From the NCBI GenBank assembly GCA_977017575.1, contig CDRNVI010000002.1:868001-932000 (forward strand): DNA of 64,000 bases, written 5' to 3'. Below are positions 1-64,000 of the stretch, in pieces. The position numbers were made by a program, and so were the translations under genes. The DNA is from Paramoeba atlantica. Taxonomy: Eukaryota; Protista; Discosea. Numbering within the stretch: position 1 is the stretch's first letter; every line of letters begins with the position of its first letter. The notes beneath the pieces are model-generated. The model did no database searches. It saw only the letters and a program-made list of their open reading frames with translations, and was not told the origin of the DNA.

Positions 1-27
1 AACTCATCAGATACATCGCTCCGTAAT

Positions 28-594
28 ATGGATTTTTCGCTGGCTGGTGACGACCCAAATTCTAATGATGATCCTTTTCTGGAATTCCAAACGAAGTACT
101 CATTGAAAAGAATGGAAAAACTTGAAGGCATTTACTCTGATACGGAAGAAGGTCATGTTCCTACGTGCCACGATTCAGTGAGAGCGAAGGAGCGTTTAGA
201 CCTACCAGAAATTTGTTCTCATTATAAAGTATTATCGCGTTACGCTTCCATTGTTGCTCTTGTTTCCAAGCTTGATCAGGGTGAACGAGCATACGTGGCA
301 TACGAACTAGTGGGATCTTACGTTGGCGAAGAACATTTACTAGGCCTAAAAGAAGCATCGCCATCAGAATGGAAATCGCAACTGCAAAACCAAGGAAAAA
401 ATTCGAAAAAACCTTTTCGATACGAGTTGTGCAACGAAATTTTGCGTCTCATAAATCGGCGTGTCTCGGATCTCACACCTCGTGAGTGCTTTTGCGTCAG
501 CTGTCGTGTGGCCTGCTTACTTTTACGAGCCCGTGTCGTTCGGTATTGCCAAAAACATCCAGCGCCTCGCATGAACCCTGACTGGACTTGGTAA
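28..594 (+). CDS. Hypothetical protein, possibly 5'-partial
   Basis: 188-aa ORF on the coding strand; no in-frame stop between base 1 and the ATG; no motif recognised. Confidence 0.5.
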   Translation: MDFSLAGDDPNSNDDPFLEFQTKYSLKRMEKLEGIYSDTEEGHVPTCHDSVRAKERLDLPEICSHYKVLSRYASIVALVSKLDQGERAYVAYELVGSYVGEEHLLGLKEASPSEWKSQLQNQGKNSKKPFRYELCNEILRLINRRVSDLTPRECFCVSCRVACLLLRARVVRYCQKHPAPRMNPDWTW

Positions 595-1142
595 ACGCTT
601 GTTCTACAGTGCATATGAAAAAAAAGTAAAAATTCATTACTTGCTCAGTCAATAATTATTTTTTTTTGTTTTAACAGCCTACATCAGAATTGTTCAAAGA
701 TTATATTCTAAATACATGTAATTTGGAAAGGTTAATGCACGGGATTTACAATATCGCGCACTAATCTATTTTGTGTATATCGCAGATAGTAAGCTTCCTT
801 TATACTTAGAATGTTTTTTTCAAAGGAATTATGCTATTAGGTGCACCTTGCTTCATTATTGTTTAAGATTATCTTAAGAATGTTAAGTGTTTTATTAAGA
901 ATTATGCTTCTTACTGAGCTACTTACTTGAACTAGTTACAGTAAGATTAGCTTGCGTATTCCTTCCTTGCAATGCAAAGTACAAATGAGTATGTGTTCAG
1001 AAACAAATCTCTCAATTGCAATATTTTTTTATTCCAGTTCATTTGGATATCCTATTTCGGTATCATACCATCATTCATGTATCTGTGCACAAAGTGTCAA
1101 AAGGAAAATTGTTTCTTTTTTATTCTTCACATCACTTTTCTT

Positions 1143-1403
1143 ATGGCTGCTCCTAGCAAACCGATCAAGAAGGTTGTCAAAAAGATTTCCGCATCGAAGA
1201 AGAGCGTTAAAAAGGTACAGGCCACGCGTGTTGTCAAACCGAAAAAGTCGAGCCCCGCAAAACGTAAGGCAAGTCCGGCCAAAAAATCTACTGCTAAGAA
1301 AGCCTCTAAAAAGGTCGTGAAGAAGCCTGCAAAATCTGCTGGCAAGCGTTCTTCTAAAAGCAAAGCAAACACCAGCAAAGCGAAGAAGCCCGCGAAAAAA
1401 TAA
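1143..1403 (+). CDS. Histone H1-like lysine-rich protein (no globular domain), copy 1
   Basis: 86 aa from ATG 1143 (MAAPSKPIKKVVKK...SPAKRKASPAKK); K/A/S/P/V-rich, preceded by a pyrimidine tract; resembles trypanosomatid H1. Confidence 0.75.
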   Translation: MAAPSKPIKKVVKKISASKKSVKKVQATRVVKPKKSSPAKRKASPAKKSTAKKASKKVVKKPAKSAGKRSSKSKANTSKAKKPAKK

Positions 1404-2633
1404 AGAAGAATTGATGCATACCTCGTATCTCAGAATATGCGCAACATGTATGTTAATTTGAGCTGCTCGTATTAGATAACCTTCACACAGACATAGCATT
1501 TCTTTTCTGGTTATGCCGTGTGAAAAGTCTTTTTTACCAAGCTCCACGAAGCGACATAAGTGTTTTATATCCTGATTGATATATTTATCGTAATCCAATA
1601 ATAGTTCGGAGAAATTTTTATCAAAAAATGTTTATACGGCACAGCGTGTTATAAAACATAATTGCTTAGCATTCCTTCACCACGTTGACCCGCTTCATTT
1701 AATTTTTTTACTTGCCTTTGACCGGTATTACCATGACAACATCTTTTAAAACTTGTGAGGAACAAACCAGATGGCATGAGTATGGGAAGTGCAACCTTTT
1801 TTTCAAGAAGAATCTCGGGACGAAGATGGCTGAGAAATGTGGATAAGAAATTAGAGCCTGAGTTTCTATGGAACTACACTCAGAATCTTGTGCAAGTTTC
1901 GCGCACCGAGCTGTCGCAGCAGATGTTATAAAACGTGCGAGTGGCAGAAGGGCAGTGATTATACCCCGAGCATTGGCTTTGATCCCCAGAGCTGCCGTTT
2001 CCTCACTCGAAATGGTTTTGAATAATGTTCGGTTTGAGTGTTGAGGCACATTGGTCTTCTGTCGCGTACAGTTCAGTTCTAGGATATAACAGTTGCGGGG
2101 CTACGGGTGTGATCTCGCGTGATCTCCAGTGAACTTGCGTTTTTTCGCGCGATATCGCGTGATCCCGTTTTAGACTCACCCACAGCCCCTCAATTAATGA
2201 CTAAGACGGGTGTTAGTACCTTTAGAAGTTTGTAGATTCGAACCTGTAAAGTGCATTTCAATCCAAAATTTAAATTCGCAGAAAGCAACTCCAAAGCTGA
2301 AGGAATGGTATCAAGTGCCTGAGCCACACGTAACGTTCCATTCATGGGAAGCCTAAAATATTCCTTTGCGTACTAACCCGCCATAAATTAGATGCCATAA
2401 AAGGGGCCAAAATGAACAAACAATATTCATAGGAGTGGAAAGTATTTTATGAAAGCGAATTAGCTTAAGCAGATCACCTTTTTTATAAAACAATTATACT
2501 CCACCATACTAATTTTATGTTTGCATCGAAAACTTTGTTTTTACGGTGGACGGTCTTCGTTGATATCTATTTTCTAACTAGATTATACTCGAATAAATTC
2601 CAGTTTCAAATCACAAAATTCCCTTTCAATTTT

Positions 2634-2903
2634 ATGTCTGCGTCAGCAAAAGTCTCCAAAAAAGTGATTAAGGTCTCATCGACTAAGAAAGGGGTAAAGA
2701 AAGCAACTAAAACTCTGGAAAAACGAAGTGTAAAATCTAAGAAAGCTAACCCTGCGAAAAAAATGACCAAGAAAAACACCAAGAAAACGGCGAAAAAAAA
2801 CATATCAAAGAAACCGCTCGTAAAAAAATCTAGCAAGAAATCTCCTGCAAAAAGAAAGTCTTCTTCCAAAGTAAGCAAGTCTAAGGTTTCTAGAAAAGTA
2901 TAA
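2634..2903 (+). CDS. Histone H1-like protein, copy 2
   Basis: 89 aa from ATG 2634 (MSASAKVSKK...KKGVKK...SPAKRKSS). Confidence 0.72.
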   Translation: MSASAKVSKKVIKVSSTKKGVKKATKTLEKRSVKSKKANPAKKMTKKNTKKTAKKNISKKPLVKKSSKKSPAKRKSSSKVSKSKVSRKV

Positions 2904-3239
2904 GGCACCTAAGGTTTTCTAAAAAGAATAACTTGAAACATAGGCGCAGTTATTAATATCTGTCGAAAATCTACGAAAACCGAACGCCTTTCATTCTTCT
3001 GTTGTTTTGTTTTTGTGATACCAAAATCTCGTAAATAACGATACGCCATTTTCTAGTATGAAACGACATATATTATTTCTTGCTGCGCTTAATCGTGTTT
3101 CCTGTCTCTTCCTCAACCTTATTGTACTATTTGTAGGAGACTGAACATCATGAAAAGTAAGGCGATACTTGCTCTCGCATATTGTACTTCTATTTTTCCT
3201 TCTTAGTATATATTTTCTCTTGTTCTGTTTTACTACACA

Positions 3240-3488
3240 ATGGCTGCACCTGCTAAGTCTGTCCAGAAGAACGCCAAGAAGGCCGTCTCATCCAAGAAAG
3301 GGGTAAAAAAAGTAAAAAAGACGCAGACCAAACGTGCTGCACAACCCAAGCGAAAGGCTAGTCCTATCAAGAAAGGCGTAAAAAAGGTAGCCAAAAATAT
3401 CATAAAAAAGTCTGTAGCAAAGAAAACTACTAAGAAGAGTCCTGCAAAGCGCAAGGCAAGTCCCAAAACAAAGCCTTCTAAGAAATAG
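3240..3488 (+). CDS. Histone H1-like protein, copy 3
   Basis: 82 aa with KKGVKK twice and SPAKRKASP. Confidence 0.75.
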   Translation: MAAPAKSVQKNAKKAVSSKKGVKKVKKTQTKRAAQPKRKASPIKKGVKKVAKNIIKKSVAKKTTKKSPAKRKASPKTKPSKK

Positions 3489-3798
3489 ATCTCAGAACAG
3501 TTGGCAGTAGTGTCTCGGGCCTATACATGCTGATTATCATTCGGAATTGGCTACCATTCTAGCGCTAATGTTTCATTTGATACACATATTGAAATGGCAT
3601 TTTGAGCGTACGGCGTACGCTTTCTTGTCTTTTCGATTAAAGGCATTATGTTCTGATTGACACATTATTGATACATCTTGTCTAAAAGCAAAATAAAATT
3701 TCTTGCCTACTGATAATTTAAGTAGTGTCAGTATTTAGATTTCATTATACTGGATTTCCAGACTACCTTTAACTACGTTTACTCCTTCATTTCTCCTC

Positions 3799-4053
3799 AT
3801 GGCTGTTCCTGCTAAAATTGCCAAAAAGGTGACCAAAAAAGTTTCGTATTCCAAAAAGGGCGTAAAGAAATCAGCGAAATTACAAGCGAAGCGTTCCGTT
3901 AAATCAAAGAAGACTGCTCCGAAACGCAAAGCGAGCCCAGCCAAAAAACATTCTAAGAAGATAGTCAAAAAGGCAAGTAAAAAGAGCATGAAAAAGCCCA
4001 TTGCGAAGAAACTTGCCAAAAAATCAGTTGCGAAGAAAGTAAAAAAGGCGTAA
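3799..4053 (+). CDS. Histone H1-like protein, copy 4
   Basis: 84 aa with KKGVKK and PKRKASPAKK. Confidence 0.75.
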   Translation: MAVPAKIAKKVTKKVSYSKKGVKKSAKLQAKRSVKSKKTAPKRKASPAKKHSKKIVKKASKKSMKKPIAKKLAKKSVAKKVKKA

Positions 4054-4362
4054 ACGCTCGATGCCAAGTACCGTTGTGCAAACAGACACGAAGTTGTAGG
4101 CTGATGTCTATACTGTAGTCCACGTCGATGCTTTGTTGTATTACATTCCCCAACTACGAAGCGTTTTCGGCATCTGCGCCGAAGATTTGACCTGTTTTTA
4201 TAGTGTAACCGAACAGTCATTTCATTTTGTGTCATACTGCATAGAAAAAAATATCAATAGAACAAATTTTTCTATTTGAAGCTTTTTCAGTGCATCGATT
4301 TGAAGGAAATCATTCACTATTTTTAATTAAAGATTGCTTTCCTAATCGTTTTCTCTTTTTCG

Positions 4363-5376
4363 ATGAAAAAATTGTTCCAACTGTGGCTTACGCCTACGTC
4401 CGTCCTACCACTCCCCGGTCTCTACATATTTCGCGAAGCATTTTCTCCACAGAATGTCCCCAGTTGTTTACCTCCTTCAGAAGCGGCCGCGCGGTACGTC
4501 AGCGGTTCGTTGCTTCAGTCATCCTCACCTGAGACCTTAATGATACAGCTCATGCGAGAGAACTTCTTACCATATCTTATTCAGCGCATTCGTAGCTTCC
4601 CCTCCGACAATTTACCCTCCGAGACGGAAGCTTCTCCCGTAGCCCAATACGCATCCCAGTTATACGCCCTGGAAACCACATCTGCACTGCGTCACAACTT
4701 ATCCAAAGAAGACACGTTCCGCTCGGTCTTACAATGGTTTCAGTACCGTCAGGCGTTTCGATCCTCGGTACATCTAATCCGGGACAGTCGATGTTTACAT
4801 CAAGCGAGTCTCGAGATTTCGTATTTTGATTTCATCAAAGACATGGGTTCGTTGTGTGCGAAAACAACCGACCTGGACTCAACTTGTGTGAACGTTCTTG
4901 GTCTCACGGGAAAGGGGTTGGCAAACACTAGTCATCGAGACACCGCGGTGGGATGGGATCAGATGGGTCAATTCCTGTCTCGTAAACTCTCTCCTGAGAT
5001 TTTCATGATTACACAAACCGCAAAAGACCTGCAGGCGCAGCAAAACAAAATGACACAGAAAAGTTTTGTTTGGTGCTTCCTGCGATTGTGGTGTTGTGTG
5101 GCGGTGGCCTGGCGTGGATCTTCCAGCATCGATGACCTGCAAAGTGTCTTCGCGTCCCACCAGTGGGTGTTGACCACACACTACATCACACGGACGTGTG
5201 AGGAGGTGAGGGGGAGGTTGAGCTCGGAGAAGGCGCTGTCCGAGACCCGCACGGGTTCTCCCTTGACGCAGGATGTCATGCACAAGTTGTTGTGTCGTAC
5301 CCCGTTGGATGTGTCTCCGCCAGCGACGATACCGATCCCAGCGAAGCGTTTGCTTCCGACGGAGGAAGGAGTCTAG
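4363..5376 (+). CDS. Hypothetical protein
   Basis: 337-aa ORF on the coding strand; no motif recognised. Confidence 0.55.
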   Translation: MKKLFQLWLTPTSVLPLPGLYIFREAFSPQNVPSCLPPSEAAARYVSGSLLQSSSPETLMIQLMRENFLPYLIQRIRSFPSDNLPSETEASPVAQYASQLYALETTSALRHNLSKEDTFRSVLQWFQYRQAFRSSVHLIRDSRCLHQASLEISYFDFIKDMGSLCAKTTDLDSTCVNVLGLTGKGLANTSHRDTAVGWDQMGQFLSRKLSPEIFMITQTAKDLQAQQNKMTQKSFVWCFLRLWCCVAVAWRGSSSIDDLQSVFASHQWVLTTHYITRTCEEVRGRLSSEKALSETRTGSPLTQDVMHKLLCRTPLDVSPPATIPIPAKRLLPTEEGV

Positions 5377-5637
5377 GGAAGTTGTGTAAAATCGTGTAGT
5401 ATAGAAAATAGGCTTAAAAAATCTACATTACTCGAAATTTTTCTCGCTGTTTCGTTGAATTTAGTTGTTGGAAATTTATTGCACATGTTTAGATCAAGCA
5501 TTCTCGACGGATGAGACTCAACAAATGGTAGTATATTTTTGAAGGTACGCACGAATCGTAAAGCGTTTGCATGTTCTTGCAGTCTACTTTTTTATACACC
5601 CTTTTTTTATATTACATAGACTTCAATCCGTGCAGCG

Positions 5638-5841
5638 ATGCTGTTCATTGGAACACTCGTTTTTATTTTCATTGGGACTGCACTGGCTGCAACGCTACAC
5701 TTGTGGGCATCGGAACGCACTCGCCTTTTAAGGATCCTCATCCCCCTAGGACTTTTTTGTATGTGGCTATCCTACGCAATAATTTATGTGGCCCAGATTC
5801 ATCCGTTAATTATCCCGACGCGCATCAGGCAGTCTCATTAA
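5638..5841 (+). CDS. V-type H+-ATPase V0 subunit e (Vma9/ATP6V0E family)
   Basis: 67 aa, two hydrophobic helices, CMWLSYAIIYVAQIHPLIIP matches the family motif C.WL.W...YLAQ.NPLI.P. Confidence 0.75.
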   Translation: MLFIGTLVFIFIGTALAATLHLWASERTRLLRILIPLGLFCMWLSYAIIYVAQIHPLIIPTRIRQSH

Positions 5842-6193
5842 TGTTATGACTATTATAGTCTTAAGTCCTGTATATTACCACGTTGAGTCTGATGAAGCGT
5901 AGTATAAATATACATAATTCTGGTGTGCGTTTGGGCGCCTTTTTCTTAGTAAAACACGTAATTGAGTATTGGGACATTTCTTTGCCGCTTCCACGGGTGT
6001 ACCGAAGTGTTCAAACATTTGTAAAAATTAATTAAGCTATACATTTTAGAACACCCTTTCGGAATTCACACTCTTGGGATGCTGCTGAAGCAAACAAATT
6101 CCATTTATTTGCAATAAATCAACAAATTTGCAACGAATCAATAAATACCTTTTGATTATTCAGGTATTTTACAACGACTATGCACTTGAGCAA

Positions 6194-6771
6194 ATGCTTC
6201 CGACTATTTTATTTTTCAGTGTCGATGTCCCACTGCGAGCAAGTAGAGTGCGTGGCTCTGCCCTGCCCCAGGAATATATGCTGTCTCGATTCGTAAATAC
6301 TCTGCTTATTAAAGACAAGTCATGGACTGATAATACACCTGCTTGTGAATGGAAATTCGTCGAATGCGATATTGATAAGCATGTTACTTCGCTAAAGTGG
6401 CAAAGCAACATGTTTCAAGACTCTCTCGCTGATTCATTAACTATAAAGGGCGAACTGCAGTGGGTGTACACACCTCATACGTTGCTCTTCTTTAGAGCTT
6501 ATATGCAGGCTTTATTTGGCTCTCTACATCTCTCTTTACTGCCGCCTCGTTTAATAACATTTGACATCGCTTTGAATAGATGTAGTGGGCATTTAGATCT
6601 GACACATTTGCCCTGTTCATTGGTAACTTTGGATTTAAATTTCAATAAATTTGAAGGTGAAATCGATCTTTCGTGTCTTCCTGCGTCTTTAAAAACCCTG
6701 AACCTGTGTTCTAATGAACTTTATGGTAATGTAGATTTGACTAAAATTTCTAAGGACATAGAAAGTATAAA
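6194..6771 (+). pseudogene. LRR protein gene, 5' part, interrupted by retrotransposon insertion
   Basis: ALPQEY...ACEW.FVEC cap plus GxxDLxxLPxSLxxLxLxxN repeats shared with the LRR genes at 23.2 and 50.6 kb; the reading breaks off at DIESI. Confidence 0.8.
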
Positions 6772-6798
6772 TAAAGATACAGTTTCTGTACCTTGTTG
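6770..6798 (+). other. Spliced-leader (mini-exon) like sequence at the retrotransposon 5' end
   Basis: AATAAAGATACAGTTTCTGTACCTTGTTG; GATACAGTTTCTGTAC is identical to the T. cruzi SL core and the terminal TTG is at the same spacing; no GT donor follows. Confidence 0.8.
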
Positions 6799-9700
6799 AT
6801 TTGTACTAACTGTTATCCTCCCCTACTGGGGCATGGCACTTCCCCCCTCCACCTCTGCCCCCCAAGCGCAAGGCGACCTCCCTCGAGGATCTGCTGGCGC
6901 AAAATCATCGCGTAAGCACAGCTTCCACTTCACTCAGCAGCGCGCAATACCGATTAAAATCAGACACTCGACTTCCTCGCTTTGGATATACTTCTCCGAT
7001 ATTCACGCGGCGGCCTCCTTCCTTACTGAAAAGAAACACTTTAATACAGAAATCACAGCGGAGCTTTCCTTGGCACGCACTTTGGATACTGGAGCGAAGA
7101 GAACCGATGGTATTCTAATCGAGAAATGTACCTTACAAGAAGTGATGGACGAAGAAGCTTGTGAACACTTTGTGTTCAAAGAATCTGCGCCGCCCCACCG
7201 CATTTTTCGACACGCCAGCTGGACCGCGGCGCACGCAGACGAAGTCCTGAATCTCAGCCAACAATACTCTTGCCCTGGCACACTCGGTAGGGCGATTAAG
7301 AAGAAACTGGCTGGTCACGATATCCCAGGATTGGCATCCTTCGACATAACCCACGTATCGCAGAGGGAACAGACGTCCGACGAAATCCCTTGGGAAAATC
7401 CCAAGATCTCGTATGATGAGCCACTCGCAATTCGCGCGCCGAGGCAACCGAATGATTCTCGAGGAACACGGTCGTTACGTACGCAGCCGTGCGCGCACCG
7501 ATGCCTAAACAAACTAACATGTCTCCATCCATGCTGTAAAGTGGGCATTGAATCCGAACCCATTCCCGACCCTGCCTCCGATCCGAACGCGCGCCAGCTC
7601 GGTGAAGCAGGTTCCATGGTTGACGCTTCGCCACATTCAACAGCGTCCAGACGACCTGAGTCCACGCGTTCGCAGCCGTGCGCACACCGATGCCTAAGCA
7701 AACGAACATGTCTACATCCGTGCTGTAAAGTGGGCATTGAACCCGAGCCTATTACCGACCCTGCCTCCGATCTGAATGCTCGTCAGCTCGTTGAAGCGGC
7801 TCCTACTGCTCTAGTAGCAGTGCAGCAAACAGCCTCCAGACCTGGGTATACGCTTTCACAGCCCTGCGCGTATCGATGTCTAAACAAACTAACATGCCTT
7901 CACCCATGTTGCAAAATAGGCGGTGAATGTGATCCGGCCTCTCAAGCAGGCACGCACCGACCCACGGGAACGATTCAGAGTCCCCACACCGACTCGACAC
8001 AACTACGAGATGAGCCACACCAGACTATGTACAGCACAACAAGGCGGCCATGCAAGCATGTCTGTCGGGACAAACAGAATTGCAAACATGGATGTTGCAA
8101 AGTTGGCGTGCTGGTCGATAGTTCTACACCCACCGACCCCAGTAGACCTGGAATTCCACATAATGAAACCTATGTTGCCTCCACTCGTGATCTGCACGCG
8201 CAGCACATACAGCCAACATCTGCAAGGAAAATTTCTGACACATCTACGGTACCGGAGGGGGAAGAATCCTCGCACAGACCCTGCAAACACCTGTGCCACA
8301 ACAAGGAAGAATGTAAGCACAAGTGTTGTAAGGAAGGTGTCCAAAGCCCAGTTAAAGATACCCGATCGGGCTCGAGTCGCTGGAGCCTGCGCAATCTTCT
8401 TTCATGGGGCTTCACCACAGGGAGCACGCGTACCAACGAAAACACAGCCCCTGCACGCACAAGGGATGGCCATGCAACCGGATCCGCAGCGCAACGTTAC
8501 CCCGAGACGCACAGGAACATGCCACAGGACCAACAGCAAGCCGAAACGACCGCACATCACACACAGGCCCGAATAGATGTGATTGAAGAAACCGAGACAC
8601 AGGTGCAGGGTACAACACAGCAGGATTTACCACATCATGACACGCAACCAAATAGTATACCGAATGTACGCACGATTCTGCAATCACAACGGATGAGAAC
8701 GCGCAACGATCGTTCAGGAAGCCCAGAAACTGCGGAAGACTTGCTGAGTACCTTGCGTACGATTGAAGGAGGGCGAGTAATGGCTAGTCTTTCTCATGAG
8801 CAATGGCAACGCGCAATCAAGAAGTCGTTCGAACGATGTAAGAAATACCTTAAACCAGCTGCAACCCCAACTGAAGCACTGCGACATGCCGATTTGTTAA
8901 CTGCCTGCATAGCAGTCTCGGCTTATGAAATCGCGCGGGAGGTTGACCCAACGAAAGGATTCAAGCTACGTTCGACGACTGGCCACACCAAACGTGCTTC
9001 ACGACCTCTCAGCTACGATCGCTCAGCAAAGGAACTTTCTGGACATATCCGCCAATTAAAACGTACCCTCTCTTACACACACGGCCGCTCGGAAAGAGAT
9101 CGCCTGATACGCAACATAAAAGAAGCCACGAAAGCCCGCAACCTCTACACAGAAGAAGCAAATCTCCTGCGACGTGAAAGGGAGAAAAGATGGGTGACGG
9201 ACAGATTTCAACGGAACCCCTGGACGGCAGGAGGGGAATGCCTCGACAATAACGAGAAGATGCGAAAACAGCCAACGATTTTCCCGAATTGTCCACAGGC
9301 AGATATTGAAACGTTCTTCAAGGACACACTAAGCATTGGCAACGAAACCCACACTCTACCCCCCACTGATCTTCTTGGCGCTGGAAACGAAAGCGAAATG
9401 AAGTGGGAAGATATTGACGTGCAAACCATAGCCGCGGCTATCTCCTCCAAGCGACCGTCCGCTGCACCAGGTCCTGACACCATAAGTAACGCCTTCCTCC
9501 GACGCTGCACTGAGCTGTACCCCTTCATCGCCCAAGTATTCAACGACCTACTCAAACACTCCGTAGGTCCAACCCACTGGAAACAAGCGGTGACTCGACT
9601 CATCCACAAAGGGGGGGCTACGGATAAACTGTCGAACTGGCGCCCTATCAGCCTGACCAGCTGTCTGGGGAAGCTACTCCACTCAATCATAGGACACAAA

Positions 9701-11779
9701 CTTCTGAGTCACGCTGTCAGCACAGGGATCATCGACACGACGATACAAAAAGGCTTTCTCCCCAATGTCAATGGAACCATCGAACACACGCAAGCGCTTT
9801 GTGAACTGCTGGATTTTCAGAGGCAGCACAAACGGCAATACTGCTTGGGTCAATTCGACCTGAAAAACGCCTTTGGTTCTCTTCCACACTCGATCCTCTT
9901 CCAAGTATTACAATGGGCAAAGGTGTCGCCGATTATCATCGAATATGTTCACTCCCTCTATACCAGTGCTTCTCTCCGAGTCAAGTGTGCTGAGGGGTTG
10001 ACTAACCACATTCCCGTTGAACGAGGCGTTCTTCAAGGCGACACCCTATCTCCTGTGCTATTCAACCTTGCGATGGAGGTAGTTTTAAGGTACCTTCGAT
10101 CCAGCTTTCCAGGATATGGCATCACATGGGGCGGGCAAGAATCATTCCTTAAGGCGTTTGCGGACGACCTTGCCGTCATTACCAAATCACCCGAAGAAAT
10201 GCAGCATGTTACTAACGCCCTGGTAAAGGTGCTCGCCAGATTAGGCATGCGGCTAAATGTACAGAAATGTCGGCTTCAGTATATGGCTGTAGCGGATGGA
10301 GGATACAAAACCCACAGACCGCACATCCGTGCCGGCGGCGAAAGCATACCCCACGTTTGCGACAAAGGCAGTCAGTTTCTGGGCATGACGCTAGCGCCTG
10401 GAGCCCAACAAGGGAAAGTGTTGTTCAAGAGTCTCCGTACACAACTACGCCACTGGCTTACCAACGTATCTGAAAGTGCCATGGATACGCCCGCCCGCCT
10501 CTGGGTCTACAATAACGTCATTATTTCCCGTCTACGCTACGTTCTGACGGTAAATCCGGGAATCACACTGAATTTCATCCTGCGGCTGCAAAAGCTTGCG
10601 ACTACACACATTCGGAAATGGGTGAATATGGCCAAAACTGCAACCAGCGAACTTCTCTATTCTGAGCGGGGGTGGGCCTTAACTAGTTTCTCAAAGCTGT
10701 GGATACTCTGCACGAGTACACTGGTCGAGCAAATGCAGAAATCACGTGACCCGGCTGTGCAACAGGCTTTAAGACACCGCATCCGCAGGGAACTGCACAA
10801 GCGCTCAACGGGACACGTCCAACCAGTAGTTGAACTGTACGACCGACGAGAAGACCGTGTGGCGACACGGCGGTTCATTGAGAATGAATACGAGCGACAC
10901 CTTTCCGAATCCGTGCAACGACGGGCTCCCATAGCGGCACAGTGGTTCCGTATGGCCACTGAGGACGAACTTGCGAAAGACTTTGCTGCTGCGGTATGTA
11001 ACATCAACAGTGAGGCACTCTCCCGGTTTACTGCATCTGTGTTGACCCAAACACCACTACCTACTCGTTCAGCACTGCGTCGTTGGGGTCTAAGTACGCA
11101 CACGGACACAAAGTGTCCCATTTGCAATGAGGAGGTGCAGACAGTTCGACATGTCCTCACAGGGTGCAAGGTGGCCCTTGAACAGGGCCGCTACACGTTC
11201 CGCCATGATCTTATACTCCACGCTATCGCAGATGCCGTAAGAGCATCCCCAGAAACAGCGCAGTACCACTTTGATCTTTCTCTTTACCGAAACCCCCCAA
11301 CATGGCTAAGTCAACAGGACACGGCCCTTAGACCTGATGGGTGGATCAAGCTACATAATGGTACTGAGTTCATACTTGAGCTCACTTCTCCGTGGGAGGA
11401 AAACTTTTTATCCTCACATGAGCGGAAAGTGCGGAAGTACGGGAATCTGTTTCTCGAAAGGAAAATGACTAACCCGGCAACCTTTCTTCTTGTCATCGAA
11501 GTGGGGGCCAGAGGGAAGCTCAACTCCTCTACGCGAGCGCTCAACTCACTTTTCGGAGGTAACAAGGCCACCGCCTCGCAATGTCGACAGAAGCTTGTCA
11601 AAAGAGCAATACGAGGAAGTTTCGCGATTTTTCAAAACCGCGATAACCCGAGCTGGACGGAAGCCAGCATATAGCGATGATGAAAAGCTTAAGGGAAACC
11701 CGTTTTGTGCGGGGTTTATGCATGATCTACGTGTATTTCTCTTAGGTGACAATCTCTGCAGTCATACTGCATGATAAAC
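6772..11779 (+). mobile_element. Full-length non-LTR retrotransposon, RLE type (HERO/NeSL-like)
   Basis: Single 1613-aa ORF with RT and RLE; boundaries set by the two halves of the interrupted LRR gene; about 60-nt 5' and 105-nt 3' UTR. Confidence 0.9.
6833..11674 (+). CDS. Retrotransposon polyprotein: Cys/His finger array, reverse transcriptase, CCHC knuckle, restriction-like endonuclease
   Basis: RT motifs NWRPISL, QKGF, RGVLQGDTLSP.LF, FADD; CPICNEEVQTVRHVLTGC; RHDLIL; RPDG; ELTSPWEE..ERKVRKY; no stops or frameshifts. Confidence 0.95.
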   Translation: MALPPSTSAPQAQGDLPRGSAGAKSSRKHSFHFTQQRAIPIKIRHSTSSLWIYFSDIHAAASFLTEKKHFNTEITAELSLARTLDTGAKRTDGILIEKCTLQEVMDEEACEHFVFKESAPPHRIFRHASWTAAHADEVLNLSQQYSCPGTLGRAIKKKLAGHDIPGLASFDITHVSQREQTSDEIPWENPKISYDEPLAIRAPRQPNDSRGTRSLRTQPCAHRCLNKLTCLHPCCKVGIESEPIPDPASDPNARQLGEAGSMVDASPHSTASRRPESTRSQPCAHRCLSKRTCLHPCCKVGIEPEPITDPASDLNARQLVEAAPTALVAVQQTASRPGYTLSQPCAYRCLNKLTCLHPCCKIGGECDPASQAGTHRPTGTIQSPHTDSTQLRDEPHQTMYSTTRRPCKHVCRDKQNCKHGCCKVGVLVDSSTPTDPSRPGIPHNETYVASTRDLHAQHIQPTSARKISDTSTVPEGEESSHRPCKHLCHNKEECKHKCCKEGVQSPVKDTRSGSSRWSLRNLLSWGFTTGSTRTNENTAPARTRDGHATGSAAQRYPETHRNMPQDQQQAETTAHHTQARIDVIEETETQVQGTTQQDLPHHDTQPNSIPNVRTILQSQRMRTRNDRSGSPETAEDLLSTLRTIEGGRVMASLSHEQWQRAIKKSFERCKKYLKPAATPTEALRHADLLTACIAVSAYEIAREVDPTKGFKLRSTTGHTKRASRPLSYDRSAKELSGHIRQLKRTLSYTHGRSERDRLIRNIKEATKARNLYTEEANLLRREREKRWVTDRFQRNPWTAGGECLDNNEKMRKQPTIFPNCPQADIETFFKDTLSIGNETHTLPPTDLLGAGNESEMKWEDIDVQTIAAAISSKRPSAAPGPDTISNAFLRRCTELYPFIAQVFNDLLKHSVGPTHWKQAVTRLIHKGGATDKLSNWRPISLTSCLGKLLHSIIGHKLLSHAVSTGIIDTTIQKGFLPNVNGTIEHTQALCELLDFQRQHKRQYCLGQFDLKNAFGSLPHSILFQVLQWAKVSPIIIEYVHSLYTSASLRVKCAEGLTNHIPVERGVLQGDTLSPVLFNLAMEVVLRYLRSSFPGYGITWGGQESFLKAFADDLAVITKSPEEMQHVTNALVKVLARLGMRLNVQKCRLQYMAVADGGYKTHRPHIRAGGESIPHVCDKGSQFLGMTLAPGAQQGKVLFKSLRTQLRHWLTNVSESAMDTPARLWVYNNVIISRLRYVLTVNPGITLNFILRLQKLATTHIRKWVNMAKTATSELLYSERGWALTSFSKLWILCTSTLVEQMQKSRDPAVQQALRHRIRRELHKRSTGHVQPVVELYDRREDRVATRRFIENEYERHLSESVQRRAPIAAQWFRMATEDELAKDFAAAVCNINSEALSRFTASVLTQTPLPTRSALRRWGLSTHTDTKCPICNEEVQTVRHVLTGCKVALEQGRYTFRHDLILHAIADAVRASPETAQYHFDLSLYRNPPTWLSQQDTALRPDGWIKLHNGTEFILELTSPWEENFLSSHERKVRKYGNLFLERKMTNPATFLLVIEVGARGKLNSSTRALNSLFGGNKATASQCRQKLVKRAIRGSFAIFQNRDNPSWTEASI

Positions 11780-11780
11780 A

Positions 11781-11861
11781 AAACTTGGCAAAAATTACTT
11801 TTTCATACCCGAAACTATACCCGAAAAAGTGTTTTTCGGAATTCAAAAGAATAAACAATAG
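11781..11861 (+). pseudogene. LRR protein gene, 3' part (KLGKNYFFIPETIPEKVFFGIQKNKQ*)
   Basis: Manual translation; LGKNYF completes the LxxNxF repeat broken at 6771 and parallels LVENCF and LCENCF near the ends of the two intact paralogs. Confidence 0.75.
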
Positions 11862-12274
11862 TTTGAGAATATTACATCAAATCTACTGTACAGTACTTGG
11901 TGTCTATGCCCTGTAGTACTTGGGTGTACATGCTCTGTGTATTGGGGGATAATACAGTATGTATGAGCTGCACGGGGTTTATTACAAAAACAAATTCGTA
12001 AGATACTACTGAGCTCCAAGAATAACATTTCGATAGCATTCATTGGCTTGCATTCTTTATTCATATTTATTGCGGGTGGCGGGCATTAAAAAACAGACCT
12101 TTCTTTGTTTTTTGTTTTATTTAAAATCACTCATAATTTACATACTTGTTATGTATGTATGTACTTGTTATGAAAAGTTGTGAAAAGTTATGAAAAGGAG
12201 AGTACATTGTGCGTCTTTCGCATACAAAAAATGCTTTTAACTCTTATTTTTCCACTTTTTCGTTTCTAGTACAC

Positions 12275-13222
12275 ATGGCCCTGCGCCGCTTGTTAGATTT
12301 ATGCCGAAAGCATCATGCCACGACACCCATATCTAAAGTACGGGAAAGTTTATCCCAATTGGATTTTCATGGAGACATATATCCGCTCTTAACGGGAAAT
12401 GAGTTACGTGGTAAGAATCAGTGTGACGAGAAAACAGTTACGTCAGGAAAAGCGGATAGAAAAAAGCGTTTTGAAACTTTTGAAGTAGCGAAATATCTTG
12501 CTGACAACTCTCCAATAAGGGGGGGCAATGATGTAGACACACAATATAAAAGAATAGATTTCAACCCTCCGCACAAGAAAATACGTCGATCCGTTTTTCA
12601 TGAAAAGGCAAAGTTTCTTAAAGAGGCCAATCAACGTTCGATAGGCACAGTATGCTTTTCAGAAAATGTTTACCATAGTCTCGTGCTTTTCGCACTCCCC
12701 GCTCACACAACTATTCCTCTTCACGATCATCCTTCCATGCACGTGCTTTTGAGAGTGTTGTGCGGTCGAATAAAAATTCGTGCATTTGACCCTATAGGTT
12801 CTTGCGTCGCGAAAAAGATTACAGGAACTTCTTCGGGACCTCCTTTTGGGAATTCAGTGGCTGTTCATTGTGTGTACGATAGATGGGTCTCAAGCGAAGA
12901 AAATGTACTCCAAATTCATCCCAATGCAAAAGGTGGAGTCTTTCACGAGATTAGTACACAAGATGAGATTGGTGTCTTTATTGATTATATTACACCACCG
13001 TATTACACAGCACCATTACATCTTCCTTGTACTTATTATACCCTAGAAAACATTTCCGGGCCAATGCAAGTTAAACAAAATTCTAAAGAACAAAGCAGAT
13101 CCTCTGAATCTATTGATTCATCTACTCCCGAGTCATGTACTGAACAGATTTTTCATTTACAGGCTCTTTCACGAGAACCTAGCATCCCAATGCATTCTCT
13201 TTCGATGGAACATTCAGCGTAA
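12275..13222 (+). CDS. Cysteamine/plant cysteine oxidase-like thiol dioxygenase (PCO/ADO family)
   Basis: Cupin motifs IPLHDHPSMHVLLRVLCG, GGVFHEI, FIDYITPPY; start moved to ATG 12275. Confidence 0.85.
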   Translation: MALRRLLDLCRKHHATTPISKVRESLSQLDFHGDIYPLLTGNELRGKNQCDEKTVTSGKADRKKRFETFEVAKYLADNSPIRGGNDVDTQYKRIDFNPPHKKIRRSVFHEKAKFLKEANQRSIGTVCFSENVYHSLVLFALPAHTTIPLHDHPSMHVLLRVLCGRIKIRAFDPIGSCVAKKITGTSSGPPFGNSVAVHCVYDRWVSSEENVLQIHPNAKGGVFHEISTQDEIGVFIDYITPPYYTAPLHLPCTYYTLENISGPMQVKQNSKEQSRSSESIDSSTPESCTEQIFHLQALSREPSIPMHSLSMEHSA

Positions 13223-13387
13223 GGAGGTACGTTCCTGAAGGAAAAAGCGCATAATAATTTCGCCACGTAGAAGTGATATGTTTTTAATAGTTAGGTATAA
13301 GGAATTTTTTAAAACGTTTATGATGTGTGTTTCTATGGTGTGTGTTGCATACTCAATGTAGGTTTTTTATATTTTTTCCGACACTTT

Positions 13388-14272
13388 ATGGAAGCGGGAT
13401 CTACCTTCAACCCTTTCTTGTTTTTCGGATTCCCCGACTGGTTGACTAACATTTTTACTTTCTTCAGTGAAGAGCAGATATTGAGCAGAAAACTGGTGAA
13501 ATTGGCAGCCAAATGTGGTTGGTCAGGTCTGAGAGATCGTGCACTGGAACAGCCTTATTGTGATACAGCAGAATCCATATTTAGTTCCGTAAACAACAGA
13601 ATTCGCGATCGACTTCCACCTAAAAATATGGATGATAATAGTTCTGCTACTGAGGCCTCCAATGGCGAGGGGCAGGACACTGAAAAACTTGTTCTTTCCA
13701 GTGCATCACTTTCTGCATCGGGAATACTTTGCAATCTGAAAGCCTCTTCGGCTTTAAACGAATCAGAGAATGCTTATCTAAACTGGTTTCGTCGCTTACC
13801 ACACGGCAAATGCAATTCGCATCTCATCTCTGTTAATGTTGAATTCGTAGAACAGTGGCCTAAAGCCCGGTATGTGGAATGCTGGCGAAACAAAGTGGAA
13901 ATTCCCAAAGATTTCGAAAGCCAAATACCATCGCGGGCAGAGTCCACTTTTCCTGAAAGAAAATCAAGTCCAATGGAACCGGAATTTTGTATTGGGGAAA
14001 TAGAGGTCGTACACCAAGCTTCTTCCGATGTCGATGATGCGAATCCAGAGAAGGGTGGATACGTAGTTGATTTCTCTACATTAAAGCGAAACGTATCATC
14101 CGTGAATATCAATAAAAATGTAAGTACACGAGATCAGACGTTTTCCGTGGAGGATGACAAAAATTCTGGCAATGCTACGCAATTTCTGATCGTACCTGGA
14201 CCGAAGACGGAACCTTTATGTCTTACCGTTTCAACTTATAGTGTATCCACCATTGTATCGTGCGGGTCATGA
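13388..14272 (+). CDS. Hypothetical protein
   Basis: About 294-aa ORF from ATG 13388; no motif recognised. Confidence 0.55.
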   Translation: MEAGSTFNPFLFFGFPDWLTNIFTFFSEEQILSRKLVKLAAKCGWSGLRDRALEQPYCDTAESIFSSVNNRIRDRLPPKNMDDNSSATEASNGEGQDTEKLVLSSASLSASGILCNLKASSALNESENAYLNWFRRLPHGKCNSHLISVNVEFVEQWPKARYVECWRNKVEIPKDFESQIPSRAESTFPERKSSPMEPEFCIGEIEVVHQASSDVDDANPEKGGYVVDFSTLKRNVSSVNINKNVSTRDQTFSVEDDKNSGNATQFLIVPGPKTEPLCLTVSTYSVSTIVSCGS

Positions 14273-15130
14273 ACCTAGCCTCTAAAAGTCTAGCATTTAT
14301 CATGGGACCTTCTTTGGTATTATTCTTTCTAACTAAGCACGTAATGCATGCAGCATAGGCTCTCATGTAACAAAGGTTTGCACATTTTAGCATATTCTAG
14401 TCTCTCCTAGATTTACTTTTATTTTTTTGATTCGGTTTCTCACACGTTTCAAAAATTTGAAATTGGAACTCTCTGGGTTGAGAATCATTGTATACTGAAT
14501 TAAAATAGTGGTTACAGCACACTGGCATTCATGCTTCAATACGACTTGTCCGGAGTGTTGTGATGCGTATTAGCACTCGACAAACATTTATGTGAAGTGC
14601 ACATACAAGACTTGTTAGTTAAACTTCAGATAGGAATTTAGGAGCATTTTTCCTGGTGGGTTTTTTCATGATTGAGCAAGTAGTGTAATAGAGTATCACT
14701 CAGATTTGTACGAACGTTCAATTTTATTTACTCCGACGGCAGCATACAAAAATGGCGCATATGGAATATACATGCAATGTATATACAACACATTGTACAA
14801 TACAATGTATTGATCCAGATTTTAGAAAAGAGAATATAGACTTGAGAAATTAATCTTTTTTCTCTTTTTTTATTACATATTTTCTCATAATCATTATGAG
14901 AAAGTAAATACTTATTAATAGCGAAGAAAATAGGCGCTTCAGACAGTATCAGTATCGTAGCTATTCTGTACCAGTATATGAACATGGGTACATCATACAT
15001 AATATGGTCCATAATATTTATATGGTCCATTTATCTTTATTGCCATCTTATAGTAAAATAACTATAAATTATCGCACTTATCGTTAGAGACAATGTTGTT
15101 AGGGTTTCTGGTACTTGTACGCATCTATCC

Positions 15131-15847
15131 ATGACATCACTCGATTCAGCTACCCCTTCAGGAGATTCAATATTTCTTGTCCTGACATATTTACACCCGG
15201 AGATGCTTCCCGAGCATCTAACGCAGCTTCTTTCCCCTTTTTCCCACATCACGTCAGTGGATATATGCCACAATCCACCCCCTTCACGTGGCACCGTTCA
15301 AGTGGAATCTACTGAGGCTGCAGATCTTCTCATCTCCGCGCTGCACGGTCGATATTCTCTGTGCGCGCATCCCCTTATTGTGGCGTACAGCGAGAAAACA
15401 GCCCAAATTTCGCCTTTTGGCATCGCGCACAGTGTCACTATCAGAGAGTTAATTGGCGGAGCCGGACGACCCTCAGGAGTGCTATCACACTCTCCTCCCG
15501 GAGTGCGTTCATCTTTTCCCAATGAAACTTCTGCGCTACGAACGGGCACAACTTCCGCAATGCCTTCAAACCCTGTTTACTCGGGAATTTTTAACCCATC
15601 ACTACCTTCCCCGATAGCTGAAGCGGTTCCCTTATCTTTTCACGTTGCACCCCCTTTAACCACGCACTTACATTCACATCCATATCGCAATTCTACATCA
15701 CATCGAAACGAAAACCCTGTTTTATTAACTGGCTTACATCGCGGAGTCAGAAGTACGAACGGAAATACCGGAGCAAGAGAGATGCAAAAATTAAATCCCA
15801 GTGCACAACCTTTTGAACCATCGCGCGCAGAGCACCAAAATAAATAA
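15131..15847 (+). CDS. RRM-like protein with C-terminal PAM2 (PABP-interacting) motif
   Basis: N-terminal RRM-like pattern (LVLTYLHPEM...RGTVQVESTEAADLLISALHG); C-terminal KLNPSAQPFEPS fits the PAM2 consensus LNPxAxxFxP. Confidence 0.65.
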   Translation: MTSLDSATPSGDSIFLVLTYLHPEMLPEHLTQLLSPFSHITSVDICHNPPPSRGTVQVESTEAADLLISALHGRYSLCAHPLIVAYSEKTAQISPFGIAHSVTIRELIGGAGRPSGVLSHSPPGVRSSFPNETSALRTGTTSAMPSNPVYSGIFNPSLPSPIAEAVPLSFHVAPPLTTHLHSHPYRNSTSHRNENPVLLTGLHRGVRSTNGNTGAREMQKLNPSAQPFEPSRAEHQNK

Positions 15848-16097
15848 GTTATTTCAGCATTTTTTCTGTTCTTGAGAGATATTACTGTCGTAAAAAACTT
15901 TCTATGTGAAGTACATTGATTCAGGTCCTTCTTCGGTTCTTTTTTATTCTATTTGTTAATCGCTGGGACTTCCTCGGATCACATTTACGAAAACATCACC
16001 TCGTTTTTCCTACTTTGAGTAGCAGCGACGTAATCTTCTACTTTCCTTTATGATGATAGAAAACAAGTGACGTATATTTCAGAAGTCTGACCCACTG

Positions 16098-17228
16098 ATG
16101 CAACGCACTTTGCTCCGTTTTCACGGGCTCCTTCAATTTCCCTGTGGCTCTGGTCACCTCACGATCGGTCGCGGAACTGAATTTATGGTCCCCAGCAACG
16201 ACATTTACCACGATCCCGTAGCGCTGCGTGAACGTCTCGACCTCGACGGCTTTCTATACTTTAAAGACATTCTTCCCCGTGACCACCTCACACGCTCCCT
16301 CCTCTCCCTACAAATCCAACTCCAACACCTTGGTATACTTCTCCCCAACAGTTTTGAATTTAATCCTCACTACCACAACCTTAAAACCAACCCACCCCAA
16401 ACAAACCCCCCAAACCACCCGCCCTCAGAAATCCAACCTCAATGCCACAACAACAACAACAATGATAACAACAACAATAACAACAACAACAATGATAACA
16501 ACAACAACAATTGCAATAACAACAATAGCATCAACAACAATAATAATAACCACAACAACAACAACAACAGCAACAATAATAATCATGACCACAACCCCCT
16601 CCCCCCACCCCCCCTCGACCTCCCCTCTCTCACCCACGGCCCCAAACTCCTCTCCATCGTCCGCCACGTCTTCGGCGCCCCCGTCCGCCCCTTCCCCGCC
16701 CCCACCGCCGCCCTCCTCGAGGTCGCCCCCCGCGCCGAGCCCCACACCTTCCACATGGACGCCGTCTACCTCACCCGCGGCACCCGCCTCGTGTTAACCG
16801 CCTGGCTCCCCCTCACCGACACCCCCCTCCGTCGCGGCCCCCTCGTGTGTGTGCGCTCCAGCAACTCCCACCCCAGCACCGAGAGACTGCGCCACACCTA
16901 CGGGCTCTACGACGCCCACAGCGGGGCCGTCGCCGGGGCCGGGGGGTACAGCGCGGACCCCCGGGAGGTGGAGGGGATGGGTCGGGGGTGCGTGACGGCC
17001 TCGATGAGGGCCGGGGACCTGGTGTTGTTCGGGGTCTACACCATGCACGGGTTTCTAACGAACCAGTGTGCCGGGGTGCGGGTCTCCGCGGAGTCGAAGT
17101 GGTTTCTGGAGGGGGATGGGGCGGGACCGGATGAGAGGTATTGCGGGCATAGGGTGGGGGGTGGGGGTGGGGGGGTGGGGAAGGTGATGAGTTTGGAGGA
17201 GGCGAAGAGGACGGTGTGGGGTTTGTGA
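16098..17228 (+). CDS. Phytanoyl-CoA dioxygenase (PhyH) family 2OG/Fe(II) oxygenase with poly-Asn insert
   Basis: DGFLYFKDIL, HMD (HxD), LTAWLPLTD..GPL, MRAGDLVLF...MHG. Confidence 0.8.
   Translation: MQRTLLRFHGLLQFPCGSGHLTIGRGTEFMVPSNDIYHDPVALRERLDLDGFLYFKDILPRDHLTRSLLSLQIQLQHLGILLPNSFEFNPHYHNLKTNPPQTNPPNHPPSEIQPQCHNNNNNDNNNNNNNNNDNNNNNCNNNNSINNNNNNHNNNNNSNNNNHDHNPLPPPPLDLPSLTHGPKLLSIVRHVFGAPVRPFPAPTAALLEVAPRAEPHTFHMDAVYLTRGTRLVLTAWLPLTDTPLRRGPLVCVRSSNSHPSTERLRHTYGLYDAHSGAVAGAGGYSADPREVEGMGRGCVTASMRAGDLVLFGVYTMHGFLTNQCAGVRVSAESKWFLEGDGAGPDERYCGHRVGGGGGGVGKVMSLEEAKRTVWGL
16449..16583 (+). repeat. (AAC/AAT)n coding microsatellite (poly-Asn)
   Basis: Runs of aac/aat codons seen directly. Confidence 0.9.
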
Positions 17229-17422
17229 GGAAAGGGGGGAGGGGGGGGAAATACGGGAAGCCTGTTTTGAAATGGTTTTGATCACATTCAAGATAAAGCC
17301 CCTTTCTCAAAGAAGGTTTCTTCTTTTATATTCGTTATGTTCTTTTTTTGTCGAGACCATCCCATTATTTATACCAACCTATTTTCCTACACAATCTGTT
17401 TCAACTTTACACACACACACCC

Positions 17423-18133
17423 ATGCTCCACCGCACCTCTCTGCGACGCTGGTTGCGTAACCCCCACGGGGACAAGCAAACCCCACCCGAGACATTTTTT
17501 CCCTACCGAACGGAAAAAATTCTCTTCAAGTATTCCCACGGGGAGAAGTACGAGGGACCGTTGTGTCGACGACTAAAGAAGCCAGACAAGTACCGCCCCC
17601 ATGGCATCCCGCGTGATCTCGGGGAGTACCCTCGGAACTACGTGCTGCGACATCTCTACTTCAACCAACCTATCAGTGCCCCCGGGTTATGGGAGGTGTT
17701 AAAGAAACAGCCCGACGTGCCGCTGGACTCCCGACGTCACCTTACGCTGCTGCTCAAGTGGGCACGTCTGGAGGACTGGGTTTTCTTTGAGAAGAACCAG
17801 GACAGCAATCAGTGGGTGTGTAACATTACACGGAATAAGTACCCCGAGGTTCAGACCCTGGTACGGGAATACCGTGACGCGGAGAGAAAGGCGGAAGAGG
17901 AAAAAAAGATGAGCCAGCGGCTGGAGGAAACAGAGAAGGAAAAGGAGGTGAGATTTCTTAGGAAGCAAAATATGCAGCTTTTACAATGGGAGCTTATTCA
18001 AGCCGCCGAGCGTTTATATGAGTATGACCCGGAGGAGTATCTTCAATTACCGTTTGTAAAAGAGCCCCACGTGTATCGTCTCCAATGGTATAAGCCGGAT
18101 TCTACTGAACTCTTAGATTTGTCTGGAAAATAG
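17423..18133 (+). CDS. Hypothetical protein, probably mitochondrial
   Basis: MLHRTSLRRW is presequence-like; C-terminal charged helix; no family recognised with certainty. Confidence 0.6.
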   Translation: MLHRTSLRRWLRNPHGDKQTPPETFFPYRTEKILFKYSHGEKYEGPLCRRLKKPDKYRPHGIPRDLGEYPRNYVLRHLYFNQPISAPGLWEVLKKQPDVPLDSRRHLTLLLKWARLEDWVFFEKNQDSNQWVCNITRNKYPEVQTLVREYRDAERKAEEEKKMSQRLEETEKEKEVRFLRKQNMQLLQWELIQAAERLYEYDPEEYLQLPFVKEPHVYRLQWYKPDSTELLDLSGK

Positions 18134-18441
18134 TATTGAACTTAAAAATATTTATTAAGTTGGAATCCTTTAGCTGCATGATGATTGTATCCAATAATAG
18201 CGGAAACTGCCCTCGGGCCTTCATGAAAAGCTTTACTCCAAAGTGCACTGACGCAAGGTTTTCCTACTGTAGAAGTAATATGGTAAATTATCCGAAAAGT
18301 TAGTTAGGAGTTAGTAATTTGCACTTTTATGTTCATTTCGCTTTCGAATTTGTATTCGGTTTTCTTCATTAATGTTGGTAACTTTGCAGTTAAAGCGCAA
18401 CACATAGTTTCGCGAAGCCACTCAATCCGGAGACGCAGTAA

Positions 18442-19692
18442 ATGCTGGATAATGTGAACAGCTCATACTCTTCCCTTTTCTGGTTACCTACCATAGAGAA
18501 GGAATGTGCCACAGCGGGGTTATATGAGTCAGTACTTTGTGCACGGGAAGTAGAATATGACTCTCTCAGCAACACACCACGATGGTGTAATGAGCTGATG
18601 ATAGTATCTGAGCGGATGTACTCTGACGCGGTAAAAATTAAAAGCAACGTTGCATCACTTTCTCCCAAAGCATATCGAATCCGACGAAATGTCCTCTTTC
18701 CTGAATGCTCTTCGGGATCGAGGAAATATCGTAATCGAGCTGGAGATAAATTGGAGGCAGTGTTAGAGGAAAGTGGTATACTGAATTTATTGCGATATTC
18801 CACTGCATCTGAAAAAGAATTTGTTTTTGTGGATGTATGCGGCGGGCCTGGAGCATTTTCGGAAATGTTATTTGCGTGGGGCAAAGAAAATCTTCCGAAC
18901 TTAACCAGAATCATTGGTGTGGGGATTACTTTACGTCCTACGGAACAGGGAAGTGTTCCCAGCTCTGTAGCGTGGTATCCTTCGCTTCTAGCCAAAGCAA
19001 CACCCAGTACCTCGGAGAGGAGTTCAACTTCTGTGACAGAGTGTTTTCTACCCCTCTGGGGTAACGACGGCACAGGCAACCTTCTTTTGTCGAAGAACGT
19101 AAACTCTTTTACGGAGGAATGTCTGAAAAATACGGCTCGTTTACATCATTCCTTGCCTCAGACAGACTCCAGGAAATTTTGTTCAAAAAATGGCGTAGAT
19201 ATAGTGGTGGCCGATGGTGGGTTCGATGTAAGTGGGCAAGAGGCCCTTCAAGAGGTTCTCTCGGCACCATTACTTCTTAGTGAGGTCATTCTGGCGCTGA
19301 AAACGCTACGACAGGGCGGAGCACTTGTTCTCAAAGCGTTTGACACAATAACCATGTTTTCGGCCAGCCTTTTATTCATACTAACGCATTGCTTCGAGCA
19401 TGTTGGGTTGTGTAAACCACTTCGATCACGGGTTGTCAACAGTGAGCGATACATAGTTGCGGTTAGCTATCGAAAAAGTGACCTTGGCAGTGTTTTGGAA
19501 GAAAACCTAATTCCTAGACTTATGACTTTTATTACTTACAGAGAGAGCGTGGAATTTCCACAAATTCCAAAGACACTGGTGGATGCCAAGGTAATTTTGA
19601 ATCATAAAGCGTTTTTGAATTCACTCCGGGTGGCATCTACTTATTGGATGAATCGACAGATTAAAAGCTTACGTCTTATATTCGACGACTAG
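18442..19692 (+). CDS. FtsJ-like cap 2'-O-ribose methyltransferase (CMTR1/TbMTr1-like)
   Basis: FVDVCGGPGAFSE, VVADGGFD, LKAFD, KPLRSRVVNSERY (K-D-K-E tetrad motifs). Confidence 0.85.
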   Translation: MLDNVNSSYSSLFWLPTIEKECATAGLYESVLCAREVEYDSLSNTPRWCNELMIVSERMYSDAVKIKSNVASLSPKAYRIRRNVLFPECSSGSRKYRNRAGDKLEAVLEESGILNLLRYSTASEKEFVFVDVCGGPGAFSEMLFAWGKENLPNLTRIIGVGITLRPTEQGSVPSSVAWYPSLLAKATPSTSERSSTSVTECFLPLWGNDGTGNLLLSKNVNSFTEECLKNTARLHHSLPQTDSRKFCSKNGVDIVVADGGFDVSGQEALQEVLSAPLLLSEVILALKTLRQGGALVLKAFDTITMFSASLLFILTHCFEHVGLCKPLRSRVVNSERYIVAVSYRKSDLGSVLEENLIPRLMTFITYRESVEFPQIPKTLVDAKVILNHKAFLNSLRVASTYWMNRQIKSLRLIFDD

Positions 19693-20274
19693 TGAAATTC
19701 AACATGGGACGAGGTACGGCCGTATCCAAATGGTAGAATGCTTTTAAAAGTCAGATGCTGCGTTCTTTTTGAAATCACAAGTACACTCGGGAAACCGTAA
19801 AATTTAGTTCATAGTACCCCCCTCTAACAACTAATTATAAATTACCCTGTTGTCAGGATTTATAAATACTTCTTATTTATAAACAAAAATGAGTCTGCTC
19901 GAAATTTTTCTTGCTCCTCAAGCAAGAACTGGAAACCCCCCTAGTTTGTCAGTCTGTACGTAAGCGGTGATGCATTATTTATGGGTACCCCCTTTAGTGA
20001 CGAAATGTGATTCCTGGATGTCGGTTATGAACACCAAGTACAACTCCCGTCAATCATCCATGAGCACTCAAACAGTACAAAACTCTATGCTGTTACGGGG
20101 GAACTACGACAAACTCGGGTATCTTGACAATTTGGAACAGTTAGGATCAGCGGGAAATGGAGATTCGGGGTAACTTCTTTCAAGCTTCCGAATTACTTAA
20201 TGGGCTCCTGATGCGAGTCTACTTTTTTTCTGATACGTCATAAATTCATAACCCATTATAATATTGAGGTGGTG

Positions 20275-20988
20275 GTATAATTACCGCTCTACCCTCGATT
20301 ATTGAAAAAAAAGTGAACAAAAACAGTGAAAATATAAAGAGGAACACAGTAAGTTAATATAATAGAAGAAAAAAATATTAAAGGGGGCTCCGGTGGTCCA
20401 AAACTGAAAAAAAAATCAAAAAAATGGGGGGTCCATGGGGGGGGGGGCATACGTCGCGAAATTTTTTTCGAATTTTTCGCTTTTCGAAATCGAGTGCAGG
20501 GAAGTGGTAGAGTAGGCCGCGGCGATAATTTTCCACCCCCCCTGGGGGTACCCCCCTGGTACGCGCAGGAGGGGTCCGACAAGGTCAAGATTTCTGAAAT
20601 TTTTTGGGGTGACCAAAAAACATTTTTTTTGACCCAAAAAAATGTAAAACTTTTATTTTTCCAAAATCGACTCCTAAAATGTATTTGGACAGTTTGGGAC
20701 CTCAGCTACCATTCTACAACGTTTTTTTCGACAGATTCGCCTCCTGCCCCTACTGGTAAGGCATCAAAAACGGTCTAAATTCGGGCTGAAATTTCGCAAT
20801 TTTCGCCGAAAAATCCAGCTTTTTCACCCAAAAAAATAGATCATTCATCTAATCCCCATCTTTCTTTTGCCGGTTTTTCTTTTTTAGGCTTTTCGTTAAA
20901 CGCGGTGGTAGTTTTCAACGCGAAGCGCGCAGCATGAGTGACTTCGAAGTTGAAAACAACCACCGCGTTTAACGAAGAGCCTAAAAAA
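20275..20988. repeat. Dispersed non-coding repeat, copy 1 (A-tracts, G-runs, 34-bp terminal hairpin)
   Basis: Homologous to 24848-25723 at both ends; inverted arms 20886-20919 and 20949-20982. Confidence 0.85.
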
Positions 20989-21153
20989 GAATTTTGGTTG
21001 TTATATTGTATTATAATTATTTATAATGTATGGATGTTTAATGTATTGTTCGGAAACTGATATTTTCTGGGGTTTTTTCCATGTTTTGTCTCATAGTTCA
21101 GTCCACTCTTTGATTTTTGAGTTCTTCATACGGGACTGAAGATTTCCATTATC

Positions 21154-21565
21154 CACTACACTTTGTTCCAGGCAGTGGAAGCGAAACTCACTCCCAAGGC
21201 CCAAGTGTCCCTTAATTTAATTAAGTGTCCCGTAATTAAGTTGTCCCGTATTATTAGGCCCAAGTGTCCCTTAATTTAATTAAGGGACACTTGGGCCTTG
21301 GGAATGAGTTTCGGTCCCACTGCCTGGAACAAAGTGTAGTGAATCAGGATAGGCCGGTGTATTCTCAGCGAAAAAAATCACGCCCGAATAAGCGGTGCAT
21401 GAAAATAAGGAAAAAATATGAGAACAGAACCTGCAGTACAATGACTCACTAGATTTCATCGATCATCTCACAGGTCAAAGCAAAGGGACACTTAATTACG
21501 GGACACTTTTGACCCAAACGGGGGTCCCTTAATTAAGGTGTCCCGTAATTATGTTCCGCACTGTA
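21154..21565. repeat. Foldback/MITE-like relic with 64-bp inverted arms and repeated TGTCCC(G/T)TAATT motif
   Basis: Arms 21154-21217 and 21278-21341 with 3 mismatches; motif repeated in both orientations; right end CACTGTA resembles a Tc1-type terminus. Confidence 0.7.
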
Positions 21566-21763
21566 CCTCTAAAATGTGTATCTCTAAAGAAAACAGTCAT
21601 ACAAGATCACGTGACTTCACGCAAGATCCTATGCGTTAGATACAACCAATTTACTCATTTTATGTAGCTCACATAGTGTACATACATAGTGTATGTTGCT
21701 CACATGTTACTTTTTTCGCATTTTATCTAATTATTGGAATCCTTTTTCGATACCACCTAGACA

Positions 21764-23032
21764 ATGACAAAAGCTGAATCATTGCAATGTAGGCAATGCG
21801 GATTCTTGCTGTCTTCGGCAAAGAAGGCCGCGGAGCACGCCACCCGCACAGGGCATACTGATTTTTCTGAAACAACTGAAATCATTCGTCTCGAAAGGTG
21901 TGAAGTGTGTAGAAAACCGTGTCAAACTCAGGTAGAAAAAGACATACATTCACGTGCCACAGGGCACACAAACTTTCTTCCATGCAATTCTTCACGTTCT
22001 TTGACGAACAATCCAAAATTTTCGGCTACGTCCCCCCAGCAGCACGATGGTGCTTCAAATCAGATAGTATTAAGCTCCTCTCTTCACGATGAGCTTCTGA
22101 GTATGGGGTATTCTTCAACTCGTTCTATCAATGCCCAATCGGCAGGGAATAACACATTGGAAGGTGCAATTGATTGGATTGCTTCTCATGAGAACGATCC
22201 AATGCTAGATGCAGAGCGTGATAATATATTCTTCGATAATCGTGAATCTCTCAGCAAGGTTGTTACATCTTCTTCTCAGGGCGACGAAAAGGAGCAAACG
22301 AAAAGTGAGATTAGAAATCGCATCCTCAAACAAAAAGAACTAAAGGAAGAAAAGGATCGAATTGATACCAGGGAAAGAGAAAAGCAGAGAATTCAAATGC
22401 AAAAAGCTGTAGCTGAAGCCAAGGAGCGATCTGTTGAAATGAAACGAAAGTTGGTCTATGAAGAAATGCAACGAGATAAAGCAAATGACATAAAAACACG
22501 AGAAAAGCTTGTTCTAGATATGGCTATAGAAAGAAAAATGAAAGCAGGCTTAGATCTCCAAACAGCTACGCATGAAGCTAACAAAGATATTGAGCGGAGA
22601 AAAAAATCCTCAATAAGGAAAGAGGAACCGCTTGTGGAATCGAGAGCCGGACTTTCAGATAAAGGATCTGTGGAATGGAAGTTGTATTCTTCAGACACAT
22701 CTGAAGATTCATTTCCTATAGAACAAGTCTTTACCGGATCATTTTCGTCTGTGACAAGAAGCTATATCGGTAAGCTAGCACAAGCCTTAGATACGTTACA
22801 ACGCAAGCAAGTTGCCAAAATTTTGAAGAATATACTGCAGTACCCACTTGAACGTAGGTTTCGTAAATTAAATTGGCGCAGTCAGGCTTTCAAGGCTCTG
22901 ATCACTGAGCAGTGCCTATATTTTCTTCGAGCCTGTGGTTTCATAAAAGAACATCATCACTTGAAAATTAAAGCTGTCTTGTTTGGTCGACTAAGGTACG
23001 CCCTTGAATGTCTAGAGGAAGCGGGAATCTGA
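21764..23032 (+). CDS. Protein with two C2H2 zinc fingers, UBA, coiled coil and PUB domain (p97/Cdc48 adaptor-like)
   Basis: CRQC..H...TGH and CEVC..H...TGH; LLSMGYS..EGAIDWI (UBA); KILKNILQYP.ERRFRKL...FLRACGF (PUB). Confidence 0.8.
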   Translation: MTKAESLQCRQCGFLLSSAKKAAEHATRTGHTDFSETTEIIRLERCEVCRKPCQTQVEKDIHSRATGHTNFLPCNSSRSLTNNPKFSATSPQQHDGASNQIVLSSSLHDELLSMGYSSTRSINAQSAGNNTLEGAIDWIASHENDPMLDAERDNIFFDNRESLSKVVTSSSQGDEKEQTKSEIRNRILKQKELKEEKDRIDTREREKQRIQMQKAVAEAKERSVEMKRKLVYEEMQRDKANDIKTREKLVLDMAIERKMKAGLDLQTATHEANKDIERRKKSSIRKEEPLVESRAGLSDKGSVEWKLYSSDTSEDSFPIEQVFTGSFSSVTRSYIGKLAQALDTLQRKQVAKILKNILQYPLERRFRKLNWRSQAFKALITEQCLYFLRACGFIKEHHHLKIKAVLFGRLRYALECLEEAGI

Positions 23033-23214
23033 CGCTAATGAAAGCAGGCTGCAAAGATCTGTTTTGATATACCTCAATCCATCAAGATAGTAGTCTTCTA
23101 GTAAATGTGAAAAAGAAAATCTTTTCTACTTCTATATTTTCATGTTTCTCGAGGAGGCTCTATGTTATCATTGTGAACACACTCGATTTTTCAATATTCC
23201 ACTCCTTCAATATC

Positions 23215-23907
23215 ATGACATACATGTACGTTGCTGAGGCATGTGATGCTACTCGATTAGGCCGAGTGCGAAGCGCTGCTCTTCCTCAGGAGTATCTTCT
23301 CCATCAAATGGTTGAAAACATCACTAATAAACAATTTAATTGGAATTCCTCTATTCAAGCATGTGAGTGGTCAGGAGTAGACTGTCGCGACTCGTTGTCG
23401 GTAAGTAGTATCCACTGGTATCGATTCGGTATTAGGGGAACCTTAGCCTACGAAAAATTGCCTTCCACGGTCCTAGAAGTCAATGTCAACGAAAATTTCC
23501 TAGTTGGTAGATTGTCTCTCGAATTCTTTCCAGCTCAAGTCACGCTCGGACGTTTTTCTCGAAACCAATACATAGAAAATTTTGACTTTACAGTGTTACC
23601 AGCGGGAATGGTGCGTCTTGTGCTCACCTGCAATCTCCTCTCCGGAAACCCAGATTTCACGCAACTTCCTTCCTCCCTTGAATTTATATTTGCTGTTAAA
23701 AATCGTTTCCATGGATGTATTGATCTTTCTCAGCTACCTCCTTCCCTTGGTCTCCTGTCCCTGCGAGATAATCTTTTGACTGGAATCGTAGATTTGCGCG
23801 ACCTGAGATCGAAAATTCGTATTGATCTTGTGGAGAATTGTTTTAAAGGGTTCATTCCAAAGGAAGGAGTCCCTGGAGTCAAAATAAAGCCTCAAAAAAA
23901 TATGTAG
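23215..23907 (+). CDS. Leucine-rich repeat protein, intact paralog
   Basis: RVRSAALPQEY, ACEWSGVDC cap, G.IDLSQLPPSL..L.L..N repeats. Confidence 0.85.
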   Translation: MTYMYVAEACDATRLGRVRSAALPQEYLLHQMVENITNKQFNWNSSIQACEWSGVDCRDSLSVSSIHWYRFGIRGTLAYEKLPSTVLEVNVNENFLVGRLSLEFFPAQVTLGRFSRNQYIENFDFTVLPAGMVRLVLTCNLLSGNPDFTQLPSSLEFIFAVKNRFHGCIDLSQLPPSLGLLSLRDNLLTGIVDLRDLRSKIRIDLVENCFKGFIPKEGVPGVKIKPQKNM

Positions 23908-24290
23908 GCACTGAAAATATGTAGTACACTGAAGTTTGACTTTTATGATAAATGACTAAACTGTGTACAGTGCACACAATTATTAGTGTAATATTAATTC
24001 GTAAACCAAAACTTAGTAAATTTTTAATCAGCAAAACATTTTGCAAAAATCAGCCTTTTTCACTGACACCGCTATTAGGGCGTACGCAGAGCGCTTGGTC
24101 GGCGTTCGCGGCTTCCAAGGAAACCTCTTTTTCCAAAATGAAATTCGGGGTACGTAGCACCTTCGATGAATTACACATCGAAGATTTCAAAATTGCTTTT
24201 TCAAAAAAAGAGGAAAGAAAATTTCGGATTGTAATTTTCGATTTTGTACTTTGTACAAATACTTTCTATTTTCGATTGTAATTTTCGGAT

Positions 24291-24800
24291 TGTAAAAAGG
24301 TTCGGGGGAAGACACAAGCCTCTCGCCACAAGGGGGTTAAGGAAACTTTCCGCAACCTACTAATCCAGTACGGATTCTCCCCAGACCTAGTCGAACCTAG
24401 ATTCGATAACGGTCGGGGACCGGACATCTGTTTCCTTTTGGGGCGGAAACTAGTCCTAGTGGACGTGAAGGTGGTAAAACCACTGGCCCCGTCCTACGTG
24501 GATAAGGAGGCAGCTGAGCCCTCCTTCACCGTGAGGCAGGCAGAGCGCCTCAAAAGGCGCACTCATGAGGAAATGGCGGGGGCCAGGGAGATGGATTTCT
24601 TCCCTTTGGCCTTCACCACGTACGGTGTCCCCGGCCCCGAGACCCTCCAGTTTCTAAATCTGGTAGCTCGAAAGGCAACCGGGGAGAAGAATGGTTGCCT
24701 CAGCCATTTTATCATGGCAATCGGGGTAGCCATCCAAAAGGGGAACGCCCAGATAGCGCATGCCGCGGTACAAAACTGTTACCGTAGGGGCGTGCGCTAA
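24291..24800 (+). mobile_element. 5'-truncated CRE-clade non-LTR retrotransposon fragment (RLE domain)
   Basis: Open frame extended manually to 24291: C...SRHKGVK...EPR..GRGPDI...VDVKVVKPLAPSY...FFPLAFTTYG...AIQKGNA. Confidence 0.8.
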
Positions 24801-24847
24801 TGGGCTCGGGGGATGACAAAAAAAAGGAAAGAAACTATCTGGAATTT

Positions 24848-25723
24848 GCGGTGGTTGTAAAACTACCGCTCTACACTCGATTATTGAAAAAAAAGTGAAC
24901 AAAAACAGTGAAAATATAAAGAGGAACACAGTAATATAATAGAAGAAAAAAATATAAAAGGGGGCTCCGGTGGACCAAAACTGAAAAAAAAAATTGAAAA
25001 AAATGGGGGGTCCATGGGGGGGTCCAGGGGGGGGGCATGGTCGAGCAAATTTTTTCGAAAAAATTAGTTTTCGAAAAAAAACCGCAGAAAGGGGAGCCGG
25101 GGTCTTGGCGCGCATTTTCCACCCCCCTACCCGGCGGTGACCCCCCCGCGTATCCGCAGGAAGGGTCCGCCAAGTTCGGATTTTTTCGGAAAAAAATTTT
25201 TGAAAAAAAATTCAACTTGGCGAAAAAAATGACAAAAGAAATATTTTTCCAAAATCGTTTCCCCTATTGTATTTTGATAGTTTGGGACCTACACTAGCTT
25301 TCTACGCAGTTGTTTTCGCAAGGTATCACTTTTTCGAACTGTGGTGCGCCCCCCAAAATGACCCATTTTTGACTAAAAAAGGTGAAAAAGTATTTTTCGG
25401 ACCTAAAGGGGCATTTTTGTGTCGAAAGAATGGTATGGTTGGAGTCGCATTCTCTACCCAATACGTTCGGTAGGCTTCCATTCATGCCTGCGAGTGATTT
25501 CCCACGCGCAAATGTCGGATTTAGTGCTCTGATAGCAAAAATACGCGAAAATCACCCCATTTTTACCCGAAATTCGGCTATTTTTGGCTATAATCTTTCC
25601 GTTTTCCAGGCTAAATTTTCTTTTTTAGGCTCTTCGTTAAACGCGGCGGTAGTTTTCAACGCGAAGCTCGCAGCATGAGTGACTTCTAAGTTGAAAGCAA
25701 CCACCGCGTTTAACGAAGAGCCT
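24848..25723. repeat. Dispersed non-coding repeat, copy 2
   Basis: 5' mini-hairpin GCGGTGGTT-GTAA-AACTACCGC (24848-24869); terminal hairpin arms 25627-25660 and 25690-25723; homologous to copy 1. Confidence 0.85.
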
Positions 25724-25728
25724 AATTA

Positions 25729-25959
25729 ATGTCCAACTTTATAGTGCAACTTAAGATTACTGTAAAAGACTGTCGCCCCCGAATCTGGCGAAGAGTTCAC
25801 TTGAAAACTTCCGACTCCCTCGCACATCTACACGAGACCATTCAACGAGCATTAGGTTTCATTATTCAACGAGCATTTCTATGGCTATACCATTTCTATA
25901 CCACGAAGAAAAAATTATGTACAATAAGCCCCAACATTGTTAGATCACGAAAATTCTAA
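25729..25959 (+). pseudogene. pRiA4b ORF3 / MM3350-like domain fragment
   Basis: QLKITV....PRIWRRV......LAHLHETIQRALG matches the family N-terminal motif; local duplication of attcaacgagcatt, then early stop. Confidence 0.6.
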
Positions 25960-26153
25960 CAATGCCCCTGACCTAAAAGGTACATTGTGAAAAGTTATGT
26001 TCAAAAAACGCATAATGCTCGTCGGCCAGACGGACCTCTTAAAACGTATGAATTATCAAAAATAAGAACGTACAATGCACGTCGGCCAATGCGCAGGAAA
26101 CAAAGAACGTACAGTATTTGATAAATGGTCCTTTAGAGAACAGCAATAAAAAA

Positions 26154-27449
26154 TTACTCATCAGATGAAATATCATCTTCCTCGCCTGATAAGGCGCACG
26201 AGCTAAAGCTCGCCACTTCCAACGCATCAAAGGGGTGCTTTCCGTAAGAATCGCGGACACAATTCAAGATGTTAACAAACCTTTGTTGCCAAGATTCTTG
26301 TCGATCAGTGTCCCCGTCCCCGAACTTGACGCACTGCAACGCGGCGTTGCGTTTCAAGTCCATACAGGTGACACGATAATAGTATTGTTGATGCTTTATT
26401 CAGTATTTGATGACTCGATAGGAAGCTTCAGCGTGGTTGGTATGGTAACCCTTGAGATTGACGAACTCTTTGATGTGGTTGACAGCGAAATGACGGCAAT
26501 AATCCTCCATGTGCAAGTACCCGCGCTATTGGTCGGTTACGACAATTGAGCGGGCACTTGTAAGGAATGACAAAATCCTCTAGAGTTTGGGAATCTCTAC
26601 GCTTCGCCAACTTCCAGTGAAGGCGCCCCATTTCCCGGTTTCTCACCTCAGTAATTGTCACGAACCACCACCCCAACTTTCACAGATGCTGACCTCGATG
26701 GTACTTGCGTTTTCCAATGAAGGTTTCATCGACCTGAACTCGGGAAAAATTATACGTTGTATTTTCCTCAGTAAAGTGCTGCATCCCCCAAGTAGTGTAG
26801 AAATTGGGTAAAAGTTTTCTCGGGAACGCCGCGGTTTCGAGCGATCTGTCCCGTGGTCATATTATTAGCGATGTCAGCCCAAATCAATACGAAAGTGTAC
26901 AGACTAACCTTGGAGCGTGTAGAAAGGTACGGCATGAACTTGAAAATTTTAGCACGGCTAGTGCTAATTTTAGCACAGCTAGTGAGAAGATCCGTGTCCT
27001 TTACAAGAAGGGGGAGAAAGCAAGCCATGATTACTCATCCAGGTTGCCTCAAGCAGGATAGTCTCATCGATTGGCACTTCAAAAAGCGTCTTTGATCAGG
27101 TTAGAAGCTGCTGGCGACGATTCAACAATCACTCAACGCAAGTATCCAATATGTTCTCCTCCATGCGTTCCATGATTTCCGGCGCAGGAGGACGTGTGTC
27201 TGCGTACTTGATCCTGTTCTTTTCTATATCAGAAAGGCCAGCAAATTTTAAGTTTACAATTTCTTTTCGTGTTAAAGGAACAATCATAGTTTCGCGCAAC
27301 TTGTGGCCTACCCACTTGCGTAAACGGTCATAAGTGGGTGAAGAAGAGCTGGCATACTTGTCTTCAAGGAACACAGTGTCGTCAGGTGGAAGATCCATCA
27401 AAAGATTTGCAAGCTTAAAGTAAATTTTGGAACTAATTTTTTTCATCAA
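26154..27449 (-). mobile_element. Degenerate Merlin (IS1595/ISXO2-like) DDE transposase
   Basis: Manual minus-strand translation: VQVDETFIGKRKYHRG*, RRDSQTL, IVVTDQ*RGY, VNHIKEFV, GYHTNHAE; internal stops and a frameshift. Confidence 0.85.
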
Positions 27450-28085
27450 AATTTCATTTCACTAAAAGTAACGGGAACGTGTGCATCTCAAAATTCTGAA
27501 CTGATAAAAGGGTGTATAAAACTGCTCAACTCCTGAATATCTAGGAGTGATCTTTTTCGGGGCACTGCATTTTTATCCTCAACCCCTTTCAACTCTCTCG
27601 CGAACTGATCGAAGTTCTTTTCCCCGCCGATCACCCTCCTCACACGAGAACGGCGAATCTGCCGACCAACCCCCTTTATCTATCACCCCACCCAACCACG
27701 GTAGCCCTCCGTTACCCCATTCCGGTAGCCAACCCCGTTCTCTTCTAGCCCCATTTCCTCATCAAGACAACCATCGTTTTCAACCCTCCTCACACCCCCA
27801 GGGCTGCGGTTCTGGAGGAGGCTATAACCCTTTTCCGCACATTTTCTCGCGGGTCGCTATCCCACTGGTGGATGAAAACGCAAACGCACGTGGCATGTGC
27901 ATTAACTGGCGGGGCATGTGCTTAACTTCGACAGAGTACCATTTATTGTAAATGATTTACTGTATTCATATCGCAACGCGTAAGCAGTAAGTGCTGTAAT
28001 TTATAAACCATTCCTCTAAATACAATACTACTACCTCTTTTTCCTTACATTCTTAGCGCCTTTTCTTCCTTTCCCCCCCATTCTC

Positions 28086-29234
28086 ATGTTCATACCCACC
28101 CCCACTCCACTACGCCCCATCATCTTCTCCCCCGCCCGTGACCGTCTCATGTTCCCCTTCAACAAGATCACCCAAACCTTCCCTTTAATCTACGAAAACA
28201 ACCTCGCCTTCAAAGCCGGGCGCGGGTTCCCCTACTACACCGGGGCCAAGCCCCACGACCCGGAGCTCCACCCCCACCCGAGTCTCCCGAAAACCATGAT
28301 GAACTCCCGGCAGCCCACCTACACCACATGGGACATGAAACTGTGCCCCTCGCTGATCACCGGGGCCACGCTAAAGCCCACCGTGGAGTACGTGGGGCCG
28401 CGCACCGGGAAGTACTGCCCTATGGTGGGGTGGGTGCGACACGGGACCACCTGGAGGCACGCCGGGGGGTATGAAAAAGCATGGAGGGGGAAACGGTACC
28501 AGCACATTGGACGCTGGGTGGAGTACAGGATGACCCCGCGATGGAAGCTCGCGCCGCGGATTGGGGCATCGGGGCCCGGGGCACGGTGGAGAGGACGGTT
28601 GTTGTATACGAATTTGAGGTTGAAGAAACTGTTGTGGGCGGTGGAGACGGGGAGGCTGAACCCGAATGAGCGGATTACGTTGTATCATTTGGTGGAGGCG
28701 AAGGTGATGGCGCCGTGGGAGGTGGTGTGGCCCGGGGTGAAGTTGCTGGCACAGGATTTAGATACTCTGTCGCGGCCGTTGCATATTGAGCTACAGCAAG
28801 CCTCCGCGCGGGCGGTGGAGTTGATTGAACGCGCCGGGGGGAGCTTTACATGTACCTATATGAGCCCCCAGGGGATGTTCCAGGAGATTTTCCCAGAGGA
28901 GTTTCCGATTTTTACGGATCAACACATGCCGGATCGAGCCTCTTTTGAGAGTGCTTCAGCAAATCCTGAAAAGCGGGGGTATCTCGCAAAGTGGTATGAG
29001 GATGTCTCGAAGTATGCAGATCCTACCGCTGGGCGACGTTTGTCTCATTTTGTAGAGCCTCCTGTAGATCGCGATTTCCCCGCCACCTTGGAAGAGTATG
29101 ATAAGGTTAAACATCACCAGAAATGGCATCTAGGACAACCTGGAACAGGCACAGTATTGCCATGGCTTTCAGAACGTTCCAATTTACGTCAGGACGACAA
29201 AGAAAATAATGATTTAGACAGCACGAGCTCGTAA
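28086..29234 (+). CDS. Mitochondrial ribosomal protein uL15m (kinetoplastid extended form)
   Basis: NLRLKKL..AVETGRLNP.E.IT...L...GVKLLA...IELQQASARAVELIERAGG (uL15 core). Confidence 0.8.
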   Translation: MFIPTPTPLRPIIFSPARDRLMFPFNKITQTFPLIYENNLAFKAGRGFPYYTGAKPHDPELHPHPSLPKTMMNSRQPTYTTWDMKLCPSLITGATLKPTVEYVGPRTGKYCPMVGWVRHGTTWRHAGGYEKAWRGKRYQHIGRWVEYRMTPRWKLAPRIGASGPGARWRGRLLYTNLRLKKLLWAVETGRLNPNERITLYHLVEAKVMAPWEVVWPGVKLLAQDLDTLSRPLHIELQQASARAVELIERAGGSFTCTYMSPQGMFQEIFPEEFPIFTDQHMPDRASFESASANPEKRGYLAKWYEDVSKYADPTAGRRLSHFVEPPVDRDFPATLEEYDKVKHHQKWHLGQPGTGTVLPWLSERSNLRQDDKENNDLDSTSS

Positions 29235-29627
29235 GCATACCTTCAAACTGAGAATGTTCGTACTTTTTACGCATCCCTGGGCAGAGACACGCCGCTTTAC
29301 AGTGCCTTTGATGATCAAGTTTAATCTCTACCTTACGCAACTCGAAATTGAACGGAAAGTTTTGTAGTATACTGATTTCTTTTATGTAAAATATTTCTTA
29401 AAGTCTTTTTCCTTCTGCGGTAATACTGTAAAATCCCCCTAATAGGTGACGTAGGCCATTTCTAGGTTTACTCCCAATAAGGTAGGTTAGGTCCAAGTGC
29501 TCTATACTTTATACTGTAGAGTCTACCGTACAATACGTGCGCGCGCTATTCCAAGTTACACGCTTAAGCAGCTTCAGTTCTATTCATAAACTTCTCTTAC
29601 CTTGAATGTAGCATTTAATAGCTTCGT

Positions 29628-30959
29628 ATGCGAGAAACTGTTTTGCACGCTACTGTTGTAAGCAGTACCTCTTCACTTAGTTCTTTAATAGTTCAGGCAG
29701 CTACTGCCGACAAGCAACAATCAGGTTACCGAAGATTTCGTGAAAAAGAACCTTTTCAATTTGCCTGGAAAAGCACTCCGCCACCCTGGGTAGAAGCCGA
29801 AACGAGGGAGGGTATTGAAATTATGGACACTACTTTGCCTTATACGGAGCGAACACACGCTGAATTTTTTGCGCTCATGCGTTGGCTAGCGCCTTCTGAA
29901 GCGGAAACTCAGGTACGCTTAGCGGTGCACCAGGAAGTGGTAACTATTTTGCAACAAGTGGACCCCAACATACAGGTAGATATTTTCGGTTCTCTTATGT
30001 ACGGCGTGGCGCTCCCAGTGTCAGATATGGATATGAACGTAACTTCGTCCTCTGAGGGGCTTCTTTCAGTGGAGAAATTAGGTAATGTTCTACGAGCTAC
30101 AGGTCTCTACTACAAGTTCAAAGTACTTCGTAAGGCACGAGTGCCTTTGGTGAAGTGTACTCACAGGCGCAGCGCTACAGAACTTGACTTTACTATATCC
30201 AACAATTCTGGGCGAATAACGGGTCATGTCGCAAGAGAATATTTCGAGCGCTTTCCTGCAGCGCGTCCGCTCGTCGTGTTTTTGAAATATTTTCTACGTC
30301 AGAGAGGTCTAGAGGATGTCAGTCTTGGTGGACTTTCGTCTTATAGTATTTGCCTTATGGTATTTTCCTACTTCCAAAATAGACCCCTGGAGAAGAAAGT
30401 CAAGGGCTACGGACAGCTTCTTTTAGAATTCCTGTATCTCTACGGTTATGACTTCAATCATCGACGACTGGGTATTGATGTTGCAAGGCAGCGTTACGTC
30501 CCAAAACCTCCAACTATTCCTGCAGAACACCTGTACATCGTGGATCCTGCGGATGAAAAAAATAACGTCAGTCGTGCAACTAAAAAGTACGACTTTATTT
30601 ATCGATCGTTCCGGATAGCGCATACTGTTCTTACCACAGTATTTCCTCCAAACATTGATAACTGTGGTTCTCTCTTTGGTCGACTCTTAAGAAACGATAC
30701 GCACATGATATCACTTCGCCGATACATGTGTTCCTTTCCGGTGGCTCAATACTATCCTGCGTGGCCAATTGACTCCCGCAATTTTATTCCGTCAATGAAA
30801 AACCAGTTTTTTGCATCCCCGAACTTGACGTTTGCTGATATTTCTGTTTTTCCTAGAAGGGGGAAAAAGCGCTCGGGTCATGAATCAGATGAGATTGATA
30901 ACTGGAGAAAACGAAGAGTGAGAATTTCAGAGAATGAAGACTATAGCTGGGAAGAATAA
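29628..30959 (+). CDS. Non-canonical poly(A) polymerase, Trf4/PAPD5-like
   Basis: FGSLMYGVALPVSDMD (GS..DxD), KARVPLVK, GGLSSYSI, LYIVDP..NNVSR (PAP-associated domain). Confidence 0.88.
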   Translation: MRETVLHATVVSSTSSLSSLIVQAATADKQQSGYRRFREKEPFQFAWKSTPPPWVEAETREGIEIMDTTLPYTERTHAEFFALMRWLAPSEAETQVRLAVHQEVVTILQQVDPNIQVDIFGSLMYGVALPVSDMDMNVTSSSEGLLSVEKLGNVLRATGLYYKFKVLRKARVPLVKCTHRRSATELDFTISNNSGRITGHVAREYFERFPAARPLVVFLKYFLRQRGLEDVSLGGLSSYSICLMVFSYFQNRPLEKKVKGYGQLLLEFLYLYGYDFNHRRLGIDVARQRYVPKPPTIPAEHLYIVDPADEKNNVSRATKKYDFIYRSFRIAHTVLTTVFPPNIDNCGSLFGRLLRNDTHMISLRRYMCSFPVAQYYPAWPIDSRNFIPSMKNQFFASPNLTFADISVFPRRGKKRSGHESDEIDNWRKRRVRISENEDYSWEE

Positions 30960-31368
30960 CTATAGCTGGAAGTAACCGGACCCCAAACATAAAAATGATG
31001 CACTTACCATGTAATCGAAATATTGGGGTCTGTTTATTCTCATACGTAAGAAAACACATAGTAAGAGATTGTTATCGGAAAAGAGTTGTCAAAAAGCTAA
31101 AGATATTGTAGTTGTAGTTCAATTGTAGTAAATAACTACAAAGAGAACATCGAGAAATAAATTTATATTATGAATGATGTTAAAAACATCAACAAATAAC
31201 ATGCCTTAGTTCTGCCTTACAAATATAAACTTTCCTTTTTTATCAAATGACTAAAAACTGTAAGTAAGATAGCCGAAACATAGCAAAGTATTAAAAAGTT
31301 GTGACATGTATTACTCCAAAGAAAAGAAAAGAATATTTCTTTTATTTATTAGAGTATCCTACGCTTAG

Positions 31369-34300
31369 ATGAGCGCATTCGAACTTCCTTCTGCGACACA
31401 GGATTCCCCGGCGCAGGATGATTTTTCTACTCCTGTCCCCACATCTCGTAAGCCTGCGCCCATTGTACTTTCTGAAAAAAAGACTAATGTTATGGGTACT
31501 GTCGAAGAAGCAAAAGATTTAAAACGACGACTACATGAAGTCGAGTGCGCCTTGCGAAGATCACACGTAGAAAATCAACGCTTACGCGACCGCTTCAAGG
31601 AAAAGATAAAAGCACGCCAAGAAGAAGCCGTTGAGAAAAAGAGACAACGAGACGAGGCAAATATACAAGATAAGAAGCACGCACACGACATGTTTCAACA
31701 GCTTAAAGATGAGCGCGCAAAGAGCGACGAAATAGCATTAGAAAACAAGCGACTTCAAAGAGAGCTGCAAGAGGAAAAGGAAAAGAATACCCAGGTAACC
31801 ACTGATCTAGAAAATATGCAATCCGAGAGAGAGCAACTTTTAGAAGGAAAAGGACAATTGGATGCAAAAGTACAACAGACTTCAGTGGATTTTGGGCTTC
31901 TAAACGAAGAATTAAGCAAACGAAAGCTAATGTTGGATACTACTCGAGAGAAACTTGCCTACATAGAAACAGAAAAAGACACATTGCAGGAAAGGTTGAA
32001 TGAGGCACTTGAACACACACAACAGGCCGAGGGATTACAACGCCAGCTTATGGATGAAATCACTGAGGCTCGTCTGGAGGAAGTCCGGGCTAAAGATTTA
32101 TCGGTTCGGCTACAGAACACATCAGCAACGCTTTCTGAAAAAACTTTTGAGGCCACAAAGTTAAAAGAGGAAGTGAGTCAGCTTACAGTTGCTAATCAGG
32201 ATCTTAAGCATCAGTGCGAAGCCTTATCCAGCGATCTACAAGATATTACTGAGAGTCTGCAAGCTTCGAAGGCTGAGAATGAATCACTTCAAGACAGCTT
32301 AGCTCGAGAAAGCCAAGAGAGTCAAACTTTACGCGGGCGTCTTGAGGGTGTCGCACAGAATAGTGACGAGCAGGGTAAGGAACTGTCAGCCAAAGAATCT
32401 GAAACTAACATGTTACGCAGCACTATTGAGTTTTACAAAAGCGAGGTGGAAGATTTGAAGAATCAACTTCAAGAAAGTCGGAAACGTGTTTCAGAGCTCG
32501 AAGACTCTCACGAGCAGGCGACGGGAGATATCAAAGATCTGCAAGATAAACTTGACGAATCTAGTCGTGCATGTGAGTTGGATGCATGCTTGACGAGTCA
32601 GTACCGTACAGACCTCGAGGAGCGTCGCAGCGCACTTTCTGCACTCGAGAGAGAGTTAAAAAAGGTTGACCAAGAGAGAGTTGACATTCAGTCGCAGCTT
32701 GAGCATGAGAGACTACGAAACACCGCTCTTGAAAAAGCCCTTGTGCGAGCCCAGGAAGATGTCAGTGACCAATCACAGCGCCGCACAGCTGTGTCACAAT
32801 CCCTGGAGGAAGAAGTGTCAAAATACCATGAATTAGAGGGTCAAAATACAATCTTGGAGCAGGAATTACAGGCCGTGCACACTGAGCTAGATACTTTTGA
32901 GCAAGAAAACGAGGCCTTGAAAACGGAGCTAAGCACAGTACAAACTCAACTTCACACGCGTGAGGAGGAAATCTCCAATGCTACCCGTCGATCTCAATAC
33001 CTTGACACCGATGCAAATATCAAAACTCAGCAAATTCATGATCTTCGTGAAAACTTACAGCGATGCACCGATGAACTCGATACAAAGCGTGTTCAGCTTC
33101 ACTCAACAGAGACGCAACTCTCCGCGTCCCAAATCACTCTTAAAGAACTACGTATTAAACTTGAGCAGAAACAATCTGAAGTATCCAGTATGGAGTCTAC
33201 TTTGGATTTGAGTCGCAAAGCCCTTCTCGAAGAGCAGCAGAAGCTCGTTATGCAAAAGTCGGAGTTTGTATTCGCGCAGGGAGAGTTAGCCAACGAGCGA
33301 CAATTCCGTCAAAGTGATACTTCTCGGCTTCAGCGCGAGATAGAGGACTCGCAAAATGCACTTGAGGAGGTCCGCGCGCAGTACGACAGTCTTGTGACAA
33401 CTCTTCACGAGTTTGAGGATGTCGTTTCCGAGCGTGAAGCTACTGTAGCTGACATGCAGAATCAAATTATTTCTCTAGAAGGCGGAAAACAATCTATCGA
33501 AGAGCGGGCTTCTGTTTTACAACACGATGTTGATAAGCTAACAACAGAAAGAAATCGCCAAGAAACAGAGATTGCAGAAATGCAAAGTCGACTTCAAGAT
33601 TCCGCCAAACAGGTACATCGATTGATGCGAGATTTGCGTGACGCACATGGGGAAGTTACCGATGTAGTACGTTGGAGAGATGAGGAACGTTCGTCGCATG
33701 ACACACTTCGCAAAGAATACAAATTATACCGCTCCGAGCTGGACAAAGAATTGCAGGAAGCGAAAACACGCATTATCACGCTTACCAGCGATTTAGATTT
33801 ACTTCGGAGCCAATTAACTGAAGCACAACAGCGTGTGGCACAACTCTCAGAGAGTTTAATGGAAGAAGAGTCGACATCCCAACAATTACGAACTCAACTA
33901 GACTGCGCGGAGAAAGAACTTCACGTGGAGTCCGGTGCTCGAAAGGAACTGGAGCAACGATACGTTGAGACTATTCAAGAGTTACAATCGTCCAATGCCA
34001 CTACGGCAACACTTCTGGAGGAAGCCTCAGAATTGCGCGAATCAGTCCAGGAAGCTCAGAAGAAGATTCACAATACCGAAGTTGCGTTTTCCCTTGAAAA
34101 AACTCGTGCAGAGCGATATCTCGCCTCTCTCGATTCTGCAAACGGGGAGCTACGAGACTTGCGTTCAACAAAAGAGCAATTACTCTCCTCTTTGCGCATG
34201 CAAGAAACAAAATGTTCCGAATTGCTCCGGACAGAAGATGTTCTTCGGGAATCGGTACAACAGAGAGCACGCGAATTGGAGGAGAGCATCTCGAAAAATC

Positions 34301-34782
34301 GCAGAGAGCGAATGGAAAATGATGAACAGGTTTCTCTCCTAAGATCCCAACTTCGCACGCTTGAGGCGGACTTCACCGGTGCAAAGGAAAATGCGATTCA
34401 GTTACAAGCCACACTGGACCGTACGCAAGAAGACCTGAACGATAATCGGTCTCGGGGTTTCGCCCTTAACCGGGAGTTTGAAGAGTTTAAAGAAACGTGT
34501 GATGAGACTACGCACAAGGCCCGTGAAGAGCGGGATCTCTTTATTCAGAAGTATCATTCAGCGTGTTATAGAAACATGCAAGTCGAGCGGGAGGCGCATG
34601 AAGCCCGGCAAAACTACCTGAATGAGTACGAATCATTTGAGCAATTACGATTAAACCATGATGCCGTGTTGGGCCGTCTTCGCGAAAAAGTTGCTGAGCG
34701 AGAGGAGAAATTTCGCGCCGCTTTGGACCAAGAAAGAAAGCGCATTGCTGAACTTGAATCCGTACTTCACCAAGGGCGTTAG
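31369..34782 (+). CDS. Long coiled-coil protein, paralog A
   Basis: 1137 aa E/Q/L/K/R-rich heptads; C-terminal ERDLFIQKYHSACYRNMQVERE shared with paralog B. Confidence 0.8.
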   Translation: MSAFELPSATQDSPAQDDFSTPVPTSRKPAPIVLSEKKTNVMGTVEEAKDLKRRLHEVECALRRSHVENQRLRDRFKEKIKARQEEAVEKKRQRDEANIQDKKHAHDMFQQLKDERAKSDEIALENKRLQRELQEEKEKNTQVTTDLENMQSEREQLLEGKGQLDAKVQQTSVDFGLLNEELSKRKLMLDTTREKLAYIETEKDTLQERLNEALEHTQQAEGLQRQLMDEITEARLEEVRAKDLSVRLQNTSATLSEKTFEATKLKEEVSQLTVANQDLKHQCEALSSDLQDITESLQASKAENESLQDSLARESQESQTLRGRLEGVAQNSDEQGKELSAKESETNMLRSTIEFYKSEVEDLKNQLQESRKRVSELEDSHEQATGDIKDLQDKLDESSRACELDACLTSQYRTDLEERRSALSALERELKKVDQERVDIQSQLEHERLRNTALEKALVRAQEDVSDQSQRRTAVSQSLEEEVSKYHELEGQNTILEQELQAVHTELDTFEQENEALKTELSTVQTQLHTREEEISNATRRSQYLDTDANIKTQQIHDLRENLQRCTDELDTKRVQLHSTETQLSASQITLKELRIKLEQKQSEVSSMESTLDLSRKALLEEQQKLVMQKSEFVFAQGELANERQFRQSDTSRLQREIEDSQNALEEVRAQYDSLVTTLHEFEDVVSEREATVADMQNQIISLEGGKQSIEERASVLQHDVDKLTTERNRQETEIAEMQSRLQDSAKQVHRLMRDLRDAHGEVTDVVRWRDEERSSHDTLRKEYKLYRSELDKELQEAKTRIITLTSDLDLLRSQLTEAQQRVAQLSESLMEEESTSQQLRTQLDCAEKELHVESGARKELEQRYVETIQELQSSNATTATLLEEASELRESVQEAQKKIHNTEVAFSLEKTRAERYLASLDSANGELRDLRSTKEQLLSSLRMQETKCSELLRTEDVLRESVQQRARELEESISKNRRERMENDEQVSLLRSQLRTLEADFTGAKENAIQLQATLDRTQEDLNDNRSRGFALNREFEEFKETCDETTHKAREERDLFIQKYHSACYRNMQVEREAHEARQNYLNEYESFEQLRLNHDAVLGRLREKVAEREEKFRAALDQERKRIAELESVLHQGR

Positions 34783-35167
34783 TTTTATATTTGATTGGCA
34801 TTAGCATGCATTTTACGGAGTAGCCAGCGTACTAGCGGTACCTCTAGAGTACTTTTTCTATAAATTTAAGTAAAAGTTGGGTTTTTTATATTAGTAGTAT
34901 AGAATTTTCTAATAGTAAGTATTTTCCTGCGTTGTGTCAACAACGTATAATTTATTGTCTGTTGAATTTTTTATTGAATAGACTTGGGGGATCGGATCAT
35001 AGATTCCTGTTTTGTACAGCTTCATGAATTATTCAATATAGTTATAGACAATTCAGAAAAACAACAGTGTACTTTCTTTACACGTCAGACCCTTATTTCA
35101 CGTACTTCTTTCATAATTTTTGACTATGCTCAGTAATTACAACTGCTTTTAGTTAGATTTTCATATT

Positions 35168-38100
35168 ATGTCGAATTTGGACCCTGAACACCTAGAAGTT
35201 GATTTGTCGGATGGTTCTCTTCATACTCCGCAACGAGCATGTACTTCCGGACATGCCACTTCGATTTGCAGGTCGAGATATCGCCTCGGCGAACGCTCTG
35301 CTTCAAAGCCAATTGGGAAACTAGTTACTACCCAAGATCAGGAAATAAAGGATTTAAGAAGGACTCTTAGCGAATCTCAGTTCGAGGCACGGAAGCAAAC
35401 AAACGAATGTGAACGACTTCGGGAACAGTTGTCAAACGTTTTCCGCCTAAAACAAGACGAAGCTACTCTAAATCGAACCGCCCGAGAAACAGGAACGGTG
35501 CGCGAAAGGAAAATACATCGAGACTGGATTAAAAAAGCTAAGCAAGAAAAGCGTACCGCAACACAGCTTTCATCAGCGAATGAAGAGCTAAAGAAACAAA
35601 TTTCGGTATTAGTGTCTCAATTAGAGCAAGAGCGTTCTTCCTGGCAGATTAAAATGACAGAAATGGAAGGCGAGAAAGAGAGTTATTGTCAGAATCGTAT
35701 TGCACCGGCATTCCAAGAACTGCGTCAAACCATACAGGAACGAGATAATGCCCAAAAAAGTGCTGAAAACTCAAAAATTTTATTCGATCAGCTGCAAAAG
35801 GATTTCGAAGAATTACAGAAAGCTCTTCATCACACAGAGAATCAGCTTTCGAGATCTCAAGTTCAGAAGAAGGAACTTATGGATGAGATTACCAGCTTGA
35901 GATTGGGAAACGACTCCTGTAGCGAAGCGCAAAAGCGGCTTGCAGAAGTTACTGAAGCTCTCGTTACGAAAGATGACATCATGTTGAAATTATCACAAGA
36001 AAACCAAAAACTTACATACTTGCAAACAAATCTTGAAAAGGAAATCGGCAGAAGTGTTCCTAGATGTGAAGAATTGAAGAAGGAAGTGGAGCAACTCAAG
36101 GAAAGGGGGAATAATCTTGACGCACAGTTATCCGCTGCTCTATCTGAAAACGAGAGTTTGCGAGACAAGAACATAGCGATATCTCTCAGTCTTACAAATG
36201 TTCAATCACGGTATTTAACGTGTCAAGGAGACCTTCACACTGTTGAGGCAGATCGAGATATGTGCAAGTTTGAGAATAAACTTTTCAAAGAAGAACGGGA
36301 GACGAAAGTGGAAGTAAACAAAGAATTACAAGAAAAGGTGCATCTTCATTGCTTAAAAGAGGAAACCTGGGATTATGAAAAGAGAAAACTTCAAGAACGT
36401 TCCGCGGAAGAAAGTCAAGCAAAAGAAAGATACTTAGCAAGTGCGCAGTCACTAGAAGAGCGGCTACTAGAGAGCGAACAGGTACTGTGCAAGGCTAATG
36501 GGACAATCAAATTACTGCAACTTGAAGCGGAGAAGGAAAAAGGGGAATTCATTTTAATTCAAAACTCAAACAATAAATTGCGAGTTCAGCAAGAAATCGA
36601 CAAGAGCTGTATTCAAGAAATAAGTTGGTCTCTTTGTGAAGCCCAAAAAGACAATTTAGAATTATCTTCCTCAAGTGCGGCTACTCAGAAAGAACTAGTG
36701 TATCTTCGAGAAGTTCATTCAAGGACACAGCTTGAAACCCAAGAAGTTGGCACACGTATTCGAAAAATTGAAAACGAGCTTTCCATCTCTAAAATGGAAG
36801 CTCAATCATTGCAAAACAGTCTTGAAGAGGCTCGTTTGATCATTAACGATACCTCATCTGAGAAGGAAAGACTGATTACTGAAACACATGAATGTAATTC
36901 TGAAATTCGGCGCTGTCGCTTAGCATTGGCCGACTACGAAATGAAGCTCGATCAAGAAAATCATCGTTTTCAAGATCAGGAACAGAGTCTAAAGAAAGGA
37001 AGAAGTGAACATTTGGCTCTTCAAGAGCAGGCAGAGAAAAACGGGAAAGAGCTTCAGGGTTTGCAAATGTGTGTTACAGCCCTTGAAGGCGAGACAGAAA
37101 GGCTTGCTCAAGAACGCGAAGTCTATCGAAAAGAACTACAAAACTGTATTCAGAAAGCTCAAAAACTTTTTACTAGTTTTCTGGAAAATAATGCAAAGTG
37201 CGTCGAATTTGAGAAAATCGTAGAACTGCAAGAATCTTCGTTAAAAGAAAAAGATAGTCTCTATAAGAAAATGGAAATTAAGCTCGAAATGTTTGAAAGT
37301 CAAATTTATGAATACAGAAAAGAACGCGACGCTCAAAAACGCTTGGAGTCGGATTTGAAATCAGAAATTAGAAACCTGAGTGCGCATTGCGAAAAATTAA
37401 AGGAAAAAATAGCTTGCAATGAGATGGAAATGGCGAATCTTTATTCCACTCACAAATCCATTGAAGAAAAATTGTTAAATACAGCCAAATCATTACATAA
37501 GGAAAACAAAACATCTGAAATTACTAGAAGTAATCTCTCCAAGGCTCTTGAAGAAAAGGAACAAACAAAAGCAGCTCTTCAAAACTCGCTCCTTAAAATA
37601 GATTCTTTGCAAGGCGAAATAGGAACAATACGATTAGACTTTGAAACATGCCAGTTGAAGAATCAGCGACTTTCGGACGATATAGAAAAATTTGAATGTG
37701 ATTGCTGCATCAAGGAGCAAAAACTCTTTGAATGTGAGGAAAGTCTTGCTACGAAAGATAGACTTATCTCCGTTACCCAACAGAAGTTGGAAGAGAGTGA
37801 TATTCAGTTACAATCTATGAAGTCTCAAGCGGAAGACCTGAAATTGATTGAAGAATCTCTCCGGAATGAAGTTCTTAGGACCTTAACTCTGCTTGGGAAT
37901 GAAAAGTCACGAAATTCCGAATTGGTACATGCACTTAAAATTTCTGAGGAAAACGAGATGTGCTGCCAATCGAAAGCGGACGCTTCGGGTGTCAGAGTTC
38001 AAGCTCTACAAGAAGAGATTTCCCAAGCTACGCAAGACAAGCATTATATGCAGCTTTCGATAGATAAAAAGACATCAGAAATTGATGGCATCAAAATAGA

Positions 38101-38701
38101 AAATGCAAATTACTGCAAGAACATACGCAGCTTAGAAACGCATCTCTCGCGACGAGCGCAAATGTTTGAGAAAATGATATATGATAGCAGAGCTTTACTG
38201 CATATAGCTGAAAAATCTCTTTGCAAAGAAGCAGAGAGTTGCGAGCGAAATAAAAATATGCTAACCGAAGTGCAGGAACGTGGAAAAATTGTCGTGGGCG
38301 AGGTTAGCTATGAAGCTTCCATTTTTCAGCAAGAGCGAGATCTTTATATTAAAAAGTATCACTCAGCATGCTATAGAAACATTCAGGTTGAGCGTGACGT
38401 TCATGAAGCGAGGCAGAAATATCTTTGCGAATATGAAGCGTTGGAAAAATTGCGTGAATCACACAAGGACTTTCTTCTGAAACTTCAGAGCGCCACTGCA
38501 TCACGTGAGGATAAATTTCGTATTGCCATCGACAATGAAACGGTAAAATGTCATGAAATGTCTCAGCTTATCTTACAATTGAAGAGAGAACTTAAAATTG
38601 CCAATGAAAGGCTCCTTACATCAGTTCGCCCGACAACTCCGGCACGTAAATCTCGATCCAGTTCTAAAGGAAAGCCATGTGTTTTCGAAGGTAGCACATA
38701 G
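35168..38701 (+). CDS. Long coiled-coil protein, paralog B
   Basis: 1177 aa; ERDLYIKKYHSACYRNIQVERD. Confidence 0.8.
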   Translation: MSNLDPEHLEVDLSDGSLHTPQRACTSGHATSICRSRYRLGERSASKPIGKLVTTQDQEIKDLRRTLSESQFEARKQTNECERLREQLSNVFRLKQDEATLNRTARETGTVRERKIHRDWIKKAKQEKRTATQLSSANEELKKQISVLVSQLEQERSSWQIKMTEMEGEKESYCQNRIAPAFQELRQTIQERDNAQKSAENSKILFDQLQKDFEELQKALHHTENQLSRSQVQKKELMDEITSLRLGNDSCSEAQKRLAEVTEALVTKDDIMLKLSQENQKLTYLQTNLEKEIGRSVPRCEELKKEVEQLKERGNNLDAQLSAALSENESLRDKNIAISLSLTNVQSRYLTCQGDLHTVEADRDMCKFENKLFKEERETKVEVNKELQEKVHLHCLKEETWDYEKRKLQERSAEESQAKERYLASAQSLEERLLESEQVLCKANGTIKLLQLEAEKEKGEFILIQNSNNKLRVQQEIDKSCIQEISWSLCEAQKDNLELSSSSAATQKELVYLREVHSRTQLETQEVGTRIRKIENELSISKMEAQSLQNSLEEARLIINDTSSEKERLITETHECNSEIRRCRLALADYEMKLDQENHRFQDQEQSLKKGRSEHLALQEQAEKNGKELQGLQMCVTALEGETERLAQEREVYRKELQNCIQKAQKLFTSFLENNAKCVEFEKIVELQESSLKEKDSLYKKMEIKLEMFESQIYEYRKERDAQKRLESDLKSEIRNLSAHCEKLKEKIACNEMEMANLYSTHKSIEEKLLNTAKSLHKENKTSEITRSNLSKALEEKEQTKAALQNSLLKIDSLQGEIGTIRLDFETCQLKNQRLSDDIEKFECDCCIKEQKLFECEESLATKDRLISVTQQKLEESDIQLQSMKSQAEDLKLIEESLRNEVLRTLTLLGNEKSRNSELVHALKISEENEMCCQSKADASGVRVQALQEEISQATQDKHYMQLSIDKKTSEIDGIKIENANYCKNIRSLETHLSRRAQMFEKMIYDSRALLHIAEKSLCKEAESCERNKNMLTEVQERGKIVVGEVSYEASIFQQERDLYIKKYHSACYRNIQVERDVHEARQKYLCEYEALEKLRESHKDFLLKLQSATASREDKFRIAIDNETVKCHEMSQLILQLKRELKIANERLLTSVRPTTPARKSRSSSKGKPCVFEGST

Positions 38702-39113
38702 GCATTTACTATTCAGGATTCATTAAAAATGGTCACCTTTTTAGGTCTTTTTCTTTCATATCATTTTTCTGTATTCTTCTTCCGGTGTATGATTTGAGTT
38801 AAAGAAGACAAAACGATAATCTAATCATAAATTTTAATCCCTTTCTACCACCCCTTTAAAACTACTTCCTAGAAGTAGCGCGAAATTTTTAAACTTGCTT
38901 ATGCGCAACACATCTTGCTGCGTAGAAAAAAAATCTCTTCTCATTGATCTTGTTTTTCTTGCTATTATTTATTTATACTTTCCAATATTACAAGTTACAT
39001 GATGTATATGAGTTTCGATTTTGAATGATCAGTGCCGTGTACTAGATTAGTTTGGAATTTCAGTGGCACGTTAGTATAGTATTAGAACGCACTTTTTTAT
39101 AAACGTGTACTTG

Positions 39114-40505
39114 ATGCTCTGCATTTCGCAGTTTTTTGTTTTATCTCCTAAAGGCGATCGTATAGTCTTCAAAGACTACCGCGGTGAACTACCGTCTCAG
39201 ACGGACGAAATCTTCTTCCGCAAGTACAAATTCTGGGACTCAACGCTCAATAAAGAGAAAACCTGTGCCACGCGCAGCACCGAATGTCCCCCTTTCTTTT
39301 CCGTAGATGGCATCTTATTTGCCTTTGTGCGCAAAAACGGTCTTCTCCTCGTCGCCACCTCCTGCCGTAACTACAGCCCCTCTCTCATGGCCGAATTCAT
39401 CCTACGCCTGGCACAAATCATGAAAGACTACCTCGGGGTACTTAACGAGGAGGTCCTTCGACAAACCCCCTTCCTTCTCTATGAAATCCTCGAAGAAGCC
39501 GTCGACTACGGCTACCTCCAAGACCCCGGACCCGAGCGTCTCCGTGCCCTGCTGTGCGAGACCGCCTACCTCACCCCCCCCGACCGCACCCCCTCCCCCT
39601 CCCCCATCGCCTCCCTTCGCTCCGCGGTCGCCCAGAACCTGTTCCTGGACCACACCCGGCACGGCACCGCGGCCCAGGTCTCGCTGCTCACCGCCTCCGC
39701 GGAGCGCCGCAATGAGATCTACGTCGACCTCGTGGAGCGCCTCGCGCTTACGCTCACCCCCGCGGGGAGCTGTGTCGCGGGGGAGATCGAGGGGGCCGTC
39801 GTGATGAAGTCCCTCCTCGGGGGGCTCCCCCAGCTGCGTGTGGCGTTTGGGGAGGAGGGGGTGGGGGGAGGGGGCGTCGGTTCTCGTGCTCAAGCCTCTC
39901 CGGTGAGCTTCCGTGGGGTAAGCTTTGGGGATCGTGTGGATAGTGCCGCGTTTGAGAACTCCCGAGTGTTATCGTTTTACCCCTGCGATGGGGAGTTTGT
40001 GGTGATGAAGTATCGGGTGGCGGCGCCGGCGACGGTTCCGTTTCGTGTGGTTCCGGAGTTAAGGAGTCCGGGGGTGTATAAGCTGGAGTTGGGGCTGCGT
40101 ATCCGTGCGTTGTTTGGGGAACATCTGCAGGGGACGGAGGTAGAGGTACGGGTTCCAGTACCAGCGTGTACGACTAGTGTGGTGGTGGAGGTGGATAAGC
40201 CGGCGCCGGCGACGCACTCGTATGAGTACATAGAGGCTCAGAAATGTTGTGTTTGGCGAATACAAACGTTTCCTGGAGAGGCCGAGTTCGGGTGTACCAT
40301 GCGTATGTCGCTTGGGACGGTTGTCACAGCAACTGTGGAGAAGGAGGTGGGACCCGTAGTGTTGGACTTTGAGATACCTAATTACAGTACCAGTGGGTTG
40401 TGCATCCGTTCGCTTCAGATCGAGGAAAAAAGTAAATCATACAATCCCTCAAAGTGGATACGAAGCTTTACTCGAGGTTCGAGTTATGAGTGTCGTGTTC
40501 GATAG
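39114..40505 (+). CDS. AP4M1: AP-4 adaptor complex subunit mu
   Basis: ISQFFVLSPKGDRIVFKDYRG, YEILEEAVDYGYLQ, NEIYVDLVERL, FYPCDGEFVVMKYR; mu homology domain C-terminus. Confidence 0.85.
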   Translation: MLCISQFFVLSPKGDRIVFKDYRGELPSQTDEIFFRKYKFWDSTLNKEKTCATRSTECPPFFSVDGILFAFVRKNGLLLVATSCRNYSPSLMAEFILRLAQIMKDYLGVLNEEVLRQTPFLLYEILEEAVDYGYLQDPGPERLRALLCETAYLTPPDRTPSPSPIASLRSAVAQNLFLDHTRHGTAAQVSLLTASAERRNEIYVDLVERLALTLTPAGSCVAGEIEGAVVMKSLLGGLPQLRVAFGEEGVGGGGVGSRAQASPVSFRGVSFGDRVDSAAFENSRVLSFYPCDGEFVVMKYRVAAPATVPFRVVPELRSPGVYKLELGLRIRALFGEHLQGTEVEVRVPVPACTTSVVVEVDKPAPATHSYEYIEAQKCCVWRIQTFPGEAEFGCTMRMSLGTVVTATVEKEVGPVVLDFEIPNYSTSGLCIRSLQIEEKSKSYNPSKWIRSFTRGSSYECRVR

Positions 40506-41197
40506 GTCCAGTTTGTGTTGTGATGTAGTATGATCACTAAAGCAGGCGGCGGAGATGCTATTGAAGGGTTTGGAGGTCACCAGATTTTTATGTTGTTAAG
40601 GTCTGAAGAAGAAAGAAATCGGGTTACTAAAAGTGGTCCCTCTATAGGGTCATGTGCTTCACTGGACTTTTGACTGAACAAAATTGGATACCAATTAACC
40701 TTGCAACGTTGCATAGAATCTCTCAGCATTACAACCTCCGTGCAAGCGTAGTGATGAAGGGTTCTCGGAATAGGTGCCAAAGCATTTGGCGAACGCTTTA
40801 CGAGTCTCCCGTTTGCTTGAAAGACACGCTGGAAACACAGCGAATTGCTTTTCGTTGTCTTTCAAGTGAATTACACATAATGATACACGTAGAGCTATCT
40901 CACCATTGAACAATTCACTCCGCACTTTGAAATAATGTATCTTTTTTGTCCGCATGATGCTTTCCTTAGGAATCAAAAATGTCAAGAGTGGAATATCCCC
41001 TAAATTGCTTAAACCTAAAATTTGAGTGGCTGAAACATAAAAAATTAACCTTTTTAACCATTTTAAAAATGGTTCGAATTAATAAGTATTTACATTTAAA
41101 ATTCTAGGATTTATCATTATAGACTAGAAATTGTCTGGAGAGGGCGGCACACGCATGACTTCTCCATGTCGTTATTAACTTTTAGTTCTCGCAGTTA

Positions 41198-42112
41198 ATG
41201 ACTACTCCCATCCTTATTAGACGTCTTGTCGCACTGACTCCTACGTGCAGACAGCAAGCACAACCGTTTTTCTTCACGACTACGCGCTATGTCACCGAAT
41301 TCTACGACAAAAACGACATCCCACATACTCCTAGTGGAGGTGATCCTTACATTATCTTTGGTCTTCATCCCGCTTCAGCAACGCTCAAAATAATTGCAAA
41401 GCAATACAAACGTCTGGTCGTAGAAAATCATCCTGACCGTCCCGGGGGGAGTACTGAAAAAATGGTAGAGATCAACGCGGCGTATAAAATTTTAAAAGAA
41501 AACCACGAGCGAATTCGCGCTCACATCAAGCGCACTGCGCACACACCCCGTCAAGCCGCGGAACACTCTCGGTCCTTTTACGAGAAAGCTAAGGCGCAAC
41601 GCGAGGAGACTTTACATCGCTCAGGGGGAATTCGCGACACGGACAGTGAGGCATGGAAATCCCAGCGTAGCTCTCACGAACGGTGGGCTCGATTTGAAAA
41701 GGAGACACGCCATGCTGTGGAGTGCATGAAGGCTCGTTTTGACCTCGCATGCATACAAGGGTTGCACATGCGCAAACCGCGCAGTTTATCTGAACTTGTG
41801 GCACGAGAGAGGTGGTTGCGTCGGGGCTACATACAGGAAATGAGATCTGCGGTTCAGAAATTGAGCTTAGATCAGTCCTCTGATTCGCTTCGAAGACGAG
41901 TAGAAGAGTTTGGCACGGCGATGGAGCGGGAATTGGTTGCTTCTATAGAGAAAAAGGAAAAAGAAATAGGACGTGCGAATTGGTATCAAAGCCTACGTAC
42001 GGCATCCGGAGTCGTTCTTATTCTTGGTGGATGCGTCCTACTTGTCTACTGGTACATTTTTATTCGATATATTCCCAATACTTTCTTTATGAAATACAAG
42101 GACGCCATGTAA
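41198..42112 (+). CDS. DnaJ-domain protein with C-terminal transmembrane helix, probably mitochondrial
   Basis: DPYIIFGL..KQYKRL...NHPDR...INAAYKIL; hydrophobic C-terminal segment. Confidence 0.8.
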   Translation: MTTPILIRRLVALTPTCRQQAQPFFFTTTRYVTEFYDKNDIPHTPSGGDPYIIFGLHPASATLKIIAKQYKRLVVENHPDRPGGSTEKMVEINAAYKILKENHERIRAHIKRTAHTPRQAAEHSRSFYEKAKAQREETLHRSGGIRDTDSEAWKSQRSSHERWARFEKETRHAVECMKARFDLACIQGLHMRKPRSLSELVARERWLRRGYIQEMRSAVQKLSLDQSSDSLRRRVEEFGTAMERELVASIEKKEKEIGRANWYQSLRTASGVVLILGGCVLLVYWYIFIRYIPNTFFMKYKDAM

Positions 42113-42367
42113 AAGAAGTACCTTCTGTTCATCAGGTAAGTTTTCACACGGCGGGCGGCGTTATACAGCAAGATACTTTGTAGCGCTCGCCTTGTTAAAA
42201 CATGAAGGGGGGAAAACATAAGGATGTAAATAATCATCCCACCGCAATTACAGCAAAACACGTCATAAATAACATGAACAACAAAACATTAATTTTTCTT
42301 TGTTTTTTAAAACAAATTTTTCTTATTCATCATTTTTTCTTACTGCGGTGAGACCATTCTTTTATTT

Positions 42368-42739
42368 ATGGCATCACGTCTTGGTAACAGTGGTCTAGGA
42401 AATCAATTTTCTGTTACTAAATTTGGAAAGCCAAGTTTTCCTTACCCTGTTCCTACTGGAGACAAAGAGCGACTTCGCTTGGCTAATCAAAAACACATCC
42501 AACAGGACACAAGCCGAGAAAAGGTGTACACATTTTGTAAGAAATGCGGCAACACTCGAATGACTGTGAACTTTAACAATCTTCCCAGTGCTCGTATCGG
42601 TCTATGGACAAAATGTCGAAATGGTATGGACTATCGACATCACGTTTGGGTACAAATACTTCGGGAAGATTATATTAAAATGAAAGAAATGGAATTGAAG
42701 GAACGTCTGAATTACTATATTTTTGACAGGGATGAATAA
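42368..42739 (+). CDS. Small hypothetical protein with CxxC...C...HH (possible zinc binding)
   Basis: 123-aa ORF on the coding strand; FCKKCG...KC..DYRHH. Confidence 0.65.
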   Translation: MASRLGNSGLGNQFSVTKFGKPSFPYPVPTGDKERLRLANQKHIQQDTSREKVYTFCKKCGNTRMTVNFNNLPSARIGLWTKCRNGMDYRHHVWVQILREDYIKMKEMELKERLNYYIFDRDE

Positions 42740-43234
42740 AGATGAACATGTTTGCAACAACCCTAAAATACGTTTAATGCAAACAGTTCAATATCGCATC
42801 ATTTATTGTGATACAATTGTGCGTTGAAGTGCATTGAATTTTATTCAATGCGCTTAGTTCATGCAGTTACACTGCGTGCTGCGTTTTCCATTGGGCATTA
42901 CATGTCCACAAAGCTATATTTCATTATAGTTCCGTCAATTTTCAGGAGAATCCGGAAGTATTGCGTGCGAATGTCCCGAAGCCAGGCACACCTGAGCGCG
43001 AACATTCAATTTACCTCATACTAGTGCCATCCCCATTTACACTTGTGTATGTGGGGTGAACACCCCTTTATACTTCCGTTATATCAAAATCCATTCGAAT
43101 ATCGCAAAACAGTATCTCGCAATGCTTTCCAAATGTCTTTTGATTTGTCCTAATTTTCTGTTGTATCAGGTCGATGACCAGAGTCCGTCGTGTAGAGACA
43201 ATGAATTTTTGTTCTGAGTAAATCCTTGTTCAAT

Positions 43235-44635
43235 ATGCCACCTGATTTCACAACGGAAATTGTATCAAAAATGGGAGCTGCCGGATGCTCGACTTTATGT
43301 ATTAAATCCTTTTTACAATCACGAAAAAGGGTTAAAGAAACAGAATCTTATATATCCGAAATTTCTATCTGTCCTGTGCGTGATATTCTCTGTTACGAAT
43401 CTTTGTCAACCGGTCAAACTGACAACCAGAAATCTGCTGCATGCGCTGTCCTAAAACTTAACGGTGGTCTTGGAACCTCTATGGGTTTGCAAGGGGCTAA
43501 ATCTCTGATAGAAGTAAAACCAGGAGCTTCTTTTCTTGATATTATACTCCAACAATTGACTTCTATAACACCTACTCCGCATCTACTATTGTTAAACTCG
43601 GTACAATCTCAAAAATCGGTTCAAGATTATCTCAACAATACGCATAACTCTTCTTCCGGGGGTTCCTTATCCGTTACGCCATTGACGCAACACAATGTAC
43701 CCCGACTGGCACCAGATGGCAAACCAATATCGTGGATGAAGGATCCAGCGGAGGAGTGGTGTCCACCAGGTCACGGCAATCTCTACACTGTTCTTTACGA
43801 AACCGGAAAACTTGAAACCTTGTTGTCCCGTGGTTACGAATGTATATTTATTTCCAATAGCGATAACCTGGGAGCTACACTCGACACGAAGATACTCGAA
43901 TATTTTATGGAATCTTCACATTGTTTCCTGATGGAAGTCTGCATGCGTCAGAAGAGAGATCGCAAAGGAGGACATTTGGCTCACAACATAGAAACAGGTG
44001 GTCTTGTTTTGCGTGAGAAGGCTCAGTGTGATGAAAGCGATATGTCTTTCTTTGAGGATATTGATAAGCATTCATATTTCAACACAAACAATCTATGGGT
44101 CAAAACACGACAGCTATATCACGTTCTGAAAGAGTCTGGCGGAGTGTTGCCTTTGCCCGTAATCCGGAATCCCAAAATTATAGGACACGGTAGCCAAGAG
44201 GAGAGACAACTGAGTTGGCAATTGGAGACTGCAGCAGGGTCAGCCATATCTGTGTTAGGCTTACGCTCCGCTGCTATTTCTGTTCCTAGGAACAGGTTTC
44301 GTCCCGTGAAGCATCTTTCTGACTTATTAGTACTTCGGAGTGACGCGTATGCGATCACTCCGGATGGAGAACTACAGCTTTTGGCATCCGGCGAAGGCCC
44401 CGACGTACAGTTGGATGAACAGTACCGCACTCTAGAAGATATAGAGGATCTCACTCCTTTTGGAGTGCCTAGTCTAAGGTATTGTACTAGCTTAAGAATT
44501 CGGGGGAAGGTGATTTTTGAATCTGGAGTGATTATTCGGGGTGAGGTAATCATTGAGAACGAGAGACCAAATTTCAGATGTGTGGTGCAGGAAAACTGTT
44601 ATGAGAATACCAATGTCGTATTTTCTTCTCACTAA
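43235..44635 (+). CDS. UGP: UDP-glucose pyrophosphorylase (UTP-glucose-1-phosphate uridylyltransferase)
   Basis: VLKLNGGLGTSMGL, WCPPGHG, SNSDNLGA, KGGHL, FNTNNLW, RFRPVK..DLLVLRSDAY. Confidence 0.92.
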   Translation: MPPDFTTEIVSKMGAAGCSTLCIKSFLQSRKRVKETESYISEISICPVRDILCYESLSTGQTDNQKSAACAVLKLNGGLGTSMGLQGAKSLIEVKPGASFLDIILQQLTSITPTPHLLLLNSVQSQKSVQDYLNNTHNSSSGGSLSVTPLTQHNVPRLAPDGKPISWMKDPAEEWCPPGHGNLYTVLYETGKLETLLSRGYECIFISNSDNLGATLDTKILEYFMESSHCFLMEVCMRQKRDRKGGHLAHNIETGGLVLREKAQCDESDMSFFEDIDKHSYFNTNNLWVKTRQLYHVLKESGGVLPLPVIRNPKIIGHGSQEERQLSWQLETAAGSAISVLGLRSAAISVPRNRFRPVKHLSDLLVLRSDAYAITPDGELQLLASGEGPDVQLDEQYRTLEDIEDLTPFGVPSLRYCTSLRIRGKVIFESGVIIRGEVIIENERPNFRCVVQENCYENTNVVFSSH

Positions 44636-44805
44636 GTTGCTTACATGAGATAACGATTTCTGTAGATATTGTTTACAGAAATCTTTTTTAGTAAAGATAC
44701 AATATTAAAAGTACTTTTTTCACTTGTGGAATGCAACGATATTCGATCGCCTAAGCTTACACTATACTTTTTCAGTGCAAAGTGGGTAGTTTTTTATATT
44801 TCTTT

Positions 44806-46278
44806 ATGGGCGACAAACATTACCTTTATGTGCACAATTGCTCACCTGCCATATCGGAGTCAGAACTGCGAGCAATTTTTGGATGTATCGGTCATGTTGA
44901 ATCTCTCCGTAGACAATTTGATGCTCAGCACAATACTTTTCATTGGCTAGTTGAATACGTCGATGAACAGAAGGTTGCGACTGCAATTGATGCGCTACAG
45001 GGATATGAACTTCTTGGCATTCCACTTCAGTTGTGTTCTAGCCAAAGATCTCCAATACCAGTGGAACTTGCTCCAACTTCAGCTGAACCAGCCATTCCTT
45101 CGTCCGCTAAATTAAAAATCGTTGGTTTACACTACTTGGATGAACAGATGCGTACATTCTTGGATTTGGATCTTAAAGACCATATTCAGAGAAACGAAGC
45201 TCGAATTATTGAACTGACGCAGCAATTACAAAATTTTGATCCGGTTCCGGCACATAGAGTCCCCTTTCTGTCTGCAAATTGTGTAACTCTTCATAAAGTC
45301 TCTAATGAAATTACGAGAGAAGCACTAGAAAGTGCCATTGGGAGTCTTTGGCGGGATTCAATGTACGCTATCGAATGCCCATGTGATGATCCCATGAGTA
45401 GGCATTGGTTAATAGATTTGGGTAATACAGCAAACGTTAAAAAAATTATACAGTGTCAAGTTTTGCGACTTCGGGATAACCCTCCGACCAGTGCCTTGTT
45501 ACGTCTCCCAATTGAAAGTGAGGTCAAATATGCGAGAAGTCAAGTGTACCCGGAAGAGAATGCGTCTTCCGAATATACTGCATTCGCAAAGGCACAAAAA
45601 AGCGAATCTCTCGCTTCAATTAACGAAGGAGGAAAGATGACTGCACATCTAATTAATGCGAAATCTGCAGAAGAGAATTTGTCAACGCGTGAGAGAACAT
45701 CCGAAATAACGGAAGGTGCAGTAGTCTTAGATGATGCACATATTAAGAAGGGGTCTTCTAGTTTGCCGCGTTATAATCAACCTTTGCGTAGTTCTGCTTC
45801 TACTTCTAGGGATAAAAAAGCATATGAGGCGTACCATTACTCGGCTTCTACTTACAAAAGGAAGACCAGTTTATCTTCAGAAGAGTTGTCACCTCTAAGT
45901 CAAAATCAGATGAACCGGTCGCACAGCCGCAGTCCTAGACGCCGCAGCCCTCGTAGACACGATCAAAGAAGTTACAGTCCTAGACGCCGAAGTCCTCGCA
46001 AACGCGAACATAGAAGTCGAACACCCAGAAATCGTAGTCCCAGAAAACATAGCTCTCGAGACCGTAGTTCTTGTAGTCGAAATTCCAATAGGTATAGTTA
46101 CCATCGAAGATCTCGAAGTCGTACGCCACCCAGAAGATACTCGCGGCATTCTCGCAGTCCGACAAGGAAAATATCGAGTGGGAGCAAGTATCGCAGTCCC
46201 ACACCGACGAAAAGAAGTCGACAACGACATTACGAGCGTGTCTCGAGTCGCCACAATACTCACGGGAAAAGCTATTAG
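44806..46278 (+). CDS. RRM plus RS-domain (SR-related) RNA-binding protein
   Basis: LYVHNCSPAISESELRAIFG..G.V (RNP2); C-terminal RSRSPRR repeats. Confidence 0.75.
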   Translation: MGDKHYLYVHNCSPAISESELRAIFGCIGHVESLRRQFDAQHNTFHWLVEYVDEQKVATAIDALQGYELLGIPLQLCSSQRSPIPVELAPTSAEPAIPSSAKLKIVGLHYLDEQMRTFLDLDLKDHIQRNEARIIELTQQLQNFDPVPAHRVPFLSANCVTLHKVSNEITREALESAIGSLWRDSMYAIECPCDDPMSRHWLIDLGNTANVKKIIQCQVLRLRDNPPTSALLRLPIESEVKYARSQVYPEENASSEYTAFAKAQKSESLASINEGGKMTAHLINAKSAEENLSTRERTSEITEGAVVLDDAHIKKGSSSLPRYNQPLRSSASTSRDKKAYEAYHYSASTYKRKTSLSSEELSPLSQNQMNRSHSRSPRRRSPRRHDQRSYSPRRRSPRKREHRSRTPRNRSPRKHSSRDRSSCSRNSNRYSYHRRSRSRTPPRRYSRHSRSPTRKISSGSKYRSPTPTKRSRQRHYERVSSRHNTHGKSY

Positions 46279-46601
46279 ACTTTGCTTTAGTCGGACATTT
46301 TTTTGCTATAGATTTCTTCACGTTAGAACATGACACTACTTATTGAGGATTCTTAAAGTTTTATTACTCTAGTTACAGATGGGTAGACTTTGGATGCTTC
46401 TTCAGATTTTCACTTACACATTAAAATCTCTTTAAAATGTGTCTGTGCTTCTACACGACGCTATTCTACACGATACTCTGAGCACTACTCAAACTCGAAA
46501 AGCAAAGCAAGCGAGTTAGCGTAGCATGCCGCTCGTGTTCTTGGAGCTTTAGTGCTGAAGAATATTTACGAAAAAACTCAAGTGTTCAAGCAACGTCTTC
46601 C

Positions 46602-48482
46602 ATGGGACTTAATTTACCACGGGCAATACGAGGCATGTTGGGACCTTCTGTCGTATCTTCGCTTAATTCTCTTTTTGAGAACGAGCATTGGGTTCCTCCA
46701 CGGGCTCTTGAGCGTCACCTAAATGCCCTTGATCAATCCCTTCTCTCTTTGCAAGATTTACTTCGTGATGATTCAAGATGGGAATCACGAGATTTCATGA
46801 AAGCGAGAAATGAGGTATTGCGTGACGTGTTCTACGACCCAAGTTTAGTGTGGTCCGATCGCGAGAAAGAAAGTGGACTAGGCGGTCTCGTGGAAAAGGG
46901 GGTATTAAAGGTGGCTCGAGTAGATGGAGAAACGCGATATCTTTTAGGGGAGTCGTCACGGGTCGCGTTAACTGACCTTATTATTGGTACTGCATCTTTT
47001 CCCGAGACCTCAAGCAATGTTATGGGGCGATGCGTGAAGCACAGTTCCCTCGGGAAGCCACTTGATAAGACCTGTGTAGCCTGTTTAAGAGCATCTATCT
47101 ATTGGTACGCGAGTGACGTATTCAATCATGGTCTCATGTTCCGGGGCCTCAAAGGTGGAATAAACGTCCACGCTTCCACTAGTGAACATGAGAGTTCCCA
47201 TGTAGCAAATAGTACATCCTTTAATATTGCCAATGGCACGCCATACGATCGCAAGAATGGGATGTCAAATGTTTCTCGAATAGTCTCGAAGATCCCTGCA
47301 CAGCTCAAAGTTGGATCCTCGAAAGAAAAGTTTATTGAAAATTTTCTATTTTTTTGCAAGAATCATTTAGGCTCCGGTTGGACTTGGTTAGTTTACGACA
47401 CGAAGGGAGAAAAGGTCGATGTGCTAAACACGCCGAATCATATTTGTGCCCTTGCCGTAGGATTTTGGCCGCTCCTTTGTCTAGATATGTGGGAGCATGC
47501 CTGGGCTTTCACGGAGAAGGACTTTTTGTCATTAAAAACAAAGAAAAATTTTGACGACAACGACCCTCCACCATGGACTCGAGCAGCAAGAAGAAAAATT
47601 CGCGGACTGCCATCTCTTGCCGCAACCATAACCACCCCAGCGGTCTACACTTCGTCCAGTCCGCAGGAGGAGAAAGAAAAATACGTCTCTTATCTAGATT
47701 GTGTGGATTGGGAGTTTGTTTCAGGACAAATCCGTGCAGCGCAGTCGTGGCAAACTCGAAAAGATGTTGAAACACAGAAATGGGATTCATTCGTGCGCAG
47801 CGAACGCGACAAGGCGGAGGCAGAAATGAAAAAAGCAGCCTCGGTTGAAAAATTAAAGGAGGAAAGTTTGGACGAGGGTGTTCAGGACTCTGAAGACACT
47901 GCAGAGGCGTCCGAAGAGGAAGTAAAGGACGAGGACGACACGAGTTCAGGTCGAAATGAAGCTGAGCTAGAAGATAACGACGAGGAAAATGACAATAAGG
48001 AATCACATAAGGACATCAATGATTCTATCGCTCCGGGTTCTGTGGAGACTCAGCATAAATTTGAAAGTCAACAACCTTCCTCTGTTGGAGACGAACTGGG
48101 TGACGAAGCTGAAGGAATTTGTATCGGAGTAGGTAGTGAGGTTACGTCCCGTGAACTTGTAAAGAAATCTCTCCTTGCAGAGAAAGGGGATGTTGAATCT
48201 TTCGTAAGTTCGAAAACGCCGGTCTCTAGTATTGTCTCATCCTGTGACGCATCTAGTGACACTCTATCTAATGCGGGAAAGGAATCTTTAAAAACATCTA
48301 CATCCACCACATTAGAAGAGCAATTGTGGAATGATATGTTCTCCGACCAAGAGGATATATCTCCAAGCGCTTCAAAAACTGAACCTGATGCAGTCTCGCA
48401 TACGGATGAGAAAGAAGATGAAGAAGACGATCTTCTTTATTCTTCGAAATTAAAGAAAGGGTCACCGCCGATGGATGAATGA
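46602..48482 (+). CDS. Fe/Mn superoxide dismutase-like protein with long acidic tail (mS42/mS43-type candidate)
   Basis: VFNHGLMF, GSGWTWLVYD, NTPN, PLLCLDMWEHAW; about 626 aa, far longer than catalytic SODs. Confidence 0.7.
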   Translation: MGLNLPRAIRGMLGPSVVSSLNSLFENEHWVPPRALERHLNALDQSLLSLQDLLRDDSRWESRDFMKARNEVLRDVFYDPSLVWSDREKESGLGGLVEKGVLKVARVDGETRYLLGESSRVALTDLIIGTASFPETSSNVMGRCVKHSSLGKPLDKTCVACLRASIYWYASDVFNHGLMFRGLKGGINVHASTSEHESSHVANSTSFNIANGTPYDRKNGMSNVSRIVSKIPAQLKVGSSKEKFIENFLFFCKNHLGSGWTWLVYDTKGEKVDVLNTPNHICALAVGFWPLLCLDMWEHAWAFTEKDFLSLKTKKNFDDNDPPPWTRAARRKIRGLPSLAATITTPAVYTSSSPQEEKEKYVSYLDCVDWEFVSGQIRAAQSWQTRKDVETQKWDSFVRSERDKAEAEMKKAASVEKLKEESLDEGVQDSEDTAEASEEEVKDEDDTSSGRNEAELEDNDEENDNKESHKDINDSIAPGSVETQHKFESQQPSSVGDELGDEAEGICIGVGSEVTSRELVKKSLLAEKGDVESFVSSKTPVSSIVSSCDASSDTLSNAGKESLKTSTSTTLEEQLWNDMFSDQEDISPSASKTEPDAVSHTDEKEDEEDDLLYSSKLKKGSPPMDE

Positions 48483-48681
48483 AAGGTTTTCCCCTGAATA
48501 TTGATTTTCCGAAACATTTTTTACTGACGTGCCACGGTTTCCTAAGCCTGTAGGAAGTCAGTAGGTCTTGATGCAATTTTATTTTTGGCTAGGCCTTGTT
48601 TTTTGTCTGACTACAATTGTCTCTTTGTTTTCAAATTTCTTACAGTTGATTTTGCATTCAGCAGTAAGTAGCGTACAGTAG

Positions 48682-50599
48682 GAGGGTTGAAACCTGTCAG
48701 GTTTTGCCGGGTTTTGCCAGGTTTTGCCAGGACACCTATTTTTGGGGGGTCACTTTGGGAGGCGTGCCACGGCTTCAAGAAGGGGTATTTTCGACGAAAC
48801 AGACCTGGAACTTAGGTGTCAGTGAGGTTCCTTTTGATGCCATCACAAATCATATGATGGAATTTTTGAAGAAGTGTTATGGCGGGGTATATGAAGATAG
48901 CAAGCGGGATCGGGAGGTTGTGATTCAATGGTTCAAGACGATTTGGCGTGGTCTACGAGGTGGGACTATTGAATACGGCAGAGTGCACCGCGATCGCAGT
49001 AAAAATCTTAAGGAGAAGGTGCAAGAAATTTGTAGCCGCACGGATGAGATTCTTGTAGAGTTCAAGAAGGTGCAAAGAGAGGTCGGAGAATTGCGGGATG
49101 AAGTACTTGCTCTACGGAAAAAAGTGATCCATCTTGAAATTCTGAGTATCAAGCAGACGACTGAAAGCATGGGTGAAGTCCATGGGGAAGGAATGAAGAA
49201 AGGAATTTAATTATGATGGACGGGTGTCCTTTAGCATGGAGCGGACCATTTGAAGGGCGGATGCGAATGTTTCGCAAACTCTTCGATCCCTGGATTTTCG
49301 CATAAAAAAGATGAGTTATGGCCGATAAGGCATATAAACGTTTATAAACGTACGACATTGTCTATGCCAAGAAAAGGGTAATGATATTGATGAGCAATTC
49401 GACATGGAGTTTCGGCGAATAAGAAATCGGATCGAACGCTTTTTTGCTCATATAGATCACCACAAAATTCTTCACTATAATCAACACCGCATTGATTTTG
49501 TCAAATCCGGCTTTGGACTGCTTTGGAATGCAGAATGCTTTCGGTGGAAATTTTGCAAGCGAGAATTGTAACGCGACACGGTGGTTATGTTAGATGCTGA
49601 GTCGAAGTTTGTAAACGAGTGGAAATCTAGGCCAGATTGTTTGTGTACATTTTTTAAGGATGATGCTAGAGACAAAGAAGCAATAAAAGATTACCGCGAC
49701 AGTATAAAGCGAGAACTTTACATTTCTGGGATCAGTAATGTAGGAAAGTGCCCAGCACATGCCAAGAAATCGGATGTAACATACAGGGGGGGGTCACGAA
49801 AAAGGTGGGGGGTCTAAAATTTGTACCGTGCGAGCTTTTGACCTAATTCCTTCGGCATTCAACAGATCTCGAAATTTTAAGACTACTGGCACCATTGTTG
49901 CCGCCCCTGAAGCTGATATGACGTCATGATAAATTTTTACTGAATTTTTTACCTGAAAATTCTGCAAGAAATCGGATTTTTATCATTTTTTATCATTTTA
50001 GCCCATTAATCTATGAATAAAATACCACTTAACTCTTTCTAACACATCGTGATGAGACGGTCACTAATGAAACGTTTCTCTCTGCCATGACAAAACGAAA
50101 TAGTTTCTACAACTGGTTAAAGCGTAAACCAGCGGCAACAGTGATCATGGATAACGCTCCGGGCCATAATCACGCTCGCCGCGCTTTGTTTATACAAAGC
50201 TAACGAAAAGTGAAATTCAGAGGAAAAACGAAAAGTTGAAACTCATACACGATGAAGAACAAACTTCCAAGAGAAAGTTTCGCAAATATTCCAATCGGAT
50301 GGACAAGAAAATGTTTAATCAGAACGAATAATTTATTCGTTCATTATTATAATGTTATCAGAATCCGTGATACTATCCTCAGCTGTAAAAGAATGGAGGA
50401 AGGCGGGTGTCCGCTAATTATTAGATAGGGTAATTTTTACTGAGAAAAAAGAATATCAGAATAATTTCAGTAAGGGCACGACGGAGGTCAACTATTCTTC
50501 ACTATTTTTGACTAAGTACTTTTCTTCACTACGTCAGAGTGGACTTCGCGGTTTTTGCCAGGTTTTGCCAGGTTTTGTCTTTCGTAGGTTTCAACCCTC
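48682..50599 (+). mobile_element. Degenerate PIF/Harbinger-like DNA transposon with 14-bp TIRs
   Basis: TIRs GAGGGTTGAAACCT (48682-48695) and AGGTTTCAACCCTC (50586-50599); flanks TAG/TAA; DDE_Tnp_4-like relic WSGPFEG..MADKAY..FDMEFRRIRNRIERFF. Confidence 0.7.
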
Positions 50600-50620
50600 T
50601 AAGTTAGTTGATTTTTCACT

Positions 50621-51352
50621 ATGATACTACATACATGTATGATAGCTCCCGCGGACGAACCACATTGTAACCACTGCATCACGAAACCCCGCTGCGCAAG
50701 TAAAGTACATTCCAGTGTTTTACCTCCGGAGTACCGTCTTGCCCAGGTAGTACACAATATTTCCAATCCGGCACCATCTTGGAAGGTCACACACTCAGCA
50801 TGTGAATGGGAAGGCGTCTCCTGTGACCTCCATGGCAGAGCTTCAAGCATTGACTGGGAGTTGCCAACCCGAACCCTAAGCGGAACACTTGACATTATTC
50901 TACTTCCTGGTACTGTTGTCTCGTTTGATTGTTGCGAGAATGAAATTGTAGGTAAGGTGGATCTGATTGGTCTTCCGGAGGCTTTAAAAAAGATAAATCT
51001 AGCGTACAACTTTTTTACGGGAAAAGCTTCGTTGCATTCATTACCCAGCACATTGCAGCGTCTTGTTTTGGCCGAAAATGAGCTACAAGGCACGGTCGAT
51101 TTAACTCAGCTTCCTACAACACTGTCATTTCTTTCACTTCGTTGTAATCATTTCTATGGAAAACTTAACTTTCTTCATCTTCCCCAACATCTTGCTGTTC
51201 TTTATCTGAACCAAAACAGGTTTTCTGGGTTAGCTAACATGCGCAATTTACCTCCAAAGATGCGTATCATAAATTTATGCGAAAATTGCTTCAGTGATAT
51301 AGTACCGAGGCCCGCTCCGCTATGCGTGGCCACAATTGGAATGTTTGCTTAA
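50621..51352 (+). CDS. Leucine-rich repeat protein, intact paralog
   Basis: SACEWEGVSC cap; G.VDLTQLPTTL..L.L..N.F repeats. Confidence 0.85.
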   Translation: MILHTCMIAPADEPHCNHCITKPRCASKVHSSVLPPEYRLAQVVHNISNPAPSWKVTHSACEWEGVSCDLHGRASSIDWELPTRTLSGTLDIILLPGTVVSFDCCENEIVGKVDLIGLPEALKKINLAYNFFTGKASLHSLPSTLQRLVLAENELQGTVDLTQLPTTLSFLSLRCNHFYGKLNFLHLPQHLAVLYLNQNRFSGLANMRNLPPKMRIINLCENCFSDIVPRPAPLCVATIGMFA

Positions 51353-51906
51353 TCACTAGGCGAAAAAATACTAACAGGAAGAAGCAGAAGTATCAATGCT
51401 ACTATTAAACTCGATCAATACCAGCGTTAACGGCGGCCCCAAAGTACATATACTTGTCAATACCTGTCTTTAGGATATCCCAGAGTTCATTTGCAAGAAC
51501 AGATTCGTACTGATGCAGCTTTTCAGTCTTGGGAAAAAATGTAGGAAATTGCTGAATTGTGATGTTAGATGGACATTGTTCAAGGAAAGACCGAACGTCA
51601 AGAACTGTTGCGAAGGAATGCTCATAAGCGCATGCATGCAAGGAACGGTGCGAGTAGCGTAAAATCCAGCCTCCTTGTTGCTTGTCAAGGCGACCTGAAC
51701 GGCTGTAGCCTGCTCCGGCTTGACTCGGATTTCACATTCTCTCCTATGATGATAATAATTTCGTGTCCGACAATGAGACTCGAAACGACAGCCAGGGGCA
51801 GTGCATTCGTAGCTGGCCGGAAGCTCTGATAAAATTCTGGAGATTCAGCTCAAGGTCGCAAAGTTAGGAAAGTAGTAAATCTGTGAGAAGTAATTAATTA
51901 TTCTTT

Positions 51907-52585
51907 TTAATTTGCTTCTGTTGCGCTTCTTTCTATTATCCTGCCTTTTTTCAGACCTGCATGAGCAGCTTTCTGCGAAGCTGCCTTAGACTTCAGTTCA
52001 CTCCTTGTTAATTTATTATGTCTCCTGATTTTTTTCCCATGGGCGGAGCACTTCCCAAAGCGGATGACCCCAATCTTCTTGAGAGCATGCGAATATTCCC
52101 CGATATTCCCCTGTATTCGCTGCGTCTTCCATGTCGTACCTGTGAAATGTGCAATGGCACATGGGCCGGCTTTTCCATTCCTGTACAACGGAATGATCAA
52201 GTGGAATTTTTTCTATAGTATCGTGATAATATTTTGTTTCGTCAATTTTCCAACGAATGCATTCCGCATTACAAGTAAGCCCGAACACCAATCTAACGAA
52301 TTCGACACGGTGTTGATTATAATGGAAAATTTTATGTTGATCCAGAAACGCAAAGAAGCGCTCTACACTATTTCGGATTCGGCGGAATTCCACATCGAAC
52401 TCCTCGTCTATATCATCTCTCTTTTCCTGGCAAAAGCAATGCCGCACACTTATGTAAGCTTTATCATCCATTATCATTTCATCCTGGGTCTGTGGCTAAG
52501 CATGGAAAACTTAGCGTCGCTGGACGTTTTAGTGTCCGCTTATTTGAGTGCATAATCAATTTCCGAAGGCCAGCATACCCATGCA
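51907..52585 (-). mobile_element. Second degenerate DDE_Tnp_4-like transposase, inverted relative to the first
   Basis: MDDKAY..EEFDVEFRRIRNSVERFF..EWKSRPMCHCTF..GKCSAHGKK parallels the + strand copy at 49.2-49.8 kb. Confidence 0.75.
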
Positions 52586-53325
52586 GTTTTGGCTCGCAGT
52601 GGCTGGCAGCGTTTGACAGCGTACGGCAGCGTATGACACGAATTTGAGAAAAATGAAATTAAATTATTGGCCGCACTTGTATTTGAAAAGGAAAAATTCT
52701 ACTAGAATTTTTTGTTTTACAAAAACATCGCCTTTCAGGAACCTTTCACCTTCAATACTCAACTTCAATTCAGTCTGAACTTCAATTCATCACCGAATTC
52801 AGCACAGTCCCTTCAGATTTCAATCCTTTCCGCACTGAGTTCACGTTAAAAAGAGCACGAACGGCTACTTTCGTCTTTGCGCAGGTGACCATTGAGCCGA
52901 GCTTATATCACCGCCCCGTTTAGTTCCTGCAGCAAGAGCTGAAATTCTGCATAGATCCGCTTGCGTGGCATGCTACAGGCATCTGCGAGAGCGCCTAGGA
53001 GGCTTTTAGTGTTCTCATGCAAACATCCACCCGAAAGACCTAGCACACATTGAAAGCTATCAGACCGGGATTTTTCCTGTTCTGACATATGTATCTTGTT
53101 TTCGTTCATAGTAAATCTCACCTGTGGCCCAGTACACGACGTTGTCTGGGCCGGATCGACGAAAGGACCGTCCGACACACGTTTTTTCGTGAAGTTTTCG
53201 ATGGTTCGAATTTCACTCAGCAAGCTTGACCGCACCGAGACCCCGCCGAGACCGTACCGAATCCCCACCCGCTGCCCCTGGCATGTTCGGGTAACCAGCT
53301 GGTTTGTCTTCAGGGAGAAAGGCTC

Positions 53326-53355
53326 TATCCTATCCTATCCTATCCTATCCTATCC
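53326..53355. repeat. (TATCC)6 microsatellite
   Basis: Read directly. Confidence 0.9.
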
Positions 53356-54001
53356 TATTAGGCCGATTTGCGTCGGCTGAAAGTGCGACTGCTTCGTTTT
53401 TCGTGAATTTTCTCTTAGGTGAGTCTTCTTCCTTCCTTTCGCTCGAACAGGTCTCCTTTAACCCCGCAGTTCCGGTCCAAAGCCCGGAGCCACCAACTGA
53501 TATGGGTTTACCTTAACGGTACCTTGTCAGTTTAGCGGAAAGGGGATGGAAGGTTTACTTTGTTCAACGCTTCATTTCTTTAAGAAAAATCTTTGATTTT
53601 CCCATTCATGTAAAGCAATACGAACCGTCTAAAACAGAAGACGCAAACAGCCTAAAATGTAGGAAAGCTAACAACGCCCTTCAAGGCCTGGAAAAGAGGG
53701 GTAGACGGAAGTGCATTCGACACTGGCTTTGTACCAGCAGGGTTAAAGGAGACCTGTTCAAGCGAAAGGAGGTAACGCATTACTACCCTTTAGGGACATT
53801 ATGCACACTTCCTGTCCCACGATCGGGTCGAATGCACTCCGTAGTGAACTACGGCTTACTTGGGCCCGCAAATTTTGTTTTAGAAGTAACTAATTTGCGT
53901 TGATAAGTACACGTTAACGACTTATGAGATCGCTGCACTACATACCGCGTTACATACCGCTACCTGCGCACGCACATACCTACTATTTATCAGGGGCTGG
54001 G

Positions 54002-54520
54002 CCCGTATGTAGCACGATCTACCGAGGGTGGACTCGTATGTAGCACGATCCACCGAGGGTGGATTCGTATGTAGCACGATCCACCGAGGGTGGATTCGTA
54101 TGTAGCACGATCCACCGAGGGTGTGTTCGTATGTAGCACGATCCACCGAGGGTGGATTCGTATGTAGCACGATCCACTGTGGGTGGATTCGTATGTAGCA
54201 CGATCCACCGAGGGTGGATTCGTATGTAGCACGATCCACCGATGGTGGATTCGTACACCGAAGGTGGATTCACCATTCGGTGGGTGGATTCGTATGTAGC
54301 ACGATCCACCGAGGGTGGATTCGTATGTAGCACGATCCACCGATGGTGGATTCGTACACCGAAGGTGGATTCACCATTCGGTGGGTGGATTCGTATGTAG
54401 CACGATCCACCGAGGGTGGATTCGTATGTAGCACGATCCACTGTGGGTGGATTCGTATGTAGCACGATCCACCGAGGGTGGACTCGTATGTAGCACGATC
54501 CACTGTGGGTGGACTCGTAT
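54002..54520. repeat. Tandem array of a 31-bp palindromic unit with two 39-bp inserts
   Basis: Unit GGGTGGATTCGTATGTAGCACGATCCACCGA, 14 copies of the core plus a partial; inserts at about 54243-54281 and 54344-54382. Confidence 0.95.
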
Positions 54521-54614
54521 ATAGTAAGCGTGCCACAATGCGCTCAGTGGGCTTATGTGGACTCCATAATCACCGTTTAATTTATGTATAATATGTACAT
54601 ATTATACATAAATA

Positions 54615-55556
54615 ACCCCTCCGCACCAATAAGGCACCCACCCTTAACTTTTCAGACAAATGTCGGTTTGGGCTCATTTTTGTTGCATTTTTCAGATCTC
54701 AACGCAAAGACTTTGCGCGTGAAGAAATGAGACAAAAAAAAACGAATACGTATACTTTAGAGAGAGATTACCATTTTGTCACCATTTCTCCGTTACTCGC
54801 TACGCAAGCTTTGAGGCAAGCATCGAAGTTCAAAACCGAATCATAAATAAAATTTTGAGACAATTTATGCCAAGCTTTACGTACGCTTTTTATGAGATCT
54901 TCTTTATTTGCAAGATTGCATTCATCTACAAGATTTTGTACCATGCTCCACACGTTTTCTATCGGTGAGAGATCGGGGGAGTTGGGCGGCCAATTTTTCA
55001 ATAATTTCATTTTGCTGTCCTCAAGGTACACTTTTGTTTCCTTCGCAATGTGAGGTGTTGCTCCATCTTGCTGAAAAATACAGTTTGGGGTGCATGGTAC
55101 TTTTTTTAATGTTTTAATGTACGAAACACATGTAATTGAGTTGGATGGGAGAATAACAAGGTGTCTTTGGATTCCTTTTTTTTTACTTCAGGGCTCAGAG
55201 AGTAAATTTTCAGGCGAATTGTTTTTCAAATATTTTCGAATATGTTTCACATTATACTCGCGGGTCATTAAACTCGCGGGCTAGTTGCCTTATCGCAACC
55301 CTTTGGCCAAACCTCATGCGCAATAACACTTTTCCACTTTCTGTAAGACCACCCCTGGGGAGTCGATATGCATTTCTTGGTATGAGAAGTGCGCTTTTCA
55401 AAAAAATACATCCAACTCTTTTTTAGTTTTCGAAATGACCTAAAGACAACGGGAACGTACAGATCTCAAAATTTTGCACGATAAAGTGGTGCGATAACCC
55501 ACCTAGCCCCCCTCGTACAAGAAATAAGGGTGGGTGCCTTTTTGATGCGGAGGGGT
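54615..55556 (-). mobile_element. Internally deleted IS630/Tc1-like DNA transposon
   Basis: About 32-bp imperfect TIRs (54615-54646 and 55525-55556) with TA / TTA flanks; FQQDGATPH..WPPNSPDLSPIENVW. Confidence 0.85.
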
Positions 55557-55745
55557 TTACGTGTGTATAGATACGTACGTAGGTATTCATGTAACCATGT
55601 GTACACCAAAGATGTCCACAGGCCATTCACTGAGATTCATGTCATAAGTGTGTGTACAGGATCTTATAAGCTCACGTTAAGATGGATACATCGTTTACCA
55701 GAACTATTATTATCTGAATTACAATCCTTGTACTAGTTTTGTATT

Positions 55746-56838
55746 ATGGTAGACACTATTCCTGAGCTTGTCCCTGGGGTGAACAACGCCCCTTCCCCAA
55801 GGACCTCTTATATGGAGCTTTGCTCCATGAAGCGACTTGGTTTAACCGTGCAACGGGACCTCGTTGGGGTCCTTCCCGGCGCCATTCAGTTTGCCAAAGA
55901 ATTCGTAAACATTGATCCCATACTGGAGCGCGCATCCGCATGCGCGGGCAACGGTGACTCAATCCGAGGTACTCAAGTGATTCGTCGTAACTTGAGTGCC
56001 TTGCAACGAGGTGACTTCTCCAGCACGGATGTAGCTCCCCAAGTACTGGTCAAACTGCGCGATGAACTGTGCGCAGAGGAATCTGTTCTGCTTCGCCCTC
56101 AGAGCACCGCTACTGTCCCCGTCGGACAGTCGGAAAAAAGCACCCCAAAAGACATCTGCGAAGCGTTCCGATCCTTGATCGGAACCCAGGAAGACCCTCG
56201 TTGTGGCCCGCAATTGCACGCATGCTTAACACAAACGGGGTTTAGCGGCGAGCCGTGGCTAACACAAGAGGTGAAGCGTCGAGTCTGTGACGCAGTGGGG
56301 GGGGGGGGGTCTGGACATGGTGCACTACGCCAAAAGTTTGGCTAGTATGCCGCCGGATACGCGATTCCCGAACATCGAGGAGGACGGCGTTCGTCTCGGC
56401 CTCTGGACCCTCTTGTGCAAATTAGGGTCCATTCTCTTAACTCATTGCCTTCGTCATGAGGGCGTTGGGGTGGCCGCGGAGACCCTGGAACAAATTATGA
56501 TGGGAGAAGCTGCGGACAACAATAATAAGGCTATAGTGTCCCACTTGGCCACCCATGCACGTGCGGTAGCGCAACTTCAGTCGCAAAAGCGCATCTTAAA
56601 TTCTACTCCAAACCGTGTTGTAGTGGCCAAAAGGGCTCCCACAAATTCCCATGTGGAGTTCAAGCCGTGGAAGTTCCCTAAGGCGCCACCGGGTGTCTGC
56701 CGTCACTGCGGCAAACGAGGTCATGTGGCTCGGTACTGCAAGGAGTCAGCCACGAAAAATCCCAGCGATGGTAAGCCCCCACCAGAAAAGCGCTCGCTTA
56801 TGGGGATGCATTACGTGAGCCGTTACAAGAAGGAGTAG
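55746..56838 (+). pseudogene. Gag-like protein with CCHC zinc knuckle, split by a frameshift at a G13 run
   Basis: ORFs 55746-56345 and 56287-56838 overlap at G13 (56297-56309); CRHCGKRGHVARYC = Cx2Cx4Hx4C. Confidence 0.6.
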
Positions 56839-58125
56839 TCCTCTCTAAGAATAGATGATTATTGGCCATATAGTATCAATTGTTTATCGTGGCGTTTACA
56901 TGCTTACAAGTCAGCCTGGTTTTCTTTATTTGTCTCACGGATCACCAAAAGAGCAAAAAAAAATCTCTTATCTGTTTCACTGCACGCAGTCTAGTGCCAA
57001 TTTTTGTTTTCATGCCTTTTATTAGAAGATAGTCATAAATTTATCATAGTTGATAGCTATCAAAGAAGCTAGAAGGAAAGCTATAGAAGAAGCTAGAAGG
57101 AAGTGTGCATAATGTCCCTAAAGGGTAGTAATGCGTTACTTTCGACCCACAACCTTGTTTAATTCCCTTGACCCTTTACGCTCTTCTCTCACTTCCTTAA
57201 CGCATTCCGCTTCCCGGAGTGTTTTTCTGTCTTTAGATGACCCTGTTCCCGTAGTTGATAAAAGCGGGGAACCCTTTTTGGTGCACATTCCTCTGCAGCA
57301 GTAGTGCATCCTTTTTTTGTAGAAGCAATGGGTAATGTGCTGTCATTTGCCGGAGTCTTTCGTTTTGGGCGAACGGAAAGACGCAAGTTGATGGATTCAC
57401 GCAGCCGAGAGTCTTGAGCACTCAGCGTCTTCGTCCTCTTTGTCAACTGGGATGAAAGAGTTTTGTCAACCAAAGCATCAGCCTTATCATTATACGCATT
57501 TCCGTTGTGGGTTTTTCCGTTGACGAAGACGAATCTTCGATCTAAAATTCAAGAAGCTCTCAAAGGACGTTTTTGTCTCGCAGTGGCTGGCAGCGTTTGG
57601 CACTGGCTCGCAGTGGCGGTCTGCATGGGTTCCATTCGGCATGCGAGGTCAATCCCCCTCCACCTCATCATCATTAGGAGGTAAATCGCCTTCCATTAGA
57701 CAGATAAAAATGTATACAGCAAATAATTGCTATTGAGGGAGATACTACTCCCTCGCTATCCCATATTAATAAACTTGGCCCGAAATTTGGCCCGACAAAA
57801 ACATTTCCGGAAAAAGTGTTTTTCGCAAAGAATCAAAGGTAACACCATAAACTGATAGTTTTAAGAAAGAAAAACGTACCTTTTGGACGACTCGAGACCC
57901 CCTTCTTCGGAAGCGATTTGCAAACCCCAATTTGCCACATACATGCTTTTTTGAACTGGAAGTGTAGGATACGCAAGACCGTAGAGGAAGGAGGAGGCGC
58001 AACGCAAAAAGCAGAAGGCGGAGCCTTCTGCCTTTTTGCCGCAGCGACGACGATTTCCTCGCGTGGGAAGCTGTAAGGAGTCCTAGGGAACATGTTTTTA
58101 CTGTGTAGCCCAGGGTAAACTGGAA

Positions 58126-58271
58126 GAGGGAGATACCAATAGTGTAGGTGCGGCAGTTTCCCACAGCACAAACGGTATCCCCCTTATGGCATGAAGACAG
58201 GCGCCTAAAAAGGTGGAGATGCCGTTTGTCCTGTGGGAAACTGCCGCACCTACACTACTGGTATCTCCCTC
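58126..58271. repeat. Inverted repeat, 54-bp arms, 38-nt loop (MITE-like)
   Basis: 58126-58179 versus reverse complement of 58218-58271: 3 mismatches. Confidence 0.85.
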
Positions 58272-58484
58272 GTTCACTTTACCCTCGGTTATTCTTAAGT
58301 GACGAATGTAAGTTATGAGACGTGAGTAGGGAAAATAACATCTGCAAAAAAGCGCATGTATTTTAGCGAAAAAAGGACAAGGTGCGCTCCCAAGCGCTCT
58401 CACCCAGTTACAACCCTCTAAATATAGCATCTCATTTCGTCATTTTTTGACCAAAATTGATTATTTCATTCTGTAAAAAGAAAT

Positions 58485-59999
58485 ATGTGGGGAGATTTTC
58501 CATGGATACAAAAACTAATACCGACAGCGAGAAACGATTATCGCTGCCTGGAGATGAAGAAAGGCAATGAACGAGAAGAACCGTCTTCTGCTCTCGATAA
58601 TAATCCTCTATATTGTGAGCCACAAGGAAAGGCATTTTCGATGCAAAAGCGTGCAACAAAAAAACGGAAACCTAATTTTGAAACATCAAGGACAAGCAAG
58701 CCTTCAGGAAAAGTGTTAAACCATGCTCAGGAGCACAAAGTCGACGTTTTTCAAGATTTGAGAGCGACGGGCTTTGCGCTGCCGTATGATCACCCCACTC
58801 CCATTCAAGCACAATCGATTCCAGTTGCGCTGCATGGCGCAAGTATTTTAGGTGTTGCGCCCACGGGAAGCGGCAAAACACTAGCGTACGTTTTACCATT
58901 GCTTGCAAAAGCCAGAGAAGGATACTCTTCCATTGTGCTATTTCCCACTCGTCTACTAGCACTGCAATCGCTAGATGTTTGTAAGCAGATCAGTTTCCAT
59001 CAAGAAAAACAGTCGAATAATACAATGTCTTTTACAAACATTTCCAAGTCCGCTCTTCAGAAAGAAAATATATTAACTTTCTGCTGTGTCGGAAATTTAA
59101 GTGATCAACGAGACGGGGATGTATCGCTCGTCACATTTTTGGAACAAAATCTTGTTCAAGAAGGGCGCGTACTTTTTACAACGCCAGGCGCAGTGCTTTC
59201 TCGATTGAAGAGCAAGGCACCCACTCGGTTATCCCTTCGCAAGTTTCTAAATAGCGCCGTTCAGATAGTTGTTCTGGATGAGGTTGATAGATTGTTCGAT
59301 ATTGGAACACGGAAACGTGTATTCCACATATTCAGTCAAGTTTTGTTGTTAAATCAGGTCCTCGCTTTTTCAGCCACATGTAGCAAAGAAATAAAAGATG
59401 TCATTCAAAATAGTTTTCCTCTGGCTGTTTTCCATATCGTCACTGTTGGTCCAAATTCCGTTCCGTGCAGTAATGTAAAACAAAGCTTCACATTTGTTTC
59501 TTCGATGGTGCACAAACAGATTTTCCTACGTAACTATGTAAAATACATCCTGGAAAATGAGGAAACTGCTCAAATTCTTGTTTTTTGTGGCTCCAAGTCA
59601 AATACACGGAATCTATATAACTTTTTAGCTCGGGAACTTCCTCAGTACGCCTCCCAGTGTACAACTCTTTCATCTGATCTTTCTCAATGCGAACGAGAAA
59701 AACGTATGGAAGACTTACGTCAAACCAAAAAATTGCGTGTAGTGTTGGGGACTGATATGGTTGCTCGAGGACTCGATATTCCGTTAGTTGATTATATAGT
59801 AAATTTCGAATTCCCACGTAACTTGGTGGACTACGTGCACCGCGCCGGCCGTACGGGTCGGGCTGGGCAGACAGGCTATTTGCACACGTTAATACGTGAT
59901 AGAGAAAAACCTTTTGTTCCTGCTCTGTGTGATATGCTTGAACGGCAAGGAATAGAAATTCCACGCGATTTACTGTTTTATCGAAATACTGGAAAATGA
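58485..59999 (+). CDS. DEAD-box RNA helicase
   Basis: PTPIQ, APTGSGKT, PTRLLA, TPG, DEVD, SAT, ARGLD, HRAGRTGRAG. Confidence 0.92.
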   Translation: MWGDFPWIQKLIPTARNDYRCLEMKKGNEREEPSSALDNNPLYCEPQGKAFSMQKRATKKRKPNFETSRTSKPSGKVLNHAQEHKVDVFQDLRATGFALPYDHPTPIQAQSIPVALHGASILGVAPTGSGKTLAYVLPLLAKAREGYSSIVLFPTRLLALQSLDVCKQISFHQEKQSNNTMSFTNISKSALQKENILTFCCVGNLSDQRDGDVSLVTFLEQNLVQEGRVLFTTPGAVLSRLKSKAPTRLSLRKFLNSAVQIVVLDEVDRLFDIGTRKRVFHIFSQVLLLNQVLAFSATCSKEIKDVIQNSFPLAVFHIVTVGPNSVPCSNVKQSFTFVSSMVHKQIFLRNYVKYILENEETAQILVFCGSKSNTRNLYNFLARELPQYASQCTTLSSDLSQCEREKRMEDLRQTKKLRVVLGTDMVARGLDIPLVDYIVNFEFPRNLVDYVHRAGRTGRAGQTGYLHTLIRDREKPFVPALCDMLERQGIEIPRDLLFYRNTGK

Positions 60000-60279
60000 C
60001 TAATGTGACGCATTCGTTTGTTGAAACTAGATTTACCAAAGCGTCTGAACATTGTTCTCGGGTGTTTTAATTAATTTTGAACAACACAGTACAGAGGTAA
60101 AATTTTTACCTCAAAACATTTGCTTTACGATATATTTTAAAAATTATATCGTAATGCAATTGTTTTGCTACTAAGAAAGATCCCTCCTCAAGAAATAGAT
60201 TTCACTTTCTTTACAGCTATCTTCATCACGCCTGCACGGTTTATGTTTTGAGACCCACATTTCTATTCCGCACACCCTC

Positions 60280-61644
60280 ATGGTGCTCTCTCGCAACTAC
60301 AAGGGACGGATGAGTCCAATTAACCCACGAGAAGCTCTGCTTCGGCGCGTTCTCCTCCGTCGCACCCACGAGACCCCGCAGCCTTGTTCACAGAACCCAC
60401 CCGGCGCCAACCCCTCCGAAGTCATGTTATGGGTGAGGTCACATGTGCGTCGCCGGGAGGACATGGCCCTTAGCGCTCTCGAGGAGAAACTTCGCCCATG
60501 GCGGGACGCGATGGAGAGCTCCACTGGAAAAGCCCTAGGCTCCCATCGCTCGCTAACCACCGAATCCGACGGCAATCTTTTTACCCTGCGGCAGTTTCCC
60601 ATGTACCCCGGGGAGTATGTCCCCGCGGGACACAAACCATTAGTCTCGCTGCGGGATGAACTCACGAGCGATTTGTTAGCGCAGAATATTAAAACCGCCT
60701 GGCTTCAAGTCACCCAGGGGGAGTTTTTCGCCTCCCCCTCAGAGTATTACCGCAGAGTAGATGGTTTGGATGAGTCGCGATTGACGGATATCGTCGGGGC
60801 TGTGTTTCCCACTTTAGATGTTCATGAGACGCGTGCGCTGGTACGTAAAGTGTTGGAGTCGCTCTCTTCGGATGAGAATACGCCCTCGCGTGCGTTGGCA
60901 CGAACCGTCACAGCGGAATCATTGGGGCTTGACGATGCCCCACAACATTACACGAATTTTCTGCAGTGGATGGGTCGTATGATGGATACCGTGGGGTTCA
61001 AAACTGAACATGCACTTTACCAATTTTGTCGTAAAAAATTCAACGCTTATGACTCCCGATTAATGTACGAAAACTATCTCATGATAGGAAAGAACTACAT
61101 GAACGCTGCACGTATTGATGGGTACAGTCACTATTATCTTATTTTGCAGGATTTTATTCGTAAAATTACGGCTGGCGACACCAGGTCTCAGATTGGGGTC
61201 CGTATCGACCCTCCCGAGATGGATCCTCACACTGGATTAGCCGTCGGATGGGGCTATCACAGTGCACTAACGGTCATTGCACTAATGCGAGAAAACAACG
61301 CGCGTACTGGGGAGATGGTTCTTCAAGGGGAGCCCGTCGGAGAGTACTTTGATGATAAATCGTGGTGGATGGAATATTTGCTTCAACCCTTTGACGACGC
61401 TGGTGTGTGCGTGCGAGACTTTGATGTGTATTTGGCTGCGGAATTTTTCCACCCCGGTGGAGATAAGAATAGGTTATGTCGAGCCGGTCGCATTGCCATT
61501 GCCATGGCATTAACGAAGCTAATGCCGATTACTCGGATACATATTAAGAAGGCGGGCATGCTTTCGTTCAGTAAACGGCGCAGATGGCTTCCAAAGCCCG
61601 GGAAAAAGGGGCTCAACCGCACTAGGCACTTCTACAAGCGTTAA
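60280..61644 (+). CDS. Mitochondrial ribosomal protein uS9m (kinetoplastid extended form)
   Basis: C-terminal AGRIAIAMAL..KKAGML..RR..KPGKKG..R.HFYKR matches the uS9 tail; long N-terminal extension. Confidence 0.75.
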   Translation: MVLSRNYKGRMSPINPREALLRRVLLRRTHETPQPCSQNPPGANPSEVMLWVRSHVRRREDMALSALEEKLRPWRDAMESSTGKALGSHRSLTTESDGNLFTLRQFPMYPGEYVPAGHKPLVSLRDELTSDLLAQNIKTAWLQVTQGEFFASPSEYYRRVDGLDESRLTDIVGAVFPTLDVHETRALVRKVLESLSSDENTPSRALARTVTAESLGLDDAPQHYTNFLQWMGRMMDTVGFKTEHALYQFCRKKFNAYDSRLMYENYLMIGKNYMNAARIDGYSHYYLILQDFIRKITAGDTRSQIGVRIDPPEMDPHTGLAVGWGYHSALTVIALMRENNARTGEMVLQGEPVGEYFDDKSWWMEYLLQPFDDAGVCVRDFDVYLAAEFFHPGGDKNRLCRAGRIAIAMALTKLMPITRIHIKKAGMLSFSKRRRWLPKPGKKGLNRTRHFYKR

Positions 61645-62066
61645 GTACGCGCTATTTATGAGTCATCTACAATTTCGGGTCATCATACACTTCTGTAGAC
61701 AACTACATGGCATAAAAGGTGCAATAAAATCAATGATGAAGCGGCATAGGTATGAACTGCCTTGCAGGAGATTGTTTGCTTAAATAACTTAAGAAATATA
61801 TCTTTGAAAAAAGATGTTTTAGATACATATTCGTGTACATTTTTTTCGCCAGTTTCGCTTCGGGAACTCTGGGTTAAGCTTTTTTGAAGTAACGAATCCT
61901 TTGATTTTTTTCAGGAAAAGTGTCACTTGAACTCACTTAGTCATACTAACTAGTGAGTCATACTAACTCTTGAAGTATTGATTTATTTCACTATATTTTC
62001 TCATTGACTCTCATTTTTTGATGAAATGATTTGAAAAGAGTAGCAAACTTGGAATTGGTTACGAGC

Positions 62067-64000
62067 ATGCCTGTGAGGCGAACCTGTAGAAAACGGAGCG
62101 AAGACAACAGCAAGCCGAAGGCAGAGAAGCGTCTCCGATCTGATATGGATTCATTGGATTTATCCCCGTACGTACGAGTTATTCCGTATGCTAAAACTGA
62201 TGCAGTGTGCACCACTCCGGAGCTAGGAATCACGTCGTGTGAAAGTCATCAAAAAATCATCGAAAAATCTGAATCCTACTTGCGTTGCCTTTTCACGCAT
62301 CCTGACACATTGCTTTACTTTCCTCCTCCCAGACCAGCAAATTTTTGGGATGACGTTTTAGAGCAAGTGTCAAAAACGGCGGAAGGCTACTTAGCGCAAA
62401 TCAATGGGCAAGAAAAGATGCACTCCGCACTCTGTATATCCGCTCAGCGTCGTGTTGAGGCGTCTAAAAGGAAACCTGTGGAGCGTGCTGCTACACAGAA
62501 AAGAGCTATTAATCACGTGGCACGTAACCTGTGCGAGGCCTCTAAAGAATTCTGGGCTCCACTTCGCGCTGAGGCCCAGAAACAATGTACCAAGGCCATT
62601 AAAATAGTAAAAGAAAGGGAACTTCATGAAAGACAACTCAGGGCGCTGGAAGCTACTGAAGCGTTGGTTCGCACACGCAGTTCGCTTCACTTGGGTATGG
62701 GTAGAACGGTTCCACCCCTAAATTTACTTGAGGAAGTATCCACTGGATTGCGAGGCTATCAGAAGGTTGGTGTTGAATGGCTTATATCCTTACATGACCA
62801 ATCATTAAGTGGTATATTGGCCGATGAGATGGGTTTAGGAAAGACAATACAAACCATAGCATTTTTTGCATTTCTTGCGGAGCATCGTCAAAATTGGGGA
62901 CCTCACCTCGTTGTTGTTCCTATGAGCGTGCTACTAAATTGGGAGAGTGAGTTCAAACGTTGGGCTCCGTCGCTAGAGGTGCTGAGCTACTATGGAACCA
63001 CTGCACGTCGAGCTCAGCTGCGAAAGGGGTGGAGCGGAGATTGGGCTGCGAACGTCGTACTAGTCTCGTACAACACTATTTTATCAGATCAAGCCCGGTT
63101 TCAGAGACGACGTTGGCGATATCTGGTTTTAGATGAAGCACATGGTATAAAAAATTGGGAGTCTCAACGTTGGCAAGTATTATTAAATTTGCATTCTGAA
63201 AATCGACTTCTTCTTACGGGAACTCCTTTGCAAAACAGCGCCATGGAATTATGGTCTTTGCTGTATTTCCTAATGCCAGACTCTAATATATTTGATAGCC
63301 ATGACGACTTTCAAGCGCTGTATGGCAGTTTGACTCCTCGTCCTGAGGAAATTCGAAGATTGCATGACATACTACGCCCATTTATGTTACGTCGGCTGAA
63401 AAGTGACGTCGAAAAACAGCTTCCGAGGAAATTTGAAAAGGTTATTCTATGTCCATTGTCTCAGAAGCAGCGTATGATGTACGATGATTATATGCGACTT
63501 GATGAAACGAAAGAAATGCTTGCTTCGGGCAACGCTTTAGGTATTCTAGCTGTTCTAATGGGGTTACGAAAGGTATGTAATCACCCTCGTTTATTTGCAG
63601 CGAGAACAGCAGACGTTCCATACGTAATGTCGCCTTCAGTACTTGCACAATACCGTTGCTGTTGCGAAAGACTGCACGGGATGGCGAGTACGAAGGATAT
63701 ACTCCTTCAACTGTCATCAACAAGAAATATCCTGTATCATTCTTTGTCTTGGTTGTACCAAGAAGAAGCTCATTCTCCTCCCAAGATACCAGTTGAGAGC
63801 TATGATATTAGTAAGGTAGAGGAATTAGCATGTGAAACATTACATTTTCCTTTCACGCATCCAGAACTTGAATCATATGTTGATGAATACAAATCCCGAA
63901 AAAGGCAAGAACGGGAACTACGCTCTTTAGCATCGCTGAAACGCTCTGCTGATCACTTTCGTTTGCTTAACATATGGGACGCACCTCCCCGCATGTTTTT
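62067..64000 (+). CDS. SWR1: SWR1/p400-like SNF2 chromatin-remodelling ATPase, 3'-partial (not in the ORF track because it runs off the window)
   Basis: Manual translation from ATG 62067: LRGYQ..GILADEMGLGKTIQTI, WGPHLVVVP, LDEAHGIKNWESQRWQ.LL, LLTGTPLQN, RRLKSDVEKQLP.K.E, LRKVCNHP.LF then split-ATPase insert. Confidence 0.85.
   Translation, partial: MPVRRTCRKRSEDNSKPKAEKRLRSDMDSLDLSPYVRVIPYAKTDAVCTTPELGITSCESHQKIIEKSESYLRCLFTHPDTLLYFPPPRPANFWDDVLEQVSKTAEGYLAQINGQEKMHSALCISAQRRVEASKRKPVERAATQKRAINHVARNLCEASKEFWAPLRAEAQKQCTKAIKIVKERELHERQLRALEATEALVRTRSSLHLGMGRTVPPLNLLEEVSTGLRGYQKVGVEWLISLHDQSLSGILADEMGLGKTIQTIAFFAFLAEHRQNWGPHLVVVPMSVLLNWESEFKRWAPSLEVLSYYGTTARRAQLRKGWSGDWAANVVLVSYNTILSDQARFQRRRWRYLVLDEAHGIKNWESQRWQVLLNLHSENRLLLTGTPLQNSAMELWSLLYFLMPDSNIFDSHDDFQALYGSLTPRPEEIRRLHDILRPFMLRRLKSDVEKQLPRKFEKVILCPLSQKQRMMYDDYMRLDETKEMLASGNALGILAVLMGLRKVCNHPRLFAARTADVPYVMSPSVLAQYRCCCERLHGMASTKDILLQLSSTRNILYHSLSWLYQEEAHSPPKIPVESYDISKVEELACETLHFPFTHPELESYVDEYKSRKRQERELRSLASLKRSADHFRLLNIWDAPPRMF

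What the first reader, a model, noticed from the sequence alone, without database searches (positions are those of the whole stretch)
6770..11779. Intact RLE retrotransposon whose 5' end is a spliced-leader exon
Seen: exactly at the 5' insertion junction lies AATAAAGATACAGTTTCTGTACCTTGTTG (6770-6798), then 34 nt of UTR and the ATG of an uninterrupted 1613-aa ORF. Known: the T. cruzi SL is AACTAACGCTATTATTGATACAGTTTCTGTACTATATTG, so there is a 16-nt exact core match and a correctly spaced terminal TTG; the 29-nt piece corresponds to SL positions 11-39. No GT follows, so it is not an SL RNA gene. Inference A: the element retrotransposes through its own SL trans-spliced mRNA and copies the leader into DNA, which would be a life cycle tied to polycistronic transcription. 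Inference B: it is an SL-gene-targeting element (SLACS/CZAR/CRE insert at about nt 11-12 of the exon; NeSL-1 targets nematode SL1) co-transcribed with the exon and inserted here off-target. The RLE signature (RHD..PD..ELTSPWEE) looks HERO/NeSL-like, not CRE-like; I know of no such element described from kinetoplastids, but could not search.
Basis: partly seen in the sequence, partly recalled or inferred. Interest (0 to 1): 0.9.

Follow-up and report, generated by a model that had tools for sequence, protein, structure and literature searches.

The report
Retrotransposon headed by host spliced leader
A young, intact jumping gene of the R2 type sits in one copy of a leucine-rich-repeat gene of a kinetoplastid-like protist, and its DNA begins with most of the short leader that the cell splices onto its messenger RNAs. 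This shows it was copied back from leader-carrying RNA rather than aimed at leader genes.

Summary
Window 6772-11782 is a 5,011-nt non-LTR retrotransposon with one intact 1613-aa ORF (RT, CCHC, R2-type restriction-like endonuclease).

- **The leader piece.** It begins with nt 11/12-38 of the organism's own 38-nt spliced leader (SL), which I read from tandem SL RNA genes. The piece is 100% identical and is joined at the exact exon end to a 34-nt 5'UTR.
- **Origin of the piece.** A collinear 99% identical homologous contig lacks the insert, so the SL piece arrived with the element.
- **Inference B (SL-gene targeting) is not supported.** At least 36 of 40 SL genes are intact, none adjoins a 3' end of this family's type, and copies are dispersed. 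Three of six family copies sit at one phase of LRR repeats.
- **Inference A (copying of SL-carrying RNA) is largely supported.**
  - All about 23 full-length relatives start inside the SL.
  - The partner SINE shows graded SL remnants: 70 from nt 11, 11 from nt 9, 5 from nt 7, 2 from nt 3.
  - A sister LINE and a SINE carry "SL + relic SL" heads, made by re-trans-splicing at the CAG inside a DNA-encoded leader.
- **Still open.**
  - Why this machinery prefers a 5' end at nt 11/12.
  - How the single-SL junction is regenerated. No AG-preceded, SL-less source copy exists.
  - Which clade the element belongs to, CRE or NeSL/R2.

The scan had already noted SL-headed elements on other DNA of this genome. 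I found no published report of this.

The parts
6772..6798 (+). DNA copy of host spliced leader nt 12-38 (nt 11 if the A at 6771 is counted); first bases of the insert
   Evidence: Identical to the SL exon of the tandem SL RNA genes. Absent from the empty homologous site.
6799..6832 (+). 5'UTR: T-rich spacer ATTT, GTACTAAC (6803-6810, resembles the yeast branch-point consensus as I recall it), pyrimidine-rich tract, and AACTGTTATC (6808-6817) complementary to SL nt 16-24
   Evidence: The same layout is seen in sister subfamilies (L052, L058, L073-L075), three of which keep an AG just before the ATG.
6833..11674 (+). Single intact ORF, 1613 aa
   Evidence: In the 724-aa RT-endonuclease region, five further genomic copies are 99-100% identical, four of them without stops.
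7490..8329 (+). N-terminal Cys/His modules (CxHxCx5CxHxCC, four exact and one variant), partly as a 189-nt tandem repeat; presumed nucleic-acid-binding region
   Evidence: No Pfam family matched. The function is inferred.
9605..10387 (+). Reverse transcriptase domain (aa 925-1185; FADD at 10157-10168)
   Evidence: Pfam RVT_1, E 5e-31. Aligns to R2 proteins 9nl3/9dou at E 1e-29.
11114..11440 (+). CCHC zinc knuckle (11114-11167) and restriction-like endonuclease motifs RHD, RPD, ILELT, KVRKY
   Evidence: Residue-by-residue alignment to the R2Tg CCHC/RHN/KPD/VVDVT/KVRKY region. zf-RVT, E 1e-5, just under the Pfam cut-off. Positions.
11675..11782 (+). 3'UTR with terminal hairpin TGCAGT-CAT-ACTGCA (11757-11771), then TGATAAAC and a short A run
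   Evidence: The hairpin stem covaries among LINE and SINE subfamilies. The tail varies from A4 to A14 between copies.
6128..6771 (+). 5' part of the interrupted host LRR gene (same strand); its last repeat continues at 11783
   Evidence: Translation of the flanks, and the empty-site reading ..DIESIKLGKNYFFIPE...

Best explanation
This is a young, apparently intact member of a diverse superfamily of R2-type (restriction-like endonuclease) non-LTR retrotransposons in a kinetoplastid-like protist.

**Shown:**
- The element inserted, in sense orientation and without a target duplication, into the last repeat of an LRR gene on one of two homologous contigs.
- Its DNA starts with nt 11/12-38 of the host spliced leader, fused at the exact exon end to its 5'UTR.
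- The family does not sit in SL RNA genes.

**Inferred:**
- The template for reverse transcription was an element RNA carrying the host SL at its 5' end, acquired by SL trans-splicing of read-through transcripts from the surrounding polycistron.
- The element therefore needs no promoter of its own.
- Its endonuclease nicks the target, and cDNA synthesis is primed at the short A tail next to a conserved 3' hairpin. The same hairpin is shared with a roughly 0.6-kb non-coding SINE partner.
- The 5' junction is formed preferentially 10-11 nt short of the RNA's capped end.
- SL-headed DNA copies can themselves be transcribed, trans-spliced again and re-inserted.
For: 1. **The SL piece is part of the insert.** The empty site in C12 and the joined form in two runs both lack it.
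2. **The join is at the exon end.** It lies exactly at SL nt 38 and no intron bases follow. This holds in every LINE subfamily head I could read, although the spacer before GTACTAAC varies from 4 to 16 nt.
3. **No SL-less relatives.** All about 23 homologous full-length 5' ends in the genome begin within the SL piece (query positions 1-12 of 329).
4. **Graded remnants in the partner SINE.** It shares the head and the covarying 3' hairpin. Exact heads number 70 from nt 11, 11 from nt 9 (about 3 expected by chance), 5 from nt 7, and 2 from nt 3. Templates therefore carried leader sequence upstream of nt 11.
5. **Relic tandems.** SL|TTTCTGTACCTTG occurs 13 times and SL|ATACAG twice, against 0 for controls. 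These are the products expected from re-trans-splicing at the two AGs inside a DNA-encoded SL. One is the head of a sister LINE (C34:177949-177992) and one is a SINE head (C37).
6. **No SL-gene targeting.** There are 40 SL genes, of which 36 have an intact exon, and none has a CATGA-type 3' end in front of the exon remainder.
7. **Orientation.** The element, its host gene and all large ORFs of the window lie on the + strand. In L045, L055 and the SINE in L022 the flanking LRR frames also read in the element's orientation.
8. **Enzyme.** Pfam RVT_1, and an end-to-end alignment to R2Tg that includes the CCHC and PD-(D/E)xK motifs.
Against: - **No RNA data.** No run holding the stretch is on record as RNA. 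One run of the same species label was guessed to be RNA, and its contigs touched only the SL stretch. Trans-splicing of this element's RNA is therefore inferred from DNA only.
- **No way to re-splice at the observed junction.** In a DNA copy the junction is preceded by TTG, not AG. This family's UTR has no AG between the SL piece and the ATG.
- **No SL-less source copy.** The genome holds no AG|ATTTGTACTAACTG.
- **Relic-tandem heads are rare.** They make up 15 of about 895 SL sites, and only 2 were shown to lie in the endonuclease LINE/SINE system.
- **The 5' end is not random.** It clusters at nt 11/12 in about 16 of 24 LINE/SINE heads that I read, whereas other retroelement classes keep nt 1-5. 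An inherited SL-derived head whose RNA starts near nt 11 would also explain this.
- **The SL-gene variant test gave nothing.** The A17G variant, present in 2 of 40 genes, appears in only 1 head genome-wide.
Confidence: 0.72

Rival explanations
1. **Inherited head.** The SL piece was captured once by the ancestor of the LINE/SINE superfamily. It is now a fixed 5' module (internal promoter, processing signal or protein-binding hairpin). RNAs start or are cut at nt 11/12, and the piece is copied vertically without fresh trans-splicing.
For: - A sharp mode of 5' ends at nt 11/12 with blunt, homology-free joins.
- No SL-less source copy and no AG at the junction.
- In all six LINE subfamily heads the UTR pairs with the SL more stably than shuffled UTRs do (z -1.8 to -2.5). 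Heads of other element classes scatter around z 0.
- The GTAC after the SL can pair with the SL's GTACC, and the real SL RNA gene has the matching GTACC..GGTAT (sequence).
- Internal promoters that start at +1 are the rule for trypanosomatid L1Tc/ingi (Pr77; PMC1874656).
Against: - SINE heads extend to nt 9, 7 and 3 far more often than chance allows.
- The relic-tandem LINE and SINE heads show that element transcripts do get trans-spliced.
- 28 of 28 identity to the host SL in subfamilies whose RT-endonuclease regions are only 63-82% identical (50-54% in the most distant subfamilies, whose heads I could not read) would require selection on every base.
- One family's UTR carries a 14-nt perfect complement to SL nt 6-19, which reaches beyond an nt-11 start.
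Confidence: 0.2
2. **SL-gene-targeting element** (CRE/SLACS/CZAR-like, reader's inference B). It was co-transcribed with exon sequence and landed here off-target. The nt 11/12 boundary would echo the CRE-clade insertion point as I recall it.
For: - The paper I read (PMC12278014) says only that these elements insert at one fixed relative position in SL genes.
- CRE is the only endonuclease-of-this-type clade reported from kinetoplastids (PMC12278014).
- Several sister LINE 3' ends lie directly in front of another element's SL head.
Against: - The empty site contains no SL.
- 36 of 40 SL genes are intact, and none has this family's 3' end upstream.
- The SL piece lies 5' of the element and ends at the exon boundary, without intron. 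A target-derived flank would not look like this.
- Head-to-tail joins are equally explained by template jumping at the shared GATAA.
Confidence: 0.03
3. **Promoter-driven chimeric source copies.** Recombination between an SL-headed copy and a real SL RNA gene puts the element body directly behind the SL promoter and exon. Full-SL RNA with the same junction is then transcribed, not spliced.
For: One locus, C41:280602-280877, has 238 nt of SL-gene upstream sequence plus the complete exon. Homology stops exactly at exon nt 38 and no intron follows. This would solve the missing-acceptor problem.
Against: - What follows the exon at C41 could not be read.
- That locus is not among the hits to this family's 5' 330 nt, and it does not start with GTA as the SINE does.
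- It is a single locus.
Confidence: 0.05

Closest known systems
CRE clade (CRE1/CRE2, SLACS, CZAR) of trypanosomatids
   Same: - Single-ORF non-LTR element with RT and a C-terminal restriction-like endonuclease.
- Internal repeats, zinc-finger-like motifs and an A tail.
- A euglenozoan host and an intimate link with the spliced leader (description in PMC12278014).
   Different: CRE elements sit inside SL RNA genes at one fixed exon position. This family is dispersed, leaves the SL genes intact, and carries SL nt 11/12-38 as its own 5' end, joined at the exon end. Phylogenetic membership was not testable here.
R2 elements (R2Bm, R2Tg)
   Same: The best solved-structure match spans RT, linker, CCHC and endonuclease (E 1e-29). 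The nearest ESM Atlas clusters are annotated as type-2 retrotransposable element protein. As I recall for R2, there is no apurinic/apyrimidinic-type endonuclease, insertions lack clean duplications, and the RT is prone to template jumps.
   Different: There is no 28S rDNA target. No N-terminal zinc-finger or Myb domain was detected. No HDV-like ribozyme was found at the 5' end. The 5' end is a host SL.
NeSL-1 / Utopia (NeSL clade)
   Same: Elements with this type of endonuclease and N-terminal zinc fingers. NeSL-1 is tied to nematode SL1 genes (PMC4640811).
   Different: NeSL targets SL exons as DNA, and nematode NeSL families carry a Ulp1-type protease. Here there is no protease domain, the modules are not C2H2, and there is no SL-gene targeting.
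Relict spliced leaders in dinoflagellate retrogenes (mRNA recycling)
   Same: The SL is written into DNA at the 5' end of retroposed sequences (PMC5585692, PMC12014239). Tandem relics cut at an internal AG after re-splicing, as I recall for dinoflagellates, are seen here.
   Different: There the cargo is host genes. Here the SL heads autonomous LINEs and their SINE as a constant family feature, in a kinetoplastid-like lineage, with a preferred nt 11/12 start.
L1Tc/ingi with the Pr77 5' module
   Same: A trypanosomatid LINE/SINE system whose members share a short 5' module that defines the RNA 5' end (PMC1874656, PMC3185411).
   Different: Pr77 is an internal promoter and ribozyme that gives unspliced RNA, and those elements use an apurinic/apyrimidinic-type endonuclease. 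Here the shared 5' module is the host SL itself.

Membership tests
Non-LTR retrotransposon with restriction-like endonuclease (R2/CRE/NeSL supergroup) | Reverse transcriptase domain in a single long ORF | tested here: met
   Pfam RVT_1, E 5e-31, aa 925-1185. ORF of 1613 aa without stops.
Non-LTR retrotransposon with restriction-like endonuclease (R2/CRE/NeSL supergroup) | C-terminal CCHC motif followed by a PD-(D/E)xK endonuclease, and no apurinic/apyrimidinic-type endonuclease | tested here: met
   CPIC..H..C, RHD, RPD, ILELT and KVRKY align with R2Tg CRHC..H..C, RHN, KPD, VVDVT and KVRKY. No Exo_endo_phos hit.
Non-LTR retrotransposon with restriction-like endonuclease (R2/CRE/NeSL supergroup) | Insertion by target-primed reverse transcription: defined 3' end with tail, variable 5' ends, no LTRs | tested here: met
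   All copies share the 3' end up to window 11783, followed by tails of A4-A14. 5' ends vary. The empty site shows a simple 5,011-nt insertion.
CRE clade (SLACS/CZAR/CRE1/CRE2) | Insertion at a fixed position inside SL RNA gene exons | tested here: not met
   The target is an LRR gene and the empty site has no SL. 36 of 40 SL genes are intact and none is preceded by this family's 3' end.
CRE clade (SLACS/CZAR/CRE1/CRE2) | RT groups with CRE references in a phylogeny | not testable with these tools
   No named CRE, NeSL, HERO or R4 sequences were returned by any search.
NeSL/Utopia | N-terminal C2H2 zinc fingers and, in nematode NeSL, a Ulp1-like protease; SL or U2 gene target (PMC4640811) | tested here: not met
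   No Pfam hit in aa 1-880. The modules are CxHxCx5CxHxCC. The target is not an SL or U2 gene.
R2 | 28S rDNA target and a 5' HDV-like ribozyme | tested here: not met
   The target is an LRR gene. Rfam found nothing in 6500-12100 at E up to 1. A divergent ribozyme cannot be excluded.
Retrocopies of SL trans-spliced RNA (dinoflagellate-type relict SL) | DNA-encoded SL at the 5' end, ending at the exon boundary and outside SL genes | tested here: met
Retrocopies of SL trans-spliced RNA (dinoflagellate-type relict SL) | Tandem relic SLs truncated at an internal AG (evidence of repeated cycles) | tested here: inconclusive
   Absent from this copy. Present in 15 loci genome-wide, including a sister LINE head and a SINE head.
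LINE/SINE partnership | A non-coding element sharing the LINE's 3' recognition structure | tested here: met
   The roughly 0.6-kb SINE ends in TCTCTGC-hairpin-ATGA plus an A-rich tail, and the stem covaries with the LINE subfamilies. It also shares the SL head plus GTAC.

The most novel reading that the evidence does not exclude
The SL piece, the branch-point-like GTACTAAC, the pyrimidine tract and the SL-complementary stretch together form a dedicated 5' cassette. It would let a promoter-less LINE and its SINE live off polycistronic transcription and trans-splicing wherever they land. The fixed nt 11/12 start would then reflect a defined rule of 5' end formation for this enzyme class. One possibility is that the capped first 10 or so nucleotides of the template are kept as a primer or are protected, and so are lost from the DNA copy. 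Both would be new for retrotransposons with restriction-like endonucleases.
Probability: 0.25. Interest if true: 0.85.

Novelty: new variant of a known kind. Interest (0 to 1): 0.68.

Why it matters
Mobile elements in organisms that transcribe genes as long polycistrons face an unusual problem. There are almost no gene promoters to borrow, and every translatable RNA needs the spliced leader.

The known kinetoplastid answers are an internal promoter (Pr77 of L1Tc/ingi) or insertion into the leader genes themselves (the CRE clade). This family suggests a third answer: ride read-through transcription, take the leader by trans-splicing, and write it back into DNA.

- It gives a natural tag for counting rounds of retrotransposition, through the relic leaders.
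- It provides a LINE/SINE pair for studying how R2-type enzymes finish the 5' end of an insertion.
- It is a second, independent lineage, after dinoflagellates, in which spliced leaders are recycled into the genome.

Tried and rejected
1. **Fetching more genomic copies.** After that I worked from coordinates, counts and four loci of an ENA assembly. I did not use gapped patterns to read the unread C41 locus.
2. **RNA evidence.** No run holding the stretch is on record as RNA. One run of the same species label was guessed to be RNA, and its contigs touched only the SL stretch. This says nothing about expression.
3. **Rfam.** A scan of 6500-12100 at E up to 1 found nothing, so no known ribozyme.
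4. **SL-gene variant as a tracer of renewal.** The A17G variant occurs in 2 of 40 genes but in only 1 head genome-wide, against 2 for a control variant. Uninformative.
5. **Search for an SL-less source copy.** AG|ATTTGTACTAACTG has 0 matches.
6. **Insertion into SL genes.** CATGA within 30 nt upstream of the exon 3' part plus intron has 0 matches. This test does not cover 3' ends of the TATGAT type. Four SL genes without a full exon proved to be promoter-less SL RNA retro-pseudogenes.
7. **Microhomology at the 5' junction.** The flanks before nt 11/12 show no consistent match to SL nt 5-10. Rejected as the cause of the boundary.
8. **Trimming of an unpaired cDNA flap at the SL/anti-SL stem.** The predicted boundaries do not fit two families. 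Rejected.
9. **Organism identification.** A window helicase found only an identical unnamed ENA protein, and cluster look-ups gave no names.
10. **Literature.** The SL sequence itself is in no paper. Searches for SL-headed mobile elements found only dinoflagellate retrogenes and the known kinetoplastid clades.


Full report
**1. What is in the sequence**

A 34-nt UTR follows, then an uninterrupted ORF at 6833-11674 (1613 aa). The region is about 52% G+C in a window averaging about 44%, with immediate flanks near 40%.

- Pfam finds RVT_1 (E 5e-31) and zf-RVT (E 1e-5, just under the Pfam cut-off).
- The last 724 aa align end to end with the vertebrate R2 protein R2Tg (9dou, 9nl3; E about 1e-29). 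The alignment includes CCHC, RHD/RHN, RPD/KPD, ELT/DVT and KVRKY.
- The nearest ESM Atlas clusters are R2-type.
- The N-terminal 880 aa match no Pfam family. They hold five Cys/His modules, partly as a 189-nt tandem repeat.
- The 3'UTR ends in a hairpin (11757-11771), then TGATAAAC and a few A.

**2. The organism's real spliced leader**

The core GATACAGTTTCTGTAC occurs about 895 times in the 45.7-Mb assembly, against 1 for the reversed control.

Forty sites continue with GTATGAGAAGC. They lie in tandem arrays on C97, C107, C74, C11, C24 and C3, and 36 of them have an intact exon. These are the SL RNA genes, and they define a 38-nt SL: AACTTTAACGATAAAGATACAGTTTCTGTACCTTGTTG. The window piece is therefore SL nt 11 or 12 to 38 with no mismatch, and base 6770 is flank. 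I found this SL sequence in no paper.

**3. The SL piece belongs to the insert**

- Contig C12 matches the window up to 6771 and again from 11780, with a 3-nt AAA overlap.
- C12 stays collinear at 99% for another 7.8 kb.
- Contigs from two sequencing runs show the same joint, skipping 5,011 nt.

The element is thus a simple 5,011-nt insertion without target duplication. It is present on one of two homologous contigs (a second haplotype or a large recent duplicate).

It interrupts, in sense orientation, the last repeat of an LRR gene. The empty site reads ..DIESIKLGKNYFFIPE... All large ORFs of the window lie on the same strand.

**4. The family**

- In the RT-endonuclease region, five further genomic copies are 99-100% identical to the window's, four of them without stops. 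Further subfamilies stand at about 82, 68, 64, 54 and 50%.
- All copies share the 3' end up to window 11783, followed by tails of A4 to A14.
- Every homologous full-length 5' end found (about 23) begins inside the SL piece. None lacks it.
- A roughly 0.6-kb non-coding element has the same head, with the SL followed directly by GTAC. It accounts for about 200 of the 237 sites where the SL is followed by GTA (40 of those are the SL genes).
- That element also shares the 3' structure TCTCTGC-hairpin-ATGA. The stem covaries between LINE and SINE subfamilies: AGT/ACT, ACT/AGT, AGG/CCT, CGC/GCG. It is a SINE partner.

**5. Where copies land**

Of six family copies with readable 3' flanks, three continue with (K)-L/I-x-x-N-x-F-x-G of an LRR repeat in the element's orientation: the window, L045 and L055. 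One SINE (L022) sits at the same repeat phase. Other copies lie in (GT)n, (TA)n or unrelated DNA.

**6. SL genes are not the target**

- No SL gene has a CATGA-type 3' end within 30 nt upstream of the exon's 3' part.
- The four SL-GTATGAG sites without a full exon are promoter-less copies of the SL RNA itself. They run from SL nt 3-5 to intron nt 67.

Inference B is therefore not supported.

**7. Evidence that the template carried a real leader**

*(a) The junction.* It lies exactly at exon nt 38 in all heads. The T-rich spacer before GTAC or GTACTAAC differs between groups: 0 nt in the SINE, and 4, 7, 15 or 16 nt in the LINE subfamilies.

*(b) Graded remnants.* Among exact SINE heads, 70 contain nt 11-38, 11 extend to nt 9, 5 to nt 7 and 2 to nt 3. 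Base composition predicts about 3, 0.3 and effectively 0. Templates therefore held leader sequence upstream of nt 11.

*(c) Relic tandems.* Thirteen dispersed loci read SL|TTTCTGTACCTTG and two read SL|ATACAG. These are the products expected if a DNA-encoded SL is transcribed and a new SL is spliced onto the AG at its nt 21-22 or nt 15-16.
- One is the head of a sister LINE: C34, SL + relic + AATTATTTTCAATTTTGTAC.
- One is a SINE head on C37.

This is the same signature I recall for dinoflagellate mRNA recycling.

*(d) Other retroelement classes.* They carry the SL from nt 1-5, often right behind the poly(A) of an upstream element, with variable bases at nt 1-2. That variability would fit misreading next to a modified cap, which is my own suggestion and is untested.

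**8. What remains unexplained**

*The nt 11/12 mode.* In about 16 of 24 LINE/SINE heads the first SL base is nt 11 or 12. The range is 9-20, and the joins are blunt with no homology to the flank. Head-to-tail fusions also occur at this place. In two cases an upstream ..ATGATAA 3' end is fused to the SL at the shared GATAA.

*How the single-SL junction is regenerated.* In DNA the junction is preceded by TTG. This family has no AG between the SL and the ATG. No AG|ATTTGTACTAACTG exists in the genome.

*Structure of the UTR.*
- GTACTAAC resembles the yeast branch-point consensus as I recall it. A pyrimidine tract follows.
- Three sister subfamilies have an AG immediately before the ATG (L052, L058, L075).
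- A stretch complementary to SL nt 13-24 is present. Duplex energies against shuffled UTRs give z of -1.8 to -2.5 in all six LINE subfamilies, and about 0 for heads of other element classes. The subfamilies are related, so this counts as one conserved feature, not six tests.
- The SINE has GTAC-pyrimidines-AG in 14-17 nt.

*A possible source-copy form.* One locus, C41:280602-280877, joins 238 nt of SL-gene upstream sequence and the whole exon to something that is not the intron. Such chimeras would yield full-SL RNA without splicing. I could not read what follows.

**9. Comparison with what is known**

- Four TE clades are reported from kinetoplastids: INGI, CRE, VIPER and TATE. CRE elements insert into SL genes (PMC12278014).
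- NeSL and Utopia have C2H2 fingers, and nematode NeSL families also carry a protease (PMC4640811).
- Pr77 gives L1Tc an internal promoter and a ribozyme (PMC1874656, PMC3185411).
- SL relics are described for dinoflagellate retrogenes (PMC5585692, PMC12014239).

I found no report of mobile elements whose family-wide 5' end is the host SL. Clade membership (CRE versus R2/NeSL) could not be tested, because no named references were reachable.

**10. Verdict**

Inference A is largely right, inference B is wrong here, and the clade claim stays open.

The scan had already noted SL-headed elements on other DNA of this genome. New in this report:
- the empty-site proof for this copy;
- the SL-gene census;
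- the graded-remnant counts;
- the relic-tandem heads inside the endonuclease LINE/SINE system;
- the nt 11/12 rule specific to this enzyme class;
- the C41 chimera.

Noticed in passing
G000:C41:280602-280877 (not in the window): A solitary locus with 238 nt of SL-gene upstream sequence plus the complete SL exon. Homology to SL genes stops exactly at exon nt 38 and no intron follows. It may be an SL promoter driving something else. The downstream sequence is unread.
   Followed up: partly
G000:C83:132963-133065, C6:27023-27125, C87:74326-74426, C87:106884-106984: Promoter-less copies of the SL RNA itself, running from SL nt 3-5 to intron nt 67. Two of them read AGCTTT at the start. They look like retro-pseudogenes of the SL RNA.
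   Followed up: partly
L005-L021, L024-L027 (G000:C1 and C2 loci): Other retroelement families carry the SL from nt 1-5, often directly after the poly(A) tail of an upstream element (head-to-tail). Bases at SL nt 1-2 vary (AA, AT, GA, TC). Some have short duplicated SL ends such as TTG|TACCTTGTTG.
   Followed up: partly
L061:633-700 and L073:9256-9190 (minus strand): An element with a 208-aa ORF. Its head is SL from nt 11 (with two A missing), and its 5'UTR holds a perfect 14-nt complement of SL nt 6-19. A LINE of the 68% subfamily lies tail-on against it.
   Followed up: no
L028-L030 (G000:C2:553054-553097): Two SL copies lie head to head as an inverted repeat that shares the SL 5' part.
   Followed up: no
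L001-L004 (G000:C1:9759-25052): A tandem array with a 5,093-bp period. Each unit starts with a near-complete SL that is flanked on both sides by the same 35-nt sequence.
   Followed up: no
G000:C44:23231-39672: Four tandem units, 5,370 bp apart, share the last 331 nt of this family at 98%. They did not appear among hits to its 5' 330 nt.
   Followed up: no
window 6799 joined to 10729 in contigs of run X1: A deletion derivative in which SL plus A is joined to the element's position 10729. There is no AG at the joint, so it is probably a template-switch deletion.
   Followed up: partly
window 16447-16583: A stretch of about 135 nt inside the G+C-rich PhyH-like ORF (16098-17228). It matches well over a hundred places at 72-83%, many of them in tandem on C149, C177, C137 and C144.
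   Followed up: no
window 19815-19907: A 93-nt repeat, 94-98% identical at five other loci. Collinearity with contig C12 ends at its 3' edge, so another structural difference between the two homologous contigs starts here.
   Followed up: no
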